Assembly: GCA_964553015.1 (NCBI GenBank)
Contig: CAZKJE010000001.1
Location: 6,110 to 70,109 of the forward strand
Reading direction: 5' to 3'
Length of the DNA stretch: 64,000 bases
Source of the DNA: an uncultured Candidatus Saccharibacteria bacterium
GTDB lineage: Bacteria > Patescibacteriota > Minisyncoccia > Phycocordibacterales > UBA9973
Below the pieces are notes generated by a model. That model had not been told where the DNA came from. It did not search any database and saw only the letters and a list, made by a program, of their open reading frames with translations. Shown piece after piece: positions 1 through 64,000 of this stretch. A program made the translations under genes and the position numbers. Within the stretch, counting starts at the first letter, position 1. The number at the start of each line of letters is the position of its first letter.

Positions 1-301
1 AAGCTTGTTCATATGCCGAGTAAAATCTAAAATAATTGATTCGCCTATGGCCCCGCCCGACATATCTGTCCCTGCGCACCGAGCTGTAATATAAAGACCC
101 ACACCATCATTGCCCGGGTGCACATACATGTCTTTATTTTGCGAAACCCATTTCACTAGATTTTTTACATCTTCAGAATCTCGTGGAAATAAAACCAATT
201 TAGGCCGCACTTCAAGCAAGCTCGCATCGTGTGAGTATTTTGTGAGCGTCTCTTCGCTATCCTCCACCTCTCCCCTAAAAAATTTTAGTATTTCTTCTTT
301 C
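1..301 (-). CDS. FAD-binding (PCMH-type) oxidase, N-terminal part; gene continues beyond the window start
   Basis: Reverse-complement translation from the ATG at 301 reads MKEEILKFF...ITARCAGTDMSGGAIGESIILDF, a typical FAD-binding domain of glycolate-oxidase/D-lactate-dehydrogenase-type enzymes. The listed + ORF 110..367 is antisense to it. Confidence 0.55.
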
Positions 302-309
302 ATTATAAT

Positions 310-582
310 CTATTCTATAATTCTAACGAATTGTAGAATACTCTTTCCACGTTTTGTTAATTTATGACGTACCATATTTGCATCATGTCTTTTCATAACC
401 AACCCTGCAGTAGCCATCTTGTTTATGTGCGCAGAAATATTTTTAAACGCCGACTTTAGTTTATCAGAAATCTCTTGAACCGACAATTCTGGATTTTTGT
501 ATAAAAGCTCAAGTATCTGCAATCTTCTGTGATTTGCAAATCCTTTTACTATTCTTTCCAGCTGCATGTTTGTCTTTTTCAT
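310..582 (-). CDS. ArsR/SmtB-family HTH transcriptional regulator
   Basis: 90 aa with a winged-helix region ELSVQEISDKLKSAFKNISAHINKMATAGLV, typical of ArsR. Confidence 0.65.
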   Translation of the reverse strand: MKKTNMQLERIVKGFANHRRLQILELLYKNPELSVQEISDKLKSAFKNISAHINKMATAGLVMKRHDANMVRHKLTKRGKSILQFVRIIE

Positions 583-624
583 GTTTTTTCTATTCTATAA
601 TTCTATAGAATATTAGACTATTAA

Positions 625-942
625 TTACTCCCAAAAAATTAAAATAAGAGCTATTATCCCTAGTGCTATGCCAGCAAGCTGGAATCTATTTGTTTGCTCG
701 CCGTAAAAATAAATTCCTACCACAGAAACAAAAATTACATTTGCGAGCAAATAAACGAGAGCGCCCCGCGCAAGTCCTGATCCTGATCGTATGCTCCACA
801 GCCAAAAAATATTTCCAATGGTATACCCCAGTAACGCCAGCACCCAAAAATACCAATGACCGCTGAGTGAGTATTCCTTAGAAAAAACATCTGCTATTAA
901 CGTAAGCGTTATAAAAATTATGAGTGGGATTATCCAGAACAT
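625..942 (-). CDS. Small 4-TM transporter (SMR/EamA-like, DMT superfamily)
   Basis: 105 aa, four hydrophobic helices, a Gly-rich TM pattern and a charged Glu in TM (FYGEQ). Confidence 0.45.
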   Translation of the reverse strand: MFWIIPLIIFITLTLIADVFSKEYSLSGHWYFWVLALLGYTIGNIFWLWSIRSGSGLARGALVYLLANVIFVSVVGIYFYGEQTNRFQLAGIALGIIALILIFWE

Positions 943-1953
943 TTATTTTATATATTCTCCTATACTTGCTAAGCTGTTCGCTTTTGCTTTTTCTAAAAGT
1001 AGGGTCTGCGCATGTGCAACACTGCCCGGATCTTTTGCCCAACTTTGTAAAGCTTCATTCTGAATTGCACGACCATAAGAAAAAGTAAGTGGCCACGGCA
1101 GAGTACCCATTTTATGCATAGCATTCAAATTTACTGTTGCTTCTTCGTCTGTCTGCCCGCCGGAAAGGAATACTATACCGCCTATATCTCTAGGTACGTG
1201 TTCTTTCAGGCATTTTATGGTCATTTCAGCAACTTTTTCAATAGAAGCTTTATTTTTTGCATCTTTCCCAGAGAGCACCATGCTCGTTTTTAAAATCACC
1301 CCTGGAATAAAAACATTTAGATTTTTTAATTCAGAAAAAACTAAATCAAGGTTATGCGTCGTAACTTCATAACACTCCTCTATCGTATGATCGCCGTCTA
1401 TCATTATTTCCGGCTCAACTATTGGAACAATGTCTTCTGATTGGCATATCAAGGCGTATTGCGCTAAACGTTTTGCATTTTCTTTCAAAAAATCTTTGGT
1501 TGGAAGATTTTTCCCAATTCTAATCATTTCACGCCATTTAGAAAAAACAGCTCCTTGTTTTTTATAATCCTTTATTCTTAAGGGAAAATCTGTAAGTCCC
1601 TCCGTTACTTCTTCTTTAATATCGTCATTTTTCTTATTAAATAAACTATAACCAGTATAAGCAGTAACGCCAACAGAAATTCCTTTTTGAATTAAAATAT
1701 CAATAAAGGGTACGTTATCTTTGGTCTTTTGAAAGGCGGTCTCATGAACAAGAATATAACCGCTGATATATTTTTCAATCCCTTGGGTTGTAATAAGTAG
1801 CTCTCTATATTCACGGCGCTTTTCTTCTGTAAATGGCACGCCTAGCTTTTCAAAACGGCCACGGCATGTGCCTAAACTCTCATCTATCGCCAGAATTCCT
1901 TTCGGAGATTTTACCAAACGAGCTACAGTATCTATCAATATATTTTTATCCAT
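943..1953 (-). CDS. fba: Fructose-bisphosphate aldolase, class I
   Basis: GILAIDES near the N-terminus and the LSGGQ...EEATVNLNA motif. Collinear with eukaryotic-type class I aldolases. Confidence 0.85.
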   Translation of the reverse strand: MDKNILIDTVARLVKSPKGILAIDESLGTCRGRFEKLGVPFTEEKRREYRELLITTQGIEKYISGYILVHETAFQKTKDNVPFIDILIQKGISVGVTAYTGYSLFNKKNDDIKEEVTEGLTDFPLRIKDYKKQGAVFSKWREMIRIGKNLPTKDFLKENAKRLAQYALICQSEDIVPIVEPEIMIDGDHTIEECYEVTTHNLDLVFSELKNLNVFIPGVILKTSMVLSGKDAKNKASIEKVAEMTIKCLKEHVPRDIGGIVFLSGGQTDEEATVNLNAMHKMGTLPWPLTFSYGRAIQNEALQSWAKDPGSVAHAQTLLLEKAKANSLASIGEYIK

Positions 1954-1958
1954 GATTT

Positions 1959-3410
1959 TTATTTTAATAAACCTTTTAATATTTCTATGACCACTTTTGG
2001 ATTTGCGCTGCCACTACTTTCTTTGATTACTTTTCCGACGAGAGACATTATGGCGTTCTCTTTTCCGCCTTTATAGGAAGCTACGACATCAGGATTTTCA
2101 GAAACCACTTTTTCAGCAATGGATTTTATCGCGCCTTCGTCACTGCTTTGAAGCAGATTTTTATCAATGGCAATTTTCATCGGCGATTCATCGTGATTTG
2201 CTATCGCCACTAAAATATCTTTTGCAGCGCGAGAGCTTATGAGAGACTCCGCAATCATAGACGAAAGTTCAGCCATATTTTTTGCGCTTGGGGTTTTAAT
2301 TTCCGGATTGCTTTTTTTTATACCAATAAAATCTGTTGTAATATAATTAGACGCAATTTTTATCTTTCCTTGCCCGCCGGCAGGCAGATCTTTATTTTCA
2401 AGGATTCTGGCAATAGCTTCAAACCAAGCCCCCAGTAATAATGGATCATTTATATAAACTTCTATATCTTCTTCCTTGATTCCAAAATCGTTTTGATAAC
2501 GCGCTCGCTTTTGTGCCGGCAATTCCGGCAATTCTTTTTTAATTTTTTCAATATCAAAAGCTTCGTGAAGCTTCATTTTCGGCAGATCCGGATCCGGAAA
2601 ATATCTATAATCAGCGCTGCCTTCTTTTTTTCTCTGAGAAAATGTCGTCTGCTTGTTTTCATCCCAGCCTCGCGTTTCTTGTACTATCTCTTCTCCTTTA
2701 TCAGTTTCCATAAGCCTCGTCATCCTGTCTACTTCGTGTTTTATAGCTCGCTCAACACTTCTGAAAGAATTTAAATTTTTCACCTCCACTTTTGTACCAA
2801 GGACTTTTTTGTCAGCTGAAATAGAAATGTTCGCTTCAACACGCATTTCTCCTTTTTCCATATTGGCTTCAGATACATTCAAATACCAAAGAATAAGCTG
2901 GAGCTCTTTTGCAAACTTCGTAGCGACTTTTCCTGCTTCTTCCGCGGTTTCAAAAGTATGCGGTTCGGTCACGAGCTCCATGAGCGGCACTCCGGCGCGG
3001 TTGAAATCTATGAGTGAAAAGTCTCCTCTATCGTGTTTATTGTTTGCGGTGTCTTCTTCTAAGTGTATGCGAGTAACGTCCATATCTGCCAATCGCCCGC
3101 CCTTAACTATAGGGTATTTATATTGCGAGATCTGATAGCCTTTTGGAATATCAGGATAAAAATAATTTTTGCGGTCAAATTCTGAAAAGTCTGCAATTTC
3201 GCCGTTTATTGCTAAGCCGACTTTGATCACGTTTTCTATGGCCTTTTTGTTTGGCACCGGCAAAGCTCCCGGATGTGCCATGCAGACGGGACAAATATTT
3301 ACATTTGGTTTTTCCTCGTCCGGATCGTTCTTGCACGAGCAAAACATCTTTGTCTGCGTCTTCAGTTCCGCATGTATTTCGAGCCCTATGGTTGGATAAT
3401 ATTTAGTCAT
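1959..3410 (-). CDS. gatB: Asp-tRNA(Asn)/Glu-tRNA(Gln) amidotransferase subunit B
   Basis: N-terminus MTKYYPTIGLEIHAELKTQTKMFCSC and a C-terminal GatB/YqeY domain. 483 aa. Confidence 0.9.
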   Translation of the reverse strand: MTKYYPTIGLEIHAELKTQTKMFCSCKNDPDEEKPNVNICPVCMAHPGALPVPNKKAIENVIKVGLAINGEIADFSEFDRKNYFYPDIPKGYQISQYKYPIVKGGRLADMDVTRIHLEEDTANNKHDRGDFSLIDFNRAGVPLMELVTEPHTFETAEEAGKVATKFAKELQLILWYLNVSEANMEKGEMRVEANISISADKKVLGTKVEVKNLNSFRSVERAIKHEVDRMTRLMETDKGEEIVQETRGWDENKQTTFSQRKKEGSADYRYFPDPDLPKMKLHEAFDIEKIKKELPELPAQKRARYQNDFGIKEEDIEVYINDPLLLGAWFEAIARILENKDLPAGGQGKIKIASNYITTDFIGIKKSNPEIKTPSAKNMAELSSMIAESLISSRAAKDILVAIANHDESPMKIAIDKNLLQSSDEGAIKSIAEKVVSENPDVVASYKGGKENAIMSLVGKVIKESSGSANPKVVIEILKGLLK

Positions 3411-4414
3411 TATTTTTTTCGTAAAATTTTCGTCAGTTCGTCATTAAACTTCTTTACCATTTTATCATCATATAGCGAAAGTACAAAAACTTTTTTTGAT
3501 ATTTTTTTGAATTCTGCCAATTTTTTATCTATTGTTTTCTGATCTGTTGTATCGCTTTTGGTGAGAATTATAATCTCTTCTTTTTCATCTAAACCGTTTC
3601 CGTATTTTTTTAGCTCTTTACGAATTTCTTTATAGCTTGCAAGCATTTTAGGATTTCCTGCCCCGTTGGAAGCACTCTTTCCTTCGGGGTCAAAAGACAC
3701 GAGATGCGCCAGCATTTTCGTGCGCTTGATATGACGCAAAAATTTCACCCCGAGACCTTTCCCTTCGGATGCTCCTTCTATGATTCCCGGAATGTCGGCA
3801 ATAATATATCCATAAAAATCTCCGAGGTTTGGATCGAGAGTCGTAAAAGCATAATCCCCCACTTTCGCATCAGCATTTGTAAGCGTATTCAAAAGCGAGC
3901 TCTTGCCGGCGTTCGGCAAACCGATAAGGCCAATATCTGCAAAAAGCTCCAGCTCTATTTTAAAAATTCCTTTCTCGCCCTCTTGTCCCTCGCGAGATTC
4001 CTTGGGCGTAGTATTGGTAGAACTTTTAAAATGCTCATTGCCGAAACCTCCGTACCCGCCTTTTAAAATTAAAAATTTCTCTCCTTCCTTTGAGAGCTGC
4101 CAAGTTTCATCCGTGCCAAGATTTGTAATGACAGACCCTATAGGCAAATCTAAAACAAAATCTTCGCCATTTTTGCCATGCAAGCTTTTATTTCCGCCGT
4201 CTTCTCCCCGTCCCGCCAAAAATTCTTTTTTAGCTTTGTATTTTGAGAGAATATGAATATCCCGCACAGCTTTTACAAAGAAATCTCCCCCTCGCCCGCC
4301 GTCTCCGCCCGAAGGTCCGCCTTTTGGCACGAACTTTTCCTGTCTCCAGCGCACAACGCCATTCCCGCCCCTGCCGGCAGCGGCTTCTATTTTCATTTCA
4401 TCTATAAAAGGCAT
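3410..4414 (-). CDS. obg: GTPase Obg
   Basis: The Obg fold MPFIDEMKIEAAAGRGGNG...GGPSGGDGGRGGD is followed by a G domain with GLIGLPNAGKSSLL. The ORF extends to 4558 upstream but is run-in noise. The true start is likely the ATG at 4414, abutting the upstream gene. Confidence 0.85.
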   Translation of the reverse strand: MPFIDEMKIEAAAGRGGNGVVRWRQEKFVPKGGPSGGDGGRGGDFFVKAVRDIHILSKYKAKKEFLAGRGEDGGNKSLHGKNGEDFVLDLPIGSVITNLGTDETWQLSKEGEKFLILKGGYGGFGNEHFKSSTNTTPKESREGQEGEKGIFKIELELFADIGLIGLPNAGKSSLLNTLTNADAKVGDYAFTTLDPNLGDFYGYIIADIPGIIEGASEGKGLGVKFLRHIKRTKMLAHLVSFDPEGKSASNGAGNPKMLASYKEIRKELKKYGNGLDEKEEIIILTKSDTTDQKTIDKKLAEFKKISKKVFVLSLYDDKMVKKFNDELTKILRKK

Positions 4415-4416
4415 CC

Positions 4417-5346
4417 CTATGATTCTACCGCAATTTGCGCCAATTTGACAGCGCCTTCTTTTGATTTCGCTCCTGCGAGGAAAAGCGCGCGGTGACAAAA
4501 AAGCGCATCTCCTACGCCTGAAACATTTACAAATTCTTCGTCGGAAAGTCCTGCCCAAAGTTTCGGCAAATTTTTTCTATTTTTAAAAGTTTTTATATCT
4601 GCCCTTATAGCTTTTACGCCCCAGCCGCCGGTCTTCCTGGGATACACTACAAAAAGAGGCTCGGGAAAATTCGAAACTATATATTCAAAAGGATAATTTT
4701 TATCTAAAACAACAATTCGCTTGTCTCCAGAGCTGTTATAAGAAGAAATCACGTCTTCTTCTGCTTCCAGCATATCCCGCGCCTGTACGATTTCCCGCGT
4801 CAAAATAATTTTGGCCATCTGTACGCATTCTAAAAATACCTCGTCGAGCTTGGTACTGTCTTCCTTCCATGTAGGCATCATAGAAAAGAAAATATTCTGG
4901 ATATAATATGGCGCCACGTCATATTTGTTTTCTGTCAGGTCAAATCCGTTATCGGCTGCATCGATAGGAGCGCACAGCCGTTTTTCAATTATTTCTGCCG
5001 CTCGTTTAGACCCTGCGATCTTTTCTCCGAATTTTTTCCACACCAGTCCCAAAGAAGAATATTCTATATTTCGGAGACTCTTGCCCGCCCCGCCGATTTG
5101 GTGATGATCAAAAAGATTCTTGCTCTCGTCATATATTCCGCCGACGTCGTATACATAATCCCCGGTTTTTATGACTTTCGGATCCCGGCTTCTTATTATT
5201 TCAAAAGCTGTATTTTCTTTTTCCAGCATCATGGAAAGTGCAGCCGTCGCAAAAATATCGTCAGCATGGAAAGCTCCGTCGTGCGTTATCAGCTTCTTTT
5301 TTAAATTTTCGTGCATGTTATGGTCTGTCATTATAATATTCTTCAA
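4417..5346 (-). CDS. MYG1/UPF0160-family metal-dependent hydrolase
   Basis: N-terminal ITHDGAFHADDIFATAAL motif (THxGxFHxDE) and a size of 309 aa. Confidence 0.6.
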   Translation of the reverse strand: MKNIIMTDHNMHENLKKKLITHDGAFHADDIFATAALSMMLEKENTAFEIIRSRDPKVIKTGDYVYDVGGIYDESKNLFDHHQIGGAGKSLRNIEYSSLGLVWKKFGEKIAGSKRAAEIIEKRLCAPIDAADNGFDLTENKYDVAPYYIQNIFFSMMPTWKEDSTKLDEVFLECVQMAKIILTREIVQARDMLEAEEDVISSYNSSGDKRIVVLDKNYPFEYIVSNFPEPLFVVYPRKTGGWGVKAIRADIKTFKNRKNLPKLWAGLSDEEFVNVSGVGDALFCHRALFLAGAKSKEGAVKLAQIAVES

Positions 5347-5923
5347 ATAATTCGTATATCCAGCTTACCAGTTTATCAAACAATATAAACATTATCACGA
5401 GCACAAGAACTACCATTGAAAATCTCCAGATTTCTCCGCTCACCTGCAAGGCAGTATAGCTGAAAATATACCCTAAAGAAAGGAGAAAAGGAGCCCAGAG
5501 TACAGTAGCCAATACTTCGGCTTTTAAATATTTTTTGTAATTTATTTTTTCGAAGCCAGAAAATATGATGACGACATTGTTCGCTCCTATGATAAATTTT
5601 GAAATAAAAATGGACCAGAACGGTTTTGTTTTAAATTTCGGTAGAAGCAGATACACACGCTTTTGAATGTAGCGAAAAAATCTGTGATGATTGAATTTTT
5701 TAAACAGAAACTGCCCGAGAGCATATCCGAAAAAAGTTTTAGCAAAAGCGCCGAGCAGGATGAATATGATAGCGACAAATACATTGAGCGCGCCCAAGTG
5801 CGCCAGAACTCCGGTAAATATTATCACAAACTCGCCCTCAAATATAATTCCGAGGAGAATTATAGCGTATATGAGAACCTGATGATTCTCCACTATGCCA
5901 GACAGAATTTTTACAGTGTGCAT
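5318..5923 (-). CDS. DedA/TVP38-family membrane protein
   Basis: Polytopic membrane protein of 201 aa with a DedA-like core. Confidence 0.45.
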   Translation of the reverse strand: MHTVKILSGIVENHQVLIYAIILLGIIFEGEFVIIFTGVLAHLGALNVFVAIIFILLGAFAKTFFGYALGQFLFKKFNHHRFFRYIQKRVYLLLPKFKTKPFWSIFISKFIIGANNVVIIFSGFEKINYKKYLKAEVLATVLWAPFLLSLGYIFSYTALQVSGEIWRFSMVVLVLVIMFILFDKLVSWIYELFEEYYNDRP

Positions 5924-5924
5924 T

Positions 5925-6209
5925 TTACTCTATGTAAGATTCCATGATCTTAATTTCAGCTTCTTCTTTATCTACCAAATCCTGACGATTTCCTTGTTTA
6001 AATAATTCTACAGCTTTTTTGCCTTTTTTCACCATACGCCTGATGACCGTGAGCGCCTCTTCATCTGTAAGTATTTCATTGGGCTTTCTGTTTTTACTTA
6101 CAAGCTCATTTGTAAAAGCTGCAGACATGCCTCTGTATGTTTCCAAGCTTATGCTGTCTTTGGCCATCATGGCCCCTTTTATTTTATTTTTTATTTGCTC
6201 ATGCAGCAT
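5925..6209 (-). CDS. GatB/YqeY-domain protein
   Basis: 94 aa. Segments ETYRGMSAAFTNE...EALTVIRRMVKKGKKAVELF match the YqeY family. Confidence 0.65.
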   Translation of the reverse strand: MLHEQIKNKIKGAMMAKDSISLETYRGMSAAFTNELVSKNRKPNEILTDEEALTVIRRMVKKGKKAVELFKQGNRQDLVDKEEAEIKIMESYIE

Positions 6210-6247
6210 ATAAATAAATTATAACAGAAATGTGCTAAAATAGCACT

Positions 6248-6964
6248 ATGCCTAAACTAATATTTTTTGATACAGAGACCACCGGAAATACCGAAAAAGA
6301 TTTTCTCGTTCAGATCGCTTTTAAAACTAGCGATGATACTTTTACTGAACTTTATAAACCACAAACAAAAATTCCGCCCGAGGCTTCGGCGGTTCATCAT
6401 ATCACAAATAAAATGGTAGCTGATAAACCGACTTTTAAAGAAAGTACCGATCAGCCGATCATTAAAAAACTTTTTGAAGACAAAGATTCTGTCGTCGTCG
6501 CTCACAACGCGCCTTTTGACCTAATGATCATAGCCAAAGAAGATATCGTGCCGAAAAAATTCATCTGCACCCTGCGCATCGCCAGAGAACTGGATAAAGA
6601 AGGAAAAATTGAACGATATAACTTGCAATATCTGCGATACTTGCTTGACCTTGATGTGGAAGCGACGGCCCATGATGCTATGGGAGATGTTTTAGTGCTC
6701 GAAAAACTTTTTGACAGGCTAAAAAAGAAAATTATAGAAGAACAAAAAATATCAGAAGAAGAAGCGATACAAAAAATGATAGAAATCTCTTCGCACCCGT
6801 CTATGATGCGCTCTTTTAGTTTTGGCAAGCACAACGGCAAAAAAATTGAAGAAGTACTAGCGACTGATCGCGGATACTTGGAATGGTTACTCGCTCAAAA
6901 GCTCGAAAGCGACCAAATTGAAGACGATTGGATCTACACTCTCCAGCATCATTTAGGAAAATAA
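6248..6964 (+). CDS. DEDDh 3'-5' exonuclease (DnaQ/exonuclease X-like) with a C-terminal GxYxG...EV...YLxWL domain
   Basis: Exo I FFDTETTG, Exo II VVAHNAPFDL, Exo III ATAHDAMGDVL. C-terminus KHNGKKIEEVLATDRGYLEWLL. Confidence 0.7.
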   Translation: MPKLIFFDTETTGNTEKDFLVQIAFKTSDDTFTELYKPQTKIPPEASAVHHITNKMVADKPTFKESTDQPIIKKLFEDKDSVVVAHNAPFDLMIIAKEDIVPKKFICTLRIARELDKEGKIERYNLQYLRYLLDLDVEATAHDAMGDVLVLEKLFDRLKKKIIEEQKISEEEAIQKMIEISSHPSMMRSFSFGKHNGKKIEEVLATDRGYLEWLLAQKLESDQIEDDWIYTLQHHLGK

Positions 6965-6971
6965 GTTTTTC

Positions 6972-7008
6972 TTGACAAAACGTTTTTTATGTGCACAATA
7001 GTATGTGA
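6972..7008 (+). promoter_or_regulatory. Promoter-like element (TTGACA at 6972-6977 with an AT-rich -10 region) upstream of the GC-rich unit
   Basis: cTTGACAaaacgttttttatgtgcacaatagtatgtg. The spacing to the -10 is ambiguous. Confidence 0.3.
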
Positions 7009-7009
7009 A

Positions 7010-7330
7010 ATAAGTTCACTAAACGAGAGGGAGATATTCCGCGAATGCAAATGCATTATGAGGATGTAGTGCTGGAAAGAGGAGATCATGCGATAATGCT
7101 GGAATCGAGAGGAATCCTTGAGGTCATCGTCGTTTTTAAGACGAAGGGACCCGTAGGGTTACTTGGGGTTCCTCAGAACTACAAGGAAGTGTGCAGCCAC
7201 TTCCTCACACAGGCTGCTAAACGCAGTCTTCCGGCCAAGCAGGTCAACTCGATGGTAATTCTCATCGAATAACTTAAACCGCATTCCCCACCGCCGGAGC
7301 CATCGCGCCCGCGCGGTGGTTTCTTTTTGT
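7010..7330 (+). ncRNA. Unclassified GC-rich transcription unit: candidate structured ncRNA or foreign 75-aa ORF
   Basis: About 50% GC against roughly 38-40% in the flanks. Promoter-like TTGACA upstream. Ends in the hairpin CCACCGC...GCGGTGG followed by TTTCTTTTTGT at 7289-7330. Conflicting ORFs on both strands (7045..7272 + and 7159..7356 -). Codon usage is unlike the neighbours. Confidence 0.3.
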
Positions 7331-7350
7331 ATGCATGCTAAAATATAAAT

Positions 7351-8406
7351 ATGCAAAATAGTTTTGAAATAATAATTGGATTAGTAATCGGCGGTATTTT
7401 TGTTTATTTTATTTTCGGCAGAAAGAAAGAAGAGAAGAAAGACGATCTAGGTCTGCAGTTAATTCTCACTCAATTAAACGAACTCTCGCGCACGGTAGAT
7501 AACAAAATCGGCGAATCACACAAACAAGTCAATGAAAGTCTTAAATTTCATTCCAGCGAATCAAATAAAATCATCAGGGACGTCACTGAACGCCTCACCA
7601 GATTGGACGAAACGAATAAACAAGTTATCTCTTTTGCCGATCAATTGCAAAGCTTGGAAAATATTTTAAAGAATCCCAAACAGCGCGGAATACTGGGAGA
7701 ATATTATTTGGAAACACTTCTAAAAAATGTTATGCCACCAGGAAGTTTTGAAATGCAATACAAGCTAGGAAAAAATGAAAATGGTGATGAATTAATACCA
7801 GATGCAGTAATATTTGTAAAGGATAAAATAATTCCAATAGATTCTAAATTCTCATTGGAAAATTATAATCGTATAGTGGATGAGCGAAATCCCGTAGAAA
7901 AAGAAAAATTGGAAAAAACTTTTGAAAACGACTTAAAAGACAGGATTGTTGAAACTTCAAAATATATACACCCAGAATTAGGCACCATGGAATTCGCCTT
8001 TATGTTCATTCCCCATGAAGCAATTTATTATGATTTACTAATAGGAAGAGTCGGTAAGGGTGAAGACGAAAATTTAATTCAACGTGCAGCAAATAAATAC
8101 AAAGTCATTATAGTGTCGCCTACCTCATTTCTTGCCTATCTACAAACAGTATTACAGGGATTAAATGCACTTAAAATTGAAAAAGATGCAGTTGAAATAA
8201 GGAAAAGAGTTGGAGAACTTGGCACACATTTAAAATCTTATGAAAAATATTATAACAGTCTTGGAAATGCTTTAGGAACTGTATTTAATCAATACTCTTT
8301 ATCTGGTAAAGAACTAAAAAAAATAGACAAAGATATTTTACGTATAACTAATTCTTCCCCTGAACTTACGTTGCTTGAGGTAGAAAAACCAAAATTTGAA
8401 GAGTAA
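7351..8406 (+). CDS. rmuC: DNA recombination protein RmuC
   Basis: N-terminal TM, a coiled coil, and an RmuC core (GILGEYYLETLLKNVMP...IPDAVIFV...IDSKFSLENY). Confidence 0.75.
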   Translation: MQNSFEIIIGLVIGGIFVYFIFGRKKEEKKDDLGLQLILTQLNELSRTVDNKIGESHKQVNESLKFHSSESNKIIRDVTERLTRLDETNKQVISFADQLQSLENILKNPKQRGILGEYYLETLLKNVMPPGSFEMQYKLGKNENGDELIPDAVIFVKDKIIPIDSKFSLENYNRIVDERNPVEKEKLEKTFENDLKDRIVETSKYIHPELGTMEFAFMFIPHEAIYYDLLIGRVGKGEDENLIQRAANKYKVIIVSPTSFLAYLQTVLQGLNALKIEKDAVEIRKRVGELGTHLKSYEKYYNSLGNALGTVFNQYSLSGKELKKIDKDILRITNSSPELTLLEVEKPKFEE

Positions 8407-8488
8407 AGCTCTCTAAACGTACAAAGGGGGAGCGCCAATCAGCCGAAGCTTCAAGACACTCCCCCTCTTACGATAACTAACCGACGCT

Positions 8489-8854
8489 TCATGGGCCGTT
8501 CGTACCCCGATTCATCAGGTCGAAGATTGCCTGAGGAACACGTGGAGCAAGATCCCATACATCCCACGGGCAAAGTGGTTTACCCGCCAAGTGTACTTTT
8601 TCTTTGTACTCTTGGTAGGTAATTTCGACTCGTTGCCCCTCTATTTCTTTAAAAGAGGGGTTGTCGAAAAACTTGTACAGCACCACTTCTCCGTTCATAC
8701 CCACAACCAAGATCCGGTATCGGATCATTTCACCTGTCCGCTCGTCCCTGTAACAGAGACAAGCTTTTTTGGGAGAGTTTTCCGACGGCTCGGAAGGCAC
8801 GACAGTCGCACAACCGGACAACAACATCCAAAAAAGAACGATCCAGTATTTCAT
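8489..8854 (-). CDS. Hypothetical lipoprotein (GC-rich islet)
   Basis: Signal peptide with a lipobox LLSGC. GC clearly above the flanks. Confidence 0.4.
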   Translation of the reverse strand: MKYWIVLFWMLLSGCATVVPSEPSENSPKKACLCYRDERTGEMIRYRILVVGMNGEVVLYKFFDNPSFKEIEGQRVEITYQEYKEKVHLAGKPLCPWDVWDLAPRVPQAIFDLMNRGTNGP

Positions 8855-8894
8855 TTCCCTGTTCCCTTTCTTTCGACTACTGTTGATGGTTGTG

Positions 8895-9248
8895 TCAGAT
8901 GCCTGGTTGTTCCACGTAAACCTGAACTTCTTTTTCCTCCTCTCTCCTTCTTAAGGACTTACGTCGTGGTTTCTTAGGAGTCCACTGCTTCTCGATCAGA
9001 TCGGCAACCTCTTTTGCTGTCCTGTTTTCGAAAAGAATTCTCCAAGATTCACGCCGTTTGTCGGTCTCAAGACCTATTACTGAAATGAGATGAAGAACTT
9101 CTGCTGGCAACAGGTTTGAAAAAAGATTGTGCCATGCCGAATGTACTTCATGCGTCAGCATGACAAGGTTCCACTTTTCGTTAGAACCTCCGCGACTCCG
9201 AGGAATTAAGTGGTGTTCGGAAAGACTGTAATTAATTACCAGACTCAA
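8895..9248 (-). CDS. HNH endonuclease
   Basis: The EHHLIPRSRGG...N...HEVHSAWHNLF segment is an HNH motif. 117 aa, GC-rich. Confidence 0.7.
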   Translation of the reverse strand: MSLVINYSLSEHHLIPRSRGGSNEKWNLVMLTHEVHSAWHNLFSNLLPAEVLHLISVIGLETDKRRESWRILFENRTAKEVADLIEKQWTPKKPRRKSLRRREEEKEVQVYVEQPGI

Positions 9249-9379
9249 CTTTTACCCCCCTCCTTTATCGGTTAGTTGTCAAAGTAACTGCGTTAGAATG
9301 CAGACCTACATCCGCCTCTAACAGGTCTGCTATTATTATAACATTTTATAAATATCCTGTCTAGTAAAATTCTATATCC

Positions 9380-9775
9380 TTAATAGTCGTCGCTGTACGG
9401 ATCCCATTTGTTAGTAATAGGTTTTGGTTTTTTTCTTGAATTTTTTTCCAGTTCTCTAGCCTCTTTTGATATTTTAAAAGCTCCAGTCAGTTCATTTAAA
9501 TCTATATTGTAAGCTTGCGCAATGTCCGGAAGCCTACTTTCATCTGGAAATGTTTCACCTGTTTCCCAAAAATTAATTGATGTGGTATCAACCCCGAGTT
9601 TTAATGCCACATTTTTCTTAGTACTTTTTTCTAGTCTGTTTCTTGCCTCTTTTAATTTATCTCCGAAAAGTGTTCTGTCCTCTACTGTAACTTTCTTTTT
9701 TTCCGGAGCTTTATTTAAACTATTAAATCCCGATGACATGCTGTTATTATAACAATAATAAATTATTTTATGCAA
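9380..9775 (-). CDS. XRE-family (Cro/CI-type) HTH transcriptional regulator
   Basis: LKEARNRLEKSTKKNVALKLGVDTTSINFWETGETFP is a classic HTH_3. The real start may be the internal Met at about 9739. Confidence 0.65.
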   Translation of the reverse strand: MHKIIYYCYNNSMSSGFNSLNKAPEKKKVTVEDRTLFGDKLKEARNRLEKSTKKNVALKLGVDTTSINFWETGETFPDESRLPDIAQAYNIDLNELTGAFKISKEARELEKNSRKKPKPITNKWDPYSDDY

Positions 9776-9837
9776 TTTTTAATTCTTGATTCCCTTTACC
9801 CATACTAGCGTAAACTAATTGACAGAAGTGCTGGGAC

Positions 9838-10209
9838 ATGACATACTCTTTTTTAGAATTTTCGTGGACAACAAACACACAGTACAAACTCTTAGGAGGG
9901 TTTATGAGGATAGAGGAAGCAGAATTTCGGTTTGTGCTGGAATCCCAGCTTGACGGTTTCTGGGATCGTGCTTTGGTGGTTTTTCGGAACTACCATAGTA
10001 AAAACTTGGAACAAAAGGTGGTGAATCTGATTATTGAGGCAGTTGAACGAAAAAAGGTAGATGTGGTGCTTAAGATGATGGAAGTGTACTACGACACCTA
10101 CCTGATGCCCAACGGAAAAACCCCCAGCCCAGGTGTGGACGAGTTGGAGAAAGTGTTGTTGATCATCAGGACACAGGTCCTTTGCTTACCTCCGAATTCG
10201 TACATATAG
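9838..10209 (+). CDS. Hypothetical protein (island cargo)
   Basis: 123-aa ORF with moderately elevated GC and no recognisable motif. Confidence 0.35.
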   Translation: MTYSFLEFSWTTNTQYKLLGGFMRIEEAEFRFVLESQLDGFWDRALVVFRNYHSKNLEQKVVNLIIEAVERKKVDVVLKMMEVYYDTYLMPNGKTPSPGVDELEKVLLIIRTQVLCLPPNSYI

Positions 10210-10316
10210 GTAAGCACCACATGTCATAACCCCCGCCGTGAGTAATCCCGGCGGGACGGGGCCAAGAGAAGTTCTTTTTTAAAATTTGTATAAATGCGAA
10301 CCGCGAGGTTCGTGAC

Positions 10317-10349
10317 AACCTCGTGAAAAAAACTGCGCGAGGTTTTTTT
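10317..10349 (+). terminator. Rho-independent terminator
   Basis: aacctcg-tgaaaaaaactgcg-cgaggtt followed by TTTTT. Confidence 0.55.
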
Positions 10350-10409
10350 ATGCTAAAAATTTTTTGATTTTATTACTAAAAATGTTATATTTTTTCTGTA
10401 GGCATTTTC

Positions 10410-10481
10410 GGCTCTATCGTCTAACGGTTAGGACATATCCTTCTCAAGGATAGAATCGCGGTTCGATTCCGCGTAGAGTCA
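10410..10481 (+). tRNA. tRNA-Glu (anticodon CUC)
   Basis: Hand-folded. Acceptor GGCTCTA/TAGAGTC, D-stem GTC/GAC, anticodon stem TATCC/GGATA with loop TTCTCAA, T-arm CGCGG-TTCGATT-CCGCG, discriminator A, no encoded CCA. The msrA stop codon overlaps the last 3 nt on the opposite strand. Confidence 0.85.
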
Positions 10482-10964
10482 CAAATAGCTGTCAAACCAG
10501 ATAGCATGACATGTATATCCCGCGGGATTTTTTTGGAGATAATCCTGATGATATTCCTCTGCTTCGTAAAATGTATCTAACGGCTCTATAGTAGTGACCA
10601 CCTTATTCGGCCATCTGCCGGATTTGTTTACAATATCTATAAAATTTTCCGCTTCTTTTTTCTCTTCATCATTTCCGTAAAAAATAGCAGAACGATACGA
10701 GGTTCCTCTGTCGTTCCCCTGCTGATTTAGGGTTGTCGGATTATGGATCTGAAAGAAAAAATCCAGCAGTTTTTTGTAAGAAGTTTTTGTGTTGTCGTAT
10801 TCTATCTCCACGGCTTCGGCATGGCCCTCATGATTTTCATATGTAGGATTATTCACAGATCCGCCGGTATAGCCCACCCGGCTCTTCACCGCACCGGGCT
10901 GTTTCCGGATTAAATCCTGCAATCCCCAGAAGCATCCTCCTGCTAAAATTATTTTCTTGATCAT
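10479..10964 (-). CDS. msrA: Peptide methionine sulfoxide reductase A
   Basis: LAGGCFWG active-site motif near the N-terminus. 161 aa. Confidence 0.85.
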
Positions 10965-10971
10965 GTGATTT

Positions 10972-11328
10972 TTATTTTCCTTCTAAAAATTTCATTGAAA
11001 TAGAATTCACGCAGTGCCGTAAATTCTTTTCGGTGAACCCTTCGCCGGTAAATAAATGCCCCAAGTGCCCGCCGCATTTTGCGCAGGTTATTTCCGTACG
11101 CATGCCGTCCTTGTCCAGACTTTTGTGCACGGCGCCAGCTATCTCATCATCAAAACTCGGCCAGCCGCAATGGGATTCAAATTTACTCTTTGAATCATAC
11201 AAGGGCGCCTCGCACTGCCGGCAGACATACACACCAGTTTTTTTGTTGTTCACATACTCGCCCGAAAAAGGCATTTCTGTGCCCTTGTCTATGATTACTC
11301 TTTTTTCTTCCGGAGTTAATTCGTTCAT
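10972..11328 (-). CDS. msrB: Peptide methionine sulfoxide reductase B
   Basis: Zn-binding CxxC pairs (CRQC, CAKC) and the catalytic GWPSF...HLGHLF. Confidence 0.85.
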
Positions 11329-11373
11329 GCGATAATTATATCATGAATGAAAAAACTATTACAATAATTAAAA

Positions 11374-12714
11374 TTAGTTTTTCTTAAGCCACTCTGGATC
11401 CTGTCGTACAAGAAGACTATATTTATTTCCTTGTTCTAATAAAATCTCTCCCACTATCCGCTCCATGCGCATGCCTTGCGAGCCTTTTACCAGTATGATG
11501 TCTCCATTTTTTATAAAAGTTTTTACAAAGTTTGCAGCTTCCCGCGAATCTAAAAACTCAAAAATACTTTCAGGATTCATTCCCGCCCCGCCTTCTTCGG
11601 GGTAAACTTCCAGCGCGCCTTCTTTTATGGATTTCGCGCGAAGACCAACTACAATCAAAATATCTGCATTTTCTTTAGCAATTTTACCAATATTTTTATG
11701 CGCTTCCACTGTATGCTTTCCGAGCTCCAGCATGTCGCCAAGTACTGCGATTTTCCTTCCCCGAGGGGAACCCTCGGGAAATTTTATATCTCCCAAAGTT
11801 TTGAGCGCGGATTCGCAGGCAAACGGAGAAGAGTTGTACGTATCGTCAATAATCAAGCTTTCTTTTTTCCCTTTTAAGAGGCGCATCCTCCCCGGAGGAA
11901 CATCATAATTTTTAAGCGAATCAGCAGCCGAAAGCATATTGAATTTCAGTCCGTAAGATAAGGCGAGAGCCGCGAGCGAGGCGTACACATGATTCCTGCC
12001 AAACACTCCTTCGATGGCGACGGGTACGCTTCTGCCCTCTTCGTCAACACGAAACACGACTCCTTCCGGAATTCCATTTTTATCATAGGCAATACTTTTG
12101 CCAGATCCCAAAATATCCGCGCCTTCTTTGAACCCATACGTAACCACGAGGCATTTTGTCTTTGATTTCATTTCAAGCACAGATTCATCGTCACTATTCA
12201 ATACCAAAAGCCCCTCCGGCTTTAGGGTTTTTATAAGTTCGGATTTTTCTTCTATCAGGTGCTTGCGCGATGTAAAGAATTCTATATGCGCCGGAGTTTC
12301 CCCGATGGCAGTCATGATCACTGCATCAGTTTTGAGCCAAGAAGCAGTATCGCGCATATCATTCGGCTTGCCGACGCCGACTTCAAGGATAAGCCATTTA
12401 GGATATTTGTGAAGCCCAAAAGGACTAAGAATGAGCCATGCGCCTTTTAAAATATTTTGTATCCATGCGATAGGGTTGTTCCATCCATTTGGCAAGCCGA
12501 GGACAGTGAGCGGCAAACCCAACTCGCTGTTAAAACTTTTCTCGCTTTTTCGAACATAAGAAATTTTTGAAAGCACGGCGTATACGGCATCCTTGGTGGA
12601 AGTCTTGCCGACCGAGCCGGTGATGGCTATAACCTTAGGCTTATACCTCATTAAGACGAGCTTGGACTCTGCCTTCAGAACACAAGCTAATGTTTTTTTG
12701 AAAATTGGTTTCAT
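11374..12714 (-). CDS. murF: UDP-N-acetylmuramoyl-tripeptide--D-alanyl-D-alanine ligase
   Basis: Mur ligase P-loop ITGSVGKTSTKD. 446 aa. Sits in dcw-cluster context next to ftsI. Confidence 0.8.
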   Translation of the reverse strand: MKPIFKKTLACVLKAESKLVLMRYKPKVIAITGSVGKTSTKDAVYAVLSKISYVRKSEKSFNSELGLPLTVLGLPNGWNNPIAWIQNILKGAWLILSPFGLHKYPKWLILEVGVGKPNDMRDTASWLKTDAVIMTAIGETPAHIEFFTSRKHLIEEKSELIKTLKPEGLLVLNSDDESVLEMKSKTKCLVVTYGFKEGADILGSGKSIAYDKNGIPEGVVFRVDEEGRSVPVAIEGVFGRNHVYASLAALALSYGLKFNMLSAADSLKNYDVPPGRMRLLKGKKESLIIDDTYNSSPFACESALKTLGDIKFPEGSPRGRKIAVLGDMLELGKHTVEAHKNIGKIAKENADILIVVGLRAKSIKEGALEVYPEEGGAGMNPESIFEFLDSREAANFVKTFIKNGDIILVKGSQGMRMERIVGEILLEQGNKYSLLVRQDPEWLKKN

Positions 12715-12716
12715 GG

Positions 12717-14423
12717 TTACCTATCCGGCGGAATATTATAATAATTAAGCAAAAATTTTGTGATTTCCAAAAACGGATCGCTCCACGTCGTCGCCGCATA
12801 TTGCACTCCTTTTGGATTTACAGCATACAGGAGTATTATAAATTTCGGATCATAAGCTGGAAAATATCCAACAAAAGAATGCGTGTGCCTGTCTTCATAA
12901 TATCCTCCGGAAACATTGTCTGCAACCTGCGCTGTACCTGTTTTTACCGCGACGCTAAAATGTTCCAGTCCTTTTTTTAATCCCTTGTCCATCACAGTCA
13001 CCAGCATCCTCGTAATCTCTTGCGAAGTTTGCGGGGTTATTTTTCCGGAAGTAACAGGATATGTCATTTCTTTTTTTAATCCGCTGTTGTAATTTATTTC
13101 TTTTACCACATGCGGCACGACAAGGTTTCCTCCGTTGCCGAGACTCGATAGCGCGCGGGCGAGTTCTACCGGAGTGAGCGCTATTCCCTGCCCGAAGGCA
13201 GCGTTTGCATATTCAATTTCTCTCGGACTTTTTAAGATGCCTCCGATAAGGCTTGATGTCTCATTCGGCAGATCTATGCCCGTTTTTTCTTTGATGCCAT
13301 AGGAAAGCAAGTATTCCCGAAGTTTTGTCTTTCCGAGTTTTTGTTCCACAAATACCATTCCGGTATTAAGAGACTGGCTTAAAACATCCTGCATCGTCGT
13401 ATTGGCTCCGCGAGCTTTCTTATCAAAATTAAATATTTCTTTTTTTTCTACAATGACAGAGCCCTTATCTGTGTACGTCGTGCCTGCGGTGACCACGCCG
13501 GCGTCTATGGCGCCTGCCATCACGAGCGGTTTTACGACCGAGCCAAACTCTAAAACATTTTCCACTAGTGGATTTGAAAAAACAGAGATAGTATTAGCCT
13601 GCGAAAATTTATTCGGATCAAAATCCGGCTTGGCGGCAAGAGCATAAATAGAACCATCTTTTGGATTCATTATTATGCCGCCGATAGAGTCCACACTATA
13701 TTTATCTCTCACTTCTCCTAGCTTTTTTTCGAGAAAACTCTGCACCTGCGGCTCAATGGTCGTAACCACGTCGCCCTCCGGCTCGGAATTCTCAAATATT
13801 GTGTCTTCTATGTTGGAAAAAACTTCGGCAAAAAAATTCACATACGGATTGTCTACATTTCTAGAAAGCAAAGAATCATACTGCCGTTCTATGCCGTAGC
13901 GTCCGCCGAGTTCCGAGCCTTTGTATCCCACAAACCCGAGAGTGTGCGAGGCCAGACTTTCCCCGGGATAAAAGCGCCACTTTTCCTTAAAAATACTTAC
14001 GCCCGGAATTTTTAGGGCGGATATCGCATCCGCTTCTTTTTTTGAAAGGTGTCCGACTATCTCTTCATAAGGATCGCTCTTGTCCTCGGCTCTTTTTATA
14101 AAATCTTCATAATCAATAGCCTTAATTTTTGAAATTTTTTGATACGCGTCTTCAGTGTCCGGAATTTTCTCCGGGGTTATCGCTACTTTAAAACCAGAAA
14201 TCTGCGTCGCCGCCGATACAAGCTCGCCATCCTTTCGGCTGAAATAAATATTGCCCCGCTCGTAAATATCCGAGGACGGCGTCACATACTGCCTGTCTGC
14301 GGCATTGGAATAAAAATTACCATGTACAACCTGCACATAAAAAAGCTTGGCGGAAAGTATGCAGGCAAAAAGAATAAAGCCTAGCAAAATTATCCTTGAT
14401 CGAAATAGAAAACTAGATTTCAT
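12717..14423 (-). CDS. ftsI: Peptidoglycan D,D-transpeptidase (PBP2/FtsI class)
   Basis: N-terminal TM, PBP dimerisation and transpeptidase domains (SVVKP, KTGTA). Position between ftsL and murF. Confidence 0.8.
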   Translation of the reverse strand: MKSSFLFRSRIILLGFILFACILSAKLFYVQVVHGNFYSNAADRQYVTPSSDIYERGNIYFSRKDGELVSAATQISGFKVAITPEKIPDTEDAYQKISKIKAIDYEDFIKRAEDKSDPYEEIVGHLSKKEADAISALKIPGVSIFKEKWRFYPGESLASHTLGFVGYKGSELGGRYGIERQYDSLLSRNVDNPYVNFFAEVFSNIEDTIFENSEPEGDVVTTIEPQVQSFLEKKLGEVRDKYSVDSIGGIIMNPKDGSIYALAAKPDFDPNKFSQANTISVFSNPLVENVLEFGSVVKPLVMAGAIDAGVVTAGTTYTDKGSVIVEKKEIFNFDKKARGANTTMQDVLSQSLNTGMVFVEQKLGKTKLREYLLSYGIKEKTGIDLPNETSSLIGGILKSPREIEYANAAFGQGIALTPVELARALSSLGNGGNLVVPHVVKEINYNSGLKKEMTYPVTSGKITPQTSQEITRMLVTVMDKGLKKGLEHFSVAVKTGTAQVADNVSGGYYEDRHTHSFVGYFPAYDPKFIILLYAVNPKGVQYAATTWSDPFLEITKFLLNYYNIPPDR

Positions 14424-14781
14424 TGTTGCCTAAAGTTAGGCTGCCCAGAGATTTTCGAGTTGCGAAATTTGCTTTTATTTCTTTGAATCCCATTTGAGAT
14501 GACATGGCGAGATCCATATTGCCGGCTGTAGATAAATACGAGAGTTCTAATTGGCCGACTTCGTTTGCAAGCGTTTGCATTTCTTTTTCCAGAGTTTTTC
14601 TTTGCACTATATCAAAGACCATATTTCCAAGGATAAGCACATAGCAAAGAGCAAGTGCAGCTATTACAAAAAGCATAGCATGGAGCATTACTCCCTTCAT
14701 TTCCAAATTATTATTGGTAATGCTTATGTTGCTGCCTGCATTCTGTATGCTTGTCTTTAGTTTTAAGGTCGCTTGTCTCAT
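14413..14781 (-). CDS. ftsL: Cell division protein FtsL-like (small bitopic coiled-coil protein)
   Basis: Single TM plus coiled coil, sitting between rsmH and ftsI as in dcw clusters. Confidence 0.45.
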   Translation of the reverse strand: MRQATLKLKTSIQNAGSNISITNNNLEMKGVMLHAMLFVIAALALCYVLILGNMVFDIVQRKTLEKEMQTLANEVGQLELSYLSTAGNMDLAMSSQMGFKEIKANFATRKSLGSLTLGNNEI

Positions 14782-14786
14782 GTTTT

Positions 14787-15665
14787 TTATATTTTTTCTA
14801 AAATTCTCAACTTTGCGCTTCGGGCTCTCGGGTTTATTTTTAATTCTTCATCTCCTGCTAAAATTGGTTTTTTGTTTATTAGTAACGCTATTCCTTCTTT
14901 TGCTTTTCCCTGAAAAAATCTTTTTACTATCCGGTCTTCTAGGCTATGAAAACTGATTACTGCCATTCGCCCCCCCGTATTTAATAACTCAAACCCTTTA
15001 TCTAATCCTTCTTGCAAATTGCCTAATTCATCATTCACTGCTATCCGTATCGCCTGAAAGGTCCGTGTAGCTGGGTGCAATTTCTGTCTCTTGTATGTCT
15101 TATGTCCTCTTGCCACTGCCCCTTCTATGATTTTCACTAAATCAAACGTGGTTTTAATCTCTTTCTTTTTTCTCGCCTCCACGATTGCTTTCGCTATTCT
15201 CCTGCTAAACTTTTCTTCGCCATAGCCGTATATAATATCTGCTAAACTTTTCTCCTCCCAATTATTCACGACATCATATGCCGTCAAATCTTCTGGAGAA
15301 GGATTTTCTTTCATGGTCATTAAAAGCGGCTCATCTTTCATAAAGGAAAATCCTCGTCCGGAATTTTCTAACTGATCAGAACTCAAGCCTAGATCCATAA
15401 TAATTGCATCTGCCTGTAAGCCCCCAAGCTCGCGAAAGTTTTTATTCAGAAAAGTTACATCACAACCCGACAACTTTTCCCTTCCTCGCTCTATTGCACT
15501 TGCGTCCTGGTCTATGGCAATAATTTTTATACCCGGATAATTTTTACAAATCTGAAGGGTATGCCCGCCGCCGCCGAAAGTGCAATCTATGACTAAAGAC
15601 TTGTCAGATAAATTTAGGCCGTCTATTGTTTCTTTTAAAAGAACTGTCTTGTGTATGCTTTCCAT
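14787..15665 (-). CDS. rsmH: 16S rRNA (cytosine1402-N4)-methyltransferase
   Basis: N-terminus HKTVLLKETIDGL...DCTFGGGGH. 292 aa. Follows mraZ. Confidence 0.9.
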   Translation of the reverse strand: MESIHKTVLLKETIDGLNLSDKSLVIDCTFGGGGHTLQICKNYPGIKIIAIDQDASAIERGREKLSGCDVTFLNKNFRELGGLQADAIIMDLGLSSDQLENSGRGFSFMKDEPLLMTMKENPSPEDLTAYDVVNNWEEKSLADIIYGYGEEKFSRRIAKAIVEARKKKEIKTTFDLVKIIEGAVARGHKTYKRQKLHPATRTFQAIRIAVNDELGNLQEGLDKGFELLNTGGRMAVISFHSLEDRIVKRFFQGKAKEGIALLINKKPILAGDEELKINPRARSAKLRILEKI

Positions 15666-15678
15666 CGTGCGAGCTATC

Positions 15679-16113
15679 TTATTGCGCTAACTTCTCCGCC
15701 AATTGCTCCGCCTCTCTCGCAACTTTTTCCTTCTGTTCCGACCATGCTTTTTCATTCCAAACCTCCACTCTGTCTTTGACTCCGATGATCGCGGCTTTAT
15801 CACGAAGCTTGATGCCTTCCTGTAAAAATTCCGGTATGAGCATCCGGCCGATAGAATCTATTTCCACTTCCGCCGCGCGGCCAAACATGTATCTATTAAA
15901 ACTTCTCTGGTCTGCTTTCAGGAAAGAAAGATCGGAGTCTGAATCAGAAAGTTTCTTGGAAACTTTTTCCCATTCTTTGATTGTAAAAATAAACAAGCAC
16001 TGTCCGAGGCCGGGAGTAATAATAATTTTCTTGCCAATTTCTTTTCGAAATTTTACCGGCAATGAAACTCTGTTCTTTTCATCTATTGTATGTATATATT
16101 CGCCGATGAGCAT
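15679..16113 (-). CDS. mraZ: Transcriptional regulator MraZ
   Basis: MLIGEYIHTIDEKNRVSLPVKFRK duplicated-domain signature. 144 aa. Confidence 0.9.
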   Translation of the reverse strand: MLIGEYIHTIDEKNRVSLPVKFRKEIGKKIIITPGLGQCLFIFTIKEWEKVSKKLSDSDSDLSFLKADQRSFNRYMFGRAAEVEIDSIGRMLIPEFLQEGIKLRDKAAIIGVKDRVEVWNEKAWSEQKEKVAREAEQLAEKLAQ

Positions 16114-16132
16114 AAAAATCTAGAAAATTAAT

Positions 16133-16187
16133 TTCCCACTTTTTCCCACTTCATATACATTATATTCCACCGGAAAAAAGAGTGCAA
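16133..16187 (-). promoter_or_regulatory. mraZ promoter with GTGGG direct repeats (putative MraZ operator)
   Basis: On the minus strand: -35 TTGCAC (16187..16182), a 17-bp spacer, -10 TATAAT (16164..16159). Direct repeats GTGGA (16170..16166), GTGGG (16149..16145) and GTGGG (16139..16135) at 10-11 and 21 bp spacing. Confidence 0.45.
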
Positions 16188-16547
16188 ACCCCGCCAAGCC
16201 CTTCCCTGTGGATAACTTTTAGCCCCTCGTTTGCCCTTGAAACACGAGGTGGTATAATGCTTTTTATGACTACAGGCATAGGAGGATATGAAGAAAAGCT
16301 CCCCGGAAATGTTCCGGGCTTAAGTAACGAGGCTTATAAAAAGAAAGTACTCGATAATTTAGATAGGTTTATAAGAGAAACAGAGTTTGATGGTAAGAAA
16401 AATTGGCCTCCCCAATACTTTCTGGACCCAAAAATGAAAAAAGAATTGATAAATAAACTACATGAACTTACAAAAGGTTTTCCATTTGATCAGTTTGAAA
16501 TAGTAGATTTACTTAAAATTTTGCAAGAAAGAAGAATAAGAGTTTAA
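16182..16547 (+). CDS. Hypothetical protein
   Basis: The ORF has an RBS-less long N-terminus. The probable start is the ATG at 16257 (MLFMTTGIGGYEEK). No recognisable domain. Confidence 0.35.
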   Translation: MQTPPSPSLWITFSPSFALETRGGIMLFMTTGIGGYEEKLPGNVPGLSNEAYKKKVLDNLDRFIRETEFDGKKNWPPQYFLDPKMKKELINKLHELTKGFPFDQFEIVDLLKILQERRIRV

Positions 16548-16559
16548 TAAAAAAATCAG

Positions 16560-16594
16560 CCCTCGTGCAATGACGAGGGTTTTGCGATTTTTTA
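16560..16594. terminator. Bidirectional rho-independent terminator
   Basis: ccctcg-tgcaatga-cgaggg with an A-run upstream and ttttgcgatttttt downstream, placed between convergent genes. Confidence 0.6.
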
Positions 16595-16607
16595 CTATAA
16601 GTTTATT

Positions 16608-16949
16608 CTACTTGGCCAGATTGACCGGGCCGATCACCTCCTCCTGGTCGATCGTGACTTGTGTTTCGATTCCGACGATCTTAAAACTCCAGACCGTCTT
16701 GACCACCATCCCGTCCGAGAAAAAAAACTTGGAACGGCCGGTCCCCCGAAGAAGTCCCCCTTCTTCGGAGATTTCCAAGTTCACCGAAGAGGTTGTTTTT
16801 TTTAACTTCGCCCCGTTAGCGGGGACAGGAAGTTGCTCCTTGACCATCTTGTTAACTTCCTTGAGACTTTCCGTACTAAGCGTTAATTTCGTCATGAACT
16901 GCCCCTCCTTATTCTCTAGCATTATACTGCTTTGCATTAGAAATGTCAA
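16608..16949 (-). CDS. Hypothetical small protein (GC-rich)
   Basis: 113-aa ORF. Likely start at the internal Met (MTKLTLSTESL, about 16895). GC-rich compared with the flanks. Confidence 0.35.
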   Translation of the reverse strand: MTFLMQSSIMLENKEGQFMTKLTLSTESLKEVNKMVKEQLPVPANGAKLKKTTSSVNLEISEEGGLLRGTGRSKFFFSDGMVVKTVWSFKIVGIETQVTIDQEEVIGPVNLAK

Positions 16950-17010
16950 TTAAAACGTGGCGAATTCAATATTTGCGTTAATTTTATGGAAATTATATAA
17001 TTAAAAACCT

Positions 17011-17445
17011 ATGGATAAACCGCTCATATTTGAAGTACCACCAGATTATAAAAAAGGAAAAACAATAGAAGAAATTGGTCTTTTGAAAGAGATGTTGGCT
17101 GAAATTTGGGATGTACCGACAGAAGAAGTAATGAAATCTATTCTTGAAAAATACGAAGAAAAAATAAAAGCTAAAAAAGTTTCTCCTGAATCGCTTCCCG
17201 AATTACCAAAGGCCACAATAGAGGCAGCTGTAGATGTTTTAAATCAAGTCTTGCCTGCAAATGCAAAACTTTCTCATGATTTAACATCAGAAGAAATGCT
17301 TCGTGCGTATAGGGAAAATCACGAAAACCTTCAAAAATTTTTAAACCTTCCAGTTGAAGATTGGAAGCCATCTGGCGATGACAAAAAGGATTTAGAACTC
17401 ATAGCAAGACGTTTTAAACCCGTTGCATCTTATTCGGTTGAGTAA
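17011..17445 (+). CDS. Hypothetical protein
   Basis: 144-aa acidic helical protein with no motif. Confidence 0.35.
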   Translation: MDKPLIFEVPPDYKKGKTIEEIGLLKEMLAEIWDVPTEEVMKSILEKYEEKIKAKKVSPESLPELPKATIEAAVDVLNQVLPANAKLSHDLTSEEMLRAYRENHENLQKFLNLPVEDWKPSGDDKKDLELIARRFKPVASYSVE

Positions 17446-17457
17446 CAACAGCAGATT

Positions 17458-18915
17458 TTATTTTAGCGGCTTCATCAGCGGGAAAAGTTGAGTCTCGCGA
17501 AGCGGTTTGTCTGCGAGTATTGCAAAAAGTCTTTCGCCAAATCCAAACCCGCAGGTCGGAGGCATGCCGTGCTCGAGCATCTCTACAAATTCATCGTCTT
17601 GCATCATTGCTTCGGTGTCTCCCCCTTCTATAAGTTTCTGCTGCGAAATAAAACGCTCCATCTGATCTATCGGATCATTTAATTCCGAATACCCGTTGCC
17701 CACTTCGCTCCCGGCTATAATAGGACTGAATCTTTCCGTGGTCTTCGGATCGTCTCTATTTATTTTTGCGAGCGGCGCTACAAGTACTGGATGATGCACT
17801 AAAAACGCCGGACCGGAAATTTGCTTTCGGCAATATTTCCACAGCGAATCAGTCAGCCGCTCTTTGTTTTCTCCGTCAAATTTTACACCGAGCTCTGTAA
17901 GCTTAGCTTTCATTTGTTTTTCGTTCGCAGACAAGACATCTACTCCGGTTCTGTCTTTTATCTCCCTTACATAATCAACCATCTTCCACTCATCAGAGAG
18001 ATCAAAAGTGTGTCCGTGCGTGGTGAATTTTGTTGTGCCGAAAACTTCTTTCGCAATTTTTATATACATCTCGCGCACGAGATTCATGCCGTCTTTATAA
18101 TTCGCATAGCCCCAGTAAAATTCCATATTGGTAAATTCCTGCGCATGCTCCGGGCTCGTGCCTTCGTTCCTATATGCTCGTCCGATTTCAAACGTCTTCG
18201 GAAAACCCGCAGCCATGAGGCGTTTCTGCCAAAGCTCGCCGATAGATATGCGCATATATACGTCTAGATCGTAGTCATTGTGATGAGTTTTAAAAGGAGT
18301 AGCCTCTGCCCCGCCAGTCGTCGTCTCCAATGTCGGCGTCTCCACCTCCAAAAATCCTTTTTCTTTCATAAATTCACGGGTAACGTCCCAGAATTTTGAC
18401 TTTTTGATTATAATTTCTTTCAACTCCGGATTCATTAAAATGTCAAGATATCGTTTTCTATATCTTTCTTCCACGTCTGTAAGCCCGTGCCATTTTTCCG
18501 GAAGCGGCCGCAGGCTCTTGGAAAGCATCCGCCAGTCCTTGGCTTCCAGAGTTTTCTCCCCTCTTTGCGTCGTAAAAAAAGTCCCCTGTAATTCTACAAA
18601 GTCTCCGATGTCTACCACTTCATTCCAGAAGTTTAATTTTTCCTCGCCGAGAATATCTTTTTTTAAGAGTCCCTGAAATAAAGCTGTGCCGTCATTTAAA
18701 GTTATGAAAATTATCGCCCCCTGTCCGCGGATAGACATGATTCTGCCAGCGATCCACTTTACTTCTTTGTTTTTTTCTAGAGTATCGAAATTTAATACAG
18801 TTTCAGCAAGTGAAATTTCCCTTTTTGCTTCTGCGGGGTAAGGGTTTATACCTCTTTTCTGTAAGAGTTTTAATTTTCTGATTCTGGTGTCCCTAATTTC
18901 ATCAATTGAAGACAT
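17458..18915 (-). CDS. lysS: Lysine--tRNA ligase, class II
   Basis: N-terminal OB-fold anticodon-binding domain plus a class II core with motifs 1-3 (e.g. GFLEVETP, FTNMEFY). 485 aa. Confidence 0.9.
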   Translation of the reverse strand: MSSIDEIRDTRIRKLKLLQKRGINPYPAEAKREISLAETVLNFDTLEKNKEVKWIAGRIMSIRGQGAIIFITLNDGTALFQGLLKKDILGEEKLNFWNEVVDIGDFVELQGTFFTTQRGEKTLEAKDWRMLSKSLRPLPEKWHGLTDVEERYRKRYLDILMNPELKEIIIKKSKFWDVTREFMKEKGFLEVETPTLETTTGGAEATPFKTHHNDYDLDVYMRISIGELWQKRLMAAGFPKTFEIGRAYRNEGTSPEHAQEFTNMEFYWGYANYKDGMNLVREMYIKIAKEVFGTTKFTTHGHTFDLSDEWKMVDYVREIKDRTGVDVLSANEKQMKAKLTELGVKFDGENKERLTDSLWKYCRKQISGPAFLVHHPVLVAPLAKINRDDPKTTERFSPIIAGSEVGNGYSELNDPIDQMERFISQQKLIEGGDTEAMMQDDEFVEMLEHGMPPTCGFGFGERLFAILADKPLRETQLFPLMKPLK

Positions 18916-18945
18916 TTTTTGCTTGCCCCGCCACGGCGGGGTAAA

Positions 18946-19413
18946 TTAAGAAACGCTGATGATTTTATAATTGACTGTGCCGCCCGGAGTCTGAAAAGTT
19001 ACTTTATCGCCTTTCTTTTTTCCAAAGAGGGCCTCGCCAAAAGGAGAACGATTGGAAATTTTTCCATTTGCCATATCCGCTTCCTCACTTCCTACTATAA
19101 CATAATTTTTTTCTTGCTGCGTGTCTTCTTTTTGCACGACAACTTTAGAGCCTATCTCTATGATGTCTCCGCCGCCGCCTTTGACCGTGACAGACGTCTG
19201 AAGAATCTGTTCAATTTTTGCTATGCGCGCCTCCAGTTTGCCCTGCTCTTCGCGGGTCTGATGATATTCCGCATTCTCTGAAAGATCGCCAAGGGATTTT
19301 GCGTACTCCAAAGCCGCCAGAATTTCTTTTCTTTTTGGCCCCTTCAGGTCTATAAGTTCGGCTTCCAAAGCCTTGCGCTTTTCTGCCGTTATGTAATCTG
19401 CTCCTGCATTCAT
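18946..19413 (-). CDS. greA: Transcription elongation factor GreA
   Basis: N-terminal coiled coil with acidic tip (LGDLSENAEYH) and a C-terminal FKBP-like domain. 155 aa. Confidence 0.85.
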   Translation of the reverse strand: MNAGADYITAEKRKALEAELIDLKGPKRKEILAALEYAKSLGDLSENAEYHQTREEQGKLEARIAKIEQILQTSVTVKGGGGDIIEIGSKVVVQKEDTQQEKNYVIVGSEEADMANGKISNRSPFGEALFGKKKGDKVTFQTPGGTVNYKIISVS

Positions 19414-19557
19414 CTGATTTTTTAATTGATTATGAGTAAAAACGACTAAATCCCGCTAACGGGATTCATGGATAACTAATATTAAACTTTTTTAATAAAA
19501 AGTCAATGACTCAAGTTGGGAGTTGCTAAAAATAATTTTTATGTTAGTCTTAGGACT

Positions 19558-19791
19558 ATGGCAAAAACAGTAATAGAGGTGAAGAAAAATCCAAACGAAA
19601 ACAACGCGAGCGTATTGCGCCGATTTTCACGCCGAATTCAGGAATCCGGCATAATCCGAAAAGTGAAAGGCGCCCGCTACAATGAAAGGAGTGAATCCAA
19701 ACTAAAAGTCAAAAAAAGCGCGCTCAAAAGGATGACTCGCCGAAAAGAAATTGAGAAACTCAAGAAACTCGGCAAGATGGTGACAAAATAG
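19558..19791 (+). CDS. rpsU: 30S ribosomal protein S21
   Basis: MAKTVIEVKKNPNENNASVLRRFSRRIQESGIIRKVKGARYNERSESKLKVKKSALKR follows the bS21 pattern (LRRF..R, YE.PS..RK). The ORF runs from 19516 but the internal Met is the likely start. Confidence 0.55.
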   Translation: MAKTVIEVKKNPNENNASVLRRFSRRIQESGIIRKVKGARYNERSESKLKVKKSALKRMTRRKEIEKLKKLGKMVTK

Positions 19792-19792
19792 A

Positions 19793-20206
19793 ATGGAGAG
19801 AAAATTTTCCCAAATAAAAAATGATATTTTGGGTAAAGACTATTCCCTATCTATCGCCTATGTTAGCGAGAAAAAATCTAGAGTTTTAAATAAGAAATGG
19901 AGAGGCAAGGATAAGGCGACAAACGTCTTATCTTTTTCGCTCTCCAAGACTTCCGGCGAGCTTGTGCTATGCAAAGCTGTCATAAAAAAAGAAGCACAAG
20001 AAAAAAAATTTGATAAAAATTTCTCGGACCTTCTGGGATTTCTAGTTATCCACGGCATGCTTCATTTGAAAGGACTCGATCATAGTAGTACAATGGAGAG
20101 AGTAGAAGAAAAATATGATCAGAAATATTTCGGTGGGAATAGACGTAGGGTCGTCGGTGACGCGAGTCGTCGTCGGCGAGTTCTTAAAAGGAGAAAAAAA
20201 TCCTAA
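19793..20206 (+). CDS. ybeY: Endoribonuclease YbeY
   Basis: HGMLHLKGLDH zinc-binding H3xH5xH motif. The basic C-terminal tail overlaps the start of ftsA by 92 nt. Confidence 0.75.
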   Translation: MERKFSQIKNDILGKDYSLSIAYVSEKKSRVLNKKWRGKDKATNVLSFSLSKTSGELVLCKAVIKKEAQEKKFDKNFSDLLGFLVIHGMLHLKGLDHSSTMERVEEKYDQKYFGGNRRRVVGDASRRRRVLKRRKKS

Positions 20207-21281
20207 GATTGTCGGCGCGGGCGAAGCGCAGACTCTGGGCCTTCGTCATGGCTACGTCGTAAACTCGTCTCTCGCTTCGCAATCTATCAGAGAAGCAGTA
20301 GCTCTCGCAGAAAAAACTTCCGGCGTAAAAATACGCCGCGCTTTTGTGTCGCTATCCGGCACGACTCTTCGCGGAGAGATGAGTTCCGGCTCTGCAATTA
20401 TTTCCAAGGCCGACGGCGAAGTCACCACGCTCGACATAAACAAAGCGATAGCAGACTGCGAAGACAACCTTTCTATCGGCAACAAAAAGATCATTCACAC
20501 ATACCCTGTTTCTTTCCGACTGGACGGCAAAGAAGTGCAGGGCAGGCTCGAAGGCATGCGAGGCACCAAACTTGAAGCCAAGGCCCTTTTTGTCACGTAT
20601 TCTATAGTCCATTTGGAAGATCTGCTCGGAGCCATAGCTCTTGCCGGCGTGGAAACCATAGACGTCGTCGCCTCTCCTGTCGCCCTTGAAAGTGTGGTCC
20701 TGACGGAGAAGCAAAAGATCGTAGGCGTCGCTCTCGTAGACATCGGCGCGGAAACCACAACGCTGTCAGTTTTTGAAAATGGAGCAATGGTTGCTACACA
20801 TACTTTTTCCATCGGCTCCACGGATATCACAAACGACATCGCTCTCGGATTTAAAATTAATCTTGAGGAAGCAGAAAACTTTAAGTTTGGAAATTTAAGC
20901 GAGGGCTATTCCAAGAAAAAACTCGATGAGATCATAGAAGCGCGATTGTGCGATATTTTTGAATCAATCGAAAATCACTTGAAAAAAATAAAAAGATCCG
21001 AGCTCCTGCCGGCCGGCATTGTCTTTGTCGGCGGAGGAGCTGGCACTCCAAACCTGATAGAGCTGTCAAAAGATATTTTGAAGCTTCCTGCGCTCCTCGG
21101 AGGAACGGAAATGTTTGGAAATACAAAGACAAAGCTTCGGGATTCCGTATGGTTTACAGCCATAGGGCTTTTGTCTGCCGGTTCTTCGAGCGGAGGCGGA
21201 TATTCAGACGGATCTTTCAAAGGTTTAATGCGCGACATCAAAAATACCTTTAAATCAAGCCTCAAACAGCTGATGCCATAA
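20115..21281 (+). CDS. ftsA: Cell division protein FtsA
   Basis: Actin-like ATPase with N-terminus ISVGIDVGSSVTRVVVGE. 388 aa, directly upstream of ftsZ. Confidence 0.85.
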   Translation: MIRNISVGIDVGSSVTRVVVGEFLKGEKNPKIVGAGEAQTLGLRHGYVVNSSLASQSIREAVALAEKTSGVKIRRAFVSLSGTTLRGEMSSGSAIISKADGEVTTLDINKAIADCEDNLSIGNKKIIHTYPVSFRLDGKEVQGRLEGMRGTKLEAKALFVTYSIVHLEDLLGAIALAGVETIDVVASPVALESVVLTEKQKIVGVALVDIGAETTTLSVFENGAMVATHTFSIGSTDITNDIALGFKINLEEAENFKFGNLSEGYSKKKLDEIIEARLCDIFESIENHLKKIKRSELLPAGIVFVGGGAGTPNLIELSKDILKLPALLGGTEMFGNTKTKLRDSVWFTAIGLLSAGSSSGGGYSDGSFKGLMRDIKNTFKSSLKQLMP

Positions 21282-21313
21282 AAGAAGTTGCTTTTTTCCC
21301 TTCTAGTGATAGT

Positions 21314-22513
21314 ATGTTTGATATGCCAAAAGTAAATCAAGAGATAGAGAGTTTCGCCCGAATTATGGTCATCGGTATCGGAGGTTCCGGCAAGAATGCA
21401 GTGAACCATATGATCAACTCAAAAGTTAAAGGGGTCACCTTTATCTGCATGAATACTGACACTCAAGACCTGCATCACTCCATGGCAGAAAAGAAAATTC
21501 ATATCGGAAAAAATTTGACGAAAGGCCTCGGCGCCGGCATGGATCCGGAGATCGGAAAAAAAGCTGCCGAAGAAACAAAATCTGAAATTCAGGACGTCGT
21601 AAAAGGCGCGGACATGATCTTCCTTGCCTGCGGAGAAGGCGGCGGCACCGGCACCGGCGCGGCTCCGATAGTCGCTCGCGCCGCCCGAGAGCAAGGAATA
21701 CTCACTGTAGCAGTTACTACCAAGCCTTTCTTTTTTGAAGGAAGTCATCGAATGAAAATCGCAGAAAAAGGCATTGAAGATCTTGCAAAAGAAGTGGATG
21801 CGATCATCATAATTCCAAACGACAAATTGCTCCAATTGGCTGAAAAAGATACTAATTTCAAGGACGCTTTCGTCCGCGCCGACGACGTTTTGAGGCAGGC
21901 CGTAGAAGGCATTTCCGACCTTATCACCACTCCGGGAGTTATAAACGTGGACTTTGCAGATATCAAGGCCGTGATGGCCAATGCCGGCTCTGCCCTTATG
22001 GGTATTGGTAGCGCCAGTGGTGAAAAACGAGCAGAAAAAGCAGCTCTCGGAGCGATCAATTCCCCTCTGCTTGAAATTTCAATACACGGCGCCAAAGGCG
22101 TGCTCTTTGCGATTTCCGGCGGCGATGATCTGACAATAAATGAAATTCAGGAAGCTGCGAAAATAATTACCGAGTCCATAGACAAAGATGCGAAAGTTAT
22201 ATTCGGAACAATTCACGATGAAAAATTAAAGAAGGGAGAAATAAAAGTTACAGTCATTGCAACAAGCTTCCCTGCCGACATGCCTCGAAAGAGCTTGTTT
22301 ACCGGCGCAGCTGGGGCACTAGTAAAAGACGAAAAGCCTGAAGTTCTAAAAAAAGAAATACACAACAGCTTGCAGAATGGCAACCTAAACAGCAATAATG
22401 ATTTCATCAAAAAGCCGGACATCAGAAAAGAAGCAAAAGAAGAAATGGTTATAGAAGACGACGGCGACGACTGGAGCGCTGTCCCGGCATTTTTGAGGAG
22501 AAATAAGAAATAA
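21314..22513 (+). CDS. ftsZ: Cell division protein FtsZ
   Basis: Tubulin signature GGGTGTGAAPIVA, the T7 loop, and a disordered C-terminal tail. Confidence 0.9.
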   Translation: MFDMPKVNQEIESFARIMVIGIGGSGKNAVNHMINSKVKGVTFICMNTDTQDLHHSMAEKKIHIGKNLTKGLGAGMDPEIGKKAAEETKSEIQDVVKGADMIFLACGEGGGTGTGAAPIVARAAREQGILTVAVTTKPFFFEGSHRMKIAEKGIEDLAKEVDAIIIIPNDKLLQLAEKDTNFKDAFVRADDVLRQAVEGISDLITTPGVINVDFADIKAVMANAGSALMGIGSASGEKRAEKAALGAINSPLLEISIHGAKGVLFAISGGDDLTINEIQEAAKIITESIDKDAKVIFGTIHDEKLKKGEIKVTVIATSFPADMPRKSLFTGAAGALVKDEKPEVLKKEIHNSLQNGNLNSNNDFIKKPDIRKEAKEEMVIEDDGDDWSAVPAFLRRNKK

Positions 22514-22611
22514 AAGACCTCGCGAATCTTCGTGAGGTCTCGACGAACCTCTCGGTTCGCACTTGTTCAATGGACAAGATTTTGATGCTAAAAATAAGAA
22601 TCACCTACGCA

Positions 22612-22644
22612 GAGCCTCCACCCGAAAAAAATGGGCGGAGGCTC
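22612..22644 (-). terminator. Hairpin terminator candidate downstream of the GC-rich orphan gene
   Basis: gagcctccaccc-gaaaaaaa-tgggcggaggctc, a stem of about 12 bp. The U-rich tract that follows on the minus strand is weak. Confidence 0.3.
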
Positions 22645-22659
22645 AAGAATTCAAGAGGA

Positions 22660-23316
22660 TCAGGCCTTCAAGGATTCCAGGTTCAGAATCCGTGAGGCAC
22701 CGACGCCGACATAACTGGTGCGGTAGTCGCTCCAATTGTAGACGCTGAGGCCGTGCTCAGAGAAGCCACCGACACACGAAACGTCACCAGCGCCGGCCGT
22801 AGCAGTCTTCACCGTCCTTTCCGAGCACGCCGCCCAAAAATTCTGGTTGGACCGTTTGCCGGTCTTTCGAAAAACGAGGATGTTTTTCGTTACCTCGGCT
22901 ATGGTCGTCGGCACTTCGTAGCCTTCTGGGAGCAACATCACCTGCTCTTCGAGCGTCTTGTACCTAGAGTCGGGAACGATGTCCCGGAGCATGATGTACA
23001 ACCGCGGTTCTAGTACTGCGATGTCCGTGTGGGGCTGTCCCGCGTGCCACGGATTCGTGTTGAAGTAGAACTTCGGCTGACCCGAGAACGGATGCAACTC
23101 GAGCCACTTCGCGACCGTGAGCGGATCGCCGTTGATGTCCGGCACGCCCATGAAAGCAAAGTGAGTATCTGCGACAAGCTTGCCCTTGTGGAAAGGGCAG
23201 GTGCTCATCAGAATTTCTTCGACCTGCGGGTCTAACTTCTCGGTCGGGCCGTAGTAGCTAGCCCAGTATCCCAACCCCCATACCCGAACGATGCCCTGCT
23301 GTATTGTCGTTGTCAT
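22660..23316 (-). CDS. Hypothetical protein, GC-rich orphan (likely horizontally acquired)
   Basis: 218 aa with no recognisable motif. About 55% GC in a roughly 40% GC context. Flanked by long hairpins. Confidence 0.4.
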   Translation of the reverse strand: MTTTIQQGIVRVWGLGYWASYYGPTEKLDPQVEEILMSTCPFHKGKLVADTHFAFMGVPDINGDPLTVAKWLELHPFSGQPKFYFNTNPWHAGQPHTDIAVLEPRLYIMLRDIVPDSRYKTLEEQVMLLPEGYEVPTTIAEVTKNILVFRKTGKRSNQNFWAACSERTVKTATAGAGDVSCVGGFSEHGLSVYNWSDYRTSYVGVGASRILNLESLKA

Positions 23317-23467
23317 AACTTTTCCTTTTTCTTTCCCCGGATTCGCCCCGAGTACTATTTTGCGGCACCGTCCTTGTGAGACGAGCTTTATAAGTCCTAA
23401 GATTTAAGGCTCAAAAAGCTCGTCTCGTATAAGTGATTCTTGTAAAAGAACTTTTTTAAATTACATA

Positions 23468-23483
23468 TTTGTGATATCACAAA
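23468..23483. promoter_or_regulatory. Perfect 16-bp palindrome TTTGTGATATCACAAA upstream of trxB
   Basis: Exact palindrome with TGTGA/TCACA half-sites, about 50 bp upstream of the trxB ATG. -10 TATATAAT at 23521-23528. Confidence 0.35.
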
Positions 23484-23534
23484 AAAACTTTTCTGTCAAT
23501 AATAAAAATTAGTACATTAGTATATAATGAGTTT

Positions 23535-24458
23535 ATGACTTATGACCTAATAATCATCGGGGGTGGGCCTGCCGGCTCGGCGGCGGCTGTATATGCTGCG
23601 CGCAAAAGACTAAAGACCCTTTTTATAACTGCCGAATGGGGCGGGCAGTCTGTCGTTTCTGAACAAATATACAACTGGATTGGCACACTTTCCTTGTCTG
23701 GTAATGAGCTTGCCGAAAATTTTAAAAAGCACGTAATGGCCAACATCGGCGAAAGCTTGGAGGTAAAAGAAGGAGAAAAAGTAGCAACCATAGAAAAAGA
23801 GAGTGAAATTTTTAAAGTAAAAACAGAATCCGGCAAAGAGTTTGAATCCAGAACAATTTTAATCGCCTCGGGTAGCAGTAGAAGAAAAATCACCGCCAAG
23901 AACGCAGATGTGTTTGAAAACAAAGGCCTCACTTATTGCGCCTCCTGCGATGGTCCCCTTTTTGCAGATATGGATGTCGCCGTCATCGGCGGAGGCAATG
24001 CCGGTTTTGAGACAGCCGCCCAGCTGCTTGCCTATTGCAAATCGGTAACTCTTTTAAACAGAAGCGGCACTTTTCGCGCGGATGAAATAACCGTGGAAAA
24101 AGTTCTGGCTAATCCGAAAATGAAAGCGAAAAAAAATGCGGAGATTTTAGAAGTTACCGGAGATAAATTTGTAAATGGGATAATTTATAAAGACGATGCA
24201 GGTAAGGAAATAAAACTTGATGTAGCCGGAATTTTCGTGGAAATCGGGCAGATTCCTAATACTGGTTTTGTGAAAAACCTCCTGCCGCTTGATGAAATAG
24301 GCAGAGTAAAAATTAATTTTGCAGATCAGAAAACCGAAGTAGCCGGAGTCTGGGCTGCCGGAGACTGTACAAACGTCCTCTACCACCAAAACAACATCGC
24401 CGCCGGCGATGCCGTCCGAGCTCTTGAAGATATTTATTTGGCTATACACGCCCGCTAG
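23535..24458 (+). CDS. trxB: Thioredoxin-disulfide reductase
   Basis: FAD motif IIGGGPAGSAAAVYAA, redox CxxC (CASCDG) and NADPH motif VIGGGNAG. 307 aa. Confidence 0.8.
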   Translation: MTYDLIIIGGGPAGSAAAVYAARKRLKTLFITAEWGGQSVVSEQIYNWIGTLSLSGNELAENFKKHVMANIGESLEVKEGEKVATIEKESEIFKVKTESGKEFESRTILIASGSSRRKITAKNADVFENKGLTYCASCDGPLFADMDVAVIGGGNAGFETAAQLLAYCKSVTLLNRSGTFRADEITVEKVLANPKMKAKKNAEILEVTGDKFVNGIIYKDDAGKEIKLDVAGIFVEIGQIPNTGFVKNLLPLDEIGRVKINFADQKTEVAGVWAAGDCTNVLYHQNNIAAGDAVRALEDIYLAIHAR

Positions 24459-24476
24459 TACAAAAACAGTCCTATG

Positions 24477-24563
24477 CGGAGGCGGTGAGATTTGAACTCA
24501 CGATCAGGTTTCCCCGATGCCGGTTTTCGAAACCGGTGCCTTCAACCACTCAGCCACGCCTCC
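24477..24563 (-). tRNA. tRNA-Ser (anticodon CGA)
   Basis: Hand-folded 87-nt class II tRNA. Acceptor GGAGGCG/CGCCTCC, anticodon stem CCGGT/ACCGG with loop TTCGAAA, long variable arm, T-arm GTGAG-TTCAAAT-CTCAC, discriminator G. Confidence 0.8.
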
Positions 24564-24597
24564 TACTCTGTTGACACGCCTCTGTATATTTGTCAAG

Positions 24598-24672
24598 TGG
24601 TGACCCTACCGGGAATCGAACCCGGATTACCGGCTTGAAAAGCCGATGTCCTAACCGTTAGACGATAGGGCC
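24598..24672 (-). tRNA. tRNA-Glu (anticodon UUC), CCA encoded
   Basis: Acceptor GGCCCTA/TAGGGTC, D-arm identical in style to the tRNA-Glu(CUC), anticodon loop TTTTCAA, T-arm CCGGG-TTCGATT-CCCGG, 3' ACCA. Confidence 0.8.
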
Positions 24673-24786
24673 ATATAAAACTCAAGCCAAAATAATATAA
24701 CATTTTTCTGCTTAATTGCAAAACAAAAACCTCGCAAACGTTTGACTTGCTATAATTTTCATTAGTTATGAGGTATAATTAATCTC

Positions 24787-26061
24787 ATGAACAAAAAAAT
24801 AATTATAGCATTGGTCATCGCGTTTGTCTTGGGTGGCATAGTCTATTTATTGTTAAATTATTATGGAAGCAGTTTTTTTAGTTCGGGGTTTGTAAAAGAA
24901 GAAAATGTTGCCAAAGTTTCCGGAGGAGGAGCATCTGCTCCGCTCGTCGCTCCGACGTCACTTTCCGCGACGGCAATCTCCGCAAAAGAAATTCGTCTTA
25001 ATTGGCAGGACACCAACACAAATGAGACGGGATATGATATAGAGCGAAGCATTATCAATTCTTCCGGAGTCAAAGAAACTTCCCCCGTCATATCGGTTGG
25101 GAAAAATATAGTTTATTATCTTGATGCGGGATTGTCCCCTCTTACTACTTATTATTACCAAGTAAGAGCAAGGGGAAGTAAAGGAAAAAGCTCGCCTTAC
25201 TCCACTGCCGCATCAGCTACTACGGAAGTTGCTTGCGCAAATTCATCTTATCCCCTTCTGCCTCGCAACCTATGGACATGGCAGAGCGCTGTCGCGACAG
25301 ACACCACGGCGCGCGCAAATTTCTTTACCTTTGCCGACGCTCATGCTGTCCGTACTATTTATCTTGAAAGCCAAGGACTTATAGCAAACAACCAGGCTTC
25401 ACTTGACAGTTTTATTAAAGAAGCCAAAAATCAGCATTGCATGGATGTAGAACTTCTCTTCGGAAATGCAAATTGGACCCTTACCCAAAACCACGCTACT
25501 GCAGTTGACCTCGCCCAAAAGTCAGTGCAATTTTTTGCGGGAGCAACCGGCGCTAAGCCAATCGGCGTACATTTTGACGTTGAGCCATACGCGCTAGCAG
25601 AATGGAGTACGGATCAAAACGGCGTGGCAAACCAATACCTTGACCTGCTTGAAAAGATCTCTGCGGTCACGACAGGAACCGGTCTTAAATTTACGGTAGA
25701 TATGCCTTTCTGGTTTGATGGAAGGACGGTGGTACGGGCTGACGTATCGCGCGTTTTGAGCGAGGCGATTATTGACAGAACAGACGGAGTCGTGATCATG
25801 GATTACCGCGATACTGGCAACTCTATTATTAGTCTGGGAGAAACTGAAATAATTTATGCGCAAAGCGTCGGCAAGGAATTGACTATAGGCGTGGAGACCA
25901 GATGCAGCACTTCCGAGCCGGAATATATCTCGTTCTGCGAAGAGGGTGCAAACTATATGGAAATTGAACTAATGACAGCTTGGAATTATTTTAAAAATTA
26001 TTCCAAGTTTAAAGGATTCGCCGTACACGACTACAAGCACTATGGTCTTTTAAATCAGTAA
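24787..26061 (+). CDS. Membrane-anchored protein with a fibronectin type III domain and a C-terminal putative glycoside-hydrolase-like (TIM-barrel-like) domain
   Basis: N-terminal TM (IIIALVIAFVLGGIVYLLL). FN3-like segment (IRLNWQDTNTNETGYDIERS...YYYQVRA). A roughly 250-aa C-terminal domain of unknown family. Confidence 0.45.
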   Translation: MNKKIIIALVIAFVLGGIVYLLLNYYGSSFFSSGFVKEENVAKVSGGGASAPLVAPTSLSATAISAKEIRLNWQDTNTNETGYDIERSIINSSGVKETSPVISVGKNIVYYLDAGLSPLTTYYYQVRARGSKGKSSPYSTAASATTEVACANSSYPLLPRNLWTWQSAVATDTTARANFFTFADAHAVRTIYLESQGLIANNQASLDSFIKEAKNQHCMDVELLFGNANWTLTQNHATAVDLAQKSVQFFAGATGAKPIGVHFDVEPYALAEWSTDQNGVANQYLDLLEKISAVTTGTGLKFTVDMPFWFDGRTVVRADVSRVLSEAIIDRTDGVVIMDYRDTGNSIISLGETEIIYAQSVGKELTIGVETRCSTSEPEYISFCEEGANYMEIELMTAWNYFKNYSKFKGFAVHDYKHYGLLNQ

Positions 26062-26145
26062 AGGTTATAAATTGAATTTCCTCGCGAAAATTATTTGACA
26101 GATTCAAAAATACGAGTAGTATCAAAAACAGAAAGGAAGGTCATC

Positions 26146-26766
26146 ATGAAGAAAATCGCCCTCTTCTGCTATTTGTTCTTTCTATTAAAACCAAACTCAG
26201 TTTTCGCGTATGCGCCAAGCAATGTGGTCATGTTACTTACCGAATTTTGGGCAGAAATGGGACCTGAAAAACCAGAGAACGCGTGGTACCCGGAGTACGC
26301 TAAGCAGAACATTTCCTGGGCACTGGAAATGTTCGAGAAAAAAGAATTGAAGCTGCAGTTCATTTATTTTGAAGATGCCCCATCCTTCTTGATGTGTTCC
26401 TATCACTCCGATAACAAGCATGTGATTGGAATATCCCCAGAGGCTTTCTCAATACTTATTTGGATGGCTCGTTTGTCCGGCCAAGATGTAAAAGAGTCCA
26501 TGAGAAATATATTTCTGATTGGGATAGTCCACGAGGCGGAACATCTTCGCTTCTGGCAAGATCCCCACTCCTGTGAAGACTTTGTCTTGGAAGAGACCAG
26601 AGTTTGGTATATGGTAAACGAATTCATGGTTTCTGGGATGATCGCTGATTGCAGACCGGTACTTCCGAGCTCTCTGGAACTTGACCGGATATTAAGTAAA
26701 CATGGTCCGAAAAGTCCGGAATTCCAAGATTTCGTTTCAGAAATTGTAAATTGTAGAGACGAATAA
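26146..26766 (+). CDS. Secreted HExxH-motif protein (putative zinc metallopeptidase-like)
   Basis: Signal peptide MKKIALFCYLFFLLKPNSVFA. GIVHEAEHLRFWQD contains HExxH. The ORF starts at 26095 but the signal-peptide Met at 26146 is the likely start. GC-rich. Confidence 0.45.
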   Translation: MKKIALFCYLFFLLKPNSVFAYAPSNVVMLLTEFWAEMGPEKPENAWYPEYAKQNISWALEMFEKKELKLQFIYFEDAPSFLMCSYHSDNKHVIGISPEAFSILIWMARLSGQDVKESMRNIFLIGIVHEAEHLRFWQDPHSCEDFVLEETRVWYMVNEFMVSGMIADCRPVLPSSLELDRILSKHGPKSPEFQDFVSEIVNCRDE

Positions 26767-26783
26767 AAGCAGAGTTATCCTAA

Positions 26784-26816
26784 AAAAGACCGCCCGAGGC
26801 ACGGTCTTTTATTTTA
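26784..26816. terminator. Bidirectional rho-independent terminator
   Basis: aaaagaccg-cccgaggca-cggtctttt followed by attttat. Sits between convergent genes. Confidence 0.6.
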
Positions 26817-26849
26817 TCATCTTTAGAAATTCCTTCTCGCTGATTATTT

Positions 26850-27083
26850 TTATTTCACACCTAGAGATTTCAGGTAATCTTCTGCAACTTTTCTTATTTC
26901 TGCTAAATGTTTTTCTTGTTTTTCTAATTCTTTTATTCTCTGTTCCAAATAAGTTCGTACAGCCTCATCTTCATCTTTTTTCTCTTGCTTTGCCTGGGCA
27001 CGCACTTTCTCTACGGCATTCCTAATCTCCACTACAGCGGGTGAGTCTTCCCTTTTCCCAAAATTTTTTTCTACATTATTCAT
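26850..27083 (-). CDS. Small coiled-coil hypothetical protein
   Basis: 77 aa, charged helical sequence. Confidence 0.3.
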   Translation of the reverse strand: MNNVEKNFGKREDSPAVVEIRNAVEKVRAQAKQEKKDEDEAVRTYLEQRIKELEKQEKHLAEIRKVAEDYLKSLGVK

Positions 27084-27256
27084 ATCTCTATATTATATCA
27101 CCTATTGATAAATTGCGCAAGCTGAATTTATGCCAAAATACTAGTTCTTAAACAAACAAGGCCTCAAATGCGAAGCAGATGAGGCTAATTAAAGGCGGTA
27201 CAGACACGCCATGTATTTTTTTATGAAAAAGAAAAAAGAACAAACTGCTAGTTCCT

Positions 27257-27294
27257 CCCCGCCGTGACCAGAGGACTTAATTGTCACGGCGGGG
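27257..27294. repeat. 12-bp perfect-stem hairpin CCCCGCCGTGAC...GTCACGGCGGGG (probable terminator of the 27313..27651 gene)
   Basis: Seen directly. The related CCCCGCC/GGCGGGG hairpins at 10230..10256 and 18926..18941 share the core. Confidence 0.45.
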
Positions 27295-27312
27295 ATGCGA
27301 TAGAAGAAACTG

Positions 27313-27651
27313 TCAGCAGTCAGATTCGGAAAGAACAAGAACGACATCCAGCATAGCTTGTCTTTCCATGACAGTGACAACCTCCTCCAGCTGCTCATAT
27401 CTGGGCTCCGCACACGCCCAGATCACCTGGCCCTTGTGGTTGAGGATGAACAAGTACGGGTAGCCGGCTATCTGCCTGTTGCCAAACTTGCCCCTGTTGC
27501 AGGCCTCTAGCCAAAGCTTTTCAGCCTCTGGAGACTCCGGAACCTCTTCTCGTACATCGTTTGGGTAATCCTGTAGGAAATCTATGACTCTCCGAGTGTG
27601 ATAACAGGTTTCGGAACCTTCCGGGTGCGGAATAAATACAATGTGCTTCAT
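27313..27651 (-). CDS. Hypothetical protein, GC-rich orphan (possible thioredoxin-like fold)
   Basis: 112 aa, about 52% GC. Thioredoxin-like C-terminal pattern YPYLFILNHKGQVIWA. No canonical CxxC. Confidence 0.3.
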   Translation of the reverse strand: MKHIVFIPHPEGSETCYHTRRVIDFLQDYPNDVREEVPESPEAEKLWLEACNRGKFGNRQIAGYPYLFILNHKGQVIWACAEPRYEQLEEVVTVMERQAMLDVVLVLSESDC

Positions 27652-27747
27652 GACCGCCTCCTCTCTGTTGAAACAATACCCTAGTATGAAAATATGTCAA
27701 CTTCACTAAATTTTTAGAAATTGTTCCTTGTGTTATAATTAAAAATC

Positions 27748-28059
27748 ATGAAATACTTAATAATTTTAGCTCTCATAGTTTCGGCGTGGAGTCCTTGGCT
27801 TAAAGCCGAAGAAGCTATGCAATTAGTAAATGCGAAAGTTATAAAACTGCAGGAACAAAAACCGAATTTGTGCGCTACGTTCATTCATGAGGATACAATA
27901 CGCAAGGTTCCTTTTGGGTACACGGAACAAGTTTCTTACGACTGCACGGTTACTGATGTCGTATATGGAGTAGAGCAATCCAGGAATATTGTGTTCGTGA
28001 CATTTTACAAAGGAGTCATCGGCATGCCAAGCAAAACTACAACACGAACACCTTATTAA
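27748..28059 (+). CDS. Small secreted hypothetical protein
   Basis: Signal peptide MKYLIILALIVSAWS. 103 aa. Confidence 0.35.
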   Translation: MKYLIILALIVSAWSPWLKAEEAMQLVNAKVIKLQEQKPNLCATFIHEDTIRKVPFGYTEQVSYDCTVTDVVYGVEQSRNIVFVTFYKGVIGMPSKTTTRTPY

Positions 28060-28067
28060 ATATCTCA

Positions 28068-28655
28068 ATGGATAAAACCCAAGAATTACAAAATCTGCAC
28101 AAGAAATGGATGGAGGAGTGCAAATGCGAATTGAAACAGACTGCCACTTTGGCCGTGCCGGGAGCCGGCAGTGCAGACGCAGAAATGGTTTTTATAGGTG
28201 AAGCGCCGGGGAAAAAGGAAGATGAGCTCGGAGAACCTTTCGTCGGCGCCGCCGGAAAGTTTTTGAACGAAATGCTCGGAGTTATAAATTTGAAGCGCGA
28301 AGACATTTACATCACAAACATCGTAAAATACCGCCCGCCGAACAACCGTGATCCTAGTCCCGAAGAAAAAGCCGCTTGCAGGGAATGGCTTTTAGATGAA
28401 CTAAAAATAATAATGCCGAAACTAATAATTTTTTTAGGACGGCACGCGATGAATAATTTCTTTCCGGAGCTTCAGATATCGCAGACGCACGGCAAGCTTC
28501 TCATAAAACCGTTTAAGGGAATGTCTACCAAATACTTCTTCCCTCTTTATCATCCGGCGGCGGCGCTGTATGACGGATCAATGCGCGAAGTTTTGATGGC
28601 AGATTTTAAAAAAATTCCGAAGGTTTTGAAAGAAATTGAAAAAAGAGAGAGCTAG
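28068..28655 (+). CDS. udg: Uracil-DNA glycosylase, family 4
   Basis: VFIGEAPGKKEDELGEPFVGAAGKFL motif A (GEAPG) and motif B HPAA near the C-terminus. Confidence 0.8.
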   Translation: MDKTQELQNLHKKWMEECKCELKQTATLAVPGAGSADAEMVFIGEAPGKKEDELGEPFVGAAGKFLNEMLGVINLKREDIYITNIVKYRPPNNRDPSPEEKAACREWLLDELKIIMPKLIIFLGRHAMNNFFPELQISQTHGKLLIKPFKGMSTKYFFPLYHPAAALYDGSMREVLMADFKKIPKVLKEIEKRES

Positions 28656-28674
28656 TGTATACTCTAATATAATT

Positions 28675-29415
28675 ATGGAAAGTGATTCTACAGCAGTAAT
28701 ACTTGCCGCGGGTTTGGGCAAAAGAATGCAAAGTAACGAACCAAAGGCAATGATAGAGGTTGCAGGAAAGCCCATGCTTGGGCATTTGCACGCATCAGCA
28801 ATGGGGGCTAATATTCAAGCTACTACGGTGATTTCTAGGCAAACAGAAGAAATTTTTAAATCAAAATTTCCGAAGCAGCCATATAGAATTCAAGAAGTAC
28901 AAGAAGGTACGGCTCATGCCCTAAAAGCTGCTAAAGATGCTTGCGGTAATGCAAAAAGAATTTTGGTTTTATATGGAGATCATCCGTTTGTTTCTTCAGA
29001 TACAATAAAAAAACTTTTTGACAAAAGCGAGGAAACTGATGCAGAAATAACTTTAGCTAGTACAGAAGTTCCTAATTTTGAAAATAAATACAGAATTTTT
29101 TCCAATTTCGCTAAAATTTTGCGAAGAAATGGAAAAATTGTTGGAATTCGTGAGTATAAAGATGCAAAGGAAGAAGAGAAAGATTTGAGAGAAGTAAATC
29201 CAGGATATTATGTATTTAAAGCCTATTGGCTCTGGCCAAATTTAGAAAAAATAAAAAAAGATAATGCGCAAGGTGAACAATATTTGACTGACTTGGTGTA
29301 TATGGCTGAAGAACAAGGGATGAAGATAGAAAACATAAAAATAAACCCGCGCGAGGCTGTTGGAGCAAATTCTAAGGAAGAATTAGATATAATTAAAAAC
29401 TGGGATAATAATTAA
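28675..29415 (+). CDS. Sugar-phosphate nucleotidyltransferase (GlmU N-terminal-domain-like)
   Basis: AVILAAGLGKRM...KAMIEVAGKPML pyrophosphorylase signature. The ORF begins at 28636, overlapping udg. The Met at 28675 is the likely start. Confidence 0.6.
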   Translation: MESDSTAVILAAGLGKRMQSNEPKAMIEVAGKPMLGHLHASAMGANIQATTVISRQTEEIFKSKFPKQPYRIQEVQEGTAHALKAAKDACGNAKRILVLYGDHPFVSSDTIKKLFDKSEETDAEITLASTEVPNFENKYRIFSNFAKILRRNGKIVGIREYKDAKEEEKDLREVNPGYYVFKAYWLWPNLEKIKKDNAQGEQYLTDLVYMAEEQGMKIENIKINPREAVGANSKEELDIIKNWDNN

Positions 29416-29418
29416 ACT

Positions 29419-30666
29419 ATGCAAAACCCCTTCCAAAATGCTATGAAGCAATTAGAGAAAGCTGGCCAAATTAAAAATTTTGGGGAAGAATTTATTGAAA
29501 AGCTTCGTTATCCCGATCGGGATATCAGAATTTCAATTCCGGTAAAAATGGATGACGGAAGCTTAAAAATATTTGAAGGCTATAGAGTAGAGTACAACAA
29601 TGCCCTCGGGCCCTACAAGGGCGGAATCAGATATCATCCGGATACAGAAATAAACGAAGTAAAAGCCCTCGCCTTCTGGATGGCTATAAAATGCGCTGTC
29701 GCAAACATACCTATGGGCGGAGGAAAAGGCGGAGTTACTGTTGATCCGAAAAAACTTTCAAAGAGCGAACTGGAAAATTTGTCCCGCGGGTGGGTCCGAA
29801 AACTTTCTGATATTTTAGGGCCGTATAAAGATGTGCCTGCGCCGGACGTCAACACGACTCCCGAGATAATGTCTTGGATGAATGATGAATTCATGAAAAT
29901 AACAGGCGAAGAAACTGGTGCCACATTTACAGGCAAACCTCTAGACGAGCGCTTGCCGGCCGGCAGGCAGGGTTCAGAAGGCAGAAGCACGGCTACGGGT
30001 TTGGGAGGATTTTATGTTTTTGATGCACTCCGAACACAAATTGGCTTGCCAGAAAAATGCAAAGTCGTAATTCAGGGATTTGGCAACGTCGGAGCACATG
30101 CTGCTCATATTTTCGCGGAGAACGGACACGCAGTTATAGCGGTTTCGGATTCCAAAAGCGCAATTTTTAATGAAAATGGATTAGATTTGGATAAAGTTGA
30201 AGCACACAAGAAAAGCACGGGCGCGCTAAAAGATTTTTCCAAGATAGACCCGCAGGCAAAAAATGTTAGCAATGCTGAATTACTGGAACTCACCTGCGAC
30301 TTGTTAGTGCCTGCGGCTTTTGAGAATGTGATTACAGAAGTAAACGCCAAAAATGTAAAAGCAAAAGCAATAATGGAGCTGGCAAATGGGCCGATAACTC
30401 CAGAGGCGGATGAAATTTTATTTAAAAAAGGCATTCCTGTAATACCGGATGTGCTCGCAAATTCCGGCGGGGTTACCGTATCATATTTTGAATGGGATCA
30501 GAATTTAAAAAATGAACACTGGAGCGAAGAGCAAGTTTTTGACAAATTAAAACTAATACTTGAAGACGCCGCACACAAAGTTTCAGAAAAAGCGAAAGAA
30601 AATAAAACATATCTGCGCATGGGCGCGTTTATTCTAGCGCTTGAAAGAATTAAGGAAAAAAGCTAA
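29419..30666 (+). CDS. gdhA: Glutamate dehydrogenase (Glu/Leu/Phe/Val dehydrogenase family)
   Basis: Catalytic motif ALGPYKGGIRYHPD and Rossmann GFGNVGAHAA. 415 aa. Confidence 0.85.
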   Translation: MQNPFQNAMKQLEKAGQIKNFGEEFIEKLRYPDRDIRISIPVKMDDGSLKIFEGYRVEYNNALGPYKGGIRYHPDTEINEVKALAFWMAIKCAVANIPMGGGKGGVTVDPKKLSKSELENLSRGWVRKLSDILGPYKDVPAPDVNTTPEIMSWMNDEFMKITGEETGATFTGKPLDERLPAGRQGSEGRSTATGLGGFYVFDALRTQIGLPEKCKVVIQGFGNVGAHAAHIFAENGHAVIAVSDSKSAIFNENGLDLDKVEAHKKSTGALKDFSKIDPQAKNVSNAELLELTCDLLVPAAFENVITEVNAKNVKAKAIMELANGPITPEADEILFKKGIPVIPDVLANSGGVTVSYFEWDQNLKNEHWSEEQVFDKLKLILEDAAHKVSEKAKENKTYLRMGAFILALERIKEKS

Positions 30667-30690
30667 TATCTAAAGCATGTTTCAATATCT

Positions 30691-30763
30691 GCGCGGTTAG
30701 CTCAGTTGGTAGAGCGACCCCTTGACGTGGGGTAGGCCACAGGTTCGAATCCTGTATCGCGCA
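30691..30763 (+). tRNA. tRNA-Val (anticodon GAC)
   Basis: Acceptor GCGCGGT/ATCGCGC, D-arm GCTC-AGTTGGTAG-AGC, anticodon stem ACCCC/GGGGT with loop TTGACGT, T-arm ACAGG-TTCGAAT-CCTGT, discriminator A. Confidence 0.85.
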
Positions 30764-30769
30764 CTCTGT

Positions 30770-31894
30770 ATGAAAATTTTAAGCATAGAGACGAGCTGCG
30801 ATGAGACAGGAATAACAATAATGGAAGCGAAGGGAGGCGCGACAAACGCTTCCTTTAAGGTTTTAGGAAATAACGTTTCTTCCCAAATAGACTTGCATAT
30901 CCCCTACGGCGGAGTATTTCCCGCTCTGGCAAAAAGAGAACATATAAAGAACCTGCCTCTGGTTTTGGAAAAAACATTAAAAGAAGCTAACCTCACCCTT
31001 ACTCCTTCTCCTGAAAGGAGAGGGCTGGGGAGAGGTATCGATGCAATAGCTGTGACTTACGGTCCCGGACTCGAGCCTGCGCTGTGGACAGGAATCGTTC
31101 TTGCTAAAGAACTTGGAAAAAAATTGAATGTGCCTATAATCCCCGTAAATCACATGGAGGGGCATTTGCTTTCTGTCTTTGGGAAAAATAAAGGAAAATT
31201 CACAATACCAAAAGTAAAAATGCCTGCGCTCTCTCTCCTTGTCTCCGGAGGACATACAGAATTAGTGCTGGTAAAAAAATGGATGAATTATGAGATACTC
31301 GGCGAAACTTTGGACGACGCTGTCGGCGAGGCTTTTGACAAAGTAGCCCGTATGCTCGGACTTCCATATCCCGGCGGTCCGCAAATTTCAAAATTAGCAG
31401 AGCAGGAGAGAAAATTGGTTAAATTGGAGCAAATTAAAAAATTTTCTCTCCCCCGTCCGATGCTGCACACCAAAGATTTTAATTTTTCTTTTTCCGGACT
31501 GAAAACTGCAGTGCTTTATAAAATCAGAGATTTGGAAAAATCAGGTAAAAAATTAACTCATGAGTTAATTACTGAGTTAGCTCATGAGTTTGAGAACGCA
31601 GCCATTGAATGCCTGACTCACAAAACAAAAAAAGCTATAGAAAAATATAAAATCAAAACTTTGATTGTCGGAGGCGGAGTTTCTGCAAACCAGCATTTAA
31701 AAAATGAAATAACCCGCTTTCGCCAAGGCTCCGGCAAGGCAAATAAAAATTTGAAAATTTACTTCCCCACCAAAGAACTGTCTACCGACAATTCGCTCAT
31801 GATAGGCATTGCTGGATATTTAAATTATATAAAAAATAAAAGGAAGGTGCCTAAGGCGAGCAGCATAAAAGCAGTTGGCAATTTAAGGCTTTAA
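30770..31894 (+). CDS. tsaD: tRNA N6-adenosine threonylcarbamoyltransferase
   Basis: MKILSIETSCDETG...HMEGHLL Kae1/TsaD signature. The ORF's upstream extension into the tRNA is spurious. Confidence 0.85.
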   Translation: MKILSIETSCDETGITIMEAKGGATNASFKVLGNNVSSQIDLHIPYGGVFPALAKREHIKNLPLVLEKTLKEANLTLTPSPERRGLGRGIDAIAVTYGPGLEPALWTGIVLAKELGKKLNVPIIPVNHMEGHLLSVFGKNKGKFTIPKVKMPALSLLVSGGHTELVLVKKWMNYEILGETLDDAVGEAFDKVARMLGLPYPGGPQISKLAEQERKLVKLEQIKKFSLPRPMLHTKDFNFSFSGLKTAVLYKIRDLEKSGKKLTHELITELAHEFENAAIECLTHKTKKAIEKYKIKTLIVGGGVSANQHLKNEITRFRQGSGKANKNLKIYFPTKELSTDNSLMIGIAGYLNYIKNKRKVPKASSIKAVGNLRL

Positions 31895-31911
31895 TTGATA
31901 TTATTAAGAGT

Positions 31912-34080
31912 ATGGACGAAAAATTACTCAAACCCTACGACCCGAAAGCAACCGAAGACAGGATTTACAAGCTCTGGGAAGAGAGCGGTTTTTTTAATCC
32001 GGATAACTTACCGGAAAGACACAAGGAGTCTTTTTCTATTGTATTACCTCCTCCAAACGTTACCGGTGTACTTCATTTGGGCCATGCACTAGAAAATTCA
32101 ATTCAAGATATGATCGTACGATACCAGAGAATGCAGGGGAAAAAAACTCTTTGGATACCGGGTACAGATCATGCCGCTATTGCAACTCAATCAAAAGTTG
32201 AAAAAGAAATTTATAAAAAAGAAGGAAAATCTAGACACGATTTAGGGAGAGAGGAAATGTTACTGAGAATAAAAGAATATGCTCAAAATAGCCACGATAC
32301 CATCGTATCCCAAGTAAGAAAGCTAGGCTCATCACTCGACTGGTCAAGAGAAGCATTTACTCTCGACGATAAAAGGAATCTTGCTGTCAATACTGCATTT
32401 AAAAAAATGTACGATGCGGGCTTAATTTATCGCGGAAATAAAATAGTAAATTGGGACCCCAAAGGTCAGACTACTATATCTGACGATGAAATCGTTTACG
32501 AAGAACGCCCCTCTAAATTATATACCTTCAAGTATTCGACGGACTTCCCTATTCCCATATCAACAAGCCGGCCAGAGACAAAAGTGGGCGATGTGGCCGT
32601 AGCAGTACATCCAGAAGATTCAAGATATAAAAAATATGTCGGTAAAGAATACGAAATAAAAGATTTTTGTGGAGTAAAATTAAATATAAAAATAATTGCC
32701 GACGAAGCAGTGGAGAAAGATTTTGGCACAGGTGCGCTTGGTGTAACTCCTGCACATTCTATGATCGACTGGGAAATGGCTGAAAGACACGATCTTCCCC
32801 GTCCGCAAGTTATAAATGAATATGCAAAAATGATAGTAAGTGAGGAAAAATTAGCCGGGAAAAAAACTACTGAGGCGCGTGAACTTATCGTAGTATGGCT
32901 CAGAGATCAAAAACTTTTAGAGAAAGAAGAGGATATAAAACAAAATATTGGTACAGCAGAACGTACTGGAGGAATTATAGAACCTATTCCCAAGCTCCAA
33001 TGGTTTATTGATGTAAACAAACCCATTCCCGAAAGAGAAAATAAAACCCTCAAAGACTTGATGCGGGAACCGATACAAAAAGAAACTATAGCCATAATTC
33101 CAGATCATTTTGAAAAAGTTTATTATAACTGGATAGAAAATCTGCGCGACTGGTGTATATCCCGCCAGATATGGTACGGGCATAGGATACCCGTCTGGTA
33201 CCATGAGCCAAAATGTGTTCCGATACCCGGACGAGAAGAAGAAATAAAAGATTGCGAAGAAATTGCTGTTGGTAAGGAAATAAAAGATTGCCCCCATTGC
33301 AACGCTAAATATGTTCAGGATGAAGATACTCTTGATACATGGTTTTCTTCGGGGCTTTGGACTTTTTCAACACTTGGCTGGCCGGAAAAAACGAAAGATC
33401 TAGAAACTTACCATCCCACAACACTGGTAAATCCTGGGTATGAAATTTTATTTTTCTGGGTAGCCAGGATGATTTTAATGTCCCAATTCTTGCTTGGAGA
33501 AATACCTTTTGAAAAAGTGTATCTTCATGGCATGCTCCGAGATAAAGACGGTAAAAAATTTAGCAAATCATCAGGAAACAACATAGACCCAGTCTCAATT
33601 ATAGAAAAATATGGAGCCGATGCTCTTCGCATGTCGCTCATTGTAGGCACCGCACCAGGCATGGATAGTAAAGTTTCGGAAGAAAAAATTAAAGGCTATA
33701 AAAATTTTGCTAACAAGATCTGGAACATAACTCGATTTATTTTAGATAATACAGGTAGCAGTAATTTTGAAAAAAATACAGAAAATAATTTAATAGGAGA
33801 ATTTAATAAAATTAAGGAAGATATAACCTCTGATATGGAAAATTATCGTTTCCATCTAGCTTCAGAAAAAATTTATCAGTATATATGGCATAGATTCGCG
33901 GATGAAATAATAGAAGAAAGTAAAAAGGATAAAAATATACTGCCTACCCTTTTATCCATCTGGACAGACTGCATAAAAATGCTTCACCCCTTCATGCCTT
34001 TTGTCACTGAAGAAATCTGGTCTATGATTCCTGAAGCAAAAGAAAAGAAGTTATTAATGATTGAACCATGGCCACTTTAA
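31912..34080 (+). CDS. valS: Valine--tRNA ligase (C-terminally minimal)
   Basis: PPPNVTGVLHLGHA HIGH region, the CP1 editing domain (TSRPETKVGDVAVAVHP, GTGALGVTPAHS) and KMSKS as KFSKSSGN. At 722 aa it lacks the usual C-terminal coiled-coil. Confidence 0.85.
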   Translation: MDEKLLKPYDPKATEDRIYKLWEESGFFNPDNLPERHKESFSIVLPPPNVTGVLHLGHALENSIQDMIVRYQRMQGKKTLWIPGTDHAAIATQSKVEKEIYKKEGKSRHDLGREEMLLRIKEYAQNSHDTIVSQVRKLGSSLDWSREAFTLDDKRNLAVNTAFKKMYDAGLIYRGNKIVNWDPKGQTTISDDEIVYEERPSKLYTFKYSTDFPIPISTSRPETKVGDVAVAVHPEDSRYKKYVGKEYEIKDFCGVKLNIKIIADEAVEKDFGTGALGVTPAHSMIDWEMAERHDLPRPQVINEYAKMIVSEEKLAGKKTTEARELIVVWLRDQKLLEKEEDIKQNIGTAERTGGIIEPIPKLQWFIDVNKPIPERENKTLKDLMREPIQKETIAIIPDHFEKVYYNWIENLRDWCISRQIWYGHRIPVWYHEPKCVPIPGREEEIKDCEEIAVGKEIKDCPHCNAKYVQDEDTLDTWFSSGLWTFSTLGWPEKTKDLETYHPTTLVNPGYEILFFWVARMILMSQFLLGEIPFEKVYLHGMLRDKDGKKFSKSSGNNIDPVSIIEKYGADALRMSLIVGTAPGMDSKVSEEKIKGYKNFANKIWNITRFILDNTGSSNFEKNTENNLIGEFNKIKEDITSDMENYRFHLASEKIYQYIWHRFADEIIEESKKDKNILPTLLSIWTDCIKMLHPFMPFVTEEIWSMIPEAKEKKLLMIEPWPL

Positions 34081-34778
34081 CAGCAGATCCTAAAATATTA
34101 TTCTTAGCATTTCTCGGAGGAGTCATCCCCTCTCTTTTATGGCTGTGGTTCTGGCTCAAAGAAGACGAAATACACCCTGAACCAAAATTGCTTCTGACTT
34201 TTGTATTCATCCTCGGCATGATTGCAGTAATCATCGTATTCCCTATTCAGAAATTTATACAAACCCTGGTAAGCTCTCAAAACGGGCAGCTGATATTGTG
34301 GGCCAGTGCTGAAGAATTGTTAAAATATCTGGCTGTGCTTATAATTTTGTACAGAACAAATAATGCAGACGAGCCTATAGACTGGCCGATATATCTCATC
34401 ACAGCGGCCCTGGGCTTTGCTACGCTTGAAAACACTCTTTACCTCATAAAGCCTCTGTCAATAAGCGGAACCACTGTTAGCCTCTTAACAGGACAGCTCC
34501 GTTTCCTCGGCTCTACCCTCCTGCACACCATTTCGAGCGGAACAATAGGTATTTTCATAGGAATTTCTTTCTTTATGCGCGAATTCAAAAAGATATGGTT
34601 TCTCTTGTTCGGTTTTATTATCGCCATCGCCTTGCATAGCGCCTTTAATTTTTTTATAATACAGAATGATGGTAATGATTTTCTGAAAGTGTTTGCGTTT
34701 TTGTGGGTCGTCACAATTATCGTAATGCTCTTATTTGAAAAAGTAAGAAGAATGAGCGAAACGATCGAGAGAAGCTAA
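34068..34778 (+). CDS. PrsW-family intramembrane metalloprotease-like protein
   Basis: Polytopic membrane protein with EELLK (EExxK), FATLEN and HSAFNF motifs. Confidence 0.5.
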   Translation: MATLTADPKILFLAFLGGVIPSLLWLWFWLKEDEIHPEPKLLLTFVFILGMIAVIIVFPIQKFIQTLVSSQNGQLILWASAEELLKYLAVLIILYRTNNADEPIDWPIYLITAALGFATLENTLYLIKPLSISGTTVSLLTGQLRFLGSTLLHTISSGTIGIFIGISFFMREFKKIWFLLFGFIIAIALHSAFNFFIIQNDGNDFLKVFAFLWVVTIIVMLLFEKVRRMSETIERS

Positions 34779-34805
34779 TTATTATTTAAATAAAAAAGAA
34801 AAAAC

Positions 34806-35312
34806 ATGGAAAATAAAAAAAGGAGTTTTTTTGAAAGATTAACAGGCAGCATGAGCATGGACGACGAGGAAGAACTGGATTCAAGAAAAGAATATTTAGT
34901 AAAAGGATTCAAAAACGACAGAGCAGACAAGGGAGACAAGGGCGAAAAGAAAAACGGCAGCTGGATGGAAGAAGAGAACGACGAAGCCGAGCTTACTGTC
35001 GACGTGTACCAGACGCCGACTGACATAATAATTCAGACCATGGTCGCCGGCGTAAAACCCGAAGATCTGGAAATATCAATAGCGCGCGACGTCGTATCTA
35101 TCCGAGGCAAGCGCGAAGAGAACAGGAGCATAGATGAAGACAATTATTTCACCAAAGAACTGTACTGGGGAAAATTTTCCCGCACCATTACCCTTCCCGC
35201 CGAAGTAGAGCCGGAAGAAGTGGAAGCGACAGAGCGCCACGGCCTCTTAACTGTCAAAGTCAAAAAGGTGGACAAAGAAAAGAAAAATACTGTCAGAGTC
35301 AAATCTATCTAG
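34806..35312 (+). CDS. Hsp20/alpha-crystallin small heat-shock protein
   Basis: Alpha-crystallin domain (TVDVYQTPTDIIIQ...FSRTITLPAEVEPEEVEATERHGLLTVKV). Confidence 0.8.
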   Translation: MENKKRSFFERLTGSMSMDDEEELDSRKEYLVKGFKNDRADKGDKGEKKNGSWMEEENDEAELTVDVYQTPTDIIIQTMVAGVKPEDLEISIARDVVSIRGKREENRSIDEDNYFTKELYWGKFSRTITLPAEVEPEEVEATERHGLLTVKVKKVDKEKKNTVRVKSI

Positions 35313-35327
35313 GAACTACAAATTTTG

Positions 35328-35400
35328 TGCCGAGGACCAGAATCGAACTGGTGACCTATCCCTCTTCAGGGGAGCGCTCTACCAACTGAGCTACCTCGGC
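35328..35400 (-). tRNA. tRNA-Phe (anticodon GAA)
   Basis: Acceptor GCCGAGG/CCTCGGC, D-arm GCTC-AGTTGGTAG-AGC, anticodon loop CTGAAGA, T-arm ACCAG-TTCGATT-CTGGT, discriminator A. Confidence 0.8.
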
Positions 35401-35405
35401 ATTTT

Positions 35406-35651
35406 TTACTGACTAAACTGCTTAAAATTGTCCAGCACATCGCTTGCTCCGCTGTATACATTGAGGAGATCATTTAGATACGGCTGTAAAAGATAAAATG
35501 CGCCTATAGCCGAGCCTATAATAAACAACCAATAAATTAGAGTCATAACACGCGCCAGCCGCATGGAACGTCTCATGGAAAGCAATAGTTTATTATTCTC
35601 TTCTCCGAGCGCTACGCTCCTTTCCAAAAGCTCTCTTTCTTCGGGCGACAT
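35406..35651 (-). CDS. Small membrane hypothetical protein
   Basis: 81 aa with one TM. Confidence 0.3.
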   Translation of the reverse strand: MSPEERELLERSVALGEENNKLLLSMRRSMRLARVMTLIYWLFIIGSAIGAFYLLQPYLNDLLNVYSGASDVLDNFKQFSQ

Positions 35652-35687
35652 ATTAGAATACTAGCAAAAATAAATAAAAAAATCCAA

Positions 35688-35759
35688 TTCAAGCTTGTGT
35701 CCTCGGCAGGAATCGAACCTGCAATTACTCCTTAGGACGGAGTCGTTATATCCATTTAA
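35688..35759 (-). tRNA. tRNA-Arg (anticodon CCU)
   Basis: Acceptor GTCTTCG/CGAGGAC with one G-U pair, anticodon stem ACTCC/GGAGT with loop GTCCTAA, T-arm GCAGG-TTCGATT-CCTGC, discriminator A. Confidence 0.75.
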
Positions 35760-35907
35760 CTACGAAGACGTACTTACAATCTAGCATATTAAAGGCTTTT
35801 TTGGAATTAAAAAATAAACTCATGCAGACATAAACTGTAATGATATTTAATTTTGCTCGTCTGGTACATATAAGCAATTATTAAAAATATATTAAAATTA
35901 GAAATTT

Positions 35908-36519
35908 ATGAAGATGTTCCCTGTTGCGATTAAAATACTGCCGGTGATAGCGCTTTTTCTGCTGGCCTTTCCCTTTTTATCCGCAAACGCAGCAACCTAC
36001 CCTGCCTCCGAACGCGACAGTATTTATTTGTACTATGCTTTAGAAAACCAAGCCTCTATAGATGAAATGCTGGCAAGCAAAGACATCGCTCTTTTGCTGG
36101 AAGAAGACGAATCGCTCCGAGAATCTCTGCCGATTTGGATTAGAAGCAGTTACTTTGATAGAAAATCCGAATTGCTTGATCCTGCAGATTTTGAAATAGC
36201 CCTAAATGAACTGACTGAAAAACAAACTTTTGCCATGAAAGATGCGGAAGAAGCTATAAATAAAGTAAGCAAAAAAACAGAGCTTGGGACTATTCTCCTC
36301 GGCAATAATTTAGGCACGCTTGAGTTTCAGTTGGTGCAAATAAAAGGGTTGCAAGCTTTACTTAATTCATTAATTCCAAAAACTACGGACGTAACTATTA
36401 AAATGCAGATAAGAGATCAGATTTATATCCTAAAAGAAGAACAAAAAAAGATAGAGACTCTGCTCTACGAGAAAGAAAACGACTTCAGTTTATTTGGCTG
36501 GCTGGTAGCGGCTATTTAA
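35908..36519 (+). CDS. Secreted hypothetical protein
   Basis: Signal peptide ending ...LSANA. 203 aa, helical. Confidence 0.4.
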   Translation: MKMFPVAIKILPVIALFLLAFPFLSANAATYPASERDSIYLYYALENQASIDEMLASKDIALLLEEDESLRESLPIWIRSSYFDRKSELLDPADFEIALNELTEKQTFAMKDAEEAINKVSKKTELGTILLGNNLGTLEFQLVQIKGLQALLNSLIPKTTDVTIKMQIRDQIYILKEEQKKIETLLYEKENDFSLFGWLVAAI

Positions 36520-36752
36520 GCAAGTTCAAGAAGCTTAGCGATCTTTGGCTGGTCAAAACCCACAGTAAGCTCGCCTCCTATTATGATTACAGGCACGCCG
36601 AGCTGGCCGCTTTTTTCTACCATTTCTTTTCTTTTTTCTAAGTCAGAAGCTACGTTGTATTCTGTATAAGCTACATTGTTTGCCTTGAAATATTCTTTGG
36701 CCATATGGCAGAAATGGCAGGTCGGGGTGGAATAAATTGTTACGTCTTTCAT
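36516..36752 (-). CDS. Glutaredoxin-like protein (NrdH/Grx family)
   Basis: 78 aa. TPTCHFCHMAK CxxC active site and a thioredoxin-fold C-terminus (GVPVIIIGGELTVGFD). Confidence 0.7.
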   Translation of the reverse strand: MKDVTIYSTPTCHFCHMAKEYFKANNVAYTEYNVASDLEKRKEMVEKSGQLGVPVIIIGGELTVGFDQPKIAKLLELA

Positions 36753-36793
36753 AATTTTTTCTTTTTACCTGTTAATCTATTTATTATAGCATG

Positions 36794-36822
36794 CTTGTCA
36801 AGCATAAAAAATAAAGCTATAT
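36794..36822 (+). promoter_or_regulatory. Sigma70-like promoter for tRNA-Gly
   Basis: TTGTCA (36794-36799), a 17-bp spacer, TATATT (36817-36822), about 10 nt before the tRNA 5' end. Confidence 0.45.
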
Positions 36823-36832
36823 TTTATTTAAT

Positions 36833-36903
36833 CGCGGGATTAGTTTAGTGGCAAAATGAGTCCTTCCCAAGGATTAGACGGGGTTTCGATTACCCCATCC
36901 CGC
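36833..36903 (+). tRNA. tRNA-Gly (anticodon CCC)
   Basis: Acceptor GCGGGAT/ATCCCGC, anticodon stem AGTCC/GGATT with loop TTCCCAA, T-arm GGGGT-TTCGATT-ACCCC, discriminator A. The D-arm is unusually AT-rich. Confidence 0.7.
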
Positions 36904-36908
36904 ACTTT

Positions 36909-37916
36909 TTATTTCACTACATTGACCGGCTCTCCTTTTAGAAATGCCTGTATGTTTACAATAGTGGTTTTTAATATTTCAGCCACTGCTTCGCGGGAGT
37001 AAAAAGCGATGTGCGGGGTAACGATCACCTGCGGCATATCTATTAGAACCTGATCTTCAACTATTATTTTATAATCTATTTTTTCTCTTTTATCGAAGCC
37101 AATAATTTCTTTTTGTATTTTTAAATCTCTTTCCCCTTCCAAAACATCCAGGCCGGCGCCGGCAATAATTCCCTCATTAATGCCCCAAATCAGAGCCTCG
37201 GTATCTATCAAAGCCCCGCGCGCGGTATTTATAAGATATGACCCCCTCTTCATTTTGGATATATTCTCTTTATTAATTAAGTGATAATTTTCTTTGGTAT
37301 AGGGAGTATGCAGAGTTATGATATCAGATTCTGCGATAACATCATCAAAACTTTTATATTCAAAATTGTTCTCTTCCGCAAAGGCCATGTCCGAATGAAG
37401 ATCATAGGCAACGACATTCATTTCAAAGCCTTTTGCAATTTTTATAACATTCTTGCCAATCCGGCCGACGCCTATAACTCCGATGGTCTTGCCCTGCAGA
37501 TCAAAACCCTGCAGAGAAGAATAAAAATTAAAATCCATTGAATCTCGCAGGTGATTATTAGCATTGATGATATTTCGTGAAAGATTCAAAATTAAAGAAA
37601 AAGTAAACTCTGCCACCGTATGGGGGCCATAAGCCGGCACGTTGGAAACCTTTATACCCTTTGTGGAACAATATTCTAAATCAATATGATCAAAACCGGT
37701 TGACCTAGTGGTAATAAATTTTAAATTAGGCAGCAAGGCAATGATATTTTTACTGACTATTGAATTGATAAAAACAGAAACAACTTCAGCGTCTTTTGCC
37801 TTACCGGCATTTTTTTCATCTAATTTTTCCTCAAAAAACAAAACATCCGGATTATTAAAAGCTTTTAAAAACATCGGCTGCTCTTCTTTCGGCACCTCAA
37901 AAAATGCGATTTTCAT
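36909..37916 (-). CDS. D-isomer-specific 2-hydroxyacid dehydrogenase (NAD-dependent)
   Basis: GVIGVGRIGKNV Rossmann motif and the catalytic R/E/H arrangement. 335 aa. Confidence 0.8.
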   Translation of the reverse strand: MKIAFFEVPKEEQPMFLKAFNNPDVLFFEEKLDEKNAGKAKDAEVVSVFINSIVSKNIIALLPNLKFITTRSTGFDHIDLEYCSTKGIKVSNVPAYGPHTVAEFTFSLILNLSRNIINANNHLRDSMDFNFYSSLQGFDLQGKTIGVIGVGRIGKNVIKIAKGFEMNVVAYDLHSDMAFAEENNFEYKSFDDVIAESDIITLHTPYTKENYHLINKENISKMKRGSYLINTARGALIDTEALIWGINEGIIAGAGLDVLEGERDLKIQKEIIGFDKREKIDYKIIVEDQVLIDMPQVIVTPHIAFYSREAVAEILKTTIVNIQAFLKGEPVNVVK

Positions 37917-38005
37917 AGGCTTATTGTAGCATATATACCTAAAAGAAAAAAATGTTTAACACCGAGTGTTGAACAATTTTTAATAAAGCTATATAATAGA
38001 AGCAA

Positions 38006-38671
38006 ATGAGAAACATAAAAATAGCGCCTGGTGAATATTACCACGTTTTCAATCGTGGAATGAGCAAGCAAACAATTTTCCATGATAATCGTGATCGAGT
38101 GCGATTTCTTTTTTTAATTTTATACTTTCAATCCCCTCTTATTCTGCAAAACATAGGCCGTTCTATAAAATCATTTGTTCAACACTCGGTGTTTAACATT
38201 GATCAAGAAATTATGCAGACAATAATCAAGGGTAGATTCGTAGAACTTACTTCTTTTTGCCTGATGCCGAATCATTTTCATTTAATTATAAAAGAGGTTG
38301 AAGAAAATGGTATAGCTAGATATATGCAAAGAGTCTTGAATAGTTATACTAAATATTATAATACAAAATACAAAAAATCAGGGCATCTTTTTCAGGGTCC
38401 ATATAAAGCCGTTCACGTAAAAAATAATAATCAACTTTTATATTTATCTTCATATGTTCACAGAAATCCGAGAGAACTAAAAGATTGGTTTAATAAAGAA
38501 GATAGTTATGAGTGGTCAAGCTATAGAGATTTTGTGAAAAATAACAGATTTAAAAAATTGCTTGTTTTTGATATTATACAGGAGCAATTTAAAAACAAAG
38601 AAGAATACGACCACTTCGTAAAAAGCAGCACAGCGAAATTATTAAAGGAGGAATTAGATTGGATAAGTTAA
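38006..38671 (+). CDS. tnpA: Y1 (HuH) transposase, IS200-like/REP-associated tyrosine transposase
   Basis: YHVFNRG N-terminal motif, HuH motif LMPNHFHLI, catalytic Tyr context SYVHRNP. 221 aa. Confidence 0.7.
   Translation: MRNIKIAPGEYYHVFNRGMSKQTIFHDNRDRVRFLFLILYFQSPLILQNIGRSIKSFVQHSVFNIDQEIMQTIIKGRFVELTSFCLMPNHFHLIIKEVEENGIARYMQRVLNSYTKYYNTKYKKSGHLFQGPYKAVHVKNNNQLLYLSSYVHRNPRELKDWFNKEDSYEWSSYRDFVKNNRFKKLLVFDIIQEQFKNKEEYDHFVKSSTAKLLKEELDWIS
38177..38197. repeat. REP-like hairpin copy (inverted orientation) inside the transposase ORF
   Basis: GTTCAACACTCGGTGTTTAAC is the reverse complement of the flanking repeat with a 1-nt difference. Confidence 0.6.
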
Positions 38672-38698
38672 ATTGTTTAACACCGAGTGTTGAACAAT

Positions 38699-39076
38699 CT
38701 ATTTAAATAAGTTCGCAAAAAAAGAGAAGAATCCCGACAGCGGAGACTTTTTTGGGGCTTCAGCTGGTTTCTGGTCTTCTACCACTACTATCATCTGCTC
38801 TCCTTCTTTTGCCAAACCGTAATTTTCGCGGAAAAATGCTTCTTTGCCCTCTTCGGTGTTTAAGCTTTCTATATCCAGTTCCAGTTTTTCTTTTTTATCC
38901 CGAAGCGCAGTAACTTTATCTTCAACTATTTTTTTATTATTTCCTGTTTCTTCCATTTTATTCCAAAACTTAAGTACGCTCCACGCAAATATCAATATCA
39001 AAATACCAAGAATAATCAAAACCGGCTTAGACTCTGCTACTTTTCTCCAGTTTATTTTTCGCTCGTAATTTCTCAT
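38699..39076 (-). CDS. Septum formation initiator (FtsB/DivIC-like)
   Basis: Single TM plus coiled coil, then EAFFRENYGLAKEGEQMIVV, a typical DivIC C-terminus. The ORF runs to 39208 but the Met at 39076 is the likely start. Confidence 0.5.
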   Translation of the reverse strand: MRNYERKINWRKVAESKPVLIILGILILIFAWSVLKFWNKMEETGNNKKIVEDKVTALRDKKEKLELDIESLNTEEGKEAFFRENYGLAKEGEQMIVVVEDQKPAEAPKKSPLSGFFSFFANLFK

Positions 39077-39209
39077 AAATATGCTATACTTCAGTATATG
39101 CTTTTCAATAAAAAACATCAAAAGAAGATACAGTTCGCCTGGGCGATAGTCAGCGTTTTGATCATCATAAGCATGATTTTGCTCTATTCGCCTATATTTA
39201 GGCTGCAAT

Positions 39210-39250
39210 AAAAACGACTAGGCAAGAAATCGTTTGGCCTAGTCGTTTTT
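39210..39250 (-). terminator. Rho-independent terminator after lepA
   Basis: aaaaacgactaggc-loop-gcctagtcgttttt, a 14-bp stem. The lepA stop codon lies in the 3' arm. Confidence 0.5.
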
Positions 39251-41089
39251 ATTGCCAGTACGCATCATCTTTAGGAATACATCTTGAGGAATGTTTACTT
39301 TGCCTCGCTCCTTCATTTTCTTCTTGCCTTTTTTCTGCTTCTCGCGAAGTTTCATCTTGCGGGTGATGTCGCCTCCGTACATATGCTGGGTAACATCTTT
39401 TTTCATACCGGACAGCGAGCGCGAAGAAATGATGCGCCCGAACGCTTTGCCTTGGATTTTCATGGTAAACATCTGACGCGGCAATAAACCTGCAAGCTTG
39501 GATACCGCATCCTCGGCTTCCTCTTCGGCGCGCTTTTTGGAAACCACTCTGGAAAAAGCCGGAACTAGTTCATCAGCGACGAGTAGATCCAAACGGGTGA
39601 CATTGGCCTCCCGCATTTCACCTATTTCATATGAAATAGAACCATAGCCGGAGGAAACACTTTTTAATTCATCAAAGAAATTCCGCATCAGCTCGCGCAA
39701 GGGCATTTTTACAGATACAATGGCACGATTGCCTGCCTGCCGGCCAGACAGGTCTCCGAAATTGTCCGTCTCGCCTATTTCTCCCTCATGGTCAAATAAA
39801 AGCTGCATGATGTTTCCTACGTATTCTATCGGAGTAATTATTTTTAAATTTACCCAAGGCTCAAATACGGTATCTATGTTTCCGTCGTCTGGAAAAAAGT
39901 ATGGCGAATATATTTTTTCTTTTTTGCCACTTATTAAAAGCACTTCATAAGTTATAGACGGCGTGGTGATGACGAGTTCCAGATTGAATTCTCTTTTTAG
40001 CCTTTCAGTAATAATTTCCAAATGCAGCATGCCGAGGAATCCGCAGCGGAATCCTTTGCCGAGAGAGCCGGAGGCTTCTTCTTCATAAGAAAATGCGGAG
40101 TCTGATAATTTTAATTTGCCCAAAGCCAGTTTTAATTCCGCAAAATCGTCCGCATCTTCTGGAAACACAGAGGCCCAAACCACAGGCAGAGGCTGCATGT
40201 ATCCCGGAAATGCCGGCAGCGGATTTTTAAACATGGTGATAGTGTCTCCGACGGAAGCTATGCCGGGCTTTTTTATGCCGGTAACTATATAACCTGTCTC
40301 TCCGCTATTTAAAGAATCTCTCGGAGTTTCTTCCGGAGAAAACGTGCCGACCTCCAGCGCTGAAAATTTTTCACCGGAAACTGCAAAAAGCAGCGTGTCT
40401 CCTTTTGCTACTTTTCCATCAAGCACCCTCACAAACACTATCACTCCTCTATGATTTGAATACTTGAAATCAAAAACGAGCGCTCTTAAAATGTTTTCGC
40501 CGTGGTGTGTTTCTTGGGGTTCCGGTACACGCTTTATGACTTCCTGCAATAGGTTTTCCACCCCCTCTCCTGTGCGTCCAGAAACAAGCAGTATGTCTTC
40601 CGGAGAGCAGTTTAAAAGCTTTACCACCTCTTCTTTTACGTCTTCTACCCGAGATAGCGGCGAATCTATCTTGGAAAGCACGGGAATGATTTTAAAGGGC
40701 TCCTCGCCCCGCCCAAGGCGGGGCAAGCGCGCCAGAGCAAGCGTGGTAAGGGTTTGAGCCTGCACACCCTGCGTAGAGTCTATGAGCAATATAGAGCCTT
40801 CCACGGCCTTTAGGGCGCGAGAAACCTCATAGGAAAAATCTATGTGTCCAGGAGTGTCTATAAGGTTTAAAATATACTTTTCCTCATTCATTTCGTACTC
40901 CATCCGCACGGGCTGCATCTTGATGGTAATGCCTCTTTCTCGCTCCAAATCCATAGAATCTAGAACTTGATCTCGCATTTTACGCGTTTCTATGGTGTGG
41001 GTAATTTCAAGCATTCTGTCGGCCAAGGTGCTCTTGCCGTGATCAATGTGCGCAATTATTGAAAAATTTCTGATGTGTTTTAGGTCCAT
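39239..41089 (-). CDS. lepA: Elongation factor 4
   Basis: N-terminus MDLKHIRNFSIIAHIDHGKSTLADR, EF4 domain order and the unique C-terminal domain. 616 aa. Confidence 0.9.
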   Translation of the reverse strand: MDLKHIRNFSIIAHIDHGKSTLADRMLEITHTIETRKMRDQVLDSMDLERERGITIKMQPVRMEYEMNEEKYILNLIDTPGHIDFSYEVSRALKAVEGSILLIDSTQGVQAQTLTTLALARLPRLGRGEEPFKIIPVLSKIDSPLSRVEDVKEEVVKLLNCSPEDILLVSGRTGEGVENLLQEVIKRVPEPQETHHGENILRALVFDFKYSNHRGVIVFVRVLDGKVAKGDTLLFAVSGEKFSALEVGTFSPEETPRDSLNSGETGYIVTGIKKPGIASVGDTITMFKNPLPAFPGYMQPLPVVWASVFPEDADDFAELKLALGKLKLSDSAFSYEEEASGSLGKGFRCGFLGMLHLEIITERLKREFNLELVITTPSITYEVLLISGKKEKIYSPYFFPDDGNIDTVFEPWVNLKIITPIEYVGNIMQLLFDHEGEIGETDNFGDLSGRQAGNRAIVSVKMPLRELMRNFFDELKSVSSGYGSISYEIGEMREANVTRLDLLVADELVPAFSRVVSKKRAEEEAEDAVSKLAGLLPRQMFTMKIQGKAFGRIISSRSLSGMKKDVTQHMYGGDITRKMKLREKQKKGKKKMKERGKVNIPQDVFLKMMRTGNKND

Positions 41090-41096
41090 AAAATTA

Positions 41097-42857
41097 TTAT
41101 TCTAAAAATCCTCCGGTTTGATGATTCCAGAGTTCGGCATAAAAACCTTTCTTTTCTAAAAGTTCCTTGTGGGTTCCTTCTTCTACTATTTTACCAGCAT
41201 CAAGTACTATAATCCTATCCATTTTTTGTATAGTGGATAGCCTATGCGCTATAACTATCGTAGTCTTGCCCTTCATCAGTTCGTTAAAGGCATCCTGAAT
41301 ATAGGATTCGCTGATACTGTCGAGCGAGCTTGTGGCTTCATCCAAGACTAATATTGGCGAATCTTTAAGCATTGCCCGCGCTATTGCCACGCGTTGCCGC
41401 TCCCCGCCGGAAAGTTTTACGCCCCGTTCGCCGACCAAAGTGTCATAGCTATGAGGCAATTTTGAAATAAATTCATGTGCGTGCGCTTTTTTGGCAACAT
41501 TAATAATTTCTTCCATTGACGCTTCAGGTTTTCCATAAGAAATATTTTCCTTAATGGAACGATGAAATAAAAGTGGTTCTTGAGGCACATAAGAAATAGC
41601 ACTTCGAAGATTGTCCTGGGTCACATTTATTATATCTTGCCCGTCTATGGTTATACTTCCATTTGTTACATCATTCAGCCTAAGGAGAAGGCGGGTGATT
41701 GTTGATTTTCCAGCCCCAGAGTGCCCCACAATTCCCACTCTTTCTCCCGGTTGAATATCTAGATTAAAACTCGACAAAACTTCATCACCCACTTGATACT
41801 TAAAACTGATTTTGTCAAAAACAATTTTTCCTTCTTTCATCTTAAGTTTTTCCGGATTTATGGGGTCAACAATATCCTGCTTCAATTCAAAGATATCTAT
41901 GAGCTCGTTCATGTCCCCGGCGGATTTCATAAAGCTAGTTAGCGCGTTACTGAGATCCCATAGTCTAATCAGGATCAGCACTACATATCCCTGTATAATC
42001 ACTAGAGTACCGGTAGAAATTTCGCCCTTAATCCAAAAATAAATTAACACATATAAGAGAACCGCCTGTATTATAAAACTAAAAATACTCTGTATTATTT
42101 CGATTTTCCCGGCATAGTAAAGCGAGTCCTGGCTCCGTTTTGCACCCTCGTCGGTATACAGCTTGAAAGAAGAAATCTCTTTTTCCCGTGCTGAGAAAAA
42201 TTTCACTGCGGAAATATTACTAAACACATCGGCCAGTCTTCCACTAATCACCGAATCTTGTGCAGCCTCCAAAAGGTCAAATTTTATTTTCTTTTTTATA
42301 AAAAATAAGATTATTACCATATATATAAAAGTCACTCCGAAAAGAACAGAAGTAATCTTTGGGGATTCTTGAATCATAACCACAAATACCCCTATTAAAA
42401 TTATAAAAATTTGAAGGAAATTAAAAATAGCTATATCTAGCATCCGCTCAAACCCATTTATAAAACGCCTTACTTTGGTTACTAGACTTCCTGCAAAAGT
42501 ATTAGCAAAAAATGTTTGAGAATTGTTTTCAATTTTCTGAAACGCGTAATTTCGCAAATTTCGCGTAGTATTAATTAGGAAATCAAAATATAAAAATTGC
42601 CGTGCTCGCGCTGTAATGCTAACCAAAAAATGAAATATTATGATAATAAAGACCAAGATAAAAAGCTCTCGAGAGGCTAGGACAGGGTCCACTGCGGGAG
42701 CTGAAATAATGTTTATTATGTATTTAAAATATATAGGAATGATAATGAAATCAATTACCACCCTGACTGTAAAGAGAAATATGACAGCCAAAAAGGCCCA
42801 TTTCTGATCTCGCATTTGCGGCCACAAATATTTAGCTATCTTTTTCAATAAAGACAT
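41097..42857 (-). CDS. ABC transporter, fused permease/ATP-binding exporter (MsbA-like)
   Basis: Six-TM N-terminal domain, Walker A GHSGAGKST, signature LSGGERQR, Walker B ILVLDEATS. Confidence 0.8.
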   Translation of the reverse strand: MSLLKKIAKYLWPQMRDQKWAFLAVIFLFTVRVVIDFIIIPIYFKYIINIISAPAVDPVLASRELFILVFIIIIFHFLVSITARARQFLYFDFLINTTRNLRNYAFQKIENNSQTFFANTFAGSLVTKVRRFINGFERMLDIAIFNFLQIFIILIGVFVVMIQESPKITSVLFGVTFIYMVIILFFIKKKIKFDLLEAAQDSVISGRLADVFSNISAVKFFSAREKEISSFKLYTDEGAKRSQDSLYYAGKIEIIQSIFSFIIQAVLLYVLIYFWIKGEISTGTLVIIQGYVVLILIRLWDLSNALTSFMKSAGDMNELIDIFELKQDIVDPINPEKLKMKEGKIVFDKISFKYQVGDEVLSSFNLDIQPGERVGIVGHSGAGKSTITRLLLRLNDVTNGSITIDGQDIINVTQDNLRSAISYVPQEPLLFHRSIKENISYGKPEASMEEIINVAKKAHAHEFISKLPHSYDTLVGERGVKLSGGERQRVAIARAMLKDSPILVLDEATSSLDSISESYIQDAFNELMKGKTTIVIAHRLSTIQKMDRIIVLDAGKIVEEGTHKELLEKKGFYAELWNHQTGGFLE

Positions 42858-42906
42858 TCTTAAATGTTATCACAAAAAACCCTTATTTAAAAGCGTAGAA
42901 AAGATT

Positions 42907-44586
42907 TTAGAGCTCTTCGGCGGATGGGGCGATAATTTTTGCGCGCCAGAATTTGGTTTTTAGGGCTTTGATGAGATCGCTTAATTCTTGATTCTTAAGC
43001 AGGTACAAGACTACAAGAGCTGCCATGATTCCTATAATTCCAGAAATAAATCCTTGAAGAAATATGCCCCAGAATGTCGTCGTGCCGAAAACCGGAGAAA
43101 GAGCATTTAAGGATAAATAGGTTACCAGGCCCAGAAAAAAAGACCCGCCGAGACTCTGGAAAAATGTTTGAAATATAAAAGTCTCGTTCCGCATAAAATC
43201 TCTTCTGATAAAAATCCAATGCAGAATAAAATTGATAATAGTGCCGAGAGAGTATGCAAGAGGGAGCATCAAGATCTCGGTGCCGGGAATATCATTTACC
43301 TTCAGCAGGGATTCTATGAAATAGCGGAAGAAGAGAATATTTTTAAAAATATAAATAAATAGATAAGACAAAATAATAATAAGTATGGAACAAAGGAGAT
43401 TGATGATGAGAGGCCGCTTGGTGTCACCCGTAGCATAATATGCTCGTGAAAGCAGTGTAATCATTCCCTGGGCGAGAATGGATACGGAAAAAATAGCGAG
43501 ACACGCGGCTACAAGGCGGGTATTGTCCCAGGAGAAAGATCCGGAGCCGAGGATCACCCGCACTATCTGCGCCCGAAGCACGATGAAAAGAAATATTACC
43601 GGCAACGACCAGAACACGATTGCTCTCGCCGCTCCCTTTAGATGTTTTTTAAATTCATCTTTCTCTCCATTGCTGAAAGATTTTGCCAAAGTTGGAAATG
43701 CCGCGACAGCATATGATATGCCTATGATGTTAAGCGGGACTGACTGGAGATTGAATGAAAAATTAAACACGGAAATAGAACCGCTTTTAAAAAATGAAGC
43801 AAGGGAAATTATAAAAATGAGGGCAATATTATTAAAAGCAAGCCCGAGAGTCCGAGGCATCGAAGTCAAAGCCACATTCTTGATATCTTTGAAATTAATT
43901 GCAAAAGAAAACCTCGGAGTAAACCCGGAGCTGTGTGAGGCAAAGGCCTGGACAATGAAATGCATAAAAGCCCCCAATGCTACGCCCAGAGCCAGCCCGT
44001 AAATTCCAAAAATCGGATACAGAAATATCACGCCGATTATTATTCCGAAGTTATAAAAAATCGGGCTCAAAGAAAAAATAAAAAATTTGCGGAAAAGCTG
44101 GGTGACTGTCCCGAAAAGATTGGAAAGGCCCATCAGAATCGGCGAGAGCAGCATTATCCGGGAGAGCAGAACTACTTCGCTCTGAAATTCGCGGGTGAAG
44201 CCCGGCGCAATGTAAAAAATCAAATGGGGCATCAGGATAAATGCAAAGGAGGCGACCAGAACCATCAGGCTAAAAAAAACGGTGAAAATGTCGTTCAGGT
44301 ATTTCTTGGCCTCTGGCGTAATTTTATCTCCCGGCATTTTCGCCACCAGAAAAGGAATGATCACAGTGATGGAAGCAAGCGAGGCGACGCTGATGAAGAG
44401 AAGATCCGGCACGCGAAAAGCCGCATAGTAGGCATCCAGCGATGCGGATGGCCCGATAAAATGCGCAATAGAACGATCCCGAAAAAGCGCCAAAATCTGA
44501 GACAGCAAAGTAAGCGAACCTAAAAGGAGCGCCGCTTGGTTTATGCTGCCGGATTCTTTAGTAAAAATTCTTAGAATCTTCTCCAT
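42907..44586 (-). CDS. murJ: Lipid II flippase MurJ (MviN family)
   Basis: N-terminus LLLGSLTLLSQILALFRDRSIAHFIGPSASLDAYYAAFRVPDLLF and about 14 TM segments. 559 aa. Confidence 0.7.
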   Translation of the reverse strand: MEKILRIFTKESGSINQAALLLGSLTLLSQILALFRDRSIAHFIGPSASLDAYYAAFRVPDLLFISVASLASITVIIPFLVAKMPGDKITPEAKKYLNDIFTVFFSLMVLVASFAFILMPHLIFYIAPGFTREFQSEVVLLSRIMLLSPILMGLSNLFGTVTQLFRKFFIFSLSPIFYNFGIIIGVIFLYPIFGIYGLALGVALGAFMHFIVQAFASHSSGFTPRFSFAINFKDIKNVALTSMPRTLGLAFNNIALIFIISLASFFKSGSISVFNFSFNLQSVPLNIIGISYAVAAFPTLAKSFSNGEKDEFKKHLKGAARAIVFWSLPVIFLFIVLRAQIVRVILGSGSFSWDNTRLVAACLAIFSVSILAQGMITLLSRAYYATGDTKRPLIINLLCSILIIILSYLFIYIFKNILFFRYFIESLLKVNDIPGTEILMLPLAYSLGTIINFILHWIFIRRDFMRNETFIFQTFFQSLGGSFFLGLVTYLSLNALSPVFGTTTFWGIFLQGFISGIIGIMAALVVLYLLKNQELSDLIKALKTKFWRAKIIAPSAEEL

Positions 44587-44597
44587 CCTGTTCTCTT

Positions 44598-46574
44598 TTA
44601 CTGCTTAGGCTTATCGGGAGCTGGTTCCACTGCAGGTGCAGATAATTTGTTTTTTATAGAATTTACGTATTCAATTATATCTTTATTGTTCGGCATAAGG
44701 GCCAGAGCTTCTTTTGCATAAATTAAAGCTTCTTCTCCTTTTCCGTCGGCATATAAAGAATTTGCTATAGCAATTTTTAAGCCTGGGTTAAGCGGATTTA
44801 AATTGGAAGCATTTTGATACGCTAAAACGGCTTGGCTGTAGGCATCTTTAGTTCCGAGAGCTCCCACAGCCTGATACACAGAACCCAGTAGTTGGAAATT
44901 AAGGTAATTGGACGGATTATAAGAAACAGCCAATTGCGCGCTTTTTACGACTTGATCAAAGCTGGTCTGCAAATTTGCTTTTTCTTCGTCGGATAAATTG
45001 GAGCCCTTAGCAGCTATGGAATTTAATTCAAGAAGATATATCTGTGAATAAGTTCTTAAATATAAATCATTGGAGTACAGAGAAAGCGCTTTGCCTATAT
45101 TTTCTTGCGCCAGAGGAATAGTCTGTGCGGAGAGAGCCTTGCCGAAATATGAAATAGAAACAAAACGTTCCGTAAACTTAAAGGAAGCGGTGATAGAAGT
45201 GATGATTAAAAGAATCAGAACTAAAATGGAGAAAAAACTTTTTCGGTGGTCATTTAAGAACGAAATTGATAATTCCTTGCCGGAGTTTGAAACCGCTAGC
45301 CCAGCAAACACCCCCATAAATGCAAAAGCCAATAAAAAGATTACAACTCCGGTAGCGTAAAAGAACGAAGCGATAATCAAATAGAGCGATAACACGAAAA
45401 ATGCCATCATTTCCCAGTTGGCTCCATTTTTTATGCTAGAAAATACGGATTTAACTCCAGCTATCAGGAAGAGAACCAAGAAAACAAGCCAGGATAGGAT
45501 TCCTAAACCACCCGTAGTAGATAAAAGCGTGGGCAGTGCACCGAAACTAGAATCAAAAGAAACATCCCAAAATTGAGTATTGTTTATGACGGCAGGTTTG
45601 TAAAGAGACCAAGCTTCGCTGAATCTGTTTGGGCCGATTCCTAATAGAGGATGCTTCAAGAGGACACCTTTGGTTACAGCAAAAGTAGCGCTAATAGAGG
45701 GGCCAACTTCGGTATTAGAAATTTGCAGACGATCAGGAATGAAACTGCCGATAAATTGGCCGGAGATAAAGAAGAGCAAGGATATCATCACCACCACAAA
45801 AGAAATCGTCGGAAAAGGCTTCTTTTCAGCTTGCTCCCCTTCGCTTCTTTGCAGAGTAATTGAAACTTTATAAACAAAAATAATAAGACCGGAAATGCCA
45901 AGCAAAATCCAAACCAATGTAAAGTTTACGGAAGCTATGACAAACATCGAAAGCAAGATTAGTATTTGCAGGAAAACCTTTTCAAATTTTGAAATCGGGA
46001 AAAATTCTATAACTAATAGGAACATCAGGGCCGAAAATCCGGCAAATAGGCCTAGCGCATTCCAAGAACCGAGGACGTTCCCTGTTTTACCTGACAAAAT
46101 ACCCAACGAAAGAGTCTCGGGGAAAAAGAGATGGACAGTTTGAAAAATTAAAACTAAAGCGGAGGATAATATCGTTCCAAGCAGGAAAATTTTTGCTTGT
46201 TTGGTGTTTTTAAAAATAATGGAAGACATGAGCATCAAAACAAAAGCGGCAAAAATAAACCAGAAGCTGCCGACATCAAACATTGTCCCGAATAAAGACA
46301 CTTGCGGAGTTGAAGACAAAAGAGAAGAAAGTAAAAATATCAGAGAAATGCCCGCGCCGGAAAGTATTATCCAAGATTTTGGCAAGATAATATTTCCGTC
46401 CAAGAATTTGGCGATAGCCCAGAAAACTATACTGATGGCAAGCCCTAAAACCAAGAGCAGACCTTTGGAAGCCTCAACCGGAATGTTTGTAAAAGGAAGA
46501 GCAAAAAGAGGCAGCAACACTACTACTAAAAATAATGCTAAAAATGAAAGCTTATCAAATATGTTTGAATTCAT
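44598..46574 (-). CDS. Polytopic membrane protein with O-antigen ligase/polymerase-like core and C-terminal TPR repeats
   Basis: At least 10 TM helices, a large periplasmic loop, and C-terminal TPR-like repeats (ALSLYSNDLYLRTYSQI..., AQLAVSYNPSN...). 658 aa. Confidence 0.5.
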   Translation of the reverse strand: MNSNIFDKLSFLALFLVVVLLPLFALPFTNIPVEASKGLLLVLGLAISIVFWAIAKFLDGNIILPKSWIILSGAGISLIFLLSSLLSSTPQVSLFGTMFDVGSFWFIFAAFVLMLMSSIIFKNTKQAKIFLLGTILSSALVLIFQTVHLFFPETLSLGILSGKTGNVLGSWNALGLFAGFSALMFLLVIEFFPISKFEKVFLQILILLSMFVIASVNFTLVWILLGISGLIIFVYKVSITLQRSEGEQAEKKPFPTISFVVVMISLLFFISGQFIGSFIPDRLQISNTEVGPSISATFAVTKGVLLKHPLLGIGPNRFSEAWSLYKPAVINNTQFWDVSFDSSFGALPTLLSTTGGLGILSWLVFLVLFLIAGVKSVFSSIKNGANWEMMAFFVLSLYLIIASFFYATGVVIFLLAFAFMGVFAGLAVSNSGKELSISFLNDHRKSFFSILVLILLIITSITASFKFTERFVSISYFGKALSAQTIPLAQENIGKALSLYSNDLYLRTYSQIYLLELNSIAAKGSNLSDEEKANLQTSFDQVVKSAQLAVSYNPSNYLNFQLLGSVYQAVGALGTKDAYSQAVLAYQNASNLNPLNPGLKIAIANSLYADGKGEEALIYAKEALALMPNNKDIIEYVNSIKNKLSAPAVEPAPDKPKQ

Positions 46575-46620
46575 ATGACCCTATTATACTATGGGCTGTT
46601 AAAAAAATACAATAAAAAGA

Positions 46621-49392
46621 CTATAAAACTATGTTGATAAGTCGGTTTTTGACATAGATAACTTTTTTAATAGGCGAATTTTTTATATGCCTTTCTATAG
46701 TTTCATCTGCGAGAGCCTGATTCTTAATGTTTTCCTCTGTGTCCTCTGTGCTTATCATAAGTTCGGCGCGCACTTTTCCATTTATCTGCACAGCTATTTT
46801 CATTTCTTCATCAGTAATTTTATCGGCATCCCATTTCGGCCAACTGGAAAGATTTATAGACTTTTTCTCTCCGAGCATGCTCCATAATTCTTCTGCGATA
46901 TGTGGTGCAAACGGAGCCAGAATCTGCAGAAATTTTTTATAATCTTCTTTACTAATTTCGCCCTTATCCATTTCATTTACGAGGACCATCATGGAAGATA
47001 CAGCCGTATTAAATCGCATGTCTTCTATGTCTTCCGAAACTTTTTTGATCGTTTTATGTAGAAGTTTCTGAGGTTTTGGCACAGAAAAATTTGAACCGTG
47101 TCCTGACCCACTTCCAGCTAAAGCGGGCGAATTTTTCTGCTGCGAAAATTTTATCCCTATTCTCCAAACTTTTTCCAAAAATCTCCTAGGGCCTATCATG
47201 CTATTTGTACTCCAAGATACTGATTGGTCAAAAGGCCCCATAAACATTTCGTACAGGCGAAGCGTGTCTGCGCCGTAGGTTTTTATTAAATCATCCGGAT
47301 TTACTACGTTGCCTTTGGATTTAGACATCTTCTCTCCCTCTTCCGCTAAAATAAGCCCGTGCGAGGTGCGTTTCATGTATGGTTCGCTGGTCGGTACTAA
47401 TTTCAAATCATATAAAAACTTATGCCAGAAACGCGAATACAGCAAATGGAGCGTCGTGTGCTCCATGCCCCCGTTGTACCAGTCAACGGGCGTCCAATAT
47501 TTTAAATTTTTTTTGCTGGCAAATTCTTTATTATTTTTTGGGTCAGTATATCGCAAGTAATACCAGCTCGAGCCAGCCCAATTCGGCATAGTATCCGTTT
47601 CTCTTTTGGCCCTCCCCTTACACTTCGGACATTTTACATTTACCCACGACTTTATATCGGCAAGCGGACTCTCTCCATTGTCTGTAGGTTTATATTTTGC
47701 CACCTTCGGCAGAACTACCGGCAAATCTTTTTCGGGCACCGGCACCCAAGTATTTGAGCAAGGACTCCCCTTGCTCATGCAATAGATTAGGGGTATAGGT
47801 TCGCCCCAATAACGCTGGCGGGAAAAAATCCAATCGCGAAGCTTGAAAGTGGTTTTTTCTTTTCCGCCGACAAATTTTATGATTTCTTTCCTAGCGATTT
47901 GCGAATCCAGACCGTCAAATTTGCCCGAATTGATTAGTATTCCGTCTCCCGAATAAACTTCTTGCCCATTTATTAACTCAAGGGCACGACGATGAGAATC
48001 CGCAGTCAAGTTTTTCTTGAGTTCATCTTTTGTAAGCCAAATTACATCATGAATTTCTTTTTCTTCCTCTGTAATATTTTCACATTTATTATCCTGTAAC
48101 TCAAAAACCATAGTATGCGAATGCGCGTAGCGATTGACCCCCTTTGGAACATGGTAAAACTTACCATGTAATCGTCCTAAATTAGAAATTAACTTTAAAT
48201 TTATATATCCTGTTTCTTCTTTGATTTCCATCCGTGCAGCTTCTTCAGGTGTTTGATTTTTCTCAATGCCTCCCGTAATAAATGTCGTCCAAGCTACTTT
48301 TTTCCAACGCAATGCTATATATTTTTCTTCAGACCAGTGCTTAACAATAGCAATAATTGCATCTCTGTGTTCAATGGGCAGATCTTCCCTTATTTTCCCA
48401 GGTTCTGTGGTCTGAAAAAAAGACGGCTCAATCACTTGTCTTATCGGCAAATTATATTTTTTAGCAAATTCAAAATCGCGCTCATCGTGCGCAGGCACGG
48501 CCATTATCGCTCCGGTGCCGATTTCTGACATAACATATTCCGCTTCCCAAACAGGGATTTTTTCTTTGGTTGCCGGATTAGTGACATATCGGCCGGTGAA
48601 TTTATCTTTCTCTCCGGCAATGGCGACAAAAGTGGCACCAAAAATCGTATCCGGCCTAGTAGTAAAAATATCTATACTGCCTTCTTCTCCTGCAAATTTA
48701 ATCACTGCCCCATTTTTCTTCCCTATCCAATTCCTCTGCTGAATTTTTATTTTTTCTAAATAGTTAACTGTATCTAAATCCTTATCCAGCCGCTCTGCAT
48801 ACTTTGTAATTGCCAGCATCCACTGCTCTTTTTCTCGCTTTTCTGTGGGGTTACCGCAGCGTTCGCACATGCCATCTATCACTTCTTCGTTGGCTAGGCC
48901 GATTTTGTCTACTGGACACCAGTTTATTTCAGTTTTGCTTTTATAAGCCAGACCTTTTTTATAAAATTGTAAAAATATCCATTGCGTCCATTTGTAATAT
49001 TTTGGATCGGTAGTATTTATTTCTCGCGACCAGTCAAAAGAAAAACCGAGAGCCTTGAGTTGTCGTCTAAACGTGTCAGTGTTTGTTTTAGTAACTTTTG
49101 TCGGATGAATGCCAGTCTTGATGGCATAGTTTTCCGTTGGTAATCCGAAGGCATCCCAGCCTATCGGATAAAGCACATTGTACCCTTCCATCCGGCGTTT
49201 GCGGGAAATGATGTCCATCGCAGTATTGGAGCGTATATGCCCCACATGAAGCCCCGAACCGGACGGATAAGGGAATTCTATCAAGCTATAAAATTTCGGC
49301 TTTTTAGAATTATCTTTTACTTGATAGATTTTATTTTTCTCCCATTCTTTCTGCCATTTTTTTTCGATTTTTAAATGGTTATATTCTGTCAT
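46621..49392 (-). CDS. leuS: Leucine--tRNA ligase with an inserted Nudix-like domain
   Basis: HVGH, the CP1 editing domain (TTRPDTIFGATFVAIA, GTGAIMAVPAHDERDFEFAKKYNLPI), KMSKS. Residues about 323-482 form an extra domain with the Nudix box GGIEKNQTPEEAARMEIKEETGY. Confidence 0.9.
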   Translation of the reverse strand: MTEYNHLKIEKKWQKEWEKNKIYQVKDNSKKPKFYSLIEFPYPSGSGLHVGHIRSNTAMDIISRKRRMEGYNVLYPIGWDAFGLPTENYAIKTGIHPTKVTKTNTDTFRRQLKALGFSFDWSREINTTDPKYYKWTQWIFLQFYKKGLAYKSKTEINWCPVDKIGLANEEVIDGMCERCGNPTEKREKEQWMLAITKYAERLDKDLDTVNYLEKIKIQQRNWIGKKNGAVIKFAGEEGSIDIFTTRPDTIFGATFVAIAGEKDKFTGRYVTNPATKEKIPVWEAEYVMSEIGTGAIMAVPAHDERDFEFAKKYNLPIRQVIEPSFFQTTEPGKIREDLPIEHRDAIIAIVKHWSEEKYIALRWKKVAWTTFITGGIEKNQTPEEAARMEIKEETGYINLKLISNLGRLHGKFYHVPKGVNRYAHSHTMVFELQDNKCENITEEEKEIHDVIWLTKDELKKNLTADSHRRALELINGQEVYSGDGILINSGKFDGLDSQIARKEIIKFVGGKEKTTFKLRDWIFSRQRYWGEPIPLIYCMSKGSPCSNTWVPVPEKDLPVVLPKVAKYKPTDNGESPLADIKSWVNVKCPKCKGRAKRETDTMPNWAGSSWYYLRYTDPKNNKEFASKKNLKYWTPVDWYNGGMEHTTLHLLYSRFWHKFLYDLKLVPTSEPYMKRTSHGLILAEEGEKMSKSKGNVVNPDDLIKTYGADTLRLYEMFMGPFDQSVSWSTNSMIGPRRFLEKVWRIGIKFSQQKNSPALAGSGSGHGSNFSVPKPQKLLHKTIKKVSEDIEDMRFNTAVSSMMVLVNEMDKGEISKEDYKKFLQILAPFAPHIAEELWSMLGEKKSINLSSWPKWDADKITDEEMKIAVQINGKVRAELMISTEDTEENIKNQALADETIERHIKNSPIKKVIYVKNRLINIVL

Positions 49393-49394
49393 TG

Positions 49395-50423
49395 TTATCT
49401 TACTGGTTTTGGGAACGGCGGGTATAGATCTTTATCTATAGTGCGAAGAAAACAAGTTCGTCCGGCTTCATGGCTCCACGATTCATTTGTGCCGCCGCCC
49501 GGATACGGGTAAGACACAGCCGCGTCTTTCTCGTAATACGGCATCATAGGAGGTATCCCTCCTCCGTAACTGTACTCCCTCCAGCCTTTCGGTATGGGTT
49601 GAGAAAAGGTAGCGCAAAGTTCAAACTGAAGAGAACCTTTCACTGCATACTCGTATGTTTTTCCTTTTTCAAATTCAGGTTCTACGGGCAAGGACCATCC
49701 GGAAATCGGGTCCGCCAGCTCGCTTAATGTTGCCGGTAATTTTTCTTTCTGCTGCCAGAAGTTAATTACCTGATATTGGATAGTCTGCAAATCATTTACT
49801 CTCCTGTCGTCTAAACGGAGAGATCTCTGCTTCATAGGACTGCCGAGAATAGCAAAACTGTAACTGACGGCCGTTATCACAATGACAATTCCCACGCCTC
49901 CCAAAATCATGCCGAGTTTTGATTGTGTTTCTTCTTTGGCTTTAAGATTACGTACATAGTAAAAACCTACAAGTCCGGCCACTATTAATACAGTTATAAC
50001 TTTATAAATAAATCTTGAAGTTATTTCTCCGGAAATAAAATACCTGACAAGCGTAACGAGATCGCCAGCGATAACAAGAGAAGAAAGAAAAAGAATAATA
50101 TATATCACCCATTTTTTAAACATCTCGTCGATCTGCCCCAAATACATCTTTGAAAATTTATTCCAAAAATAAGATATTGTGAGGAATATCGGAAAAACTA
50201 TTATGAGGGTTGCGAGCGCCGTGCGGATACCTTCATATTCGTACGTAGAATATCCGTATTGATAACTGGAATTTAAAACATCGGGAAAACGCTTGTTCAA
50301 TGTTTCAAAAACAAGATTTAGAAAAGATACGACCGAAGTTATTAAGGTTATTAATACCCCCAGACACAAGAAAAAGAACCCGACATTAAACTTTGAACTT
50401 ATAACGTTTGTTTGTGTTTCCAT
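49395..50423 (-). CDS. Hypothetical membrane protein with a C-terminal extracytoplasmic domain
   Basis: Five to six TM helices then a roughly 130-aa soluble domain. No motif recognised. Confidence 0.35.
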   Translation of the reverse strand: METQTNVISSKFNVGFFFLCLGVLITLITSVVSFLNLVFETLNKRFPDVLNSSYQYGYSTYEYEGIRTALATLIIVFPIFLTISYFWNKFSKMYLGQIDEMFKKWVIYIILFLSSLVIAGDLVTLVRYFISGEITSRFIYKVITVLIVAGLVGFYYVRNLKAKEETQSKLGMILGGVGIVIVITAVSYSFAILGSPMKQRSLRLDDRRVNDLQTIQYQVINFWQQKEKLPATLSELADPISGWSLPVEPEFEKGKTYEYAVKGSLQFELCATFSQPIPKGWREYSYGGGIPPMMPYYEKDAAVSYPYPGGGTNESWSHEAGRTCFLRTIDKDLYPPFPKPVR

Positions 50424-50468
50424 GTCTATTATTATATCATATGTAAATTAGGCAACAATAGAGAATAT

Positions 50469-50849
50469 ATGCGGAAAAAATTCGAGAATTTTTCAAAAAA
50501 ATTGACTCGCTGGATTGGTTCGCCCCAGTCTATATTGGTGCACACTCTTTTTTTTGCGGGAATGTTAGGCCTGCGGTTATTTGGCATATCCTCTTCGGAT
50601 GTTCTGCTAATTTTAACAACTGTTGTATCCCTTGAAGCGATATATTTATCAATTTTTATACAAATGACGGTAAATCAGCATGCGCAGGAGCTGGAAGAAG
50701 TTTCTGAAGACATTGGAGAAATTCAGGAAGACGTGGAAGAAATTCAGGAGAACGTCGACGAGATTCAGGAAGACGTTGAGGATATTCAGGAAGAAATTCA
50801 GGATGAAGAAAATGGGCCGGTGCTGCCGGAACAAAATAAATCTATTTAA
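50469..50849 (+). CDS. Small 2-TM membrane protein (DUF1003-like) with an acidic heptad-repeat tail
   Basis: The ORF begins at 50412 and overlaps the upstream gene. The likely start is the Met at 50469. C-terminal EIQEDVEEIQENVDEIQEDVEDIQEEIQDEE. Confidence 0.4.
   Translation: MRKKFENFSKKLTRWIGSPQSILVHTLFFAGMLGLRLFGISSSDVLLILTTVVSLEAIYLSIFIQMTVNQHAQELEEVSEDIGEIQEDVEEIQENVDEIQEDVEDIQEEIQDEENGPVLPEQNKSI
50716..50805 (+). repeat. Tandem 21-nt coding repeat (4+ units) encoding the EIQEDVE heptad
   Basis: gaaattcaggaagacgtggaa / gaaattcaggagaacgtcgac / gagattcaggaagacgttgag / gatattcaggaagaaattcag. Confidence 0.7.
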
Positions 50850-51777
50850 CAGAGTGCCAAATAGCTGTATTAGCAAGCGGAATGATGCGACTGTTTGATC
50901 TTTCTAGAACGCAAAGCTCTCCCTGTTCTGTTTTTCCCTCAAAACTTTTCATCATATCTTCTAGCGCGTAGCCGAGAGATAGTGACGAAGAATCTATCGC
51001 GTACGAAGTTATAATTACAAAAAGCGGCTTATCAGAGAGAACTTTTTTTACTTGTGCAAGAAGTTTCGGGAGCATTTCTTCTATTTTCCAGACTTCGCCT
51101 TTTGGCCCCCTGCCAAATTTCGGCGGGTCCATGATAATCGCATCATATTTATTTCCCCTCTTTTCTTCCCTTTCTAAAAACTTTATAACGTCATCTTCTA
51201 TAACCCTCATAGGTGCAGGAGCAAGCTCAGCGTTTAATTGTTGGTTTTCCTTGGCCCAGTTCAAAGTCTGTTTTGAGGCATCTACGTGCGTCACTTCCGC
51301 GCCGGCCCGCAAAGCAAACAAACTTGCTACTCCGGTATAGCCAAATAAGTTTAAAAATTTCACTTGTCCGCCTCTGGCGGATTTTGCTTTTTTTATTTCA
51401 TTTTCTATAAAATCCCAGTGGCTCGCCTGCTCTGGGAAAAATCCCAAATGCCGAAAAGGCGTCGGGGTCGCCAAAAATTTAATGTCCCTATATTCCATCT
51501 CCCACTTAAAAGGACGGTCCTTAAGAGAGTTTCCCAAAGGACCGTCCTTGGATATAACCCAGCCCTTTTTTGCCCCCTGTTTTGAGCTCCAAAATTTTCC
51601 ATCTGCACTCTTCCACATTTGTTTAACACTCGGTGTTGAACATTTCGGCCAGACAGCATCTTCGTATGGGCGAATAAAAACATATTGCCCGAACCGCTCG
51701 AGCTTCTCTCCTTCGCCGGTATCTAAAAGCTCATAATCTTTCCATTCTTTTGAGTAAAAAAGTTTAATTTCTTTCAT
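50842..51777 (-). CDS. Class I SAM-dependent rRNA methyltransferase (RlmI/RlmK-like)
   Basis: N-terminal PUA-like region, methyltransferase motif I LNLFGYTGVASLFA, motif IV DAIIMDPPKF. 311 aa. Confidence 0.7.
   Translation of the reverse strand: MKEIKLFYSKEWKDYELLDTGEGEKLERFGQYVFIRPYEDAVWPKCSTPSVKQMWKSADGKFWSSKQGAKKGWVISKDGPLGNSLKDRPFKWEMEYRDIKFLATPTPFRHLGFFPEQASHWDFIENEIKKAKSARGGQVKFLNLFGYTGVASLFALRAGAEVTHVDASKQTLNWAKENQQLNAELAPAPMRVIEDDVIKFLEREEKRGNKYDAIIMDPPKFGRGPKGEVWKIEEMLPKLLAQVKKVLSDKPLFVIITSYAIDSSSLSLGYALEDMMKSFEGKTEQGELCVLERSNSRIIPLANTAIWHSVK
51621..51642. repeat. REP-like hairpin copy embedded in-frame in the methyltransferase ORF
   Basis: GTTTAACACTCGGTGTTGAACA has the same stems as the transposase-flanking repeat with an inverted loop. 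It encodes CSTPSVK. Confidence 0.6.
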
Positions 51778-51778
51778 G

Positions 51779-52597
51779 TTATATCAAAAATTCTATTACG
51801 TCGCCATCTTGCACTATATATTCTTTGCCTTCCGTACGCACCCAACCTTTTTCGCGGGCTTTGGCAAAACTTCCGGCTTCTATGAGTTGCACGTATGAGA
51901 CGACTTCCGCGCGGATAAATTTCTGCTGAAAATCGGTATGGATAGAACGGCCCGCAAAAGGCGCAGTTGCTCCGCGTAAAGTTGTCCAAGCCCGCGATTC
52001 ATCTTCTCCGGTGGTGAAAAAAGTAATCAAGTTTAATAAATCATATCCGGCATTAATTAAATTATCCAAACCCGTTCCAAACACAGGATCTACTTCTATA
52101 AAAGGGCCGGGCAATTTCGCCATAAAATCATTCTTTATATTTTCTGCTGCTTCTGATTTATTTAATACATAAAGTGTCGGCTTTTTTATCCCTGCCTGCT
52201 CCAGTTCAAAATTTATAACTTCAATATCGAACATGGGGTCTACTTTATCATGCACGTGAATGGTATTTGGATCTTCAAAAATTCGCACGACTTCAATGAT
52301 TGCGTCCACCTCGCGTATGTGGGATAGAAATTTATTACCGAGCCCTGCCCCCTCCGAAGCGCCTTTCACGAGTCCGGCAATATCTACAAATTCCACTACC
52401 GCGGGAATAGTTTTTTTAGATTTGGAAATTTCTGAAAGTTTGTTTAGTCTCTCGTCCGGTACAGGCACAATCCCCACCGATGGATCAATGGTACAAAATG
52501 GATAATTCTCCGCCGGCACGCCTTTTTTAGTAAGTGCATTAAAAAGCGTGGACTTTCCCACGTTTGGCAGACCGACGATTCCGATTGACAGCGACAT
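51779..52597 (-). CDS. ychF: Ribosome-binding ATPase YchF (short form)
   Basis: G1 GIVGLPNVGKSTLFNA, G3 FVDIAGLV, TGS domain (TGEDESRAWT...GRSIHTDFQQKFIRAEV). At 272 aa the helical insert is reduced. Confidence 0.8.
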   Translation of the reverse strand: MSLSIGIVGLPNVGKSTLFNALTKKGVPAENYPFCTIDPSVGIVPVPDERLNKLSEISKSKKTIPAVVEFVDIAGLVKGASEGAGLGNKFLSHIREVDAIIEVVRIFEDPNTIHVHDKVDPMFDIEVINFELEQAGIKKPTLYVLNKSEAAENIKNDFMAKLPGPFIEVDPVFGTGLDNLINAGYDLLNLITFFTTGEDESRAWTTLRGATAPFAGRSIHTDFQQKFIRAEVVSYVQLIEAGSFAKAREKGWVRTEGKEYIVQDGDVIEFLI

Positions 52598-52639
52598 ATG
52601 GAAAATATAACAGAAAAAACCTAATTTTCAAAAGAATTT

Positions 52640-53026
52640 CTATTCCTCGAAATTCACTTCAAAACTATACATCCCCATTCCGCACAGGCCATTAAGCGGC
52701 TCACCTGCCTTAGGAGTTCCTATATCTATTTCTGTTTCTCCGGTTTTAGGCAAAATTTTCTGGAACCCAAGAGACCGGATCACCAAGGCGGAAGAACAGT
52801 CAAAGGTGTTGTTTGTATCTACGATAAGCTTCGTAGGAATTCCGGCTTTGGCGGTAGATACCGACGGCGAATATCCGCCTTTGGCATTTATTCTGACATA
52901 CTGAATACCATTTTTTATTTCCACATTCTGAAGGGAGGCAGGCCGACTAGAGCCGTTTCCCCAAAAAATAAAACCAAAAACAAACAGTAGGGCTATGCTT
53001 AATATTATGAGAGCTGTTTTGTTCAT
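52640..53026 (-). CDS. Cupredoxin-like copper-binding protein (secreted/membrane-anchored)
   Basis: N-terminal TM/signal, a beta-rich domain ending GEPLNGLCGMGMYSFEVNF (Cys plus Met-rich, as in Cupredoxin_1-type proteins). Confidence 0.45.
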   Translation of the reverse strand: MNKTALIILSIALLFVFGFIFWGNGSSRPASLQNVEIKNGIQYVRINAKGGYSPSVSTAKAGIPTKLIVDTNNTFDCSSALVIRSLGFQKILPKTGETEIDIGTPKAGEPLNGLCGMGMYSFEVNFEE

Positions 53027-53045
53027 AAAATAATTATATCACAAT

Positions 53046-54065
53046 TTATATACTGAATAATGGAGGGATAAAGCCCAGTCCTGCAAGTCCTGCGAGTAAT
53101 GAAAACAATCCGAGCCCTATGACTACTACGCCCGCGGATTTAAAGAACAGGGGTGCATGCTTCCCGTGCGCAAAAGATGCCGACCCAAAAGATAGGAGCG
53201 CAAGCATCGGCAGTGTTCCTAAAGCAAATGCAAACATAATTACCGCTCCGGCGCCAAAAGACCCGCTCGAAAGCGCCACGACCTGCATTGACTGTGTAAA
53301 TCCGCAAGGCAGAAAAAAAGTTCCGAAACCGATAATGAGAGGCGTAAAAGTTTTGTGCTCTATTTTTCTGAAAAAATTAAACACTCCTGTTGGCAGAGTA
53401 ATTTTACTTTTTGCAAATATGCCGACTAAGTTTAAGCCAAGAGCTAGCATGACAAGCGAAGCGATAATTCCCAAAATAGCCGTGAAAGTAAAATTTATTC
53501 CTATTGCCTTGCCGAGCGCTCCCAAAACTCCGCCTAAAATTGCAAAACTAAACAATCTGCCGGCGTGGAAAAGCAGGAAAGTTTTTGTATCGCTTACGTT
53601 GTCTTCCGATATTTTCGCCGACAGAGATAGCACCAAGCCTCCGACGACAGCCAGACAACTGGAAACCGAAGCAACCAGCCCAATAATAAAACTGGTAACG
53701 TAAGTAGTTTGACCGCCAATGCCAAAATTCAGGATTCCAGATTTTTGCAGCAGAAAAAATAAAACCAAGAACACGAGCCCGATAGGTATGGCTTTCCAGA
53801 TGATATCATCGTCCTGTTTTTCTTTAATTATTTTTTCTACAGAAAGAGTATAGCCATTTGGTTGTATTTTTTCAGTTAATATCTCCGCAAGTTCTTCCGG
53901 AGTTTTTTCACTTTCGGTTTCAATCAGGATTTTTTCCTTATTCAGATCTACCTGAACTTTTTTTACCGATTCTTGTTCACCCAAAATATCTTCAATCAAT
54001 ATTTTACACGAGGCACAGTGCGTGCCGGAAACGTGAAATGTATGGGTTTTTTGGCCTGTTTTCAT
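53046..54065 (-). CDS. Heavy-metal-associated (HMA) domain fused to a DsbD/CcdA-like polytopic membrane domain
   Basis: N-terminal HVSGTHCASC ferredoxin-like metal-binding domain. Membrane domain with conserved Cys (SSC, LPCGF). Confidence 0.55.
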   Translation of the reverse strand: MKTGQKTHTFHVSGTHCASCKILIEDILGEQESVKKVQVDLNKEKILIETESEKTPEELAEILTEKIQPNGYTLSVEKIIKEKQDDDIIWKAIPIGLVFLVLFFLLQKSGILNFGIGGQTTYVTSFIIGLVASVSSCLAVVGGLVLSLSAKISEDNVSDTKTFLLFHAGRLFSFAILGGVLGALGKAIGINFTFTAILGIIASLVMLALGLNLVGIFAKSKITLPTGVFNFFRKIEHKTFTPLIIGFGTFFLPCGFTQSMQVVALSSGSFGAGAVIMFAFALGTLPMLALLSFGSASFAHGKHAPLFFKSAGVVVIGLGLFSLLAGLAGLGFIPPLFSI

Positions 54066-54097
54066 TTGCCTATACTAGCACAAAAAATAAATTAATG

Positions 54098-54835
54098 TCA
54101 GGCTAAGAAAAATTTTTTAATTTCATCTACTGTTTCATTTAGATGTTTAAGCGGTGCATAGTGGCCACCCCGCAAAGTCTTTGTCATTACATTTTTTTGA
54201 GCAATATGATTATTAGAAAGCAGATCATTGTCTGCTATGATATTTAAGACCGGCACGGAAATTGAAGAGAGTAGTGGCAGCCCGCTGGTATCAAGAACAA
54301 TATTTTTAAAAGTATCACTCAAACTTTTAAACGTATGTAAATGATAATCCGAAAAAACAAGATCCGGTATATATGACGGTTTCAAAAACTTGAAGAAACG
54401 CATCAGATTATGCTGGCAAAGAATATTGCAGGCTGTCCGAGAAAAATTCGGTGCGTGTAAAAGGTAGTATCCCCAACCGATTTTGCTCTTCAAAATAATT
54501 TTTTCAGCTTCATTTTCTTCTTTGAACAATGGAGCATTCAAGAGCACAATTTTGCTTACTTTGCTTGGATTTTCCTTCGCCCAAGCCAGCGCCAAAATGC
54601 CACCCATAGAATGCCCAACTAGAAAAATTTCTCCCTTAGGAAACTTCTTTAAAATTTGAGAATTAATATAGGCAAGATGTTCTGAGAGTGTAAAATTCAT
54701 ACCTAGATCTTTGTTTTCTCCAAACCCAAGAAGATCAAAAGAAAGCGTCCGAGCGCCGAATTCCTTAAAAGACTTTTCCATTTCTTGAAAAAAATTTTTT
54801 GAGGCCGCAAGCCCATGTAAGAAAACTATTTGCAT
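54098..54835 (-). CDS. Alpha/beta hydrolase
   Basis: Nucleophile elbow GHSMGG with an HGL oxyanion region near the N-terminus. 245 aa. Confidence 0.65.
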   Translation of the reverse strand: MQIVFLHGLAASKNFFQEMEKSFKEFGARTLSFDLLGFGENKDLGMNFTLSEHLAYINSQILKKFPKGEIFLVGHSMGGILALAWAKENPSKVSKIVLLNAPLFKEENEAEKIILKSKIGWGYYLLHAPNFSRTACNILCQHNLMRFFKFLKPSYIPDLVFSDYHLHTFKSLSDTFKNIVLDTSGLPLLSSISVPVLNIIADNDLLSNNHIAQKNVMTKTLRGGHYAPLKHLNETVDEIKKFFLA

Positions 54836-54909
54836 TGAGTTATTCTTTAATTAAAGATTCCACAAGAATGTCCTGTCTGACCATTATTTAATTAATGCTA
54901 ATAATTTAC

Positions 54910-55440
54910 TTAGACTGGAGCCTTTTCGGGCGCTCTGTCGTTATTTGTTTCTATGAATTCTTTGATTTTACTTTCATCAACTGTATCAAGTTTTAGAAGG
55001 TAGCCCCAAGACGTCAGAGCGACGGGAACATCCAGATCTTTGCGGGCTAACATTATTTTCTTGCCATCAGCGCCGATGAATGCTTTTTTGATTTTATCCA
55101 CCTCACCTTGCTCCAGGTCTTCTCTATACCAAACCACTGCCGCACCATGCTCCATACTATGAAGCACGAGTTCGTCAGGGACTGTCTCATCTTTTATTCC
55201 CGGCCCTGCTACGCCTGCCCAATGCGGTCCGGAAGTCGGAGGGTTTGATTTATATGCCGGATGCGTTTCATTGCGACCAACATGCCCTCTACCCTCATCA
55301 GCCATTTTTTCTCCCATCATAACTTTGCTAAGTTTTTCTTGATTTTTAGCTCCTTCTTTACTTGAAAACCATACTCCCCCAGCCATAATAATTAATGTTA
55401 ATAATGTAATTCCTCCTACTACTTTATGTTCTGTTGTCAT
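54910..55440 (-). CDS. DUF3105-domain membrane-anchored protein
   Basis: N-terminal TM, PPTSGPHW and HSMEHGAAVVWY motifs typical of DUF3105. Confidence 0.5.
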   Translation of the reverse strand: MTTEHKVVGGITLLTLIIMAGGVWFSSKEGAKNQEKLSKVMMGEKMADEGRGHVGRNETHPAYKSNPPTSGPHWAGVAGPGIKDETVPDELVLHSMEHGAAVVWYREDLEQGEVDKIKKAFIGADGKKIMLARKDLDVPVALTSWGYLLKLDTVDESKIKEFIETNNDRAPEKAPV

Positions 55441-55459
55441 AATATTTTAATTTAAATTT

Positions 55460-56122
55460 TTACGCATTGCAACCAGTTTTTTCTATTTTTGGAAACCAAT
55501 AACCATTTACCTCTTCTGCAATTTTATACATTTCTTCTTCGCCGGCCTCCTCCGAGGCCATGAGTTCCAAGAGTCCTAGCATGGCCATGCCGTGATTGCA
55601 GTCGGGAAAATAAGCAGGGTTCTTGCAGCAAGGTCGGAAAATATTTTTTGAGACTTTTTCAACCAATACTTGCTGTTCTGGAGTCAGGGTTACAAATTCA
55701 TGCATGCTGTAATGATCCATCGCGCCACCTTTAGCCAAGGTCCAGCCGCCAGTGGAGGCGAAATTGCCTGCTCCGCCATATTTGGGATCCATCATCGGAC
55801 CGTTTTCAAGAATTGGGTTTTTATTTGAGAGTCCGAACGCCCAGAGCATATTTAGCATCATTCCGGAATTTTCAGACGTAATCTTTACTTTGCCGTTTGC
55901 GCCATCATACAACAATTTCTTATCCGCTTCCGAAAGTCCGCCTCTTTGGCTGTATAGATTTTCAAACTTTTTTGTATCTATCACGCCCGCTTCTGCCATT
56001 TTTACTCCCAAGCTGCCCCATTCCAGAGCGGAGAACACTGCCTGCTCTACTGGCGTCAGGCCTAAAAGCAATATTCCGGCAATGACGAGTGAGGCATATA
56101 AAATTTCTTTTAATTTTTTCAT
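55460..56122 (-). CDS. Hypothetical extracytoplasmic Cys-rich protein (PCC-x8-C-x-HG motif)
   Basis: N-terminal TM/signal. C-terminal FRPCCKNPAYFPDCNHGMA plus a terminal GCNA. No family recognised. Confidence 0.35.
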   Translation of the reverse strand: MKKLKEILYASLVIAGILLLGLTPVEQAVFSALEWGSLGVKMAEAGVIDTKKFENLYSQRGGLSEADKKLLYDGANGKVKITSENSGMMLNMLWAFGLSNKNPILENGPMMDPKYGGAGNFASTGGWTLAKGGAMDHYSMHEFVTLTPEQQVLVEKVSKNIFRPCCKNPAYFPDCNHGMAMLGLLELMASEEAGEEEMYKIAEEVNGYWFPKIEKTGCNA

Positions 56123-56123
56123 A

Positions 56124-56432
56124 TTAGCAGCAATCTTTTAACTTATTTTCTAATGATTCGACTTTTTTGCTTTCTCCTCCCTTTTTTTCTCTTAATTTTG
56201 AGAATATTTTTTTAAGTTCCGTTACAATACCCCCTATCGATGCGCCCATCAAAATCGCAGTCAGAAACTCATAGCGAGATACAGATAGAAGCCCGAGCCA
56301 CATGCCCAAAAGCATCCATAGCCACGTAAGTGTTACACCGGCGCAGATAGCACAGATTTGTATAGGCAATTTTTTATTAATTACCCGCACGATTAAAGTC
56401 AAGAAGAGAATTGATGATATTACTATAATCAT
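56124..56432 (-). CDS. Small CxxC membrane protein (possible thiol-disulfide oxidoreductase partner)
   Basis: 102 aa, three TM helices, CAIC in TM2, C-terminal DCC. Confidence 0.3.
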   Translation of the reverse strand: MIIVISSILFLTLIVRVINKKLPIQICAICAGVTLTWLWMLLGMWLGLLSVSRYEFLTAILMGASIGGIVTELKKIFSKLREKKGGESKKVESLENKLKDCC

Positions 56433-57208
56433 ATGAAGAAGATTAGGATACCGATAATAATCATACCAATGCCGGTCCAGAGCTTGACGCTCCCAATGTT
56501 GTCACGCTTCCACAGCTGAACTTTATCAACTAGCAGCTTGTCAGCGGATATGAACAAAACAGCAGCCAAAGGAATAATCAGGATCAAGTTATATAGGAGA
56601 AGATAGCCAAATCCGCTCATGTAAGTCACCTGATCGCGCAATAACCCGATAACCATTAAATATGGTCCACCCATGCATGGAAACTGGCAGATGCCGACGA
56701 GAATTCCGAGTCCGAATACCGCAGGGAATGATGCTCGGTCCATTAATTTACTCATAGCGCTGTGGGCAATTCCGGGAATTTTTAATTTTATCGGGAACTG
56801 CGGAAAAAAACGATTTACCAAGTTGACTACTCCGAAAATAATCAGAAGTGTCGCTCCCAGTTTCCCCATGAAGTGCGGAGTGTTGAACAAATGCAGAACT
56901 TTCAGTATCCCCAAACCTATCAGGAAGTATGCGGTGAAAATTCCTGCAATATAAGTTCCCCCCAGCTGAAGAATTTTCTCACGGCTCATCTGAATCCCGA
57001 ATAAAAATGCGATAGTAATAAGCAGAATAGAAAACGAACAGGGGTGCACGCTATCCAAAAGCGCCGACACTAAAAGAAGCGGCAAAAGCCATGTGCCTTC
57101 CCGGCTCATTTCCCAGATGATAGATGAGGTCGCCGGACTATTTTTTAGTACAACTATGCCTATCAGGGCAACTAATACGATACTGATTGTTATAATGAAT
57201 TTTTTCAT
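56429..57208 (-). CDS. ccdA: Cytochrome c-type biogenesis/thiol-disulfide transporter CcdA (DsbD transmembrane core)
   Basis: Six-TM protein with the DSVHPCSFSIL and GICQFPCMGGP Cys-containing motifs of CcdA/DsbD. Confidence 0.65.
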   Translation of the reverse strand: MKKFIITISIVLVALIGIVVLKNSPATSSIIWEMSREGTWLLPLLLVSALLDSVHPCSFSILLITIAFLFGIQMSREKILQLGGTYIAGIFTAYFLIGLGILKVLHLFNTPHFMGKLGATLLIIFGVVNLVNRFFPQFPIKLKIPGIAHSAMSKLMDRASFPAVFGLGILVGICQFPCMGGPYLMVIGLLRDQVTYMSGFGYLLLYNLILIIPLAAVLFISADKLLVDKVQLWKRDNIGSVKLWTGIGMIIIGILIFFI

Positions 57209-57213
57209 CTGTG

Positions 57214-57768
57214 TTAAGGGGTTACGTTCGCTTTAATTTCAAGTTCAAGTTTTTGTCCGTTTTCATCTACGAGGTAAATAAACCGGTCAATCGTGCCTAC
57301 CCCGGCTGGGCCATGCGCGTTCGGATCGTACACGACTTCAATGTCGCGAGATTCTCCGGCAGGAATTATTTCCCCCGCTTTGCCGTCGCCATGTCCAGGC
57401 ATATCAGTCGCACCGCCGTGACCAGGCATGCCAAACGGCCCAAGCTTGCTGCCGTCATCTTTTAATAAATAAGCCGCTGTACACATGCAGGAAGTACTGA
57501 TATTGGTCAACGCGACGTCTTCAGCGCCAGAGTTGGTGACTTTGAATATTTTGCTGACATTTCCATCTTTCATGGAGATTTGTCCGAAGTCATATAGCGT
57601 TTCTTCTGCTGAAAGTTTTCCCGCTATCTTATTTTCTACTTTAGCGGGATGCGAATTAGTAACAGATGCCTCGAGTGCTTTATCGCTGTCTACCGACTTG
57701 CTCCACCACACCAGACCCGCCACTCCTATAACAATTATAATTAACGAAACTGCAGTTTTTTTGTCCAT
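57214..57768 (-). CDS. DUF1573-domain protein (membrane-anchored Ig-like)
   Basis: N-terminal TM, YDFGQISMKDGNVSKIFKVTNSGAEDVALTNISTSCMCT typical of DUF1573, then a His/Gly/Met-rich loop. Confidence 0.5.
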   Translation of the reverse strand: MDKKTAVSLIIIVIGVAGLVWWSKSVDSDKALEASVTNSHPAKVENKIAGKLSAEETLYDFGQISMKDGNVSKIFKVTNSGAEDVALTNISTSCMCTAAYLLKDDGSKLGPFGMPGHGGATDMPGHGDGKAGEIIPAGESRDIEVVYDPNAHGPAGVGTIDRFIYLVDENGQKLELEIKANVTP

Positions 57769-57792
57769 AAATTTAAATAATTAGAATAGTAA

Positions 57793-57826
57793 AAAATCCC
57801 TTGAGGGGATTTTAAAGATACAGCTA
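57793..57826 (-). terminator. Rho-independent terminator
   Basis: aaaaaatccc-ttga-ggggatttt hairpin with a flanking T-run on the minus strand. Confidence 0.5.
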
Positions 57827-57846
57827 AAAATTTTACGACAAAATCG

Positions 57847-58266
57847 TTAGCTATACCTTGCGTATAAAAAAGACGGGCTATTTTCAAAAAACGATAGCCA
57901 TTTTATTATTTCTTCTTTAGGAGAATATAATATTTTGATATCCAGATAATACTTCCAGCTTTCAAAATATTGTTTTTCATTGAAAAAGTTATGCTTGCCG
58001 ATAAAATATAAAATTATTCCTGAAACAAAAAGGTAAAGAGCAAATAAAGACATTAGTGTTACATTTGAAAATTGCTGCCAGCCGGAGATGTGGTCTAAGG
58101 TATTTTCACATACCGAAAAGCCGTTTTCTGCATAAGGACAATTCATCATCGGCGTTTCAGTGGAGCTGGTGGTATGGCTCCATCCCACCAAACCAAACAC
58201 GCCTACGCTTACAAAAGCTAGTAAAACAAGACTGCCGATGATGAAATTGTTTTTCCAGATACTCAT
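57847..58266 (-). CDS. Hypothetical membrane protein
   Basis: 139 aa with two TM helices and a Cys pair (NCPYAENGFSVC) in the loop. Confidence 0.3.
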   Translation of the reverse strand: MSIWKNNFIIGSLVLLAFVSVGVFGLVGWSHTTSSTETPMMNCPYAENGFSVCENTLDHISGWQQFSNVTLMSLFALYLFVSGIILYFIGKHNFFNEKQYFESWKYYLDIKILYSPKEEIIKWLSFFENSPSFLYARYS

Positions 58267-58325
58267 GTTACTTAATTCTATTGCATTTTAGTGTAAAACA
58301 CTACCCCCGCATTTATATTATACTA

Positions 58326-58529
58326 CTATTGGCTCTTGTTGTCAATACCAAATGCGGTATGCAGCCAGCACCAGCCAATAAAGCTTTCAACAAGGGCTAT
58401 CCAGCCGACAATCGCAATAAGAACATTCCCCCAATTCGCGTCAAACTGCGGCGCGAGTGGCGAAAGCCACCAGAAGGCCAAGGCAAAGCGTAAAACTCTA
58501 TCTACTATTCCCAAATTTCTATAATTCAT
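58326..58529 (-). CDS. DUF2892 (YgaP-like) small membrane protein
   Basis: DRVLRFALAFWWLSP...IVGWIALVESFIGWCWLHTAFG matches DUF2892. The internal Met start avoids overlap with copA. Confidence 0.5.
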   Translation of the reverse strand: MNYRNLGIVDRVLRFALAFWWLSPLAPQFDANWGNVLIAIVGWIALVESFIGWCWLHTAFGIDNKSQ

Positions 58530-58563
58530 AAAATTTAAATTGATTATTTTAATAATTTCGACC

Positions 58564-60903
58564 TTATAATTTCTTGCTTTTAATGCGCAAAGAATTTCCG
58601 ACCACCGACACCGAAGACATGGCCATGGCAAATCCTGCAAACACGGGAGACAGCAGCCATCCGAATATTGGATAGAATAATCCTGCGGCGAGTGGTATGC
58701 CTATGACGTTATATGCAAAAGCCCAGAAAAGATTCTGTTTGATTCCTCGCATGGTCATTTTTGAGAGCTTGATGGCTTTTACAAGTTTTGAAATATCGCC
58801 ATGAAGCAGAGTTATGCCTGCGCTTTCTATCGCCACGTCAGTGCCCGTAGCCATAGCTATGCCCACGTCTGCCTGCGCCAAGGCCGGAGCGTCGTTGACC
58901 CCGTCACCCGCCATGGCCACGACATAACCATTACTCTGAAGTTCTTTTATTTTATTTAATTTATCTTCCGGCATTGCTTCAGCCACTATTTCGTCTATTC
59001 CGGCAAGATTTGCAATATGTTTTGCCGTATTTTTATTATCGCCCGTGAGCATTACCACTTTCACTCCGAGTTTATGCAGATTCTTAACTGCAAGCACTGT
59101 CTCCTCTTTTATAGCGTCAGCCACCATGAAAACTCCCAGAATTTCATTTTTCGCACCAAGAATTATAGGAGTTTTGCCTTCTAGGGTTTCTTTTTCTATT
59201 TTTTCTTTCTGATTTTCTTTGAATTTTAGATGCAAATCCTCAACGATTTTTGTATTGCCGGCAAAATATTCTACACCACCCACGACTCCCTTAAGTCCTT
59301 TTCCTTTTACAATTTCAAAATTATCTACGCCGCCTATCGCTATTTTTTTTTCTTTAGCATAACTCAGCACTGCGTGAGCAATGGGATGTTCTGATTTATT
59401 TTCTAGAGTTGCGAGAATCGAAACCAACTCATGATCGCTTTTGCCTGAAAAATTATTTATAGAAACAAGCTCCGGCTTACCAAAAGTAAGTGTCCCTGTT
59501 TTATCTACCACCACCGCATTAACTTTATGAAGTTTTTCAAGAGTGCCGGCATCTTTTATGAGAATACCCTCCTTGGCTCCCTTGCCTACTCCGACAATTA
59601 TCGCAGTCGGCGTCGCCAAACCTAGGGCACACGGACAAGCTATGACAAGTATCCCCACAAATGAAACCAAGCCAAACGAGAACGCCTGTGAAAAATCCAT
59701 GTATTGTGAACCTACCACAAGCCAGAGTAAAAGAGTTAGAGCTGCTATTCCTAAAACAATCGGCACAAACACGCTGGAAATTTTATCCGCCAGAGCTTGT
59801 ATCGGCGCCTTGCTTCCCTGCGCTTCTTCCACCATCCTGATAATGTTGGCAAGCAGAGTTTCCGAACCTACTTTTGTAGCCCTAAAAGTAAATGAGCCTG
59901 TAGTATTTATCGTCCCTGATACCACGCTGTCTCCCTCTTTTTTACCCACCGGCATTGGCTCGCCGGTGACCATGGACTCGTCAATATACGAAGAGCCTGA
60001 AACGATAATACCGTCCACTGGGATTTTTCCCGCTGGTTTTACTATAATCAAATCTCCGTGCATCACCTGCTCAACAGGTATTTCTATTTCCTGATTATTG
60101 CGAATGACTAAAGCGGTCTTCGCCTGCAAACCCAAGAGCTTTTCTATTGCATCTCCGGTCTTTATTTTAGAGCGGGTCTCTAAATATTTTCCGAGCGCAA
60201 TAAAAGCAATGACTATAATGGTAACGTCATAATATGTGCTTGCTGTATCAATAAAAGGCGCGAGAGTTTCTTCAAAGGCCGTAACGGCAAAGCTGTATAA
60301 AAATGCAACCGAGGTGCCTATGCCGATAAGCGTATCCATGTTCGCCTTGCCGTAACGCAAGAATCGGTAAAAGCCTAGGAGATAGGGTTTGCCCACCACG
60401 AATAAAATATAAGTGGCGAGTATAGGCATCAAATGGTGGAAAAATTCTTCCCACACGTACGGCATTCCGGACACAAGCCCGTACTGCTCAAGAATTTCCC
60501 ATGCCATTACAAAAGCGCTTATAGCTGCAAGCGGTATGGCAGAAATAATTTTATTCCGCATGTCTTGAAGCTCTTTTAGTTTTTCTTTTTTAGATTGATT
60601 TATGCCTAAATGCGCTTTATGCTCGTCTTCGGTCATACCCATTTCGCTCGCCGTCATTCCTCTAGCGTGAGTACCGTGGTCTTCTTTTTTATTTACCATT
60701 ATAGAATATCCAAGAGGCTCAAGTTTTTCGTTGAACTGTTCCGGACTTGTTTTGCTCTCATTAAAAGAAATCTTTGCGTTTTCGGTACCAGCATTAACTG
60801 AAATCCCCTCTACACCATCTATCTTCTTTATCGTTCTTTCTATAATGCTAGAGCAGGAAGCGCAGTGCATGCCTTTTACTTTGTAAGTTTCTGTGTGGCT
60901 CAT
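58564..60903 (-). CDS. copA: Copper-translocating P1B-type ATPase
   Basis: N-terminal [17 protein letters not shown] motif, DKTGTLT phosphorylation site, [10 protein letters not shown] hinge. 779 aa. Confidence 0.9.
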
Positions 60904-60905
60904 AA

Positions 60906-61169
60906 TTATTTTCTCTTAAGCTGATAAACTTTCAAAATTTCTTTGGTTGCTTTATCCGTCTGTCCGCCCTTTATCTGATTGACAACACAATGCCCAAGAT
61001 GCCCTTCGAGAAGCATGTCTTCTATATTGGAAAGACCCTGCTTAAGAGCTGATGTCTGAGTGATGACATCAATGCAATACGTATCTGCTTCTATCATTTT
61101 TTGCAATCCCCGCGCCTGACCTTCTAAGATTTTCAGTCTCCTGATAATTTTTTGCTTATTTGTCTTCAT
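60906..61169 (-). CDS. csoR: CsoR/RcnR-family metal-sensing transcriptional repressor
   Basis: 87 aa. Helical protein with the C-H-C copper-ligand pattern (YCIDV...HLGHC). Confidence 0.8.
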
Positions 61170-61180
61170 ACCCCAAGCAT

Positions 61181-61198
61181 ATACCCCCTAGGGGGTAT
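61181..61198. promoter_or_regulatory. CsoR operator, perfect 18-bp palindrome ATACCCCCTAGGGGGTAT, within the csoR-copA promoter
   Basis: On the minus strand: TTGACA (61208..61203) directly followed by the palindrome in the spacer/-10 region, then ATG 12 nt later. Matches the GC-rich pseudo-palindromes bound by CsoR (e.g. Bacillus TACCC...GGGTA). Confidence 0.6.
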
Positions 61199-61255
61199 TG
61201 TCAATAAAGTTTTCCACAGCAAAAAAGAGCGGATTATACACTCCCAAGGATTAGT

Positions 61256-62482
61256 TTAAATAAGCCCCATTTCTTTCCCTACTTCCGACAATACGTTAAG
61301 TGCTTGATCTATTTGTTCCCTAGTGTGCGCGGCGGAAATTTGGAACCGCAGGCGGGCGGTGCCTTCAGGCACAACGGGAAACCAGAGCCCAACCACAAAA
61401 ATTCCTTTCTCTAAAAGCTTCTTGCTCATCTCCTGCGTTTTTGCCGCATCGTTGAGCATGACCGGAACTATAGGATGAATGCCTTCCAAGACATTAAAAC
61501 CCAATTTTTTCGCGCCACTTCTAAAATATTCGGCATTTTCTTTTACTTTATCTAAAAGCTCCGGTTTTTCTTTTAAAAGATCCAGTGCTTTTATGGATGC
61601 AATTACGACAGAGGGCGGCACGGAATTTGAAAATAGATACGTGCGGGATTTTTGGCGGAGTAATTCTATTATCTCTTTAGAGCCTGCGATATATCCGCCG
61701 ACAGCTCCACCGAGCGCTTTACCAAAAGTACCGGATAGTACATCAATTTTTCCTAGAAGTCCAAAATGTTCCGGGGTTCCGGCGCCCGTTTTTCCGAGCA
61801 CGCCGATAGCATGAGCATCGTCCACAAACAGCATGGCTTCGTGTTTATCGGCAAGTTCACGCAACTTTGGCAAATCGGCAAGATATCCTTCCATAGAAAA
61901 AACGCCATCTGTAACTATGATTTTAAACCTGTAATCCTTGTCCTTGTCTTCGTCTAAAAATTTCTCCAAAGTAGCTATATCTCCATGCGGATAAATTCTC
62001 TTTATTGTATTTTCTTTTTTGCAGAGCTTGAAGGCATCAATGATACTCGCATGGTTTAGCTCATCGCTATAAATAGCATCCTGATGTTTGCCGTCTCCGC
62101 CAAAAAGTTCGTTGGTGATCGTCGCAAAGAATCCCAGATTTGCCATAAAATTCGTAGAGTATAAAATAGCATCTTCGGTTCCCAAAAATTCAGACAGTTT
62201 CTTTTCCAAAATTTTATGGATCGTTTCTGTTCCGGAAATAAATCTCACGGAAGACAATCCGAAACCATATGTATCTATGGCTTCTTTTGCAGAATTTGCA
62301 ATTTCCGGATGGTTCGCTAGTCCCAGATAATTATTAGCGGCAAACATTAATACTTTTCTTCCTTTGATTTCCACCTCTGCGCCCTGCGCGCCCTCAAGCT
62401 CGCGCTCCACCTTAAATTTCCCTGCCTGTTTCAGGGCTTCTAGTTCATGTTCTATAGCTTCTGTTATTTTTTTTGAATACAT
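61256..62482 (-). CDS. kbl: Glycine C-acetyltransferase (2-amino-3-ketobutyrate CoA ligase)
   Basis: PLP aminotransferase class II. 408 aa. Paired with tdh. Confidence 0.8.
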   Translation of the reverse strand: MYSKKITEAIEHELEALKQAGKFKVERELEGAQGAEVEIKGRKVLMFAANNYLGLANHPEIANSAKEAIDTYGFGLSSVRFISGTETIHKILEKKLSEFLGTEDAILYSTNFMANLGFFATITNELFGGDGKHQDAIYSDELNHASIIDAFKLCKKENTIKRIYPHGDIATLEKFLDEDKDKDYRFKIIVTDGVFSMEGYLADLPKLRELADKHEAMLFVDDAHAIGVLGKTGAGTPEHFGLLGKIDVLSGTFGKALGGAVGGYIAGSKEIIELLRQKSRTYLFSNSVPPSVVIASIKALDLLKEKPELLDKVKENAEYFRSGAKKLGFNVLEGIHPIVPVMLNDAAKTQEMSKKLLEKGIFVVGLWFPVVPEGTARLRFQISAAHTREQIDQALNVLSEVGKEMGLI

Positions 62483-62517
62483 GATAGTACTTACATGAAT
62501 ACGTATTTTAATACTTA

Positions 62518-63480
62518 TTATTTGCTTAATTTTCCTTTTAAATTTTTAAGCATATCAGCCACCATTTTTTCCAGATCATATTCATGCTTCCAGCCCCAGT
62601 CGGCTCTGGCAACGCTGTCATCAATGCTTTGAGGCCAGCTATCGGCGATAGCTTGGCGGGGGTCGGGCTTATAGCTGATTTCAAAACTTGGTATGTGTTT
62701 TTTTATGGCTGCAGCTATTTCTTTCGGAGAAAAACTTAAAGCCGATAAATTGTAAGACATCCGGCATTTAATTTTATCACATGGGGTCTGCATCAATTCA
62801 ATGGTCGCTCGGATAGCATCATCCATATACATCATCGGAAGATAAGTATTTTCGGAAAGAGGGCTCTCGTATTTCGCATTTTGCAGAGCTCCATAAAATA
62901 TTTCCACTGCATATTCCGTCGTCCCCGGCCCCGGTTCGCTCTTCCAGCTGATTAATCCGGGATATCTCACACTCCTAACGTCTAAATTATAACGCCTGTT
63001 GTAATATTGGCATAAAAGCTCTCCGGCATATTTAGTAATTCCATACATCGTAACCGGCTCTATGGGGGTTCTTTGCGGAGTTTCTTTTCTCGGAGTAGTG
63101 GGTCCAAATACCGCCATAGAACTCGGCCAGAATAATTTAATTTTTTCCTCCACGCATAAATCAAGAATCTGGCGCAAGCTCCCGATATTTAAACCCCAGC
63201 ATAGCTTGGGATTTTTTTCTCCGCCAACCGATAGCAGAGCCGCCAGCAGGTATATGGTATTAATACTTTCTTCTTTTACAAATTTTCTGATAGCCTCAAT
63301 ATTGAGAGCATCCAGAACTGCATAAGGGCCCGTGCCCTTGAGCAATTCATTTTCTTCTCTGATGTCGGAAGCAAAAACATTCCCGCTTCCATATTTTTTT
63401 CGGAGTTCCAGTGTTAACCCCACCCCCACCATTCCACACGCCCCTATCACTAAAATTTTTTCATTATTTTTTTCCTGCAT
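62518..63480 (-). CDS. tdh: L-threonine 3-dehydrogenase (NAD-dependent epimerase/dehydratase family)
   Basis: ILVIGACGMVGVGL Rossmann and the YxxxK catalytic dyad. 320 aa, adjacent to kbl. Confidence 0.7.
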   Translation of the reverse strand: MQEKNNEKILVIGACGMVGVGLTLELRKKYGSGNVFASDIREENELLKGTGPYAVLDALNIEAIRKFVKEESINTIYLLAALLSVGGEKNPKLCWGLNIGSLRQILDLCVEEKIKLFWPSSMAVFGPTTPRKETPQRTPIEPVTMYGITKYAGELLCQYYNRRYNLDVRSVRYPGLISWKSEPGPGTTEYAVEIFYGALQNAKYESPLSENTYLPMMYMDDAIRATIELMQTPCDKIKCRMSYNLSALSFSPKEIAAAIKKHIPSFEISYKPDPRQAIADSWPQSIDDSVARADWGWKHEYDLEKMVADMLKNLKGKLSK

Positions 63481-63570
63481 ATATTTATATTATCACCCCG
63501 TAGTGAATTTTGGAAATGCCTCTAAGGCGTGATTTTTCTAAAAATCACCTTTCCAAAATCTACTACTGGG

Positions 63571-64000
63571 TCACATCTTGGTCATGATGAGCCAATGTTC
63601 AGCTAAATCAGAAGTTTTTTCGTCAGTCTCAAAACCAAGATCCGTAATTAGCTTTGTAAAAGCATTATTTCTGTCGTCGGTACCAGTCCAAAATTTAATA
63701 TTAATGAAATATCTTTTGTAAAAATCAATAACAAATTTGCCGAAATTTTTCATCATTCCTCTTCCTCGAAAATTGGGATACGAGCGAAAAGATATCGTGT
63801 GCCAATCGCTGTCGGTTTTGCCTTCCTCTTTACCGCCAAATTTTATAGATTTCTTGCCGAGCGGTTTTGGCCCAAACCAGATTATCGCCGCCAAGGTATC
63901 GGTTTGTTTATGGATAAGGCCAAAAGGGGTGCGATTTTTCTTGTACCAATGCTCGTATGTTTTCTCTACAAAGCGCCGCCTGTCGCCGGTAAAGTTTTGC
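63571..64000 (-). CDS. GNAT-family N-acetyltransferase-like protein, partial (N-terminus beyond the window end)
   Basis: The ORF is open to the window edge. The listed TTG start at 63894 is internal. RSYPNFRGRGMMKNF resembles GNAT motif A. Confidence 0.35.
   Translation of the reverse strand, partial: QNFTGDRRRFVEKTYEHWYKKNRTPFGLIHKQTDTLAAIIWFGPKPLGKKSIKFGGKEEGKTDSDWHTISFRSYPNFRGRGMMKNFGKFVIDFYKRYFINIKFWTGTDDRNNAFTKLITDLGFETDEKTSDLAEHWLIMTKM

Follow-up and report, generated by a model that had tools for sequence, protein, structure and literature searches.

A GC-rich insert between exo and rmuC very probably encodes a small, lineage-restricted protein and not a structured RNA

Organization of the exo-rmuC interval

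The DNA analysed here is a stretch of 64,000 nucleotides, hereafter called the window. The segment of interest (6966–7335) lies between two DNA-processing genes on the plus strand, a gene for a DEDDh/ExoX-like exonuclease (exo) and rmuC, and the features of the interval are collected in Table 1. The GC content is 0.455–0.515 at 7000–7299, compared with 0.31–0.39 in exo and rmuC (200-nt intervals), in agreement with the first-pass annotation, which had described a segment of about 50% GC lying above its flanking genes (31–39% as measured). The overlapping ORFs that had been reported on both strands are also present, with 75 codons for amino acids on the plus strand and 65 on the minus strand.

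Table 1. Features of the exo-rmuC interval and its borders, with coordinates in the 64-kb window
Feature	Position	Strand	Details	Basis
exo	6248–6964	+	DEDDh/ExoX-like 3′-5′ exonuclease gene, 238 aa	Pfam RNase_T 1e-17, ExoX-like_C 4e-11
Putative promoter (sigma-70-type match)	6972–6999	+	TTGACA (6972–6977), 16-nt spacer, CACAAT (6994–6999)	Promoter scan, 10/12
Small 5′-end hairpin	7005–7019	+	GTGAA-ATAAG-TTCAC, in the presumed 5′ UTR	MFE and centroid folds
Shine-Dalgarno-like motif	7025–7034	+	Purine-rich, GAGAGGGAGA, 11 nt upstream of ATG 7045	Sequence reading
Small CDS	7045–7272	+	75 aa from ATG 7045, stop TAA 7270–7272	ORF list
Second Shine-Dalgarno-like motif	7060–7064	+	GAGGA, 4 nt upstream of GTG 7069	Sequence reading
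Small CDS, alternative start	7069–7272	+	67 aa from GTG 7069	Homologue length and N-terminus ML..G
Antisense ORF	7159–7356	-	65 aa	ORF list
Intrinsic terminator	7288–7330	+	Hairpin, outer stem CCACCGC (7288–7294)/GCGGTGG (7313–7319), then TTTCTTTTTGT (7320–7330)	Terminator scan
rmuC extended -10 promoter	7336–7350	+	TGCTAAAAT (7336–7344), 6 nt upstream of ATG 7351	Conservation among loci
rmuC	7351–8406	+	351 aa, downstream neighbour	Pfam RmuC 2e-52

We fetched 80 species-representative GTDB loci via RmuC and examined the region upstream of it. In most of them exo is located just upstream of rmuC, and this syntenic exo gene bounds the slot on its left side. Among the 49 loci from related Paceibacteria in which both genes were found, 25 have a gap of only 1–26 nt, and the remaining loci carry 150–1800 nt of unrelated cargo between the two genes, mostly minus-strand ORFs. 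Neither blastn nor nhmmer gave a nucleotide match to the element in these 80 loci (L001–L081), a set that does not include its closer homologues.

Homologous inserts in the nearest relatives

Homologous inserts were found via exo similarity, by tracing the nearest exo relatives to their contigs. The nearest relatives by this measure (84–88% identity in exo) are L083, L087–L090, L091–L093, and L094–L095. All of them have inserts, of 421, 376, 385, and 355 nt, respectively, with a GC content of 0.44–0.49 compared with 0.39–0.42 for the loci checked. These inserts have a common layout, consisting of a promoter, a purine-rich Shine-Dalgarno (SD)-like motif, a plus-strand ORF, a terminator, and the presumably leaderless promoter of rmuC. 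Their ends align across the types: the -10 region does so at the exo side, and at the rmuC side the terminator with its T-run and the promoter of rmuC. The five insert sequences, including that of the window, are almost unrelated at the nucleotide level.

Close variants have identical inserts within each group (L087–L090, L091–L093, and L094–L095). In the four strains L087–L090, there are no differences in the 376 nt of the insert, whereas the flanking exo and rmuC genes differ by up to approximately 2%. There is no insert between exo and rmuC in L084–L086, and L096–L097 retain an 84-nt remnant in the slot and have lost the small gene; because it is absent from these loci, the small gene is dispensable. 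In a further relative (contig P0006), the gene called within the slot encodes 80 aa and lies on the minus strand, which counts against a plus-strand gene there.

Promoter, leader, and terminator

The TTGACA promoter-like element noticed earlier belongs to the best promoter match in 6000–8600. Nine sites scoring at least 9/12 were found in this region compared with 6.7 ± 2.3 in shuffled sequences, and the match is therefore not decisive by itself. Its -10 region, TGTGCACAATAGTA, aligns with TGTGTATAATAATA in L083, TGTGTAGGATAGTA in L091, and GTGTTATAATAAAAGTA in L094, all placed immediately downstream of the stop codon of exo. From this putative promoter, transcription of the small gene would start near 7006. 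In place of the 5′-end hairpin of the window, which may have a role such as mRNA stabilization, L083 and L094 carry another small GC hairpin.

Upstream of their ORFs, the homologous inserts carry GGGGAG, GGGAG, GGAGGG, or GAGGAGG as SD-like motifs. In the 64-kb window, SD cores precede 6 of 65 genes, which is the background rate, and a TAnWAT box is present 4–12 nt before the ATG in 25 of the 65, compared with 4% of random positions. Judged by these upstream sequences, the genes of the host are mostly leaderless. The small gene is unlike them in having a presumed leader of 40–60 nt with an SD-like motif, and these traits are common to all of its homologues. The distance of 11 nt from the motif to ATG 7045 is long for an SD sequence, and this spacing, like the rarity of SD motifs in the host, counts against the use of the motif.

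The hairpin CCACCGC...GCGGTGG, given in the first-pass annotation as the end of the segment, was confirmed at 7288–7319 with the T-run at 7320–7330. The terminator scan was positive, with a call at 7296–7323 followed by the T-run, and both a GC-rich hairpin and a U-run are present. The hairpin is conserved in the homologues, where compensatory changes are found in 4 of 8 pairs. The promoter of rmuC forms the right border of the small-gene unit and is not part of it. In nearly all related loci, including those that have no insert, TG(C/T)TAAAAT precedes the ATG of rmuC by 5–7 nt, irrespective of what the gap contains. The position of this box 6 nt before the ATG in the window implies a leaderless mRNA, and rmuC is probably transcribed without a leader from its own promoter downstream of the terminator.

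This arrangement bears on the possibility that the segment is a cis-acting RNA that regulates rmuC as its leader or attenuator, or a dual-function RNA that acts both as a peptide message and as an sRNA. The terminator ends only approximately 20 nt upstream of rmuC and the transcript is moderately structured, as such an RNA might be. However, rmuC has its own conserved TGnTAAAAT box past the terminator, even in the insert-less loci; rmuC is therefore independent of read-through, and the segment is not an rmuC leader. Rfam gave no match to a riboswitch, T-box, or leader family (6850–7450, E ≤ 10), and RNAalifold of the five inserts gave no conserved antiterminator-like alternative helix. We consider a dual-function or cis-acting RNA to be very unlikely.

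Search for a structured RNA

The pattern of the segment had originally been taken to suggest a structured ncRNA. A gene for an ncRNA of approximately 320 nt from a novel family outside Rfam could use the same promoter and terminator, with the ORF being incidental. Being GC-rich within an AT-rich genome, having a promoter and a terminator independent of its neighbours, and containing an orphan ORF, the segment has features that would be expected of such a gene. At the gathering score, Rfam detected only tRNAs in the whole 64-kb window. A cmscan comparison of 6850–7450 with Rfam, which had been recommended with the 6S, tmRNA, RNase P, and SRP models in mind, found no RNA family: with permissive filters and E ≤ 10, the only match was a chance lncRNA hit at E = 6.1. 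Covariance models of RNase P RNA, SRP RNA, and 6S RNA gave no match in the same region at E ≤ 10, the 6S models being of limited sensitivity. ARAGORN detected seven tRNAs over the window and no tmRNA. The Rfam and ARAGORN results agree with the earlier remark that hallmarks of RNase P, SRP, and tmRNA are missing. The short ANANAL-stop frame mentioned in the same context is present at 7041–7061 (GCG AAT GCA AAT GCA TTA TGA).

Folding of the segment 7000–7335 gave a z-score of -4.2 with the terminator included, and that of the L083 counterpart was -4.0, which could be regarded as signs of a structured RNA. Without the terminator, however, the z-score was -2.8 on the plus strand compared with -1.9 on the minus strand, and the L087 counterpart showed only -1.3; no architecture is common to the inserts. 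RNAalifold of the five inserts predicted 19 pairs with a consensus energy of -14.6 kcal/mol over 473 columns, although the alignment is poor in its interior and this result leaves room for some structure there. Eight of the pairs belong to the terminator stem, six connect a purine-rich segment (columns 180–185) with the T-run, and five form a weak internal hairpin. A long-range pairing between the 5′ and 3′ ends, which joins the purine-rich motif with the T-run in the MFE fold, was rejected as an artefact of the U-tail because its conservation is unconvincing. The five-type consensus fold therefore keeps only the terminator hairpin. With the negative Rfam and ARAGORN results, this speaks against the structured ncRNA of the first-pass annotation. 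The frame-specific conservation of amino acids and the three-base periodicity of the composition, described below, argue against it as well, and we judge a novel ncRNA gene to be very unlikely.

Coding properties of the plus-strand ORF

In all five insert types, a plus-strand ORF of 67–84 aa follows the SD-like motif and ends just ahead of the terminator. An ORF as long as 75 aa arises on the plus strand in 7% of dinucleotide shuffles of the window segment, and the length of the window ORF alone is therefore not significant. For the five types, the chance of an ORF of the observed length is p = 0.03–0.07 each by dinucleotide shuffling, and such ORFs are unlikely to have arisen by chance in all five inserts jointly. 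The antisense ORF overlaps the start of rmuC and lacks both a separate promoter and a separate terminator, and antisense frames in the L087-type insert are open for at most 51 codons. We judged the antisense ORF to be spurious.

The composition of the ORFs is periodic. A chi-square test of nucleotide by codon position gave p = 0.006 for the window ORF, 2e-4 for L083, 2.5e-4 for L087, 3e-4 for L091, and 0.2 for L094, and 4e-16 for the five ORF types pooled. In the five ORFs, GC1 is 0.49–0.66, GC2 is 0.30–0.47, and GC3 is 0.48–0.64, with GC1 above GC2 in each; GC2 is the lowest, the fraction of G at position 1 is 0.30–0.40, and that of T at position 1 is 0.13 when pooled. In the window ORF, the corresponding values are 0.59, 0.33, and 0.58. 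The GC3 of the small gene (0.55–0.58) exceeds the gene mean of 0.41 ± 0.09 in the 64-kb window, consistent with the atypical codon usage noted previously. All homologous ORFs are GC3-rich. The high GC content of the segment is accounted for by its GC-rich codon positions 1 and 3, which are common to all homologues, and because high GC3 is family-wide, the GC excess is a stable property of the family and no mark of recent transfer. The earlier alternative of a horizontally acquired small gene is thus upheld as far as the small gene is concerned. Horizontal acquisition is not, because the corresponding slot of the nearest relatives holds homologous cassettes, which are GC3-rich throughout and have homologous promoter and terminator flanks.

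The encoded proteins were compared with each other against shuffled sequences. Significant similarity was found between the window protein and L094 (z = 5.9, 0/3000 shuffles as good), a value obtained with the 67-aa start, which was picked after seeing the local alignment, and between L083 and L091 (z = 8.7, 0/3000). The similarities of L083 to L094 (z = 3.9, 1/3000) and of the window protein to L083 (z = 3.1, 15/3000) are lower. In the same shuffle test, the L087-type ORF showed no detectable similarity to the other four, and in a leave-one-out HMM comparison, the 75-aa form of the window ORF was not significant (213/2000 shuffles). The conservation is specific to the reading frame: z-scores in the annotated frame were 5.6, 9.2, 4.0, and 2.75 for four pairs, compared with at most 3.1 in the other two forward and the three reverse frames. 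Global nucleotide alignments of the same four pairs gave z = 0.5–6.5. When codons are aligned, position 2 shows the greatest identity in 9 of 10 pairs, and position 3 is usually close to random (26, 45, and 21 of 74 identical at positions 1, 2, and 3 for L083 and L091). This test is biased by the protein-guided alignment but consistent with coding.

Both ATG 7045 and GTG 7069 are possible starts, as far as the sequences indicate. ATG 7045 is positionally homologous to the ATG of L091. Starting at GTG 7069 yields the family N-terminus ML..G as well as the 67-aa length and LIE C-terminus seen in L094, and BLASTP pairs residues 9–75 of the window protein end to end with residues 1–67 of L094.

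Database searches and the predicted fold

A BLASTP or HMM search with the 75-aa ORF had been proposed as a check, and it revealed no protein family. Against 5.8 billion protein clusters the ORF matched only itself. An exhaustive phmmer search of 1.84 billion cluster representatives returned itself and one additional protein, P0002, which was rejected as a homologue because it is a eukaryote-like protein of tandem repeats, eight of which inflate its score. A protein database search with the concatenated L083 and L087 small proteins gave no match, not even to themselves, and these ORFs are apparently absent from that database. The small-protein family had no match in Pfam, NCBIfam, PHROG, PADLOC, or PDB sequences; for anti-phage defence and phage functions in particular, PADLOC and PHROG profiles assigned no family to any of the five small proteins. 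The neighbours exo and rmuC match only generic domain models, one for DEDDh and one for the RmuC that accompanies defence reverse transcriptases. A scan of viral contigs found nothing, and phage tblastn and plasmid blastn searches found nothing meaningful.

The sole find of a metagenome scan was L082, a locus encoding a Sel1-repeat protein, to one repeat of which residues 41–74 of the ORF are 44% identical over 34 aa. The L094 protein resembles the same L082 protein more faintly. The segment might accordingly be a decayed fragment of an acquired higher-GC gene, such as one for a Sel1-repeat protein, or its ORF might be a chance frame in a non-functional spacer of a recombination-prone slot. 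The unrelated cargo in the slot of other genomes, the loss of the gene in L096, and the extremely fast evolution of the family would also suit such an origin. However, the Sel1 match was seeded by an exact 8-mer (GVPQNYKE) among 241 million records, the scores for single repeats in phmmer are at most 13 bits, and the high totals are sums over 13–14 repeats. The Pfam Sel1 model (PF08238) is unmatched at E ≤ 10 by the window and L094 ORFs, and L083 and L091 show nothing of the kind. Sel1 membership was therefore rejected, and we regard the similarity as a motif-level resemblance. Furthermore, an intact ORF, SD-like motif, promoter, and terminator are maintained with coding periodicity in at least five diverged versions, and the insert is invariant among the four strains whose flanks differ. 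Decay or chance is highly improbable as an explanation.

AlphaFold2 modelling of the sense 75-aa ORF as a single sequence gave a pLDDT of 74.1 and a pTM of 0.59, whereas the antisense 65-aa ORF, used as a control, gave 50.9 and 0.33. The model of the sense ORF has a beta-beta-beta-alpha-beta topology. A Foldseek search with this model against PDB and BFVD yielded nothing at E < 1e-3 (best E ≥ 0.002). The weak neighbours include the nicking endonuclease Nt.BspD6I, a phage protein annotated as a member of the PD-(D/E)XK nuclease superfamily, an R2 endonuclease domain, and XisH, with TM scores of 0.49–0.56 except for XisH (0.31) and E-values of 0.03–0.14. We take the R2 endonuclease domain and XisH also to be PD-(D/E)XK folds. 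The codon periodicity, the frame-specific conservation of amino acids among syntenic homologues, and this confident single-sequence fold bear out the small gene that the first-pass annotation had offered as an alternative.

A proposed small gene and its possible role

The segment is very probably a self-contained monocistronic gene for a small, fast-evolving protein restricted to a lineage of a few related Nomurabacteria of the CPR, and not a structured RNA gene. From the coding signatures, synteny, and homology observed here, we infer promoter use, a start codon, expression, and a role for this gene as follows. The gene would have been inserted between exo and rmuC, which normally abut. The sigma-70-type promoter would start a transcript of approximately 320 nt, and the purine-rich motif in its 40–60 nt leader would serve in ribosome binding. 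Translation of the 75-aa ORF, or of the 67-aa form from GTG 7069, would yield a compact protein with the predicted beta-beta-beta-alpha-beta fold. The GC-rich terminator would then stop the transcript just upstream of the presumed leaderless promoter of rmuC. Having its own promoter and a terminator ahead of the rmuC promoter, the small gene would thus be insulated from both neighbours.

As to its role, we suggest with low confidence an accessory one, with either a link to the neighbouring DNA-processing enzymes or a function in conflict or in a variable region. The small protein is only approximately 20–30% identical where exo is 82–88% identical, and its relationships are discordant with those of both exo and rmuC, because the rmuC genes divide into two groups of alleles that are only approximately 57% identical. 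It is conceivable, though rather unlikely, that the slot harbours a hypervariable lineage-specific family of small proteins that diverges far faster than its neighbours. Such a pattern would be in keeping with diversification or conflict at the locus, whose product might, for instance, modulate or inhibit the neighbouring nucleases or take part in the interplay of CPR bacteria with their hosts or phages. A young gene that arose in an intergenic hotspot would account for the pattern just as well.

The reading of the segment as a small protein gene removes a false ncRNA candidate and illustrates that a GC-rich island bounded by a promoter and a terminator in an AT-rich CPR genome can be a small protein gene with high GC3 and not an RNA gene. 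It also adds a new small-protein family with at least four detectably related members and one positional analogue (the L087 type). This family is SD-led in a mostly leaderless host, as far as upstream motifs indicate, and occupies a recombination-prone slot between two DNA-processing genes. If it modulates ExoX or RmuC, or is under diversifying selection, it would provide a handle on the biology of RmuC and of accessory genes in CPR bacteria, both poorly understood. For the present, we regard the gene as ordinary, a small hypothetical one that has a few unusual features.

Comparison with known systems

With a tmRNA gene, the segment has in common its size of approximately 320–360 nt, its nature as a GC-rich independent transcription unit, and the short ANANAL-stop frame. 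It differs from tmRNA in lacking a tRNA-like domain, a T-arm, and a CCA-proximal acceptor, and its 3′ hairpin is an ordinary terminator common to the homologous inserts.

The resemblance to Sel1 repeats lies in GVPQNYKEVCSHFLTQAAK of the window protein and FPPTYLEAVEWIRERAADKG of L094, which are similar to the repeat core G-V-P-Q-D-Y-x-E-A-x-x-W-Y-x-K-A-A-x-Q-G. However, the window ORF contains a single copy with a one-residue insertion, the motif is missing from L083 and L091, and the helix of the modelled window protein is followed by a beta-strand instead of a second helix.

The predicted beta-beta-beta-alpha-beta topology would fit a minimal PD-(D/E)XK fold, and residues resembling D...(D/E)xK occur in L083 and L091. 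In contrast, 67 aa would not suffice for a complete domain of this type. Membership of the superfamily was rejected because neither the window protein (R-G and K-T-K) nor L094 conserves the candidate catalytic positions, and the Foldseek similarities are non-significant; we regard the resemblance as no more than a lead.

The closest parallels are found in the ORFans of CPR/Patescibacteria. Like them, the window gene has a short ORF with its own putative promoter and terminator, lacks domain matches, occurs in a few related MAGs, and diverges rapidly; its ORF has already been called as an unnamed protein in a public assembly. It differs from them in its fixed exo-rmuC slot, in being SD-led where most host genes appear leaderless, and in its richness in GC3 (0.58 compared with 0.41 ± 0.09).

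Variation at the exo-rmuC junction

Among the related exo/rmuC loci L002-L069, the junction between the exonuclease gene (exo) and rmuC is a hotspot that holds unrelated cargo of 150-1800 nt, the majority of it made up of ORFs on the minus strand (56-283 aa). In L004, L012, and L024, the cargo includes the same conserved ORF, about 200 aa long. The junction of L013 carries two tandem plus-strand ORFs (72-73 aa), which have their own Shine-Dalgarno (SD) motifs and a terminator and are apparently paralogous to each other. The contig of P0006, a further close relative (JGI 3300050046; exo 87% identical), has a slot of 354 nt in which an 80-aa gene is called on the minus strand; the call may be an antisense miscall of the same small-protein family or other cargo.

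We compared rmuC of the window (7351-8406) with that of its nearest relatives L083, L087, L091, and L094 and of L096, which has lost the small gene. The rmuC sequences fall into two allele groups. The window, L087, and L091 form the first, with mutual identities of 76-89%. L083 and L094 share 88% identity; the identity of L083, L094, and L096 (the last compared with the first group alone) to members of the first group is only 55-61%. The identity of exo is 82-88% across all six loci. The similarities of the small proteins, which pair the window with L094 and L083 with L091, match neither the exo nor the rmuC pattern. From the sequence comparisons, this discordance suggests recombination breakpoints around the slot. 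A 376-nt insert is identical in L087, L088, L089, and L090, which are four contigs from different samples, although the sequence divergence of their exo and rmuC genes reaches about 2%. One pair among these contigs is also strongly divergent 5' of exo.

The rmuC promoter and translation initiation

An extended -10 box, TG(C/T)TAAAAT, lies 5-7 nt 5' of the rmuC ATG and is kept in nearly all related genomes. It is present regardless of the size of the exo-rmuC gap, which ranges from 4 nt to 1.8 kb; in short-gap genomes, the rmuC promoter immediately follows exo or overlaps its end. The conserved position of the box so close to the start codon implies that the rmuC mRNA would be leaderless.

We surveyed the start regions of 65 ORFs of at least 90 aa across the whole window. 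A TAnWAT hexamer ending 4-12 nt 5' of the start codon was found in 25 of the 65 genes versus 4% of random positions, whereas SD-like cores occurred at the background rate (6 of 65 versus 8%). Judged from these start regions, translation initiation in the source organism appears to be largely leaderless.

Other GC-rich and orphan features

Features of the window at rmuC and beyond
Feature	Window position	Strand	Remark
rmuC extended -10 box region	7336-7353		equivalent position in loci L002-L097
Lipoprotein-like orphan ORF	8489-8854	-	
Small HNH endonuclease	8895-9248	-	
XRE-type HTH protein	9380-9775	-	
GC3-rich orphan ORF	9838-10209	+	
tRNA-Glu	10410-10482		end of second GC-rich block
Orphan ORF	22660-23316	-	GC3 0.73; without Pfam match
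Orphan ORF	27313-27651	-	GC3 0.59; without Pfam match

A second GC-rich block (8400-10482; GC 0.44-0.52), which lies 3' of rmuC and holds the four ORFs tabulated between the -10 box region and tRNA-Glu, may be the remnant of an integrated element. L083 has a large serine recombinase 3' of its rmuC.

The last two orphan ORFs of the table have unusually high GC3. Their codon style is similar to that of the small gene, their sequences are not; the shorter ORF is preceded by a strong SD motif, GAGAGGAGG.

A motif resembling the core of the Sel1 repeat, GVPQ-D/N-YKEA..W...AA.QG, is found at window positions 7165-7266 (residues 41-74 of the small-gene ORF) and at residues 33-55 of the L094 ORF. Scored as a single repeat, it falls under every significance threshold in both. 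The two ORFs have in common a one-residue insertion within this Sel1-like motif.

Follow-up and report, generated by a model that had tools for sequence, protein, structure and literature searches.

Y1 nucleases and their hairpin repeats

The partnership of RAYT proteins with REP hairpins is the textbook example of a domesticated bacterial transposase, and accounts of it come chiefly from Proteobacteria, Cyanobacteria, and Bacteroidetes. In the E. coli version, or REPtron, a single-copy gene for a Y1 HUH protein (TnpAREP/RAYT, YafM; subclass 2.2 of the TnpAY1 proteins) is bracketed by a dispersed hairpin (REP/BIME). These REPs carry a GT[AG]G head and lie in extragenic DNA at more than 100 copies per genome, and those of Proteobacteria are species-specific and co-evolve rapidly. 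The REPs that flank RAYT genes are inverted (Nunvar et al. 2010; PMC2817692), and structure 4ER8 shows E. coli TnpAREP in complex with a REP hairpin. TnpAREP-like proteins make up class 2, which is defined by the motif Y---NP, whereas IS200 transposases are defined by Y---Q (PMC6006769).

Several other systems combine a Y1 nuclease or dispersed palindromes with a similar anatomy. Subclass 2.1, which corresponds to Bertels Group 1 and to the TIRYT/TIRtron of Di Nocera et al. (2013), is a class-2 group for which Quentin et al. (2018; PMC6006769) found no REP-like sequences. Subclass 2.4, from Cyanobacteria and Bacteroidetes, includes tnpAREP genes that hold an in-frame REP in a region modeled as a loop. 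The TnpA proteins of IS200 and IS608 (subclass 1.1) share the Y1 HUH fold and are encoded by elements of ~0.7 kb with a same-strand hairpin at either end of the ORF. Finally, intragenic REPs and Rickettsia palindromic elements (RPEs) are in-frame palindromes in the housekeeping genes of a reduced genome, situated mostly in linkers or loops.

A first-pass annotation of the DNA studied here proposed a RAYT with its cognate REPs and remarked that this organization has rarely been documented in ultra-small genomes. We found no paper linking REP/RAYT to Patescibacteria in the literature searched, which yielded irrelevant papers and one preprint that cites a KEGG term for an archaeal gene. The locus described below shares features with each of the systems above, but it is neither a canonical RAYT/REP system nor an IS200 element.

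A putative class-2 nuclease gene between identical hairpins

The window, which is the entire 64-kb stretch of patescibacterial DNA that was analyzed, contains one gene for a putative Y1 HUH endonuclease and four matches to the 25-mer TGTTTAACACCGAGTGTTGAACAAT at up to 3 mismatches, compared with 0.00 expected from 100 shuffles. Three of these copies are at the Y1 gene and only one is dispersed (Table 1), which is a low density. The two exact copies that bracket the gene were recognized in the first-pass annotation, as were the protein motifs YHVFNRG, LMPNHFHLI, and SYVHRNP, and we find all of them as described. The further copies that it mentions in the window are also real, but they number just two, each within coding sequence.

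Table 1. Positions of the Y1 gene and its hairpins in the window
Feature	Position	Strand	Remarks
Upstream hairpin	37953..37977	+	25-mer; arms TGTTTAACAC / GTGTTGAACA; CGA loop; exact match
Candidate sigma-70-type promoter of Y1 gene	37969..37997	+	Consensus match alone, 10/12 positions; weak
Y1 HUH endonuclease gene (putative)	38006..38671	+	221 aa; class-2, TnpAREP/RAYT-like; subclass 2.1-like motifs
Internal hairpin	38174..38198	-	Inverted copy of 25-mer, 2 mismatches; in frame
Downstream hairpin	38674..38698	+	Same 25-mer as upstream copy; direct orientation
Dispersed hairpin copy	51618..51642	-	3 mismatches, all in loop; inside methyltransferase ORF

Pfam Y1_Tnp (PF01797) matches residues 67–154 of the protein at 42 bits (cut-off 23; E 1.2e-10). 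The characteristic motifs are NHFH (residues 89–92), FQ (129–130), YVHRNP (150–155), and WSSY (170–173), and an alignment of 18 homologs (63–100% identity) retains the HuH and Tyr residues throughout: H90, F91, H92, Y150, and N154 never vary, and conservation at P155 is 90% or higher. By these motifs, the predicted protein is a member of class 2 (Y---NP) and not of the IS200 type, the label that it had initially been given, for which Y---Q would be expected (PMC6006769). Its NHFH, LFQ, YVHRNP, and WSSY match the NH[YF]H, FQ, Y[IV]H-NP (Y[IV]HLNP), and proximal-tail SS of subclass 2.1, an assignment that was made by reading motifs by eye against Table 1 of PMC6006769. The corresponding motifs of subclass 2.4 are WQ and YIxNNP. 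The length of 221 aa compares with a subclass 2.1 median of 238 aa, and low copy number and flanking repeats of only moderate abundance are further points in common with subclass 2.1/TIRYT. Unlike in that subclass, no distal C-terminal HTH or Bac_DnaA_C-like domain was detected by Pfam at E values up to 0.1. Moreover, the terminal inverted repeats of TIRYTs are long and contain GGGGWSAS, whereas the hairpins here are short and self-complementary, and no GGGGWSAS was seen in the flanks of the Y1 gene.

Structure prediction points toward the E. coli system, with which the protein shares the class-2 motif. In a fold search with an AlphaFold model (pTM 0.79), the best PDB match was 4er8_A (E 2.1e-5), ahead of the IS608 and ISDra2 TnpA structures. 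A profile search against PDB sequences found ISDra2 TnpA (E 0.006), and a single-sequence search of the same sequences gave nothing relevant. The protein is ~55 aa longer than E. coli TnpAREP, from which it differs by a C-terminal tail, and it scores 35.6 bits with the NCBIfam RAYT equivalog NF047646 (REP_Tyr_transpos), which is under the cut-off of 80. After the tyrosine it reads NPRELK and shares NP alone with the RAYT motif NP(L/V)(R/K)xG (Nunvar et al. 2010).

A gap of 28 nt separates the upstream hairpin from the ATG at 38006, and the downstream hairpin begins 2 nt past the TAA stop codon (38669–38671), close to the 30 and 3 nt noted before. When folded as single-stranded DNA, the flanking copies form a stem of 10–12 bp with a 3-nt loop and one T.G mismatch, at −8.5 kcal/mol (z −4.7) upstream and −7.5 kcal/mol (z −4.1) downstream. 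Thus the hairpin AACAC-CGA-GTGTT of the first-pass annotation does fold, but its stem is longer than was recognized. Only the 3-nt loop reveals the orientation of a copy. Both flanking copies in the window show CGA on the plus strand and are therefore direct, not inverted as reported for RAYT genes.

The upstream hairpin sits between divergently transcribed genes, and the downstream hairpin adjoins the stop codon of a convergent DivIC-like gene (38699–39208, minus strand). The upstream copy scores as terminator-like, but a terminator role at this locus was rejected because its neighbors are divergent and there is nothing to terminate. The candidate promoter has its −35 hexamer, TTGAAC, within the 3' arm of the upstream hairpin, and its −10 hexamer, TATAAT, ends 8 nt before the ATG. 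This overlap is not general, because other loci have the hairpin 12–15 nt from the start. An Rfam search found no known RNA family over the hairpins, and returned only the neighboring tRNA-Gly and one sub-threshold chance match.

A third hairpin in the reading frame

The third copy at the locus, which lies inside the Y1 gene, had been overlooked in the first-pass annotation. It codes for residues 57–64 (FVQHSVFN) and falls in a low-confidence loop of the AlphaFold model (segment 49–62, pLDDT<50). Relative to the upstream hairpin, it is 96% complementary over 26 nt at a distance of 198 nt. Among the 22 homologous loci that cover this part of the gene, 19 have the hairpin at codon 57 in frame 2 with up to 2 mismatches.

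Codon usage in these homologs indicates that the internal hairpin is kept at synonymous sites. Identity at third codon positions is 0.77 at the hairpin, the top value in the gene, versus a gene mean of 0.53. The CAC codon is used 17 times of 20 at the hairpin but only 47 times of 147 elsewhere in the gene, and CAC, GTG, and AAC in the hairpin all run counter to the codon preference of the remainder of the gene. An in-frame REP in a region modeled as a loop is a likeness to subclass 2.4. Here, in contrast, the hairpin occupies one fixed site ahead of the HuH motif and is conserved family-wide and, as judged from codon usage, at synonymous positions. The E. coli REPtron differs in that no such extra conserved hairpin lies within its ORF.

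Recurrence of the locus in related genomes

The three-hairpin layout recurs in ~20 related Paceibacteria genomes whose proteins are 50–100% identical. In these relatives, a hairpin lies 12–30 nt before the start, another is at codon 57, and a third is 0–25 nt past the stop codon or overlaps the 3' end of the gene. Across the homologous loci overall, the distance from hairpin to start ranges from 12 to 62 nt, and upstream and internal copies are mostly in opposite orientation. Among the relatives, the downstream copy is inverted with respect to the upstream copy in ~10 loci and direct in ~6.

Gene order is also preserved among close relatives. Genomes with a 79–80% identical protein have in common a glutaredoxin gene, the Y1 gene, and convergent DivIC and LepA genes; beyond that identity the neighbors are not shared. 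Compared with two relatives (L052 and L045), the cassette is on the opposite side of a block comprising tRNA-Gly and a 2-hydroxyacid dehydrogenase gene, and the breakpoints of this local rearrangement coincide with hairpins.

A tblastn search of the window with the Y1 protein gave a single match, none of the sampled genomes gave two close copies of the gene, and no tnpB is near it. Its 1820 homologs are named almost exclusively from Patescibacteria, and within one bacterial class their identity declines gradually from 87% to 50%. The gene is probably a single-copy, domesticated one that has been inherited mostly vertically, which forms part of the REPtron-like reading developed below.

A dispersed hairpin family

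The hairpin family can be written as the search string TGTTNAACACNNNGTGTTNAACA. Its members are 23–27 bases long with the core TGTT-N-AACAC, a 3-nt loop (usually CGA), and GTGTT-N'-AACA. A genome pattern scan matched at least 118 stretches, nearly all of them in Patescibacteria MAGs, and 94 of the matches listed lack a Y1 gene. Hairpins therefore occur on many Patescibacteria contigs and are not confined to the two flanks of this gene. Up to 5 separate 8-kb stretches per genome, on 4–5 contigs, are represented among the matches listed. The few matches outside of Patescibacteria (Pseudomonas, Idiomarina, Melainabacteria) were set aside as chance, since by our estimate a pattern with 18 specified bases should turn up ~10 times in 596 Gb.

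Among the matches listed, 32 of 92 dispersed copies are in ORFs of at least 200 aa. The intragenic share is ~35–42%, and 58% are intergenic. Intergenic DNA makes up a small share of such genomes. Many intergenic copies are bordered by A-runs and T-runs. Those in genes mostly occupy linker or loop regions of housekeeping genes, including SecA, RecG, LigA, PheT, MetRS, MurC, YchF, and MurG, in both orientations relative to transcription, and several are at orthologous positions in different species.

The core is nearly invariant across the whole bacterial class, and covariation in the aligned sites indicates that it is the hairpin, rather than plain sequence, that is conserved. The unconstrained stem pair is Watson–Crick in 106 of 143 sites, compared with ~38% expected from column frequencies, and pairing reaches at least 4 bp into the non-conserved flanks in 24 sites, compared with 3.3 expected. 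The variable stem base is identical in 78% of comparisons within a genome but in only 38% of those between genomes. No conserved tetranucleotide or GT[AG]G head was found outside of the palindrome in the aligned sites, where the flanks are merely A/T-rich.

The one dispersed copy in the window lies in the gene for a class I SAM methyltransferase (50842–51777, minus strand) and encodes CSTPSVKQ. Its arms show the unusual T/G variant of the two copies that flank the Y1 gene, but the loop is reversed. The peptide CSTPSV[QEK][QH] is found at the equivalent site in 30 of 120 methyltransferase orthologs; others are 3 aa shorter or decayed there. One ortholog, in L072, has an intact DNA motif at this position. 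Simple insertion was rejected for this site because the hairpin adds only 3 aa relative to both the hairpin-free form and the Agrobacterium homolog 2igt, so cut-and-paste of a 23–27-nt unit does not explain the copy. As a test of repeated gain and loss, the hairpin peptide was mapped on a neighbor-joining tree of the 120 orthologs, which is poorly resolved; its presence or absence requires 26 changes versus 35 in shuffles (minimum 28). A second palindrome, AAGGACSGTCCTT, occurs twice in the methyltransferase gene; it was considered as another dispersed family and rejected, being absent from the rest of the window and from 123 loci.

Interpretation and alternatives

We consider it fairly likely, by analogy with the E. 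coli system, that the locus is a REPtron-like one in which a domesticated class-2 Y1 nuclease is accompanied by three cognate hairpins. This interpretation builds on the anatomy of the locus, its conservation, the predicted fold, and the dispersal of the hairpins; binding, cleavage, and mobility would follow from the analogy. As in E. coli, what is probably a single-copy gene is bracketed by a hairpin that is dispersed elsewhere and evolves in concert with the copies at the gene. Several features depart from that system, however, and the proposal of a RAYT with cognate REPs must be modified accordingly. Although the HuH and Tyr residues, the TnpAREP-like predicted fold, and the flanking and dispersed hairpins agree with it, the hairpins lack a GT[AG]G head, the RAYT model scores under its cut-off, and the flanks in the window are direct. 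There are tens of hairpins at most per genome among the matches listed, not hundreds, 35–42% of dispersed copies are intragenic, and the core hardly varies across a class-level clade, unlike in the proteobacterial REPs. The low copy number, with one dispersed copy in 64 kb, and the resemblance to subclass 2.1, which was reported without REP-like sequences, both count against a REPtron-like reading.

If TnpAREP and IS608 TnpA are appropriate guides, the protein would bind the stem-loop in single-stranded DNA, for example at a replication fork, where Tyr150 and the HuH metal site would nick and then rejoin the DNA. Such a reaction may copy or homogenize hairpins, with those at its own gene as the source, which would explain why each genome shares one variable stem base pair. 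The lack of a conserved guide or cleavage tetranucleotide such as GTAG beside the hairpin counts against this reading. Ancient inheritance under selection fits the orthologous intragenic sites as well as mobility does. RPEs offer another comparison, as in-frame palindromes of a reduced genome, but they are longer (intragenic REP dimers encode 20–30 aa or more) and the CGTC type has no known dedicated transposase. The unit here, which encodes only 8–9 aa, has a Y1 gene associated with it and is found repeatedly at orthologous sites of different species.

A regulatory role is the first of three alternatives to the REPtron-like reading, and we regard it as unlikely. The protein would be a DNA- or RNA-binding regulator of itself and a small regulon, acting today without cleavage or mobility on palindromes that serve as operators or regulatory hairpins. 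A 23-bp dyad is operator-like, the upstream copy in the window overlaps a −35-like hexamer, and base pairing between the upstream and internal copies could span the start codon in a transcript. The near-invariance of the core over the class, unlike in fast co-evolving proteobacterial REPs, and the orthologous intragenic sites kept across species would also fit. Yet the catalytic residues (His, His, and Tyr) never vary, which suggests that the chemistry has been retained, and a stem pair homogenized by genome needs a process of copying or conversion. Complementary extension into non-conserved flanks favors a folded single strand over a duplex operator, ~40% of dispersed copies are mid-coding in both orientations, which are poor operator positions, and the distance from hairpin to start is variable.

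The cassette could also be viewed as an autonomous IS200-type insertion sequence of 746 bp, with the same-strand subterminal hairpins as its ends, that moves as a single-stranded circle. We judge this to be very unlikely, in spite of its size, the identical direct hairpins tight around the ORF (which resemble IS200/IS608 ends), and a Pfam family named "Transposase IS200 like". The displacement relative to L052 and L045, with breakpoints at hairpins, is the further observation in its favor, but the neighborhood is otherwise conserved at 79–80% protein identity and the homologs diverge gradually within one class, as for vertical inheritance. Such an element would also be expected to encode a protein of ~150 aa with Y---Q rather than 221 aa with YVHRNP, and to exist in several near-identical copies per genome. 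The window has one copy of the gene and no near-identical ones, and no tnpB is nearby. Furthermore, the hairpins are dispersed independently of the gene, and the downstream one is inverted in most relatives. Highly improbable, finally, is that the hairpins are a structural signal of the host (bidirectional terminators, mRNA stabilizers, or an uptake or recognition sequence) that has no connection with the Y1 protein and whose placement at the gene is incidental. The three fixed positions at one gene in ~20 genomes cannot be incidental, and the internal copy is evidently kept at synonymous sites. A- and T-runs beside many intergenic copies, the terminator-like score upstream, and the position of the downstream copy between convergent genes would suit a terminator, although the upstream copy lies between divergent genes. 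The predominance of intergenic copies, despite the small intergenic share of these genomes, is likewise compatible with such a signal, but known uptake sequences have a far higher density than these hairpins.

Implications for Patescibacteria

These findings suggest that a system related to RAYT/REP is conserved in a major class of ultra-small, host-dependent Patescibacteria, and no paper describing one was found in the literature searched. It departs from the textbook system in belonging, by its motifs, to a subclass reported without REPs, in having no GTAG guide, and in a hairpin that is near-invariant over deep divergence. Other departures are a copy fixed within the nuclease gene itself and a large share of copies in essential genes of genomes that are pressed to stay small.

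More tentatively, and with considerable doubt on our part, the hairpin and the Y1 nuclease may constitute an ancient host function of Paceibacteria instead of a selfish repeat system. We raise this because a near-invariant 23-nt hairpin has been kept through the radiation of a whole class, because it is locked in the reading frame of the nuclease, and because it is kept at orthologous linkers of essential genes (PheT, MetRS, YchF, and the methyltransferase). If true, the hairpins would be programmed sites of single-strand DNA processing, such as replication-coupled nicking or restart, or copy correction, and the nuclease would hold them homogeneous in each genome. With one protein of 221 aa and one hairpin of 23 nt, the system offers a compact model for asking in what way domesticated Y1 nucleases serve their hosts. 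The same model could help to explain how short palindromes come to lie in frame within coding sequence.

Hairpins in the window

The first-pass annotation had placed a Y1 transposase gene between two identical, hairpin-forming 25-mers. Both exact copies of TGTTTAACACCGAGTGTTGAACAAT were recovered, and the bracketing stands, with the proposed spacings of 30 and 3 nt corrected to the 28 and 2 nt given in the table. When folded as single-stranded DNA, these flanking copies do form hairpins, with a 10-12 bp stem, a 3-nt loop and a T.G mismatch (-8.5 and -7.5 kcal/mol; z-scores -4.7 and -4.1). A search that tolerated up to three mismatches returned four matches in the window versus none in 100 dinucleotide-preserving shuffles. 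The motif is therefore not confined to the two flanking sites, and it recurs in other Patescibacteria MAGs. The first-pass annotation mentioned more copies elsewhere in the window; there are two, neither described in it, located inside the Y1 ORF and inside a methyltransferase ORF. No further credible copies beyond these four emerged when the window was searched with the 13-nt hairpin core.

Hairpins and other repeats of the window
Feature	Position	Strand	Description
Upstream hairpin	37953-37977	+	exact TGTTTAACACCGAGTGTTGAACAAT; 3' end 28 nt before ATG of Y1 ORF
Internal hairpin	38174-38198	inverted	within Y1 ORF; 26 nt, 96% complementary to upstream copy, 198 nt away
Downstream hairpin	38674-38698	+	exact TGTTTAACACCGAGTGTTGAACAAT; begins 2 nt past TAA; adjoins stop of convergent DivIC-like gene
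Methyltransferase copy	51618-51642	within - strand ORF	ORF of 311-aa class I SAM methyltransferase; codes for CSTPSVKQ
Second methyltransferase insert	51510-51549		in-frame, palindromic; AAGGACGGTCCTT and AAGGACCGTCCTT, 14 nt apart, coding SKDGPLGNSLKDRP
42-nt repeat	50692-50808		inside ORF 50412-50849; unit present five times, with in-register starts mostly spaced by 21 nt; codes acidic heptad-like repeat (E/D)(E/D)(V/I)xE(D/N)(V/I)...
Direct repeat	288-340 and 568-620		two 53-nt copies (72% identity) with CTATTCTATAATTCTA, lying in adjacent stretches that look intergenic; possible repeated promoter or operator
Longest inverted repeat	10388-10482 / 24600-24694		95 nt, 74% complementary, 14 kb apart; probably paralogous coding sequence

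The Y1 protein

The Y1 ORF (38006-38671) encodes a 221-aa protein that carries the YHVFNRG, LMPNHFHLI and SYVHRNP motifs and matches Pfam Y1_Tnp with 42 bits (cut-off 23). Across 18 aligned homologues, the HuH residues H90, F91 and H92, as well as Y150, H152 and N154, are invariant and P155 shows conservation of at least 90%, which upholds the initial identification of a HuH/Tyr protein. The NCBIfam equivalog model for REP-associated tyrosine transposases (RAYTs) gave 35.6 bits, below its cut-off of 80, and a Pfam search detected no distal HTH domain. An AlphaFold model built from the same alignment (mean pLDDT 73.6, pTM 0.79) is closest in structure to 4er8_A, the E. coli TnpAREP with its REP hairpin (E 2.1e-5), with the transposases of IS608 and ISDra2 next; searching PDB sequences with a profile retrieved ISDra2 TnpA (E 0.006). 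Database searching returned 1820 homologues, the named ones almost exclusively from Patescibacteria (Nomurabacteria, Parcubacteria, Minisyncoccia and others), and the best 120 of all hits show 62-100% identity along their full length.

The gene had been called IS200-type. This designation is not retained, because YVHRNP is the Y---NP signature of class 2 (TnpAREP-like) proteins rather than the Y---Q of IS200 transposases in the scheme of Quentin et al. (PMC6006769). The full motif set (NHFH, LFQ, YVHRNP, WSSY) matches subclass 2.1, an assignment made by reading the motifs by eye. Subclass 2.1 is equivalent to Group 1 of Bertels and to the TIRYTs of Di Nocera et al., and has been reported to lack REP-like structures (PMC6006769).

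A three-hairpin layout among relatives

Loci for comparison were drawn from exact-protein look-ups and by searching a single genome of each species for TGTTNAACACNNNGTGTTNAACA, and hairpins were mapped at up to two mismatches around every homologue of the Y1 gene. About 20 genomes, with protein identities of 50-100%, share the same three-hairpin arrangement, which is a family feature of the gene. The upstream hairpin lies 12-30 nt (occasionally about 60 nt) before the start codon, the internal one is in frame at codon 57, and the downstream one falls 0-25 nt past the stop or overlaps the 3' end. Orientation, which can be read from the 3-nt loop only, is usually CGA on the gene strand for the upstream hairpin and TCG for the internal one. 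Downstream loops read TCG at about 10 loci versus CGA at about 6, so the direct arrangement of the window is the minority form.

Third-position identity reaches its maximum for the entire gene at codons 57-64 (0.77 versus a mean of 0.53; SD 0.06 over 8-codon windows; codon alignment of 20 genes). Codon choice within the internal hairpin opposes the preference in the rest of the gene: His60 is CAC in 16/16 sequences versus 47 of 147 His codons elsewhere, Val62 is GTG in 16/16 versus 34 of 177, and Asn64 is AAC in 15/17 versus 89 of 254. These patterns indicate that the internal hairpin is under selection as a nucleic acid. Because the hairpin is in frame, its variable stem pair shows in the protein sequence as VKHSVFN (A-T), VQHSVLN (C-G) or VEHSVFN (G-C). 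In the model, only one long internal stretch has a pLDDT below 50 (residues 49-62), and this peptide falls in it, consistent with an in-frame hairpin in a surface loop.

A dispersed hairpin family

The one-genome-per-species scan yielded at least 118 stretches, nearly all from Patescibacteria MAGs, and 24 of them carry a Y1-gene homologue. Among the matches listed are Nomura-, Niyogi-, Zambryski-, Kaiser-, Sung-, Taga-, Vogel- and Nealsonbacteria, Paceibacterota and Minisyncoccia, with several genomes contributing 3-5 separate 8-kb stretches, mostly one per contig. The loop is CGA in 109 of the 143 sites listed, though the search left it free, and 106 have a Watson-Crick match at the unconstrained stem pair (column frequencies predict about 38%). 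Perfect pairing runs at least 4 bp into the non-conserved flanks at 24/143 sites, versus 3.3 expected with shuffled partners. No conserved stem-adjacent tetranucleotide such as GT[AG]G was found among the 143 sites.

Away from the Y1 gene, 92 listed sites divide into 53 in no ORF of at least 100 aa, 7 in ORFs of 100-199 aa and 32 in ORFs of at least 200 aa. Pfam confirmed eight of the largest host ORFs (SecA, RecG, LigA, PheT, MetRS, MurC, YchF and MurG), and in SecA, LigA, MetRS, PheT and YchF the hairpin sits between or at the edge of matched domains. Intragenic hairpins are read in all three frames and both orientations, and orthologues of PheT, MetRS, YchF and the methyltransferase carry them at the same position in different species.

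A distant Y1 paralogue (33% identity; locus L050, 1466-2164) has two overlapping related hairpins with CCG/CGG loops 62-76 nt upstream, so variants of this hairpin may also serve further Y1 subfamilies in these bacteria. Contigs in the bins of a Methanosarcinales archaeon and an Omnitrophota bacterium carry the motif too (L059, 999-1035, tandem and overlapping; L104, 1931-1953), which could be mis-binned Patescibacteria DNA or reflect a wider distribution.

Among the matches listed, the variable stem base agrees between sites at 0.78 within a genome versus 0.38 between genomes, and many genomes are uniform in the pair (e.g., 5/5 C-G or 5/5 A-T). The methyltransferase copy of the window has the same unusual T...G arms as the Y1-flanking copies and differs by its reversed loop only. 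Given this genome-specific stem base and the shared arms, copying or conversion within a genome is needed. This pattern of concerted evolution is the strongest, albeit indirect, argument that the family is propagated or homogenised, as has likewise been proposed for REPs and their RAYTs (PMC2817692).

The methyltransferase site

CSTPSV occupies the hairpin site in 30 of 120 methyltransferase orthologues; elsewhere the site can hold an equally long but decayed version (e.g., TLTKEVQK) or lack 3 aa (TLSK-KE), the shorter form being as long as the solved Agrobacterium homologue 2igt. Because the hairpin form is merely 3 aa longer, simple insertion of a 23-27 nt unit is ruled out. Hairpin presence is scattered on the poorly resolved orthologue tree (26 changes versus 35 in shuffles, minimum 28), which may reflect either repeated gain and loss or an old polymorphism.

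The second palindromic insert of this gene is present in some orthologues and absent from others (GWTYSKDGPWGNSLKDRPLKWE versus GWKFDKK--ITDKWE), and its palindrome has no other occurrence in the window or the 123 loci compared. A neighbouring site holds other short inserts, such as GGKGGLASLKQR[GE]S and TSRARLVAKATEV (orthologues P0157, P0166, P0168, P0173, P0179 and P0239). This part of the methyltransferase is an indel hot spot in Patescibacteria.

Mobility and interpretation

Genomes at 79-80% protein identity have in common the order glutaredoxin ... Y1 gene and then, convergently, DivIC and LepA; more distant homologues have different neighbours. In the window (compared stretch 36834-38698), the cassette lies between a 2-hydroxyacid dehydrogenase gene and DivIC. 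In two related genomes (loci L052, 5863-7711, and L045, 5540-6381) it lies upstream of tRNA-Gly(CCC), on the opposite side of the tRNA-Gly/dehydrogenase block, and L045 lacks the dehydrogenase gene. The breakpoints coincide with hairpins. Since the hairpin-bounded cassette occupies different slots, rearrangement with breakpoints at hairpins has occurred, a pattern compatible with rare cassette movement or with hairpin-mediated rearrangement. We reject the cassette as an insertion sequence, and an active IS200-type element is highly improbable: the gene has one copy in the 64-kb window, multiplicity is lacking, the Y motif is class 2 and divergence is gradual.

A nuclease-derived regulator, with the palindromes as operators or RNA hairpins, finds support in the -35-like hexamer within the upstream hairpin and in the usually inverted orientation of the upstream and internal copies. 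We consider it unlikely, as it leaves unexplained the invariant catalytic residues, the flank pairing and the genome-specific homogenisation. Least probable in our estimation is that the hairpins, which recur in one layout around the Y1 gene family, are a host feature unrelated to that gene.

Each unusual feature has partial precedent, for example in intragenic REPs, in the Rickettsia RPEs of housekeeping genes, and in the moderately abundant repeats around Group 1/TIRYT genes. The literature searched held nothing relevant on REPs or RAYTs in Patescibacteria, and no description there of this combination of features. It likewise held none of a subclass 2.1-like protein accompanied by short hairpins that lack GTAG, of a fixed hairpin before the HuH motif that is conserved at synonymous sites, of a near-invariant hairpin across a class, or of a low copy number combined with a large proportion of copies inside genes.

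We favor, as a reasonably probable reading, a system resembling a REPtron (a RAYT gene flanked by its REP hairpins), composed of a domesticated class-2 Y1 nuclease and its cognate hairpin family. By analogy with TnpAREP and IS608 TnpA, the Y1 protein would bind single-stranded DNA at the stem-loop, and would nick and rejoin it.

What the first reader, a model, noticed from the sequence alone, without database searches (positions are those of the whole stretch)
47947..48426. Nudix hydrolase-like domain inserted inside leucyl-tRNA synthetase
The leuS product carries about 150 extra residues between the conserved end of the CP1 editing domain and the INSGKFDGLD segment. In E. coli this linker is about 25 aa.

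The insertion has a near-canonical Nudix box, GGIEKNQTPEEAARMEIKEETGY (48205..48273), which aligns position by position to MutT GGKIEMGETPEQAVVRELQEEVGI. It also has Nudix-like flanking strands (AIIAIV, HTMVFEL, IHDVIWLTKDEL).

An aaRS with an embedded Nudix pyrophosphohydrolase could hydrolyse Ap4A or related dinucleoside polyphosphates made by synthetases, or proofread an adenylate. I am not aware of this fusion being described.
Basis: partly seen in the sequence, partly recalled or inferred. Interest (0 to 1): 0.85.

Follow-up and report, generated by a model that had tools for sequence, protein, structure and literature searches.

The report
Nudix domain built into leucyl-tRNA synthetase
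The leucyl-tRNA synthetase of this ultra-small (Parcubacteria-type) bacterium really does carry a complete Nudix hydrolase domain inside its editing domain; this is the normal, conserved state of the enzyme across that whole lineage, I found no paper describing it, and what the domain hydrolyses is still unknown.

Summary
leuS lies on the minus strand (46621..49392, 923 aa). It carries about 150 extra residues (aa 322-483) in a surface loop of the CP1 editing domain. E. coli has 18 residues there and T. thermophilus has 9.

The insert is a genuine Nudix domain:
- Pfam PF00293 scores 54 bits against a cut-off of 21.
- AlphaFold2 pLDDT is 93-97.

It is not unique. All 120 closest LeuRS homologues carry it, and 102 of the 148 best clusters of this Nudix family are LeuRS. 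Relatives hold one to three copies at several sites around CP1. There are two paralogous types: a canonical "E-type", and a "Q-type" in which box Glu7 is Gln and Arg15 is usually lost. The window has one Q-type copy. Free-standing homologues exist, and two sit directly upstream of leuS. The same family is also inserted in a few ProRS whose closest relatives are DPANN-named.

The metal-binding glutamates and eight off-box residues are invariant, so the domain is probably an active pyrophosphohydrolase tethered to the synthetase.

Eight of ten full-text searches targeted this fusion and found no paper on it. I rate it a new variant of a known kind, of moderate to high interest.

The parts
46621..49392 (-). 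leuS, leucyl-tRNA synthetase, 923 aa, intact ORF
   Evidence: ORF list. TIGR00396 scores 935.9 bits against a cut-off of 548.4. phmmer to T. thermophilus LeuRS 1H3N gives E 1.4e-197. AF2 model has mean pLDDT 90.2 and pTM 0.80.
47944..48429 (-). Inserted segment, aa 322-483: a Nudix domain with its family-specific N-terminal strand and C-terminal helices. It replaces an 18-aa loop in E. coli and a 9-aa loop in T. thermophilus.
   Evidence: Alignments to 1H3N and to E. coli K-12 LeuRS. Coordinates checked by translation.
47980..48294 (-). Pfam NUDIX (PF00293) match, aa 367-471
48205..48273 (-). Nudix box, Q-type variant: GGIEKNQTPEEAARMEIKEETGY (aa 374-396). Position 7 is Gln, position 15 is Met, and Glu16/19/20 (E389, E392, E393) are kept.
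   Evidence: Regex scan of all six frames finds this as the only box in the window. Family conservation over 120 LeuRS: G374 120, E389 120, E392 115, E393 120, G395 120.
48037..48159 (-). Family-invariant residues outside the box: F412, Y413, K417, N420, R421 (the X-loop region, 16-25 aa after the box) and E444, H448, W452. These are candidate substrate, phosphate and metal ligands.
   Evidence: Column counts in 120 LeuRS and in the E/Q/free-standing groups. X-loop concept from PMC5389931.
48430..48720 (-). CP1 editing domain, part before the insert (aa ~225-321). It holds the Thr-rich motif TTRPDT (48646..48663) and GTGAIMAVPAHDERD (AHDERD at 48475..48492).
   Evidence: Pfam PF13603 is split around the insert. 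The motifs are invariant or nearly invariant in 105 relatives. Coordinates.
47845..47943 (-). CP1 editing domain, part after the insert (aa 484-516, GILINSGKFDGLD...KTTF), leading into the RDW strand that returns to the catalytic core
   Evidence: Alignment to 1H3N residues 375 onwards and to E. coli.
49237..49248 (-). HVGH (HIGH) class I signature
47317..47331 (-). KMSKS class I signature. The leucine-specific domain that precedes it in E. coli and T. thermophilus is absent.

Best explanation
The segment is a complete Nudix-fold domain spliced in frame into a surface loop of the CP1 editing domain of an otherwise intact, functional bacterial-type LeuRS. It belongs to a Nudix family found mainly inside LeuRS of Parcubacteria-type CPR bacteria. 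The window's copy is the 'Q-type' paralogue.

Shown here:
- the domain identity, the fold and the insertion point;
- that the architecture is lineage-wide;
- that the metal-binding glutamates of the Nudix helix and a set of basic and aromatic residues around the X-loop are invariant.

Inferred:
- The domain is a working Mg2+/Mn2+-dependent pyrophosphohydrolase that is kept physically tethered to the synthetase.
- It removes a nucleoside-polyphosphate compound close to where the synthetase works.

My best single guess for the substrate is a dinucleoside or nucleoside polyphosphate such as Ap4A, the side product that synthetases make from aminoacyl-AMP plus ATP. Tethering rather than exact placement seems to matter, because relatives carry the domain at several sites around CP1.

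Rough sub-probabilities:
- genuine Nudix domain: above 0.95;
- catalytically active in this Q-type copy: about 0.6;
- function linked to synthetase chemistry: about 0.5;
- substrate is ApnA-like: about 0.25-0.3.
For: Domain identity:
- Pfam NUDIX 54.3 bits.
- AF2 pLDDT 93-97 over aa 330-480.

The host enzyme is intact:
- leuS_bact 936 bits.
- HIGH, KMSKS, TTRPDT and AHDxRD are all present.

Selection on the domain:
- All 120 best LeuRS homologues carry PF00293.
- G374, E389, E393, G395, K417, N420 and W452 are invariant. R343, E392, R421, E444 and H448 are at least 92% conserved.
- This holds although the domain as a whole evolves much faster than the LeuRS body (42.5% vs 71% mean pairwise identity).

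Association with synthetases:
- 102 of the 148 best 50%-identity clusters of the family are LeuRS.
- Relatives carry one to three copies per LeuRS.
- Two free-standing Q-type genes lie 46-52 nt upstream of leuS on the same strand.
- There is an independent insertion of the same family (39% identity, E 3e-25) in a class II ProRS.

Substrate hint:
- Tyr413 is 17 residues after the box, the position linked to ApnA hydrolases (PMC5389931).
- Synthetases make Ap4A and Nudix enzymes degrade it (PMC10148737).
Against: - No biochemical data exist.
- No curated Nudix subfamily model comes near its cut-off: RppH 24 bits vs 116-259, YffH/AdpP 24 vs 80, MutT 20 vs 148. The substrate class is therefore not assigned.
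- Structural similarity among Nudix enzymes discriminates substrates poorly.
- The window's copy lacks two canonical box residues (Glu7->Gln, Arg15->Met). Within the Q-type, Glu19 is also Gln in 16 of 77 members, so reduced or altered activity is possible.
- Nudix copies occur at different sites, and unrelated hydrolase domains (Ham1, HAD, alpha/beta hydrolase, DUF559) are inserted in the same LeuRS family. This fits simple hitch-hiking as well as it fits coupling.
- Most free-standing homologues have no synthetase neighbour.
- I could not obtain model coordinates, so the distance from the Nudix site to the synthetic and editing sites is unknown.
Confidence: 0.45

Rival explanations
1. Hitch-hiker. 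The Nudix domain is an ordinary housekeeping nucleotide-sanitising enzyme. In these tiny genomes it has been fused into a tolerant surface loop of an essential, constitutively expressed protein. Its chemistry has nothing to do with leucylation or editing.
For: - The same LeuRS family carries other in-frame inserts at several loops: a Ham1/ITPase-like domain, a HAD phosphatase, Ser_hydrolase-type alpha/beta hydrolases and DUF559 endonuclease-like domains.
- Nudix copies sit at three or more different sites, singly or in tandem.
- Nudix identity is almost uncorrelated with LeuRS-core identity (r = 0.11), and the E and Q types are interspersed.
- 37 of 148 clusters are free-standing, and they mostly have no conserved neighbours.
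Against: - The family is overwhelmingly found inside LeuRS (102 of 148 clusters) rather than spread over many carrier proteins.
- The only other carrier found is another aminoacyl-tRNA synthetase (ProRS).
- Two free-standing genes form an apparent operon with leuS.
- Up to three paralogous copies in one LeuRS is hard to explain by expression economy alone.
Confidence: 0.3
2. Non-catalytic module. The Q-type copy has lost hydrolase activity. It serves instead as a ligand sensor, as a partner for an E-type Nudix, or as an extra tRNA/protein-binding surface, possibly compensating for the missing leucine-specific domain.
For: - The Q-type always has Gln at box position 7 and usually lacks Arg15 (33 of 38 in LeuRS). 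It has Gln at Glu19 in 16 of 77 members, whereas the E-type keeps all of these.
- Q- and E-types co-occur in many LeuRS and in the leuS operons, so they are not redundant.
- The window LeuRS lacks the leucine-specific domain and a CP1 hairpin.
- There is precedent for embedded Nudix domains that lost catalysis: vertebrate TRPM2 NUDT9-H (PMC6461439).
Against: - In the window copy, Glu16, Glu19 and Glu20 are intact. E389 and E393 are invariant in all 160 family domains examined, as are K417, N420 and W452; H448 is near-invariant, and E444 is E in 157 of 160. This pattern is typical of a preserved active site.
- Glu7 and Arg15 co-vary as a pair (79 E/R, 33 Q/non-R, 5 Q/R, 1 E/non-R). This looks like the exchange of a structural pair rather than decay.
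- Inactive Nudix domains such as TRPM2 have lost the REUXEE glutamates, which is not the case here.
Confidence: 0.15
3. RNA-end enzyme. The domain acts on RNA rather than on free nucleotides, in the manner of RppH or NudC. For example, it might remove a 5' triphosphate, an Np4N/NAD cap or another pyrophosphate-linked adduct from tRNA while the tRNA is held by the synthetase.
For: - The best (weak) NCBIfam hits include RNA pyrophosphohydrolase models.
- CP1 is the part of LeuRS that handles the tRNA acceptor end (established knowledge).
- Both carriers, LeuRS and ProRS, bind tRNA.
Against: - RppH scores are 24 bits against cut-offs of 116-259.
- RppH is not among the closest structures.
- Mature tRNA normally has a 5' monophosphate.
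- The variable placement of the domain gives no consistent route to either tRNA end.
Confidence: 0.1

Closest known systems
PDB 2AZW, MutT/nudix family protein of Enterococcus faecalis (structural-genomics entry, function not assigned)
   Different: It is a free-standing protein with a canonical E/R box and no characterised substrate, so it gives no functional transfer.
Nudix (di)nucleoside and inositol polyphosphate hydrolases: M. tuberculosis Rv2985/MutT1 (9CXX), T. thermophilus Ndx1 Ap6A hydrolase (1VC8), Aquifex Ap4A hydrolase (3I7U), DDP1/DIPP1
   Different: Identity is only 16-22%. No curated subfamily model is matched. These are free-standing enzymes, and activity has not been tested for our family.
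Aminoacyl-tRNA synthetases with extra catalytic domains, e.g. the CP1 editing domain itself and IleRS with a GNAT domain (NCBIfam NF040702 'ileS_w_GNAT', listed)
   Same: A synthetase body serves as the scaffold for an additional enzymatic module.
   Different: Here the module is a Nudix pyrophosphohydrolase nested inside CP1, a domain inside an inserted domain. It is present in one to three copies and two paralogous types. I found no description of such a synthetase.
Nudix domains embedded in larger proteins and double-Nudix proteins: TRPM2 NUDT9-H (PMC6461439) and double MutT/Nudix proteins (Lin et al. 2009, cited in PMC5389931)
   Same: A Nudix domain serves as a module of a multidomain protein. 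Tandem Nudix pairs occur in which one copy has a variant box.
   Different: In vertebrate TRPM2 the REUXEE glutamates are lost and the domain is a ligand sensor. Here they are invariant.

Membership tests
Nudix homology clan (Pfam PF00293) | Significant match to the family HMM above the curated gathering score | tested here: met
   54.3 bits against 21.1 in the full protein, and 58.3 bits on the excised segment.
Nudix homology clan (Pfam PF00293) | Nudix fold: a mixed beta-sheet sandwich with the loop-helix-loop of the Nudix motif | tested here: met
Canonical Nudix pyrophosphohydrolases | Nudix box GX5EX7REUXEEXGU | tested here: inconclusive
   21 of 23 positions are satisfied: G1, E16, U17, E19, E20, G22 and an aromatic residue at position 23 are present. 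Glu7 is Gln and Arg15 is Met. 79 of 120 orthologous LeuRS inserts have the full canonical box. The Q-type variant is conserved as a class.
Canonical Nudix pyrophosphohydrolases | Divalent-cation-dependent hydrolysis of a nucleoside diphosphate linked to X | not testable with these tools
   This needs enzyme assays.
Bacterial-type leucyl-tRNA synthetase (TIGR00396) | Equivalog HMM above cut-off; HIGH and KMSKS signatures; CP1 editing motifs (Thr-rich region, GTG...AHDxRD) | tested here: met
   935.9 bits against 548.4. HVGH, KMSKS, TTRPDT and AHDERD are present, and the editing motifs are invariant in relatives. The leucine-specific domain and a CP1 hairpin are absent, but they are not defining.
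Nudix Ap4A/ApnA hydrolases | [quoted passage not shown] 1999, as summarised in PMC5389931) | tested here: met
   Tyr413 is 17 residues after Tyr396, the last box residue. The column is Y86/F32 in 120 LeuRS. This is a weak criterion on its own.
Nudix Ap4A/ApnA hydrolases | Sequence membership in a characterised ApnA hydrolase subfamily | tested here: not met
   There are only marginal phmmer and profile hits to 3I7U, 1F3Y/1JKN and 1VC8 (E 0.0003-0.3), and no curated model is matched. I therefore do not file it as an Ap4A hydrolase; the idea stays a working hypothesis.
RppH / MutT / ADP-ribose pyrophosphatase (NCBIfam equivalogs) | Score above the curated cut-off of the equivalog model | tested here: not met
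   Scores against cut-offs: RppH PRK00714 20-24 bits vs 116-259; MutT NF008044 20 vs 148; TIGR00052 24 vs 80; NudE 15 vs 169.

The most novel reading that the evidence does not exclude
A dedicated, previously undescribed family of synthetase-tethered Nudix hydrolases exists in ultra-small prokaryotes. It occurs as one to three copies of two paralogous types nested in the LeuRS editing domain across Parcubacteria, and was fused independently into a few ProRS whose closest relatives are DPANN-named. In this reading the family clears a nucleotide by-product of aminoacylation (Ap4A/ApnN or a related adenylate-derived compound) in cis. That would be a new kind of by-product control or proofreading built into aminoacyl-tRNA synthetases.
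Probability: 0.2. Interest if true: 0.8.

Novelty: new variant of a known kind. Interest (0 to 1): 0.62.

Why it matters
Aminoacyl-tRNA synthetases are the main cellular source of Ap4A and related dinucleoside polyphosphates, and Nudix enzymes are among the main routes for degrading them. A physical fusion of the two has not, to my knowledge, been described.

Here the fusion is the rule for a whole radiation of reduced-genome bacteria:
- it occurs in more than 100 sequence clusters;
- the catalytic residues are invariant;
- there are multiple copies and two paralogous types;
- it recurs in a second, unrelated synthetase.

This gives a concrete protein on which to test whether synthetase by-products are removed on the spot.

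The finding also shows that CP1 of LeuRS is a hot spot for nesting further hydrolase domains in CPR bacteria. That bears on how streamlined genomes package functions.

If the domain turns out to be a simple hitch-hiker, the finding is still a clean example of domain-in-domain nesting, but of modest biological weight.

Tried and rejected
1. Searching the big protein collection with the insert alone returned only free-standing Nudix proteins and one fragment. It did not even return the window's own LeuRS. That was a limitation of the word-index candidate step, not biology: the full-length search and the exhaustive representative search showed that the LeuRS-embedded form dominates.
2. Chimera, frameshift or pseudogene: rejected. 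The ORF is continuous, and more than 100 independent assemblies share the architecture.
3. Intein or other self-splicing/mobile insert: no evidence. The insert has no intein-like features, it is a conserved enzyme domain, and it has no repeated linkers. Some other inserts in relatives do have such linkers.
4. The NJ tree of 160 family domains has very short internal branches. It could not decide whether the free-standing genes gave rise to the embedded copies or the reverse, so I draw no direction.
5. Neighbourhood of 16 free-standing genes: no recurrent neighbour except leuS in two loci.
6. Context in the window: the flanking genes are membrane proteins (DUF5671 and one unassigned) and a methyltransferase. 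Promoter and terminator scans are at background level. Rfam finds only tRNAs. None of this is informative.
7. Source organism: the exact protein has no contig on record and the cluster has no name. The lineage is inferred only from the names of the closest homologues.
8. Foldseek against AFDB50 was unavailable.
9. Model coordinates are not exposed. I therefore could not measure where the Nudix cleft points relative to the synthetic and editing sites.
None found a paper on a Nudix-containing synthetase. The library lacks most subscription-journal papers, so this is absence of evidence only.
Full report
OBSERVATION. The finding's coordinates fall inside a single intact ORF on the minus strand, 46621..49392, 923 aa. 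The plus-strand translation of the interval is full of stops.

The protein is a bacterial-type leucyl-tRNA synthetase:
- TIGR00396 scores 935.9 bits against a cut-off of 548.4.
- phmmer to T. thermophilus LeuRS gives E 1.4e-197.

Pfam NUDIX (PF00293) matches aa 367-471 with 54.3 bits (gathering score 21.1, E 1.9e-14), and 58.3 bits on the excised 160 residues. The box GGIEKNQTPEEAARMEIKEETGY is at 48205..48273 as stated, and it is the only Nudix box in the 64-kb window.

ANATOMY. Against T. thermophilus LeuRS, query residues 324->478 replace Tth 366-374. Against E. coli K-12 LeuRS, the window has aa 322-483 where E. coli has 18 residues, LAADGSEPDLSQQALTEK.

The insert lies inside the CP1 editing domain, not after it. 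The Pfam editing-domain model is split around it, and the strand GILINSGKFDG that follows is still CP1.

The editing motifs TTRPDT and GTGAIMAVPAHDERD and the class I signatures HVGH and KMSKS are present. The editing motifs are invariant or nearly so in relatives. The host enzyme therefore looks fully functional.

Compared with E. coli and Thermus, this LeuRS lacks the leucine-specific domain. Unlike 108 of its 120 closest relatives, it also lacks a roughly 40-residue helical hairpin of CP1.

AlphaFold2 on a 105-sequence alignment gives mean pLDDT 90.2 and pTM 0.80, with pLDDT 93-97 across the insert. A domain-only model (pLDDT 90.2) matches Nudix structures exclusively:

THE BOX IS A VARIANT. 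Against GX5EX7REUXEEXGU, the window has Gln at position 7 and Met at position 15, with Arg at 14. Glu16, Glu19 and Glu20 (E389, E392, E393) are kept.

In 120 LeuRS relatives, position 7 is E in 80 and Q in 38, and position 15 is R in 85. The two positions co-vary: 79 E/R, 33 Q/non-R, 5 Q/R and 1 E/non-R. Fisher's test gives p = 8e-23, though the sequences are not phylogenetically independent.

I call the two classes E-type (canonical) and Q-type. The Q-type also has Gln at Glu19 in 16 of 77 members, against 0 of 81 for the E-type.

Across both types and the free-standing proteins, G374, E389, E393, G395, K417, N420 and W452 are invariant in the 160 domains examined. R343, R421, E444 (157/160) and H448 are nearly so. 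The window copy has all of these.

DISTRIBUTION.
- All of the 120 best LeuRS homologues (60-69% identity, 908-1322 aa) carry PF00293. Their source names are Paceibacterota, Nomurabacteria, Kaiserbacteria, Minisyncoccia and Parcubacteria. Several are in UniRef and nr.
- An exhaustive profile search of 1.84 billion cluster representatives found 357 clusters at E<=1e-10. Of the best 148, 102 are LeuRS (complete or fragments), 37 are free-standing proteins under 240 aa, and 9 are other.
- A scan of GTDB species genomes with Q-type patterns gave 107 relatives. Most of the 80 loci kept lie within leuS, about 15 are free-standing, and some leuS carry two boxes.
- Architectures vary. Nudix copies occur before the Thr-rich motif ('site 2', single or tandem), in the main site between AHDxRD and NSxxFxG (single or tandem), and after the RDW strand. 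Up to three copies occur per LeuRS (P0153, P0154, L039). Some LeuRS have only the site-2 copy.
- In two loci (L044, L045) a free-standing Q-type gene ends 46-52 nt upstream of a leuS that carries an E-type insert, on the same strand. Other free-standing genes have no recurrent neighbour.
- Two free-standing proteins are named 'leuS' in NCBI records. This is evidently annotation transferred from Nudix-containing LeuRS.

A SECOND CARRIER. One of the 'other' proteins, P0292, is a class II prolyl-tRNA synthetase. It has the same Nudix family (39% identity to the window domain, E 3e-25) inserted between the anticodon-binding domain and the C-terminal domain. Only 5 of its 120 closest ProRS relatives have the insert, and those relatives are named Nanoarchaeota/Woesearchaeota. 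The family has therefore been fused independently to two unrelated synthetases.

EVOLUTION.
- The Nudix part evolves faster than the rest: mean pairwise identity is 42.5% against 71%.
- Nudix identity is nearly uncorrelated with LeuRS-core identity (r = 0.11). E- and Q-types are interspersed among LeuRS cores.
- The window domain is 55% identical on average to main-site Q-type copies, 53% to site-2 copies, 46% to free-standing proteins, and 39.5% to E-type copies.
- This fits an ancestral E+Q pair with differential loss, or repeated replacement. The NJ tree is too poorly resolved to decide.

FUNCTION.
Shown: this is a complete Nudix fold under strong purifying selection at the metal-binding helix and at a ring of basic and aromatic residues. 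It is kept attached to a synthetase across a large radiation.

Inferred: it is an active pyrophosphohydrolase whose work is linked to the synthetase.

The substrate is not assigned, because no curated subfamily model comes near its cut-off. There are hints towards dinucleoside or nucleoside polyphosphates:
- the nearest characterised structures;
- Tyr413 at 17 residues after the motif, the X-loop position associated with ApnA hydrolases (PMC5389931);
- the invariant basic residues;
- the fact that synthetases make Ap4A and Nudix enzymes degrade it (PMC10148737);
- the recurrence in ProRS.

The domain sits at different places around CP1 in different relatives, so proximity rather than a fixed geometry seems to be what is selected. 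This argues against direct proofreading of the adenylate in the synthetic site.

RIVALS.
(a) Hitch-hiking of a housekeeping Nudix on an essential protein. This is supported by the other hydrolase domains nested in the same LeuRS family (Ham1, HAD, alpha/beta hydrolase, DUF559) and by the discordant evolution. It is weakened by the near-exclusive association with synthetases and by the leuS operons.
(b) A non-catalytic Q-type module. This is supported by the eroded box and the co-occurrence with the E-type. It is weakened by the invariant glutamates and off-box residues.
(c) An RNA-end enzyme of the RppH kind. It rests only on weak similarity.

COMPARISON AND NOVELTY. The domain is a member of the Nudix clan: the HMM and fold criteria are met, and the box is 21/23. 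The host is a member of bacterial LeuRS.

The domain is not a member of any characterised Nudix subfamily tested. Synthetases with added catalytic modules are known, and so are Nudix domains embedded in larger proteins. I found no description of a Nudix-containing synthetase in eight full-text searches, and the large Nudix clan survey does not mention synthetases.

The architecture is visible in public databases, so the window's gene is an ordinary member of its lineage. As a biological phenomenon it appears undescribed, and I rate it a new variant of a known kind.

VERDICT.
- the domain identity holds;
- the uniqueness does not;
- Ap4A hydrolysis is a plausible but unproven function;
- adenylate proofreading is unlikely.

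Interest is 0.62.

Noticed in passing
Relatives of window leuS (P0055, P0089, P0095, P0108, P0109, P0123, P0128, P0079, P0083, P0111); positions given relative to window LeuRS aa 234, 491, 545, 594: LeuRS of this lineage is a hot spot for other in-frame nested domains. DUF559 endonuclease-like (110 bits), Ser_hydrolase/alpha-beta hydrolase and Ham1/ITPase-like (42 bits) domains sit after aa 234. An alpha/beta hydrolase sits after aa 545 and a HAD phosphatase after aa 594. Two 121-aa inserts have no Pfam match.
   Followed up: partly
P0128 (relative of window leuS), insert after the equivalent of aa 234: Two different cassettes (an alpha/beta hydrolase, then DUF559) lie in tandem. Each is preceded by the same linker PSPALPEGEGE, and the second cassette ends in SFGEGWGG. 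P0109 uses the same linkers and P0055 a looser variant. This looks like a reusable in-frame insertion module.
   Followed up: no
P0292 and P0301-P0304 (not in the window): Class II prolyl-tRNA synthetases whose closest relatives are DPANN-named carry the same Nudix family between the anticodon-binding and C-terminal domains. Only 5 of the 120 closest ProRS have it.
   Followed up: partly
window 48595..48597 / 48592..48594 (between aa 266 and 267 of LeuRS) and 47332..47349 (aa 682-687, just before KMSKS): The window LeuRS lacks a roughly 40-aa helical hairpin of CP1 that 108 of 120 relatives, E. coli and T. thermophilus have. Like all its CPR relatives aligned here, it also lacks the leucine-specific domain.
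   Followed up: partly
L044 3980..4471 and 4518..7406; L045 3989..4480 and 4532..7426: A free-standing Q-type Nudix gene lies immediately upstream of, and co-directional with, a leuS that carries an E-type Nudix insert. This is an apparent operon, in genomes labelled Saccharibacteria/Saccharimonadales.
   Followed up: yes
P0003, P0004 (NCBI records of Parcubacteria MAGs): 157-aa free-standing Nudix proteins are named 'leuS' by their source. This is probably annotation transferred from Nudix-containing LeuRS. P0003 is not next to leuS.
   Followed up: partly
window 47086..47130 (LeuRS aa 755-769): This is the only low-confidence stretch of the model (pLDDT below 50). It is a Gly/Ser-rich segment (SPALAGSGSGHGSNF) in the anticodon-binding region, and its length varies among relatives.
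   Followed up: no
L015 and L026 (GTDB genomes labelled Woesearchaeota / Nanoarchaeota): Bacterial-type LeuRS with a Q-type Nudix appears in assemblies labelled as DPANN archaea. This could be mis-binning or transfer between co-occurring ultra-small organisms.
   Followed up: no
window 49395..50423 (-) and 44598..46574 (-): leuS is flanked on the same strand by a DUF5671 membrane protein, which ends 2 nt before the leuS start, and by a 658-aa polytopic membrane protein with no Pfam match. There is no evident link to the finding.
   Followed up: partly
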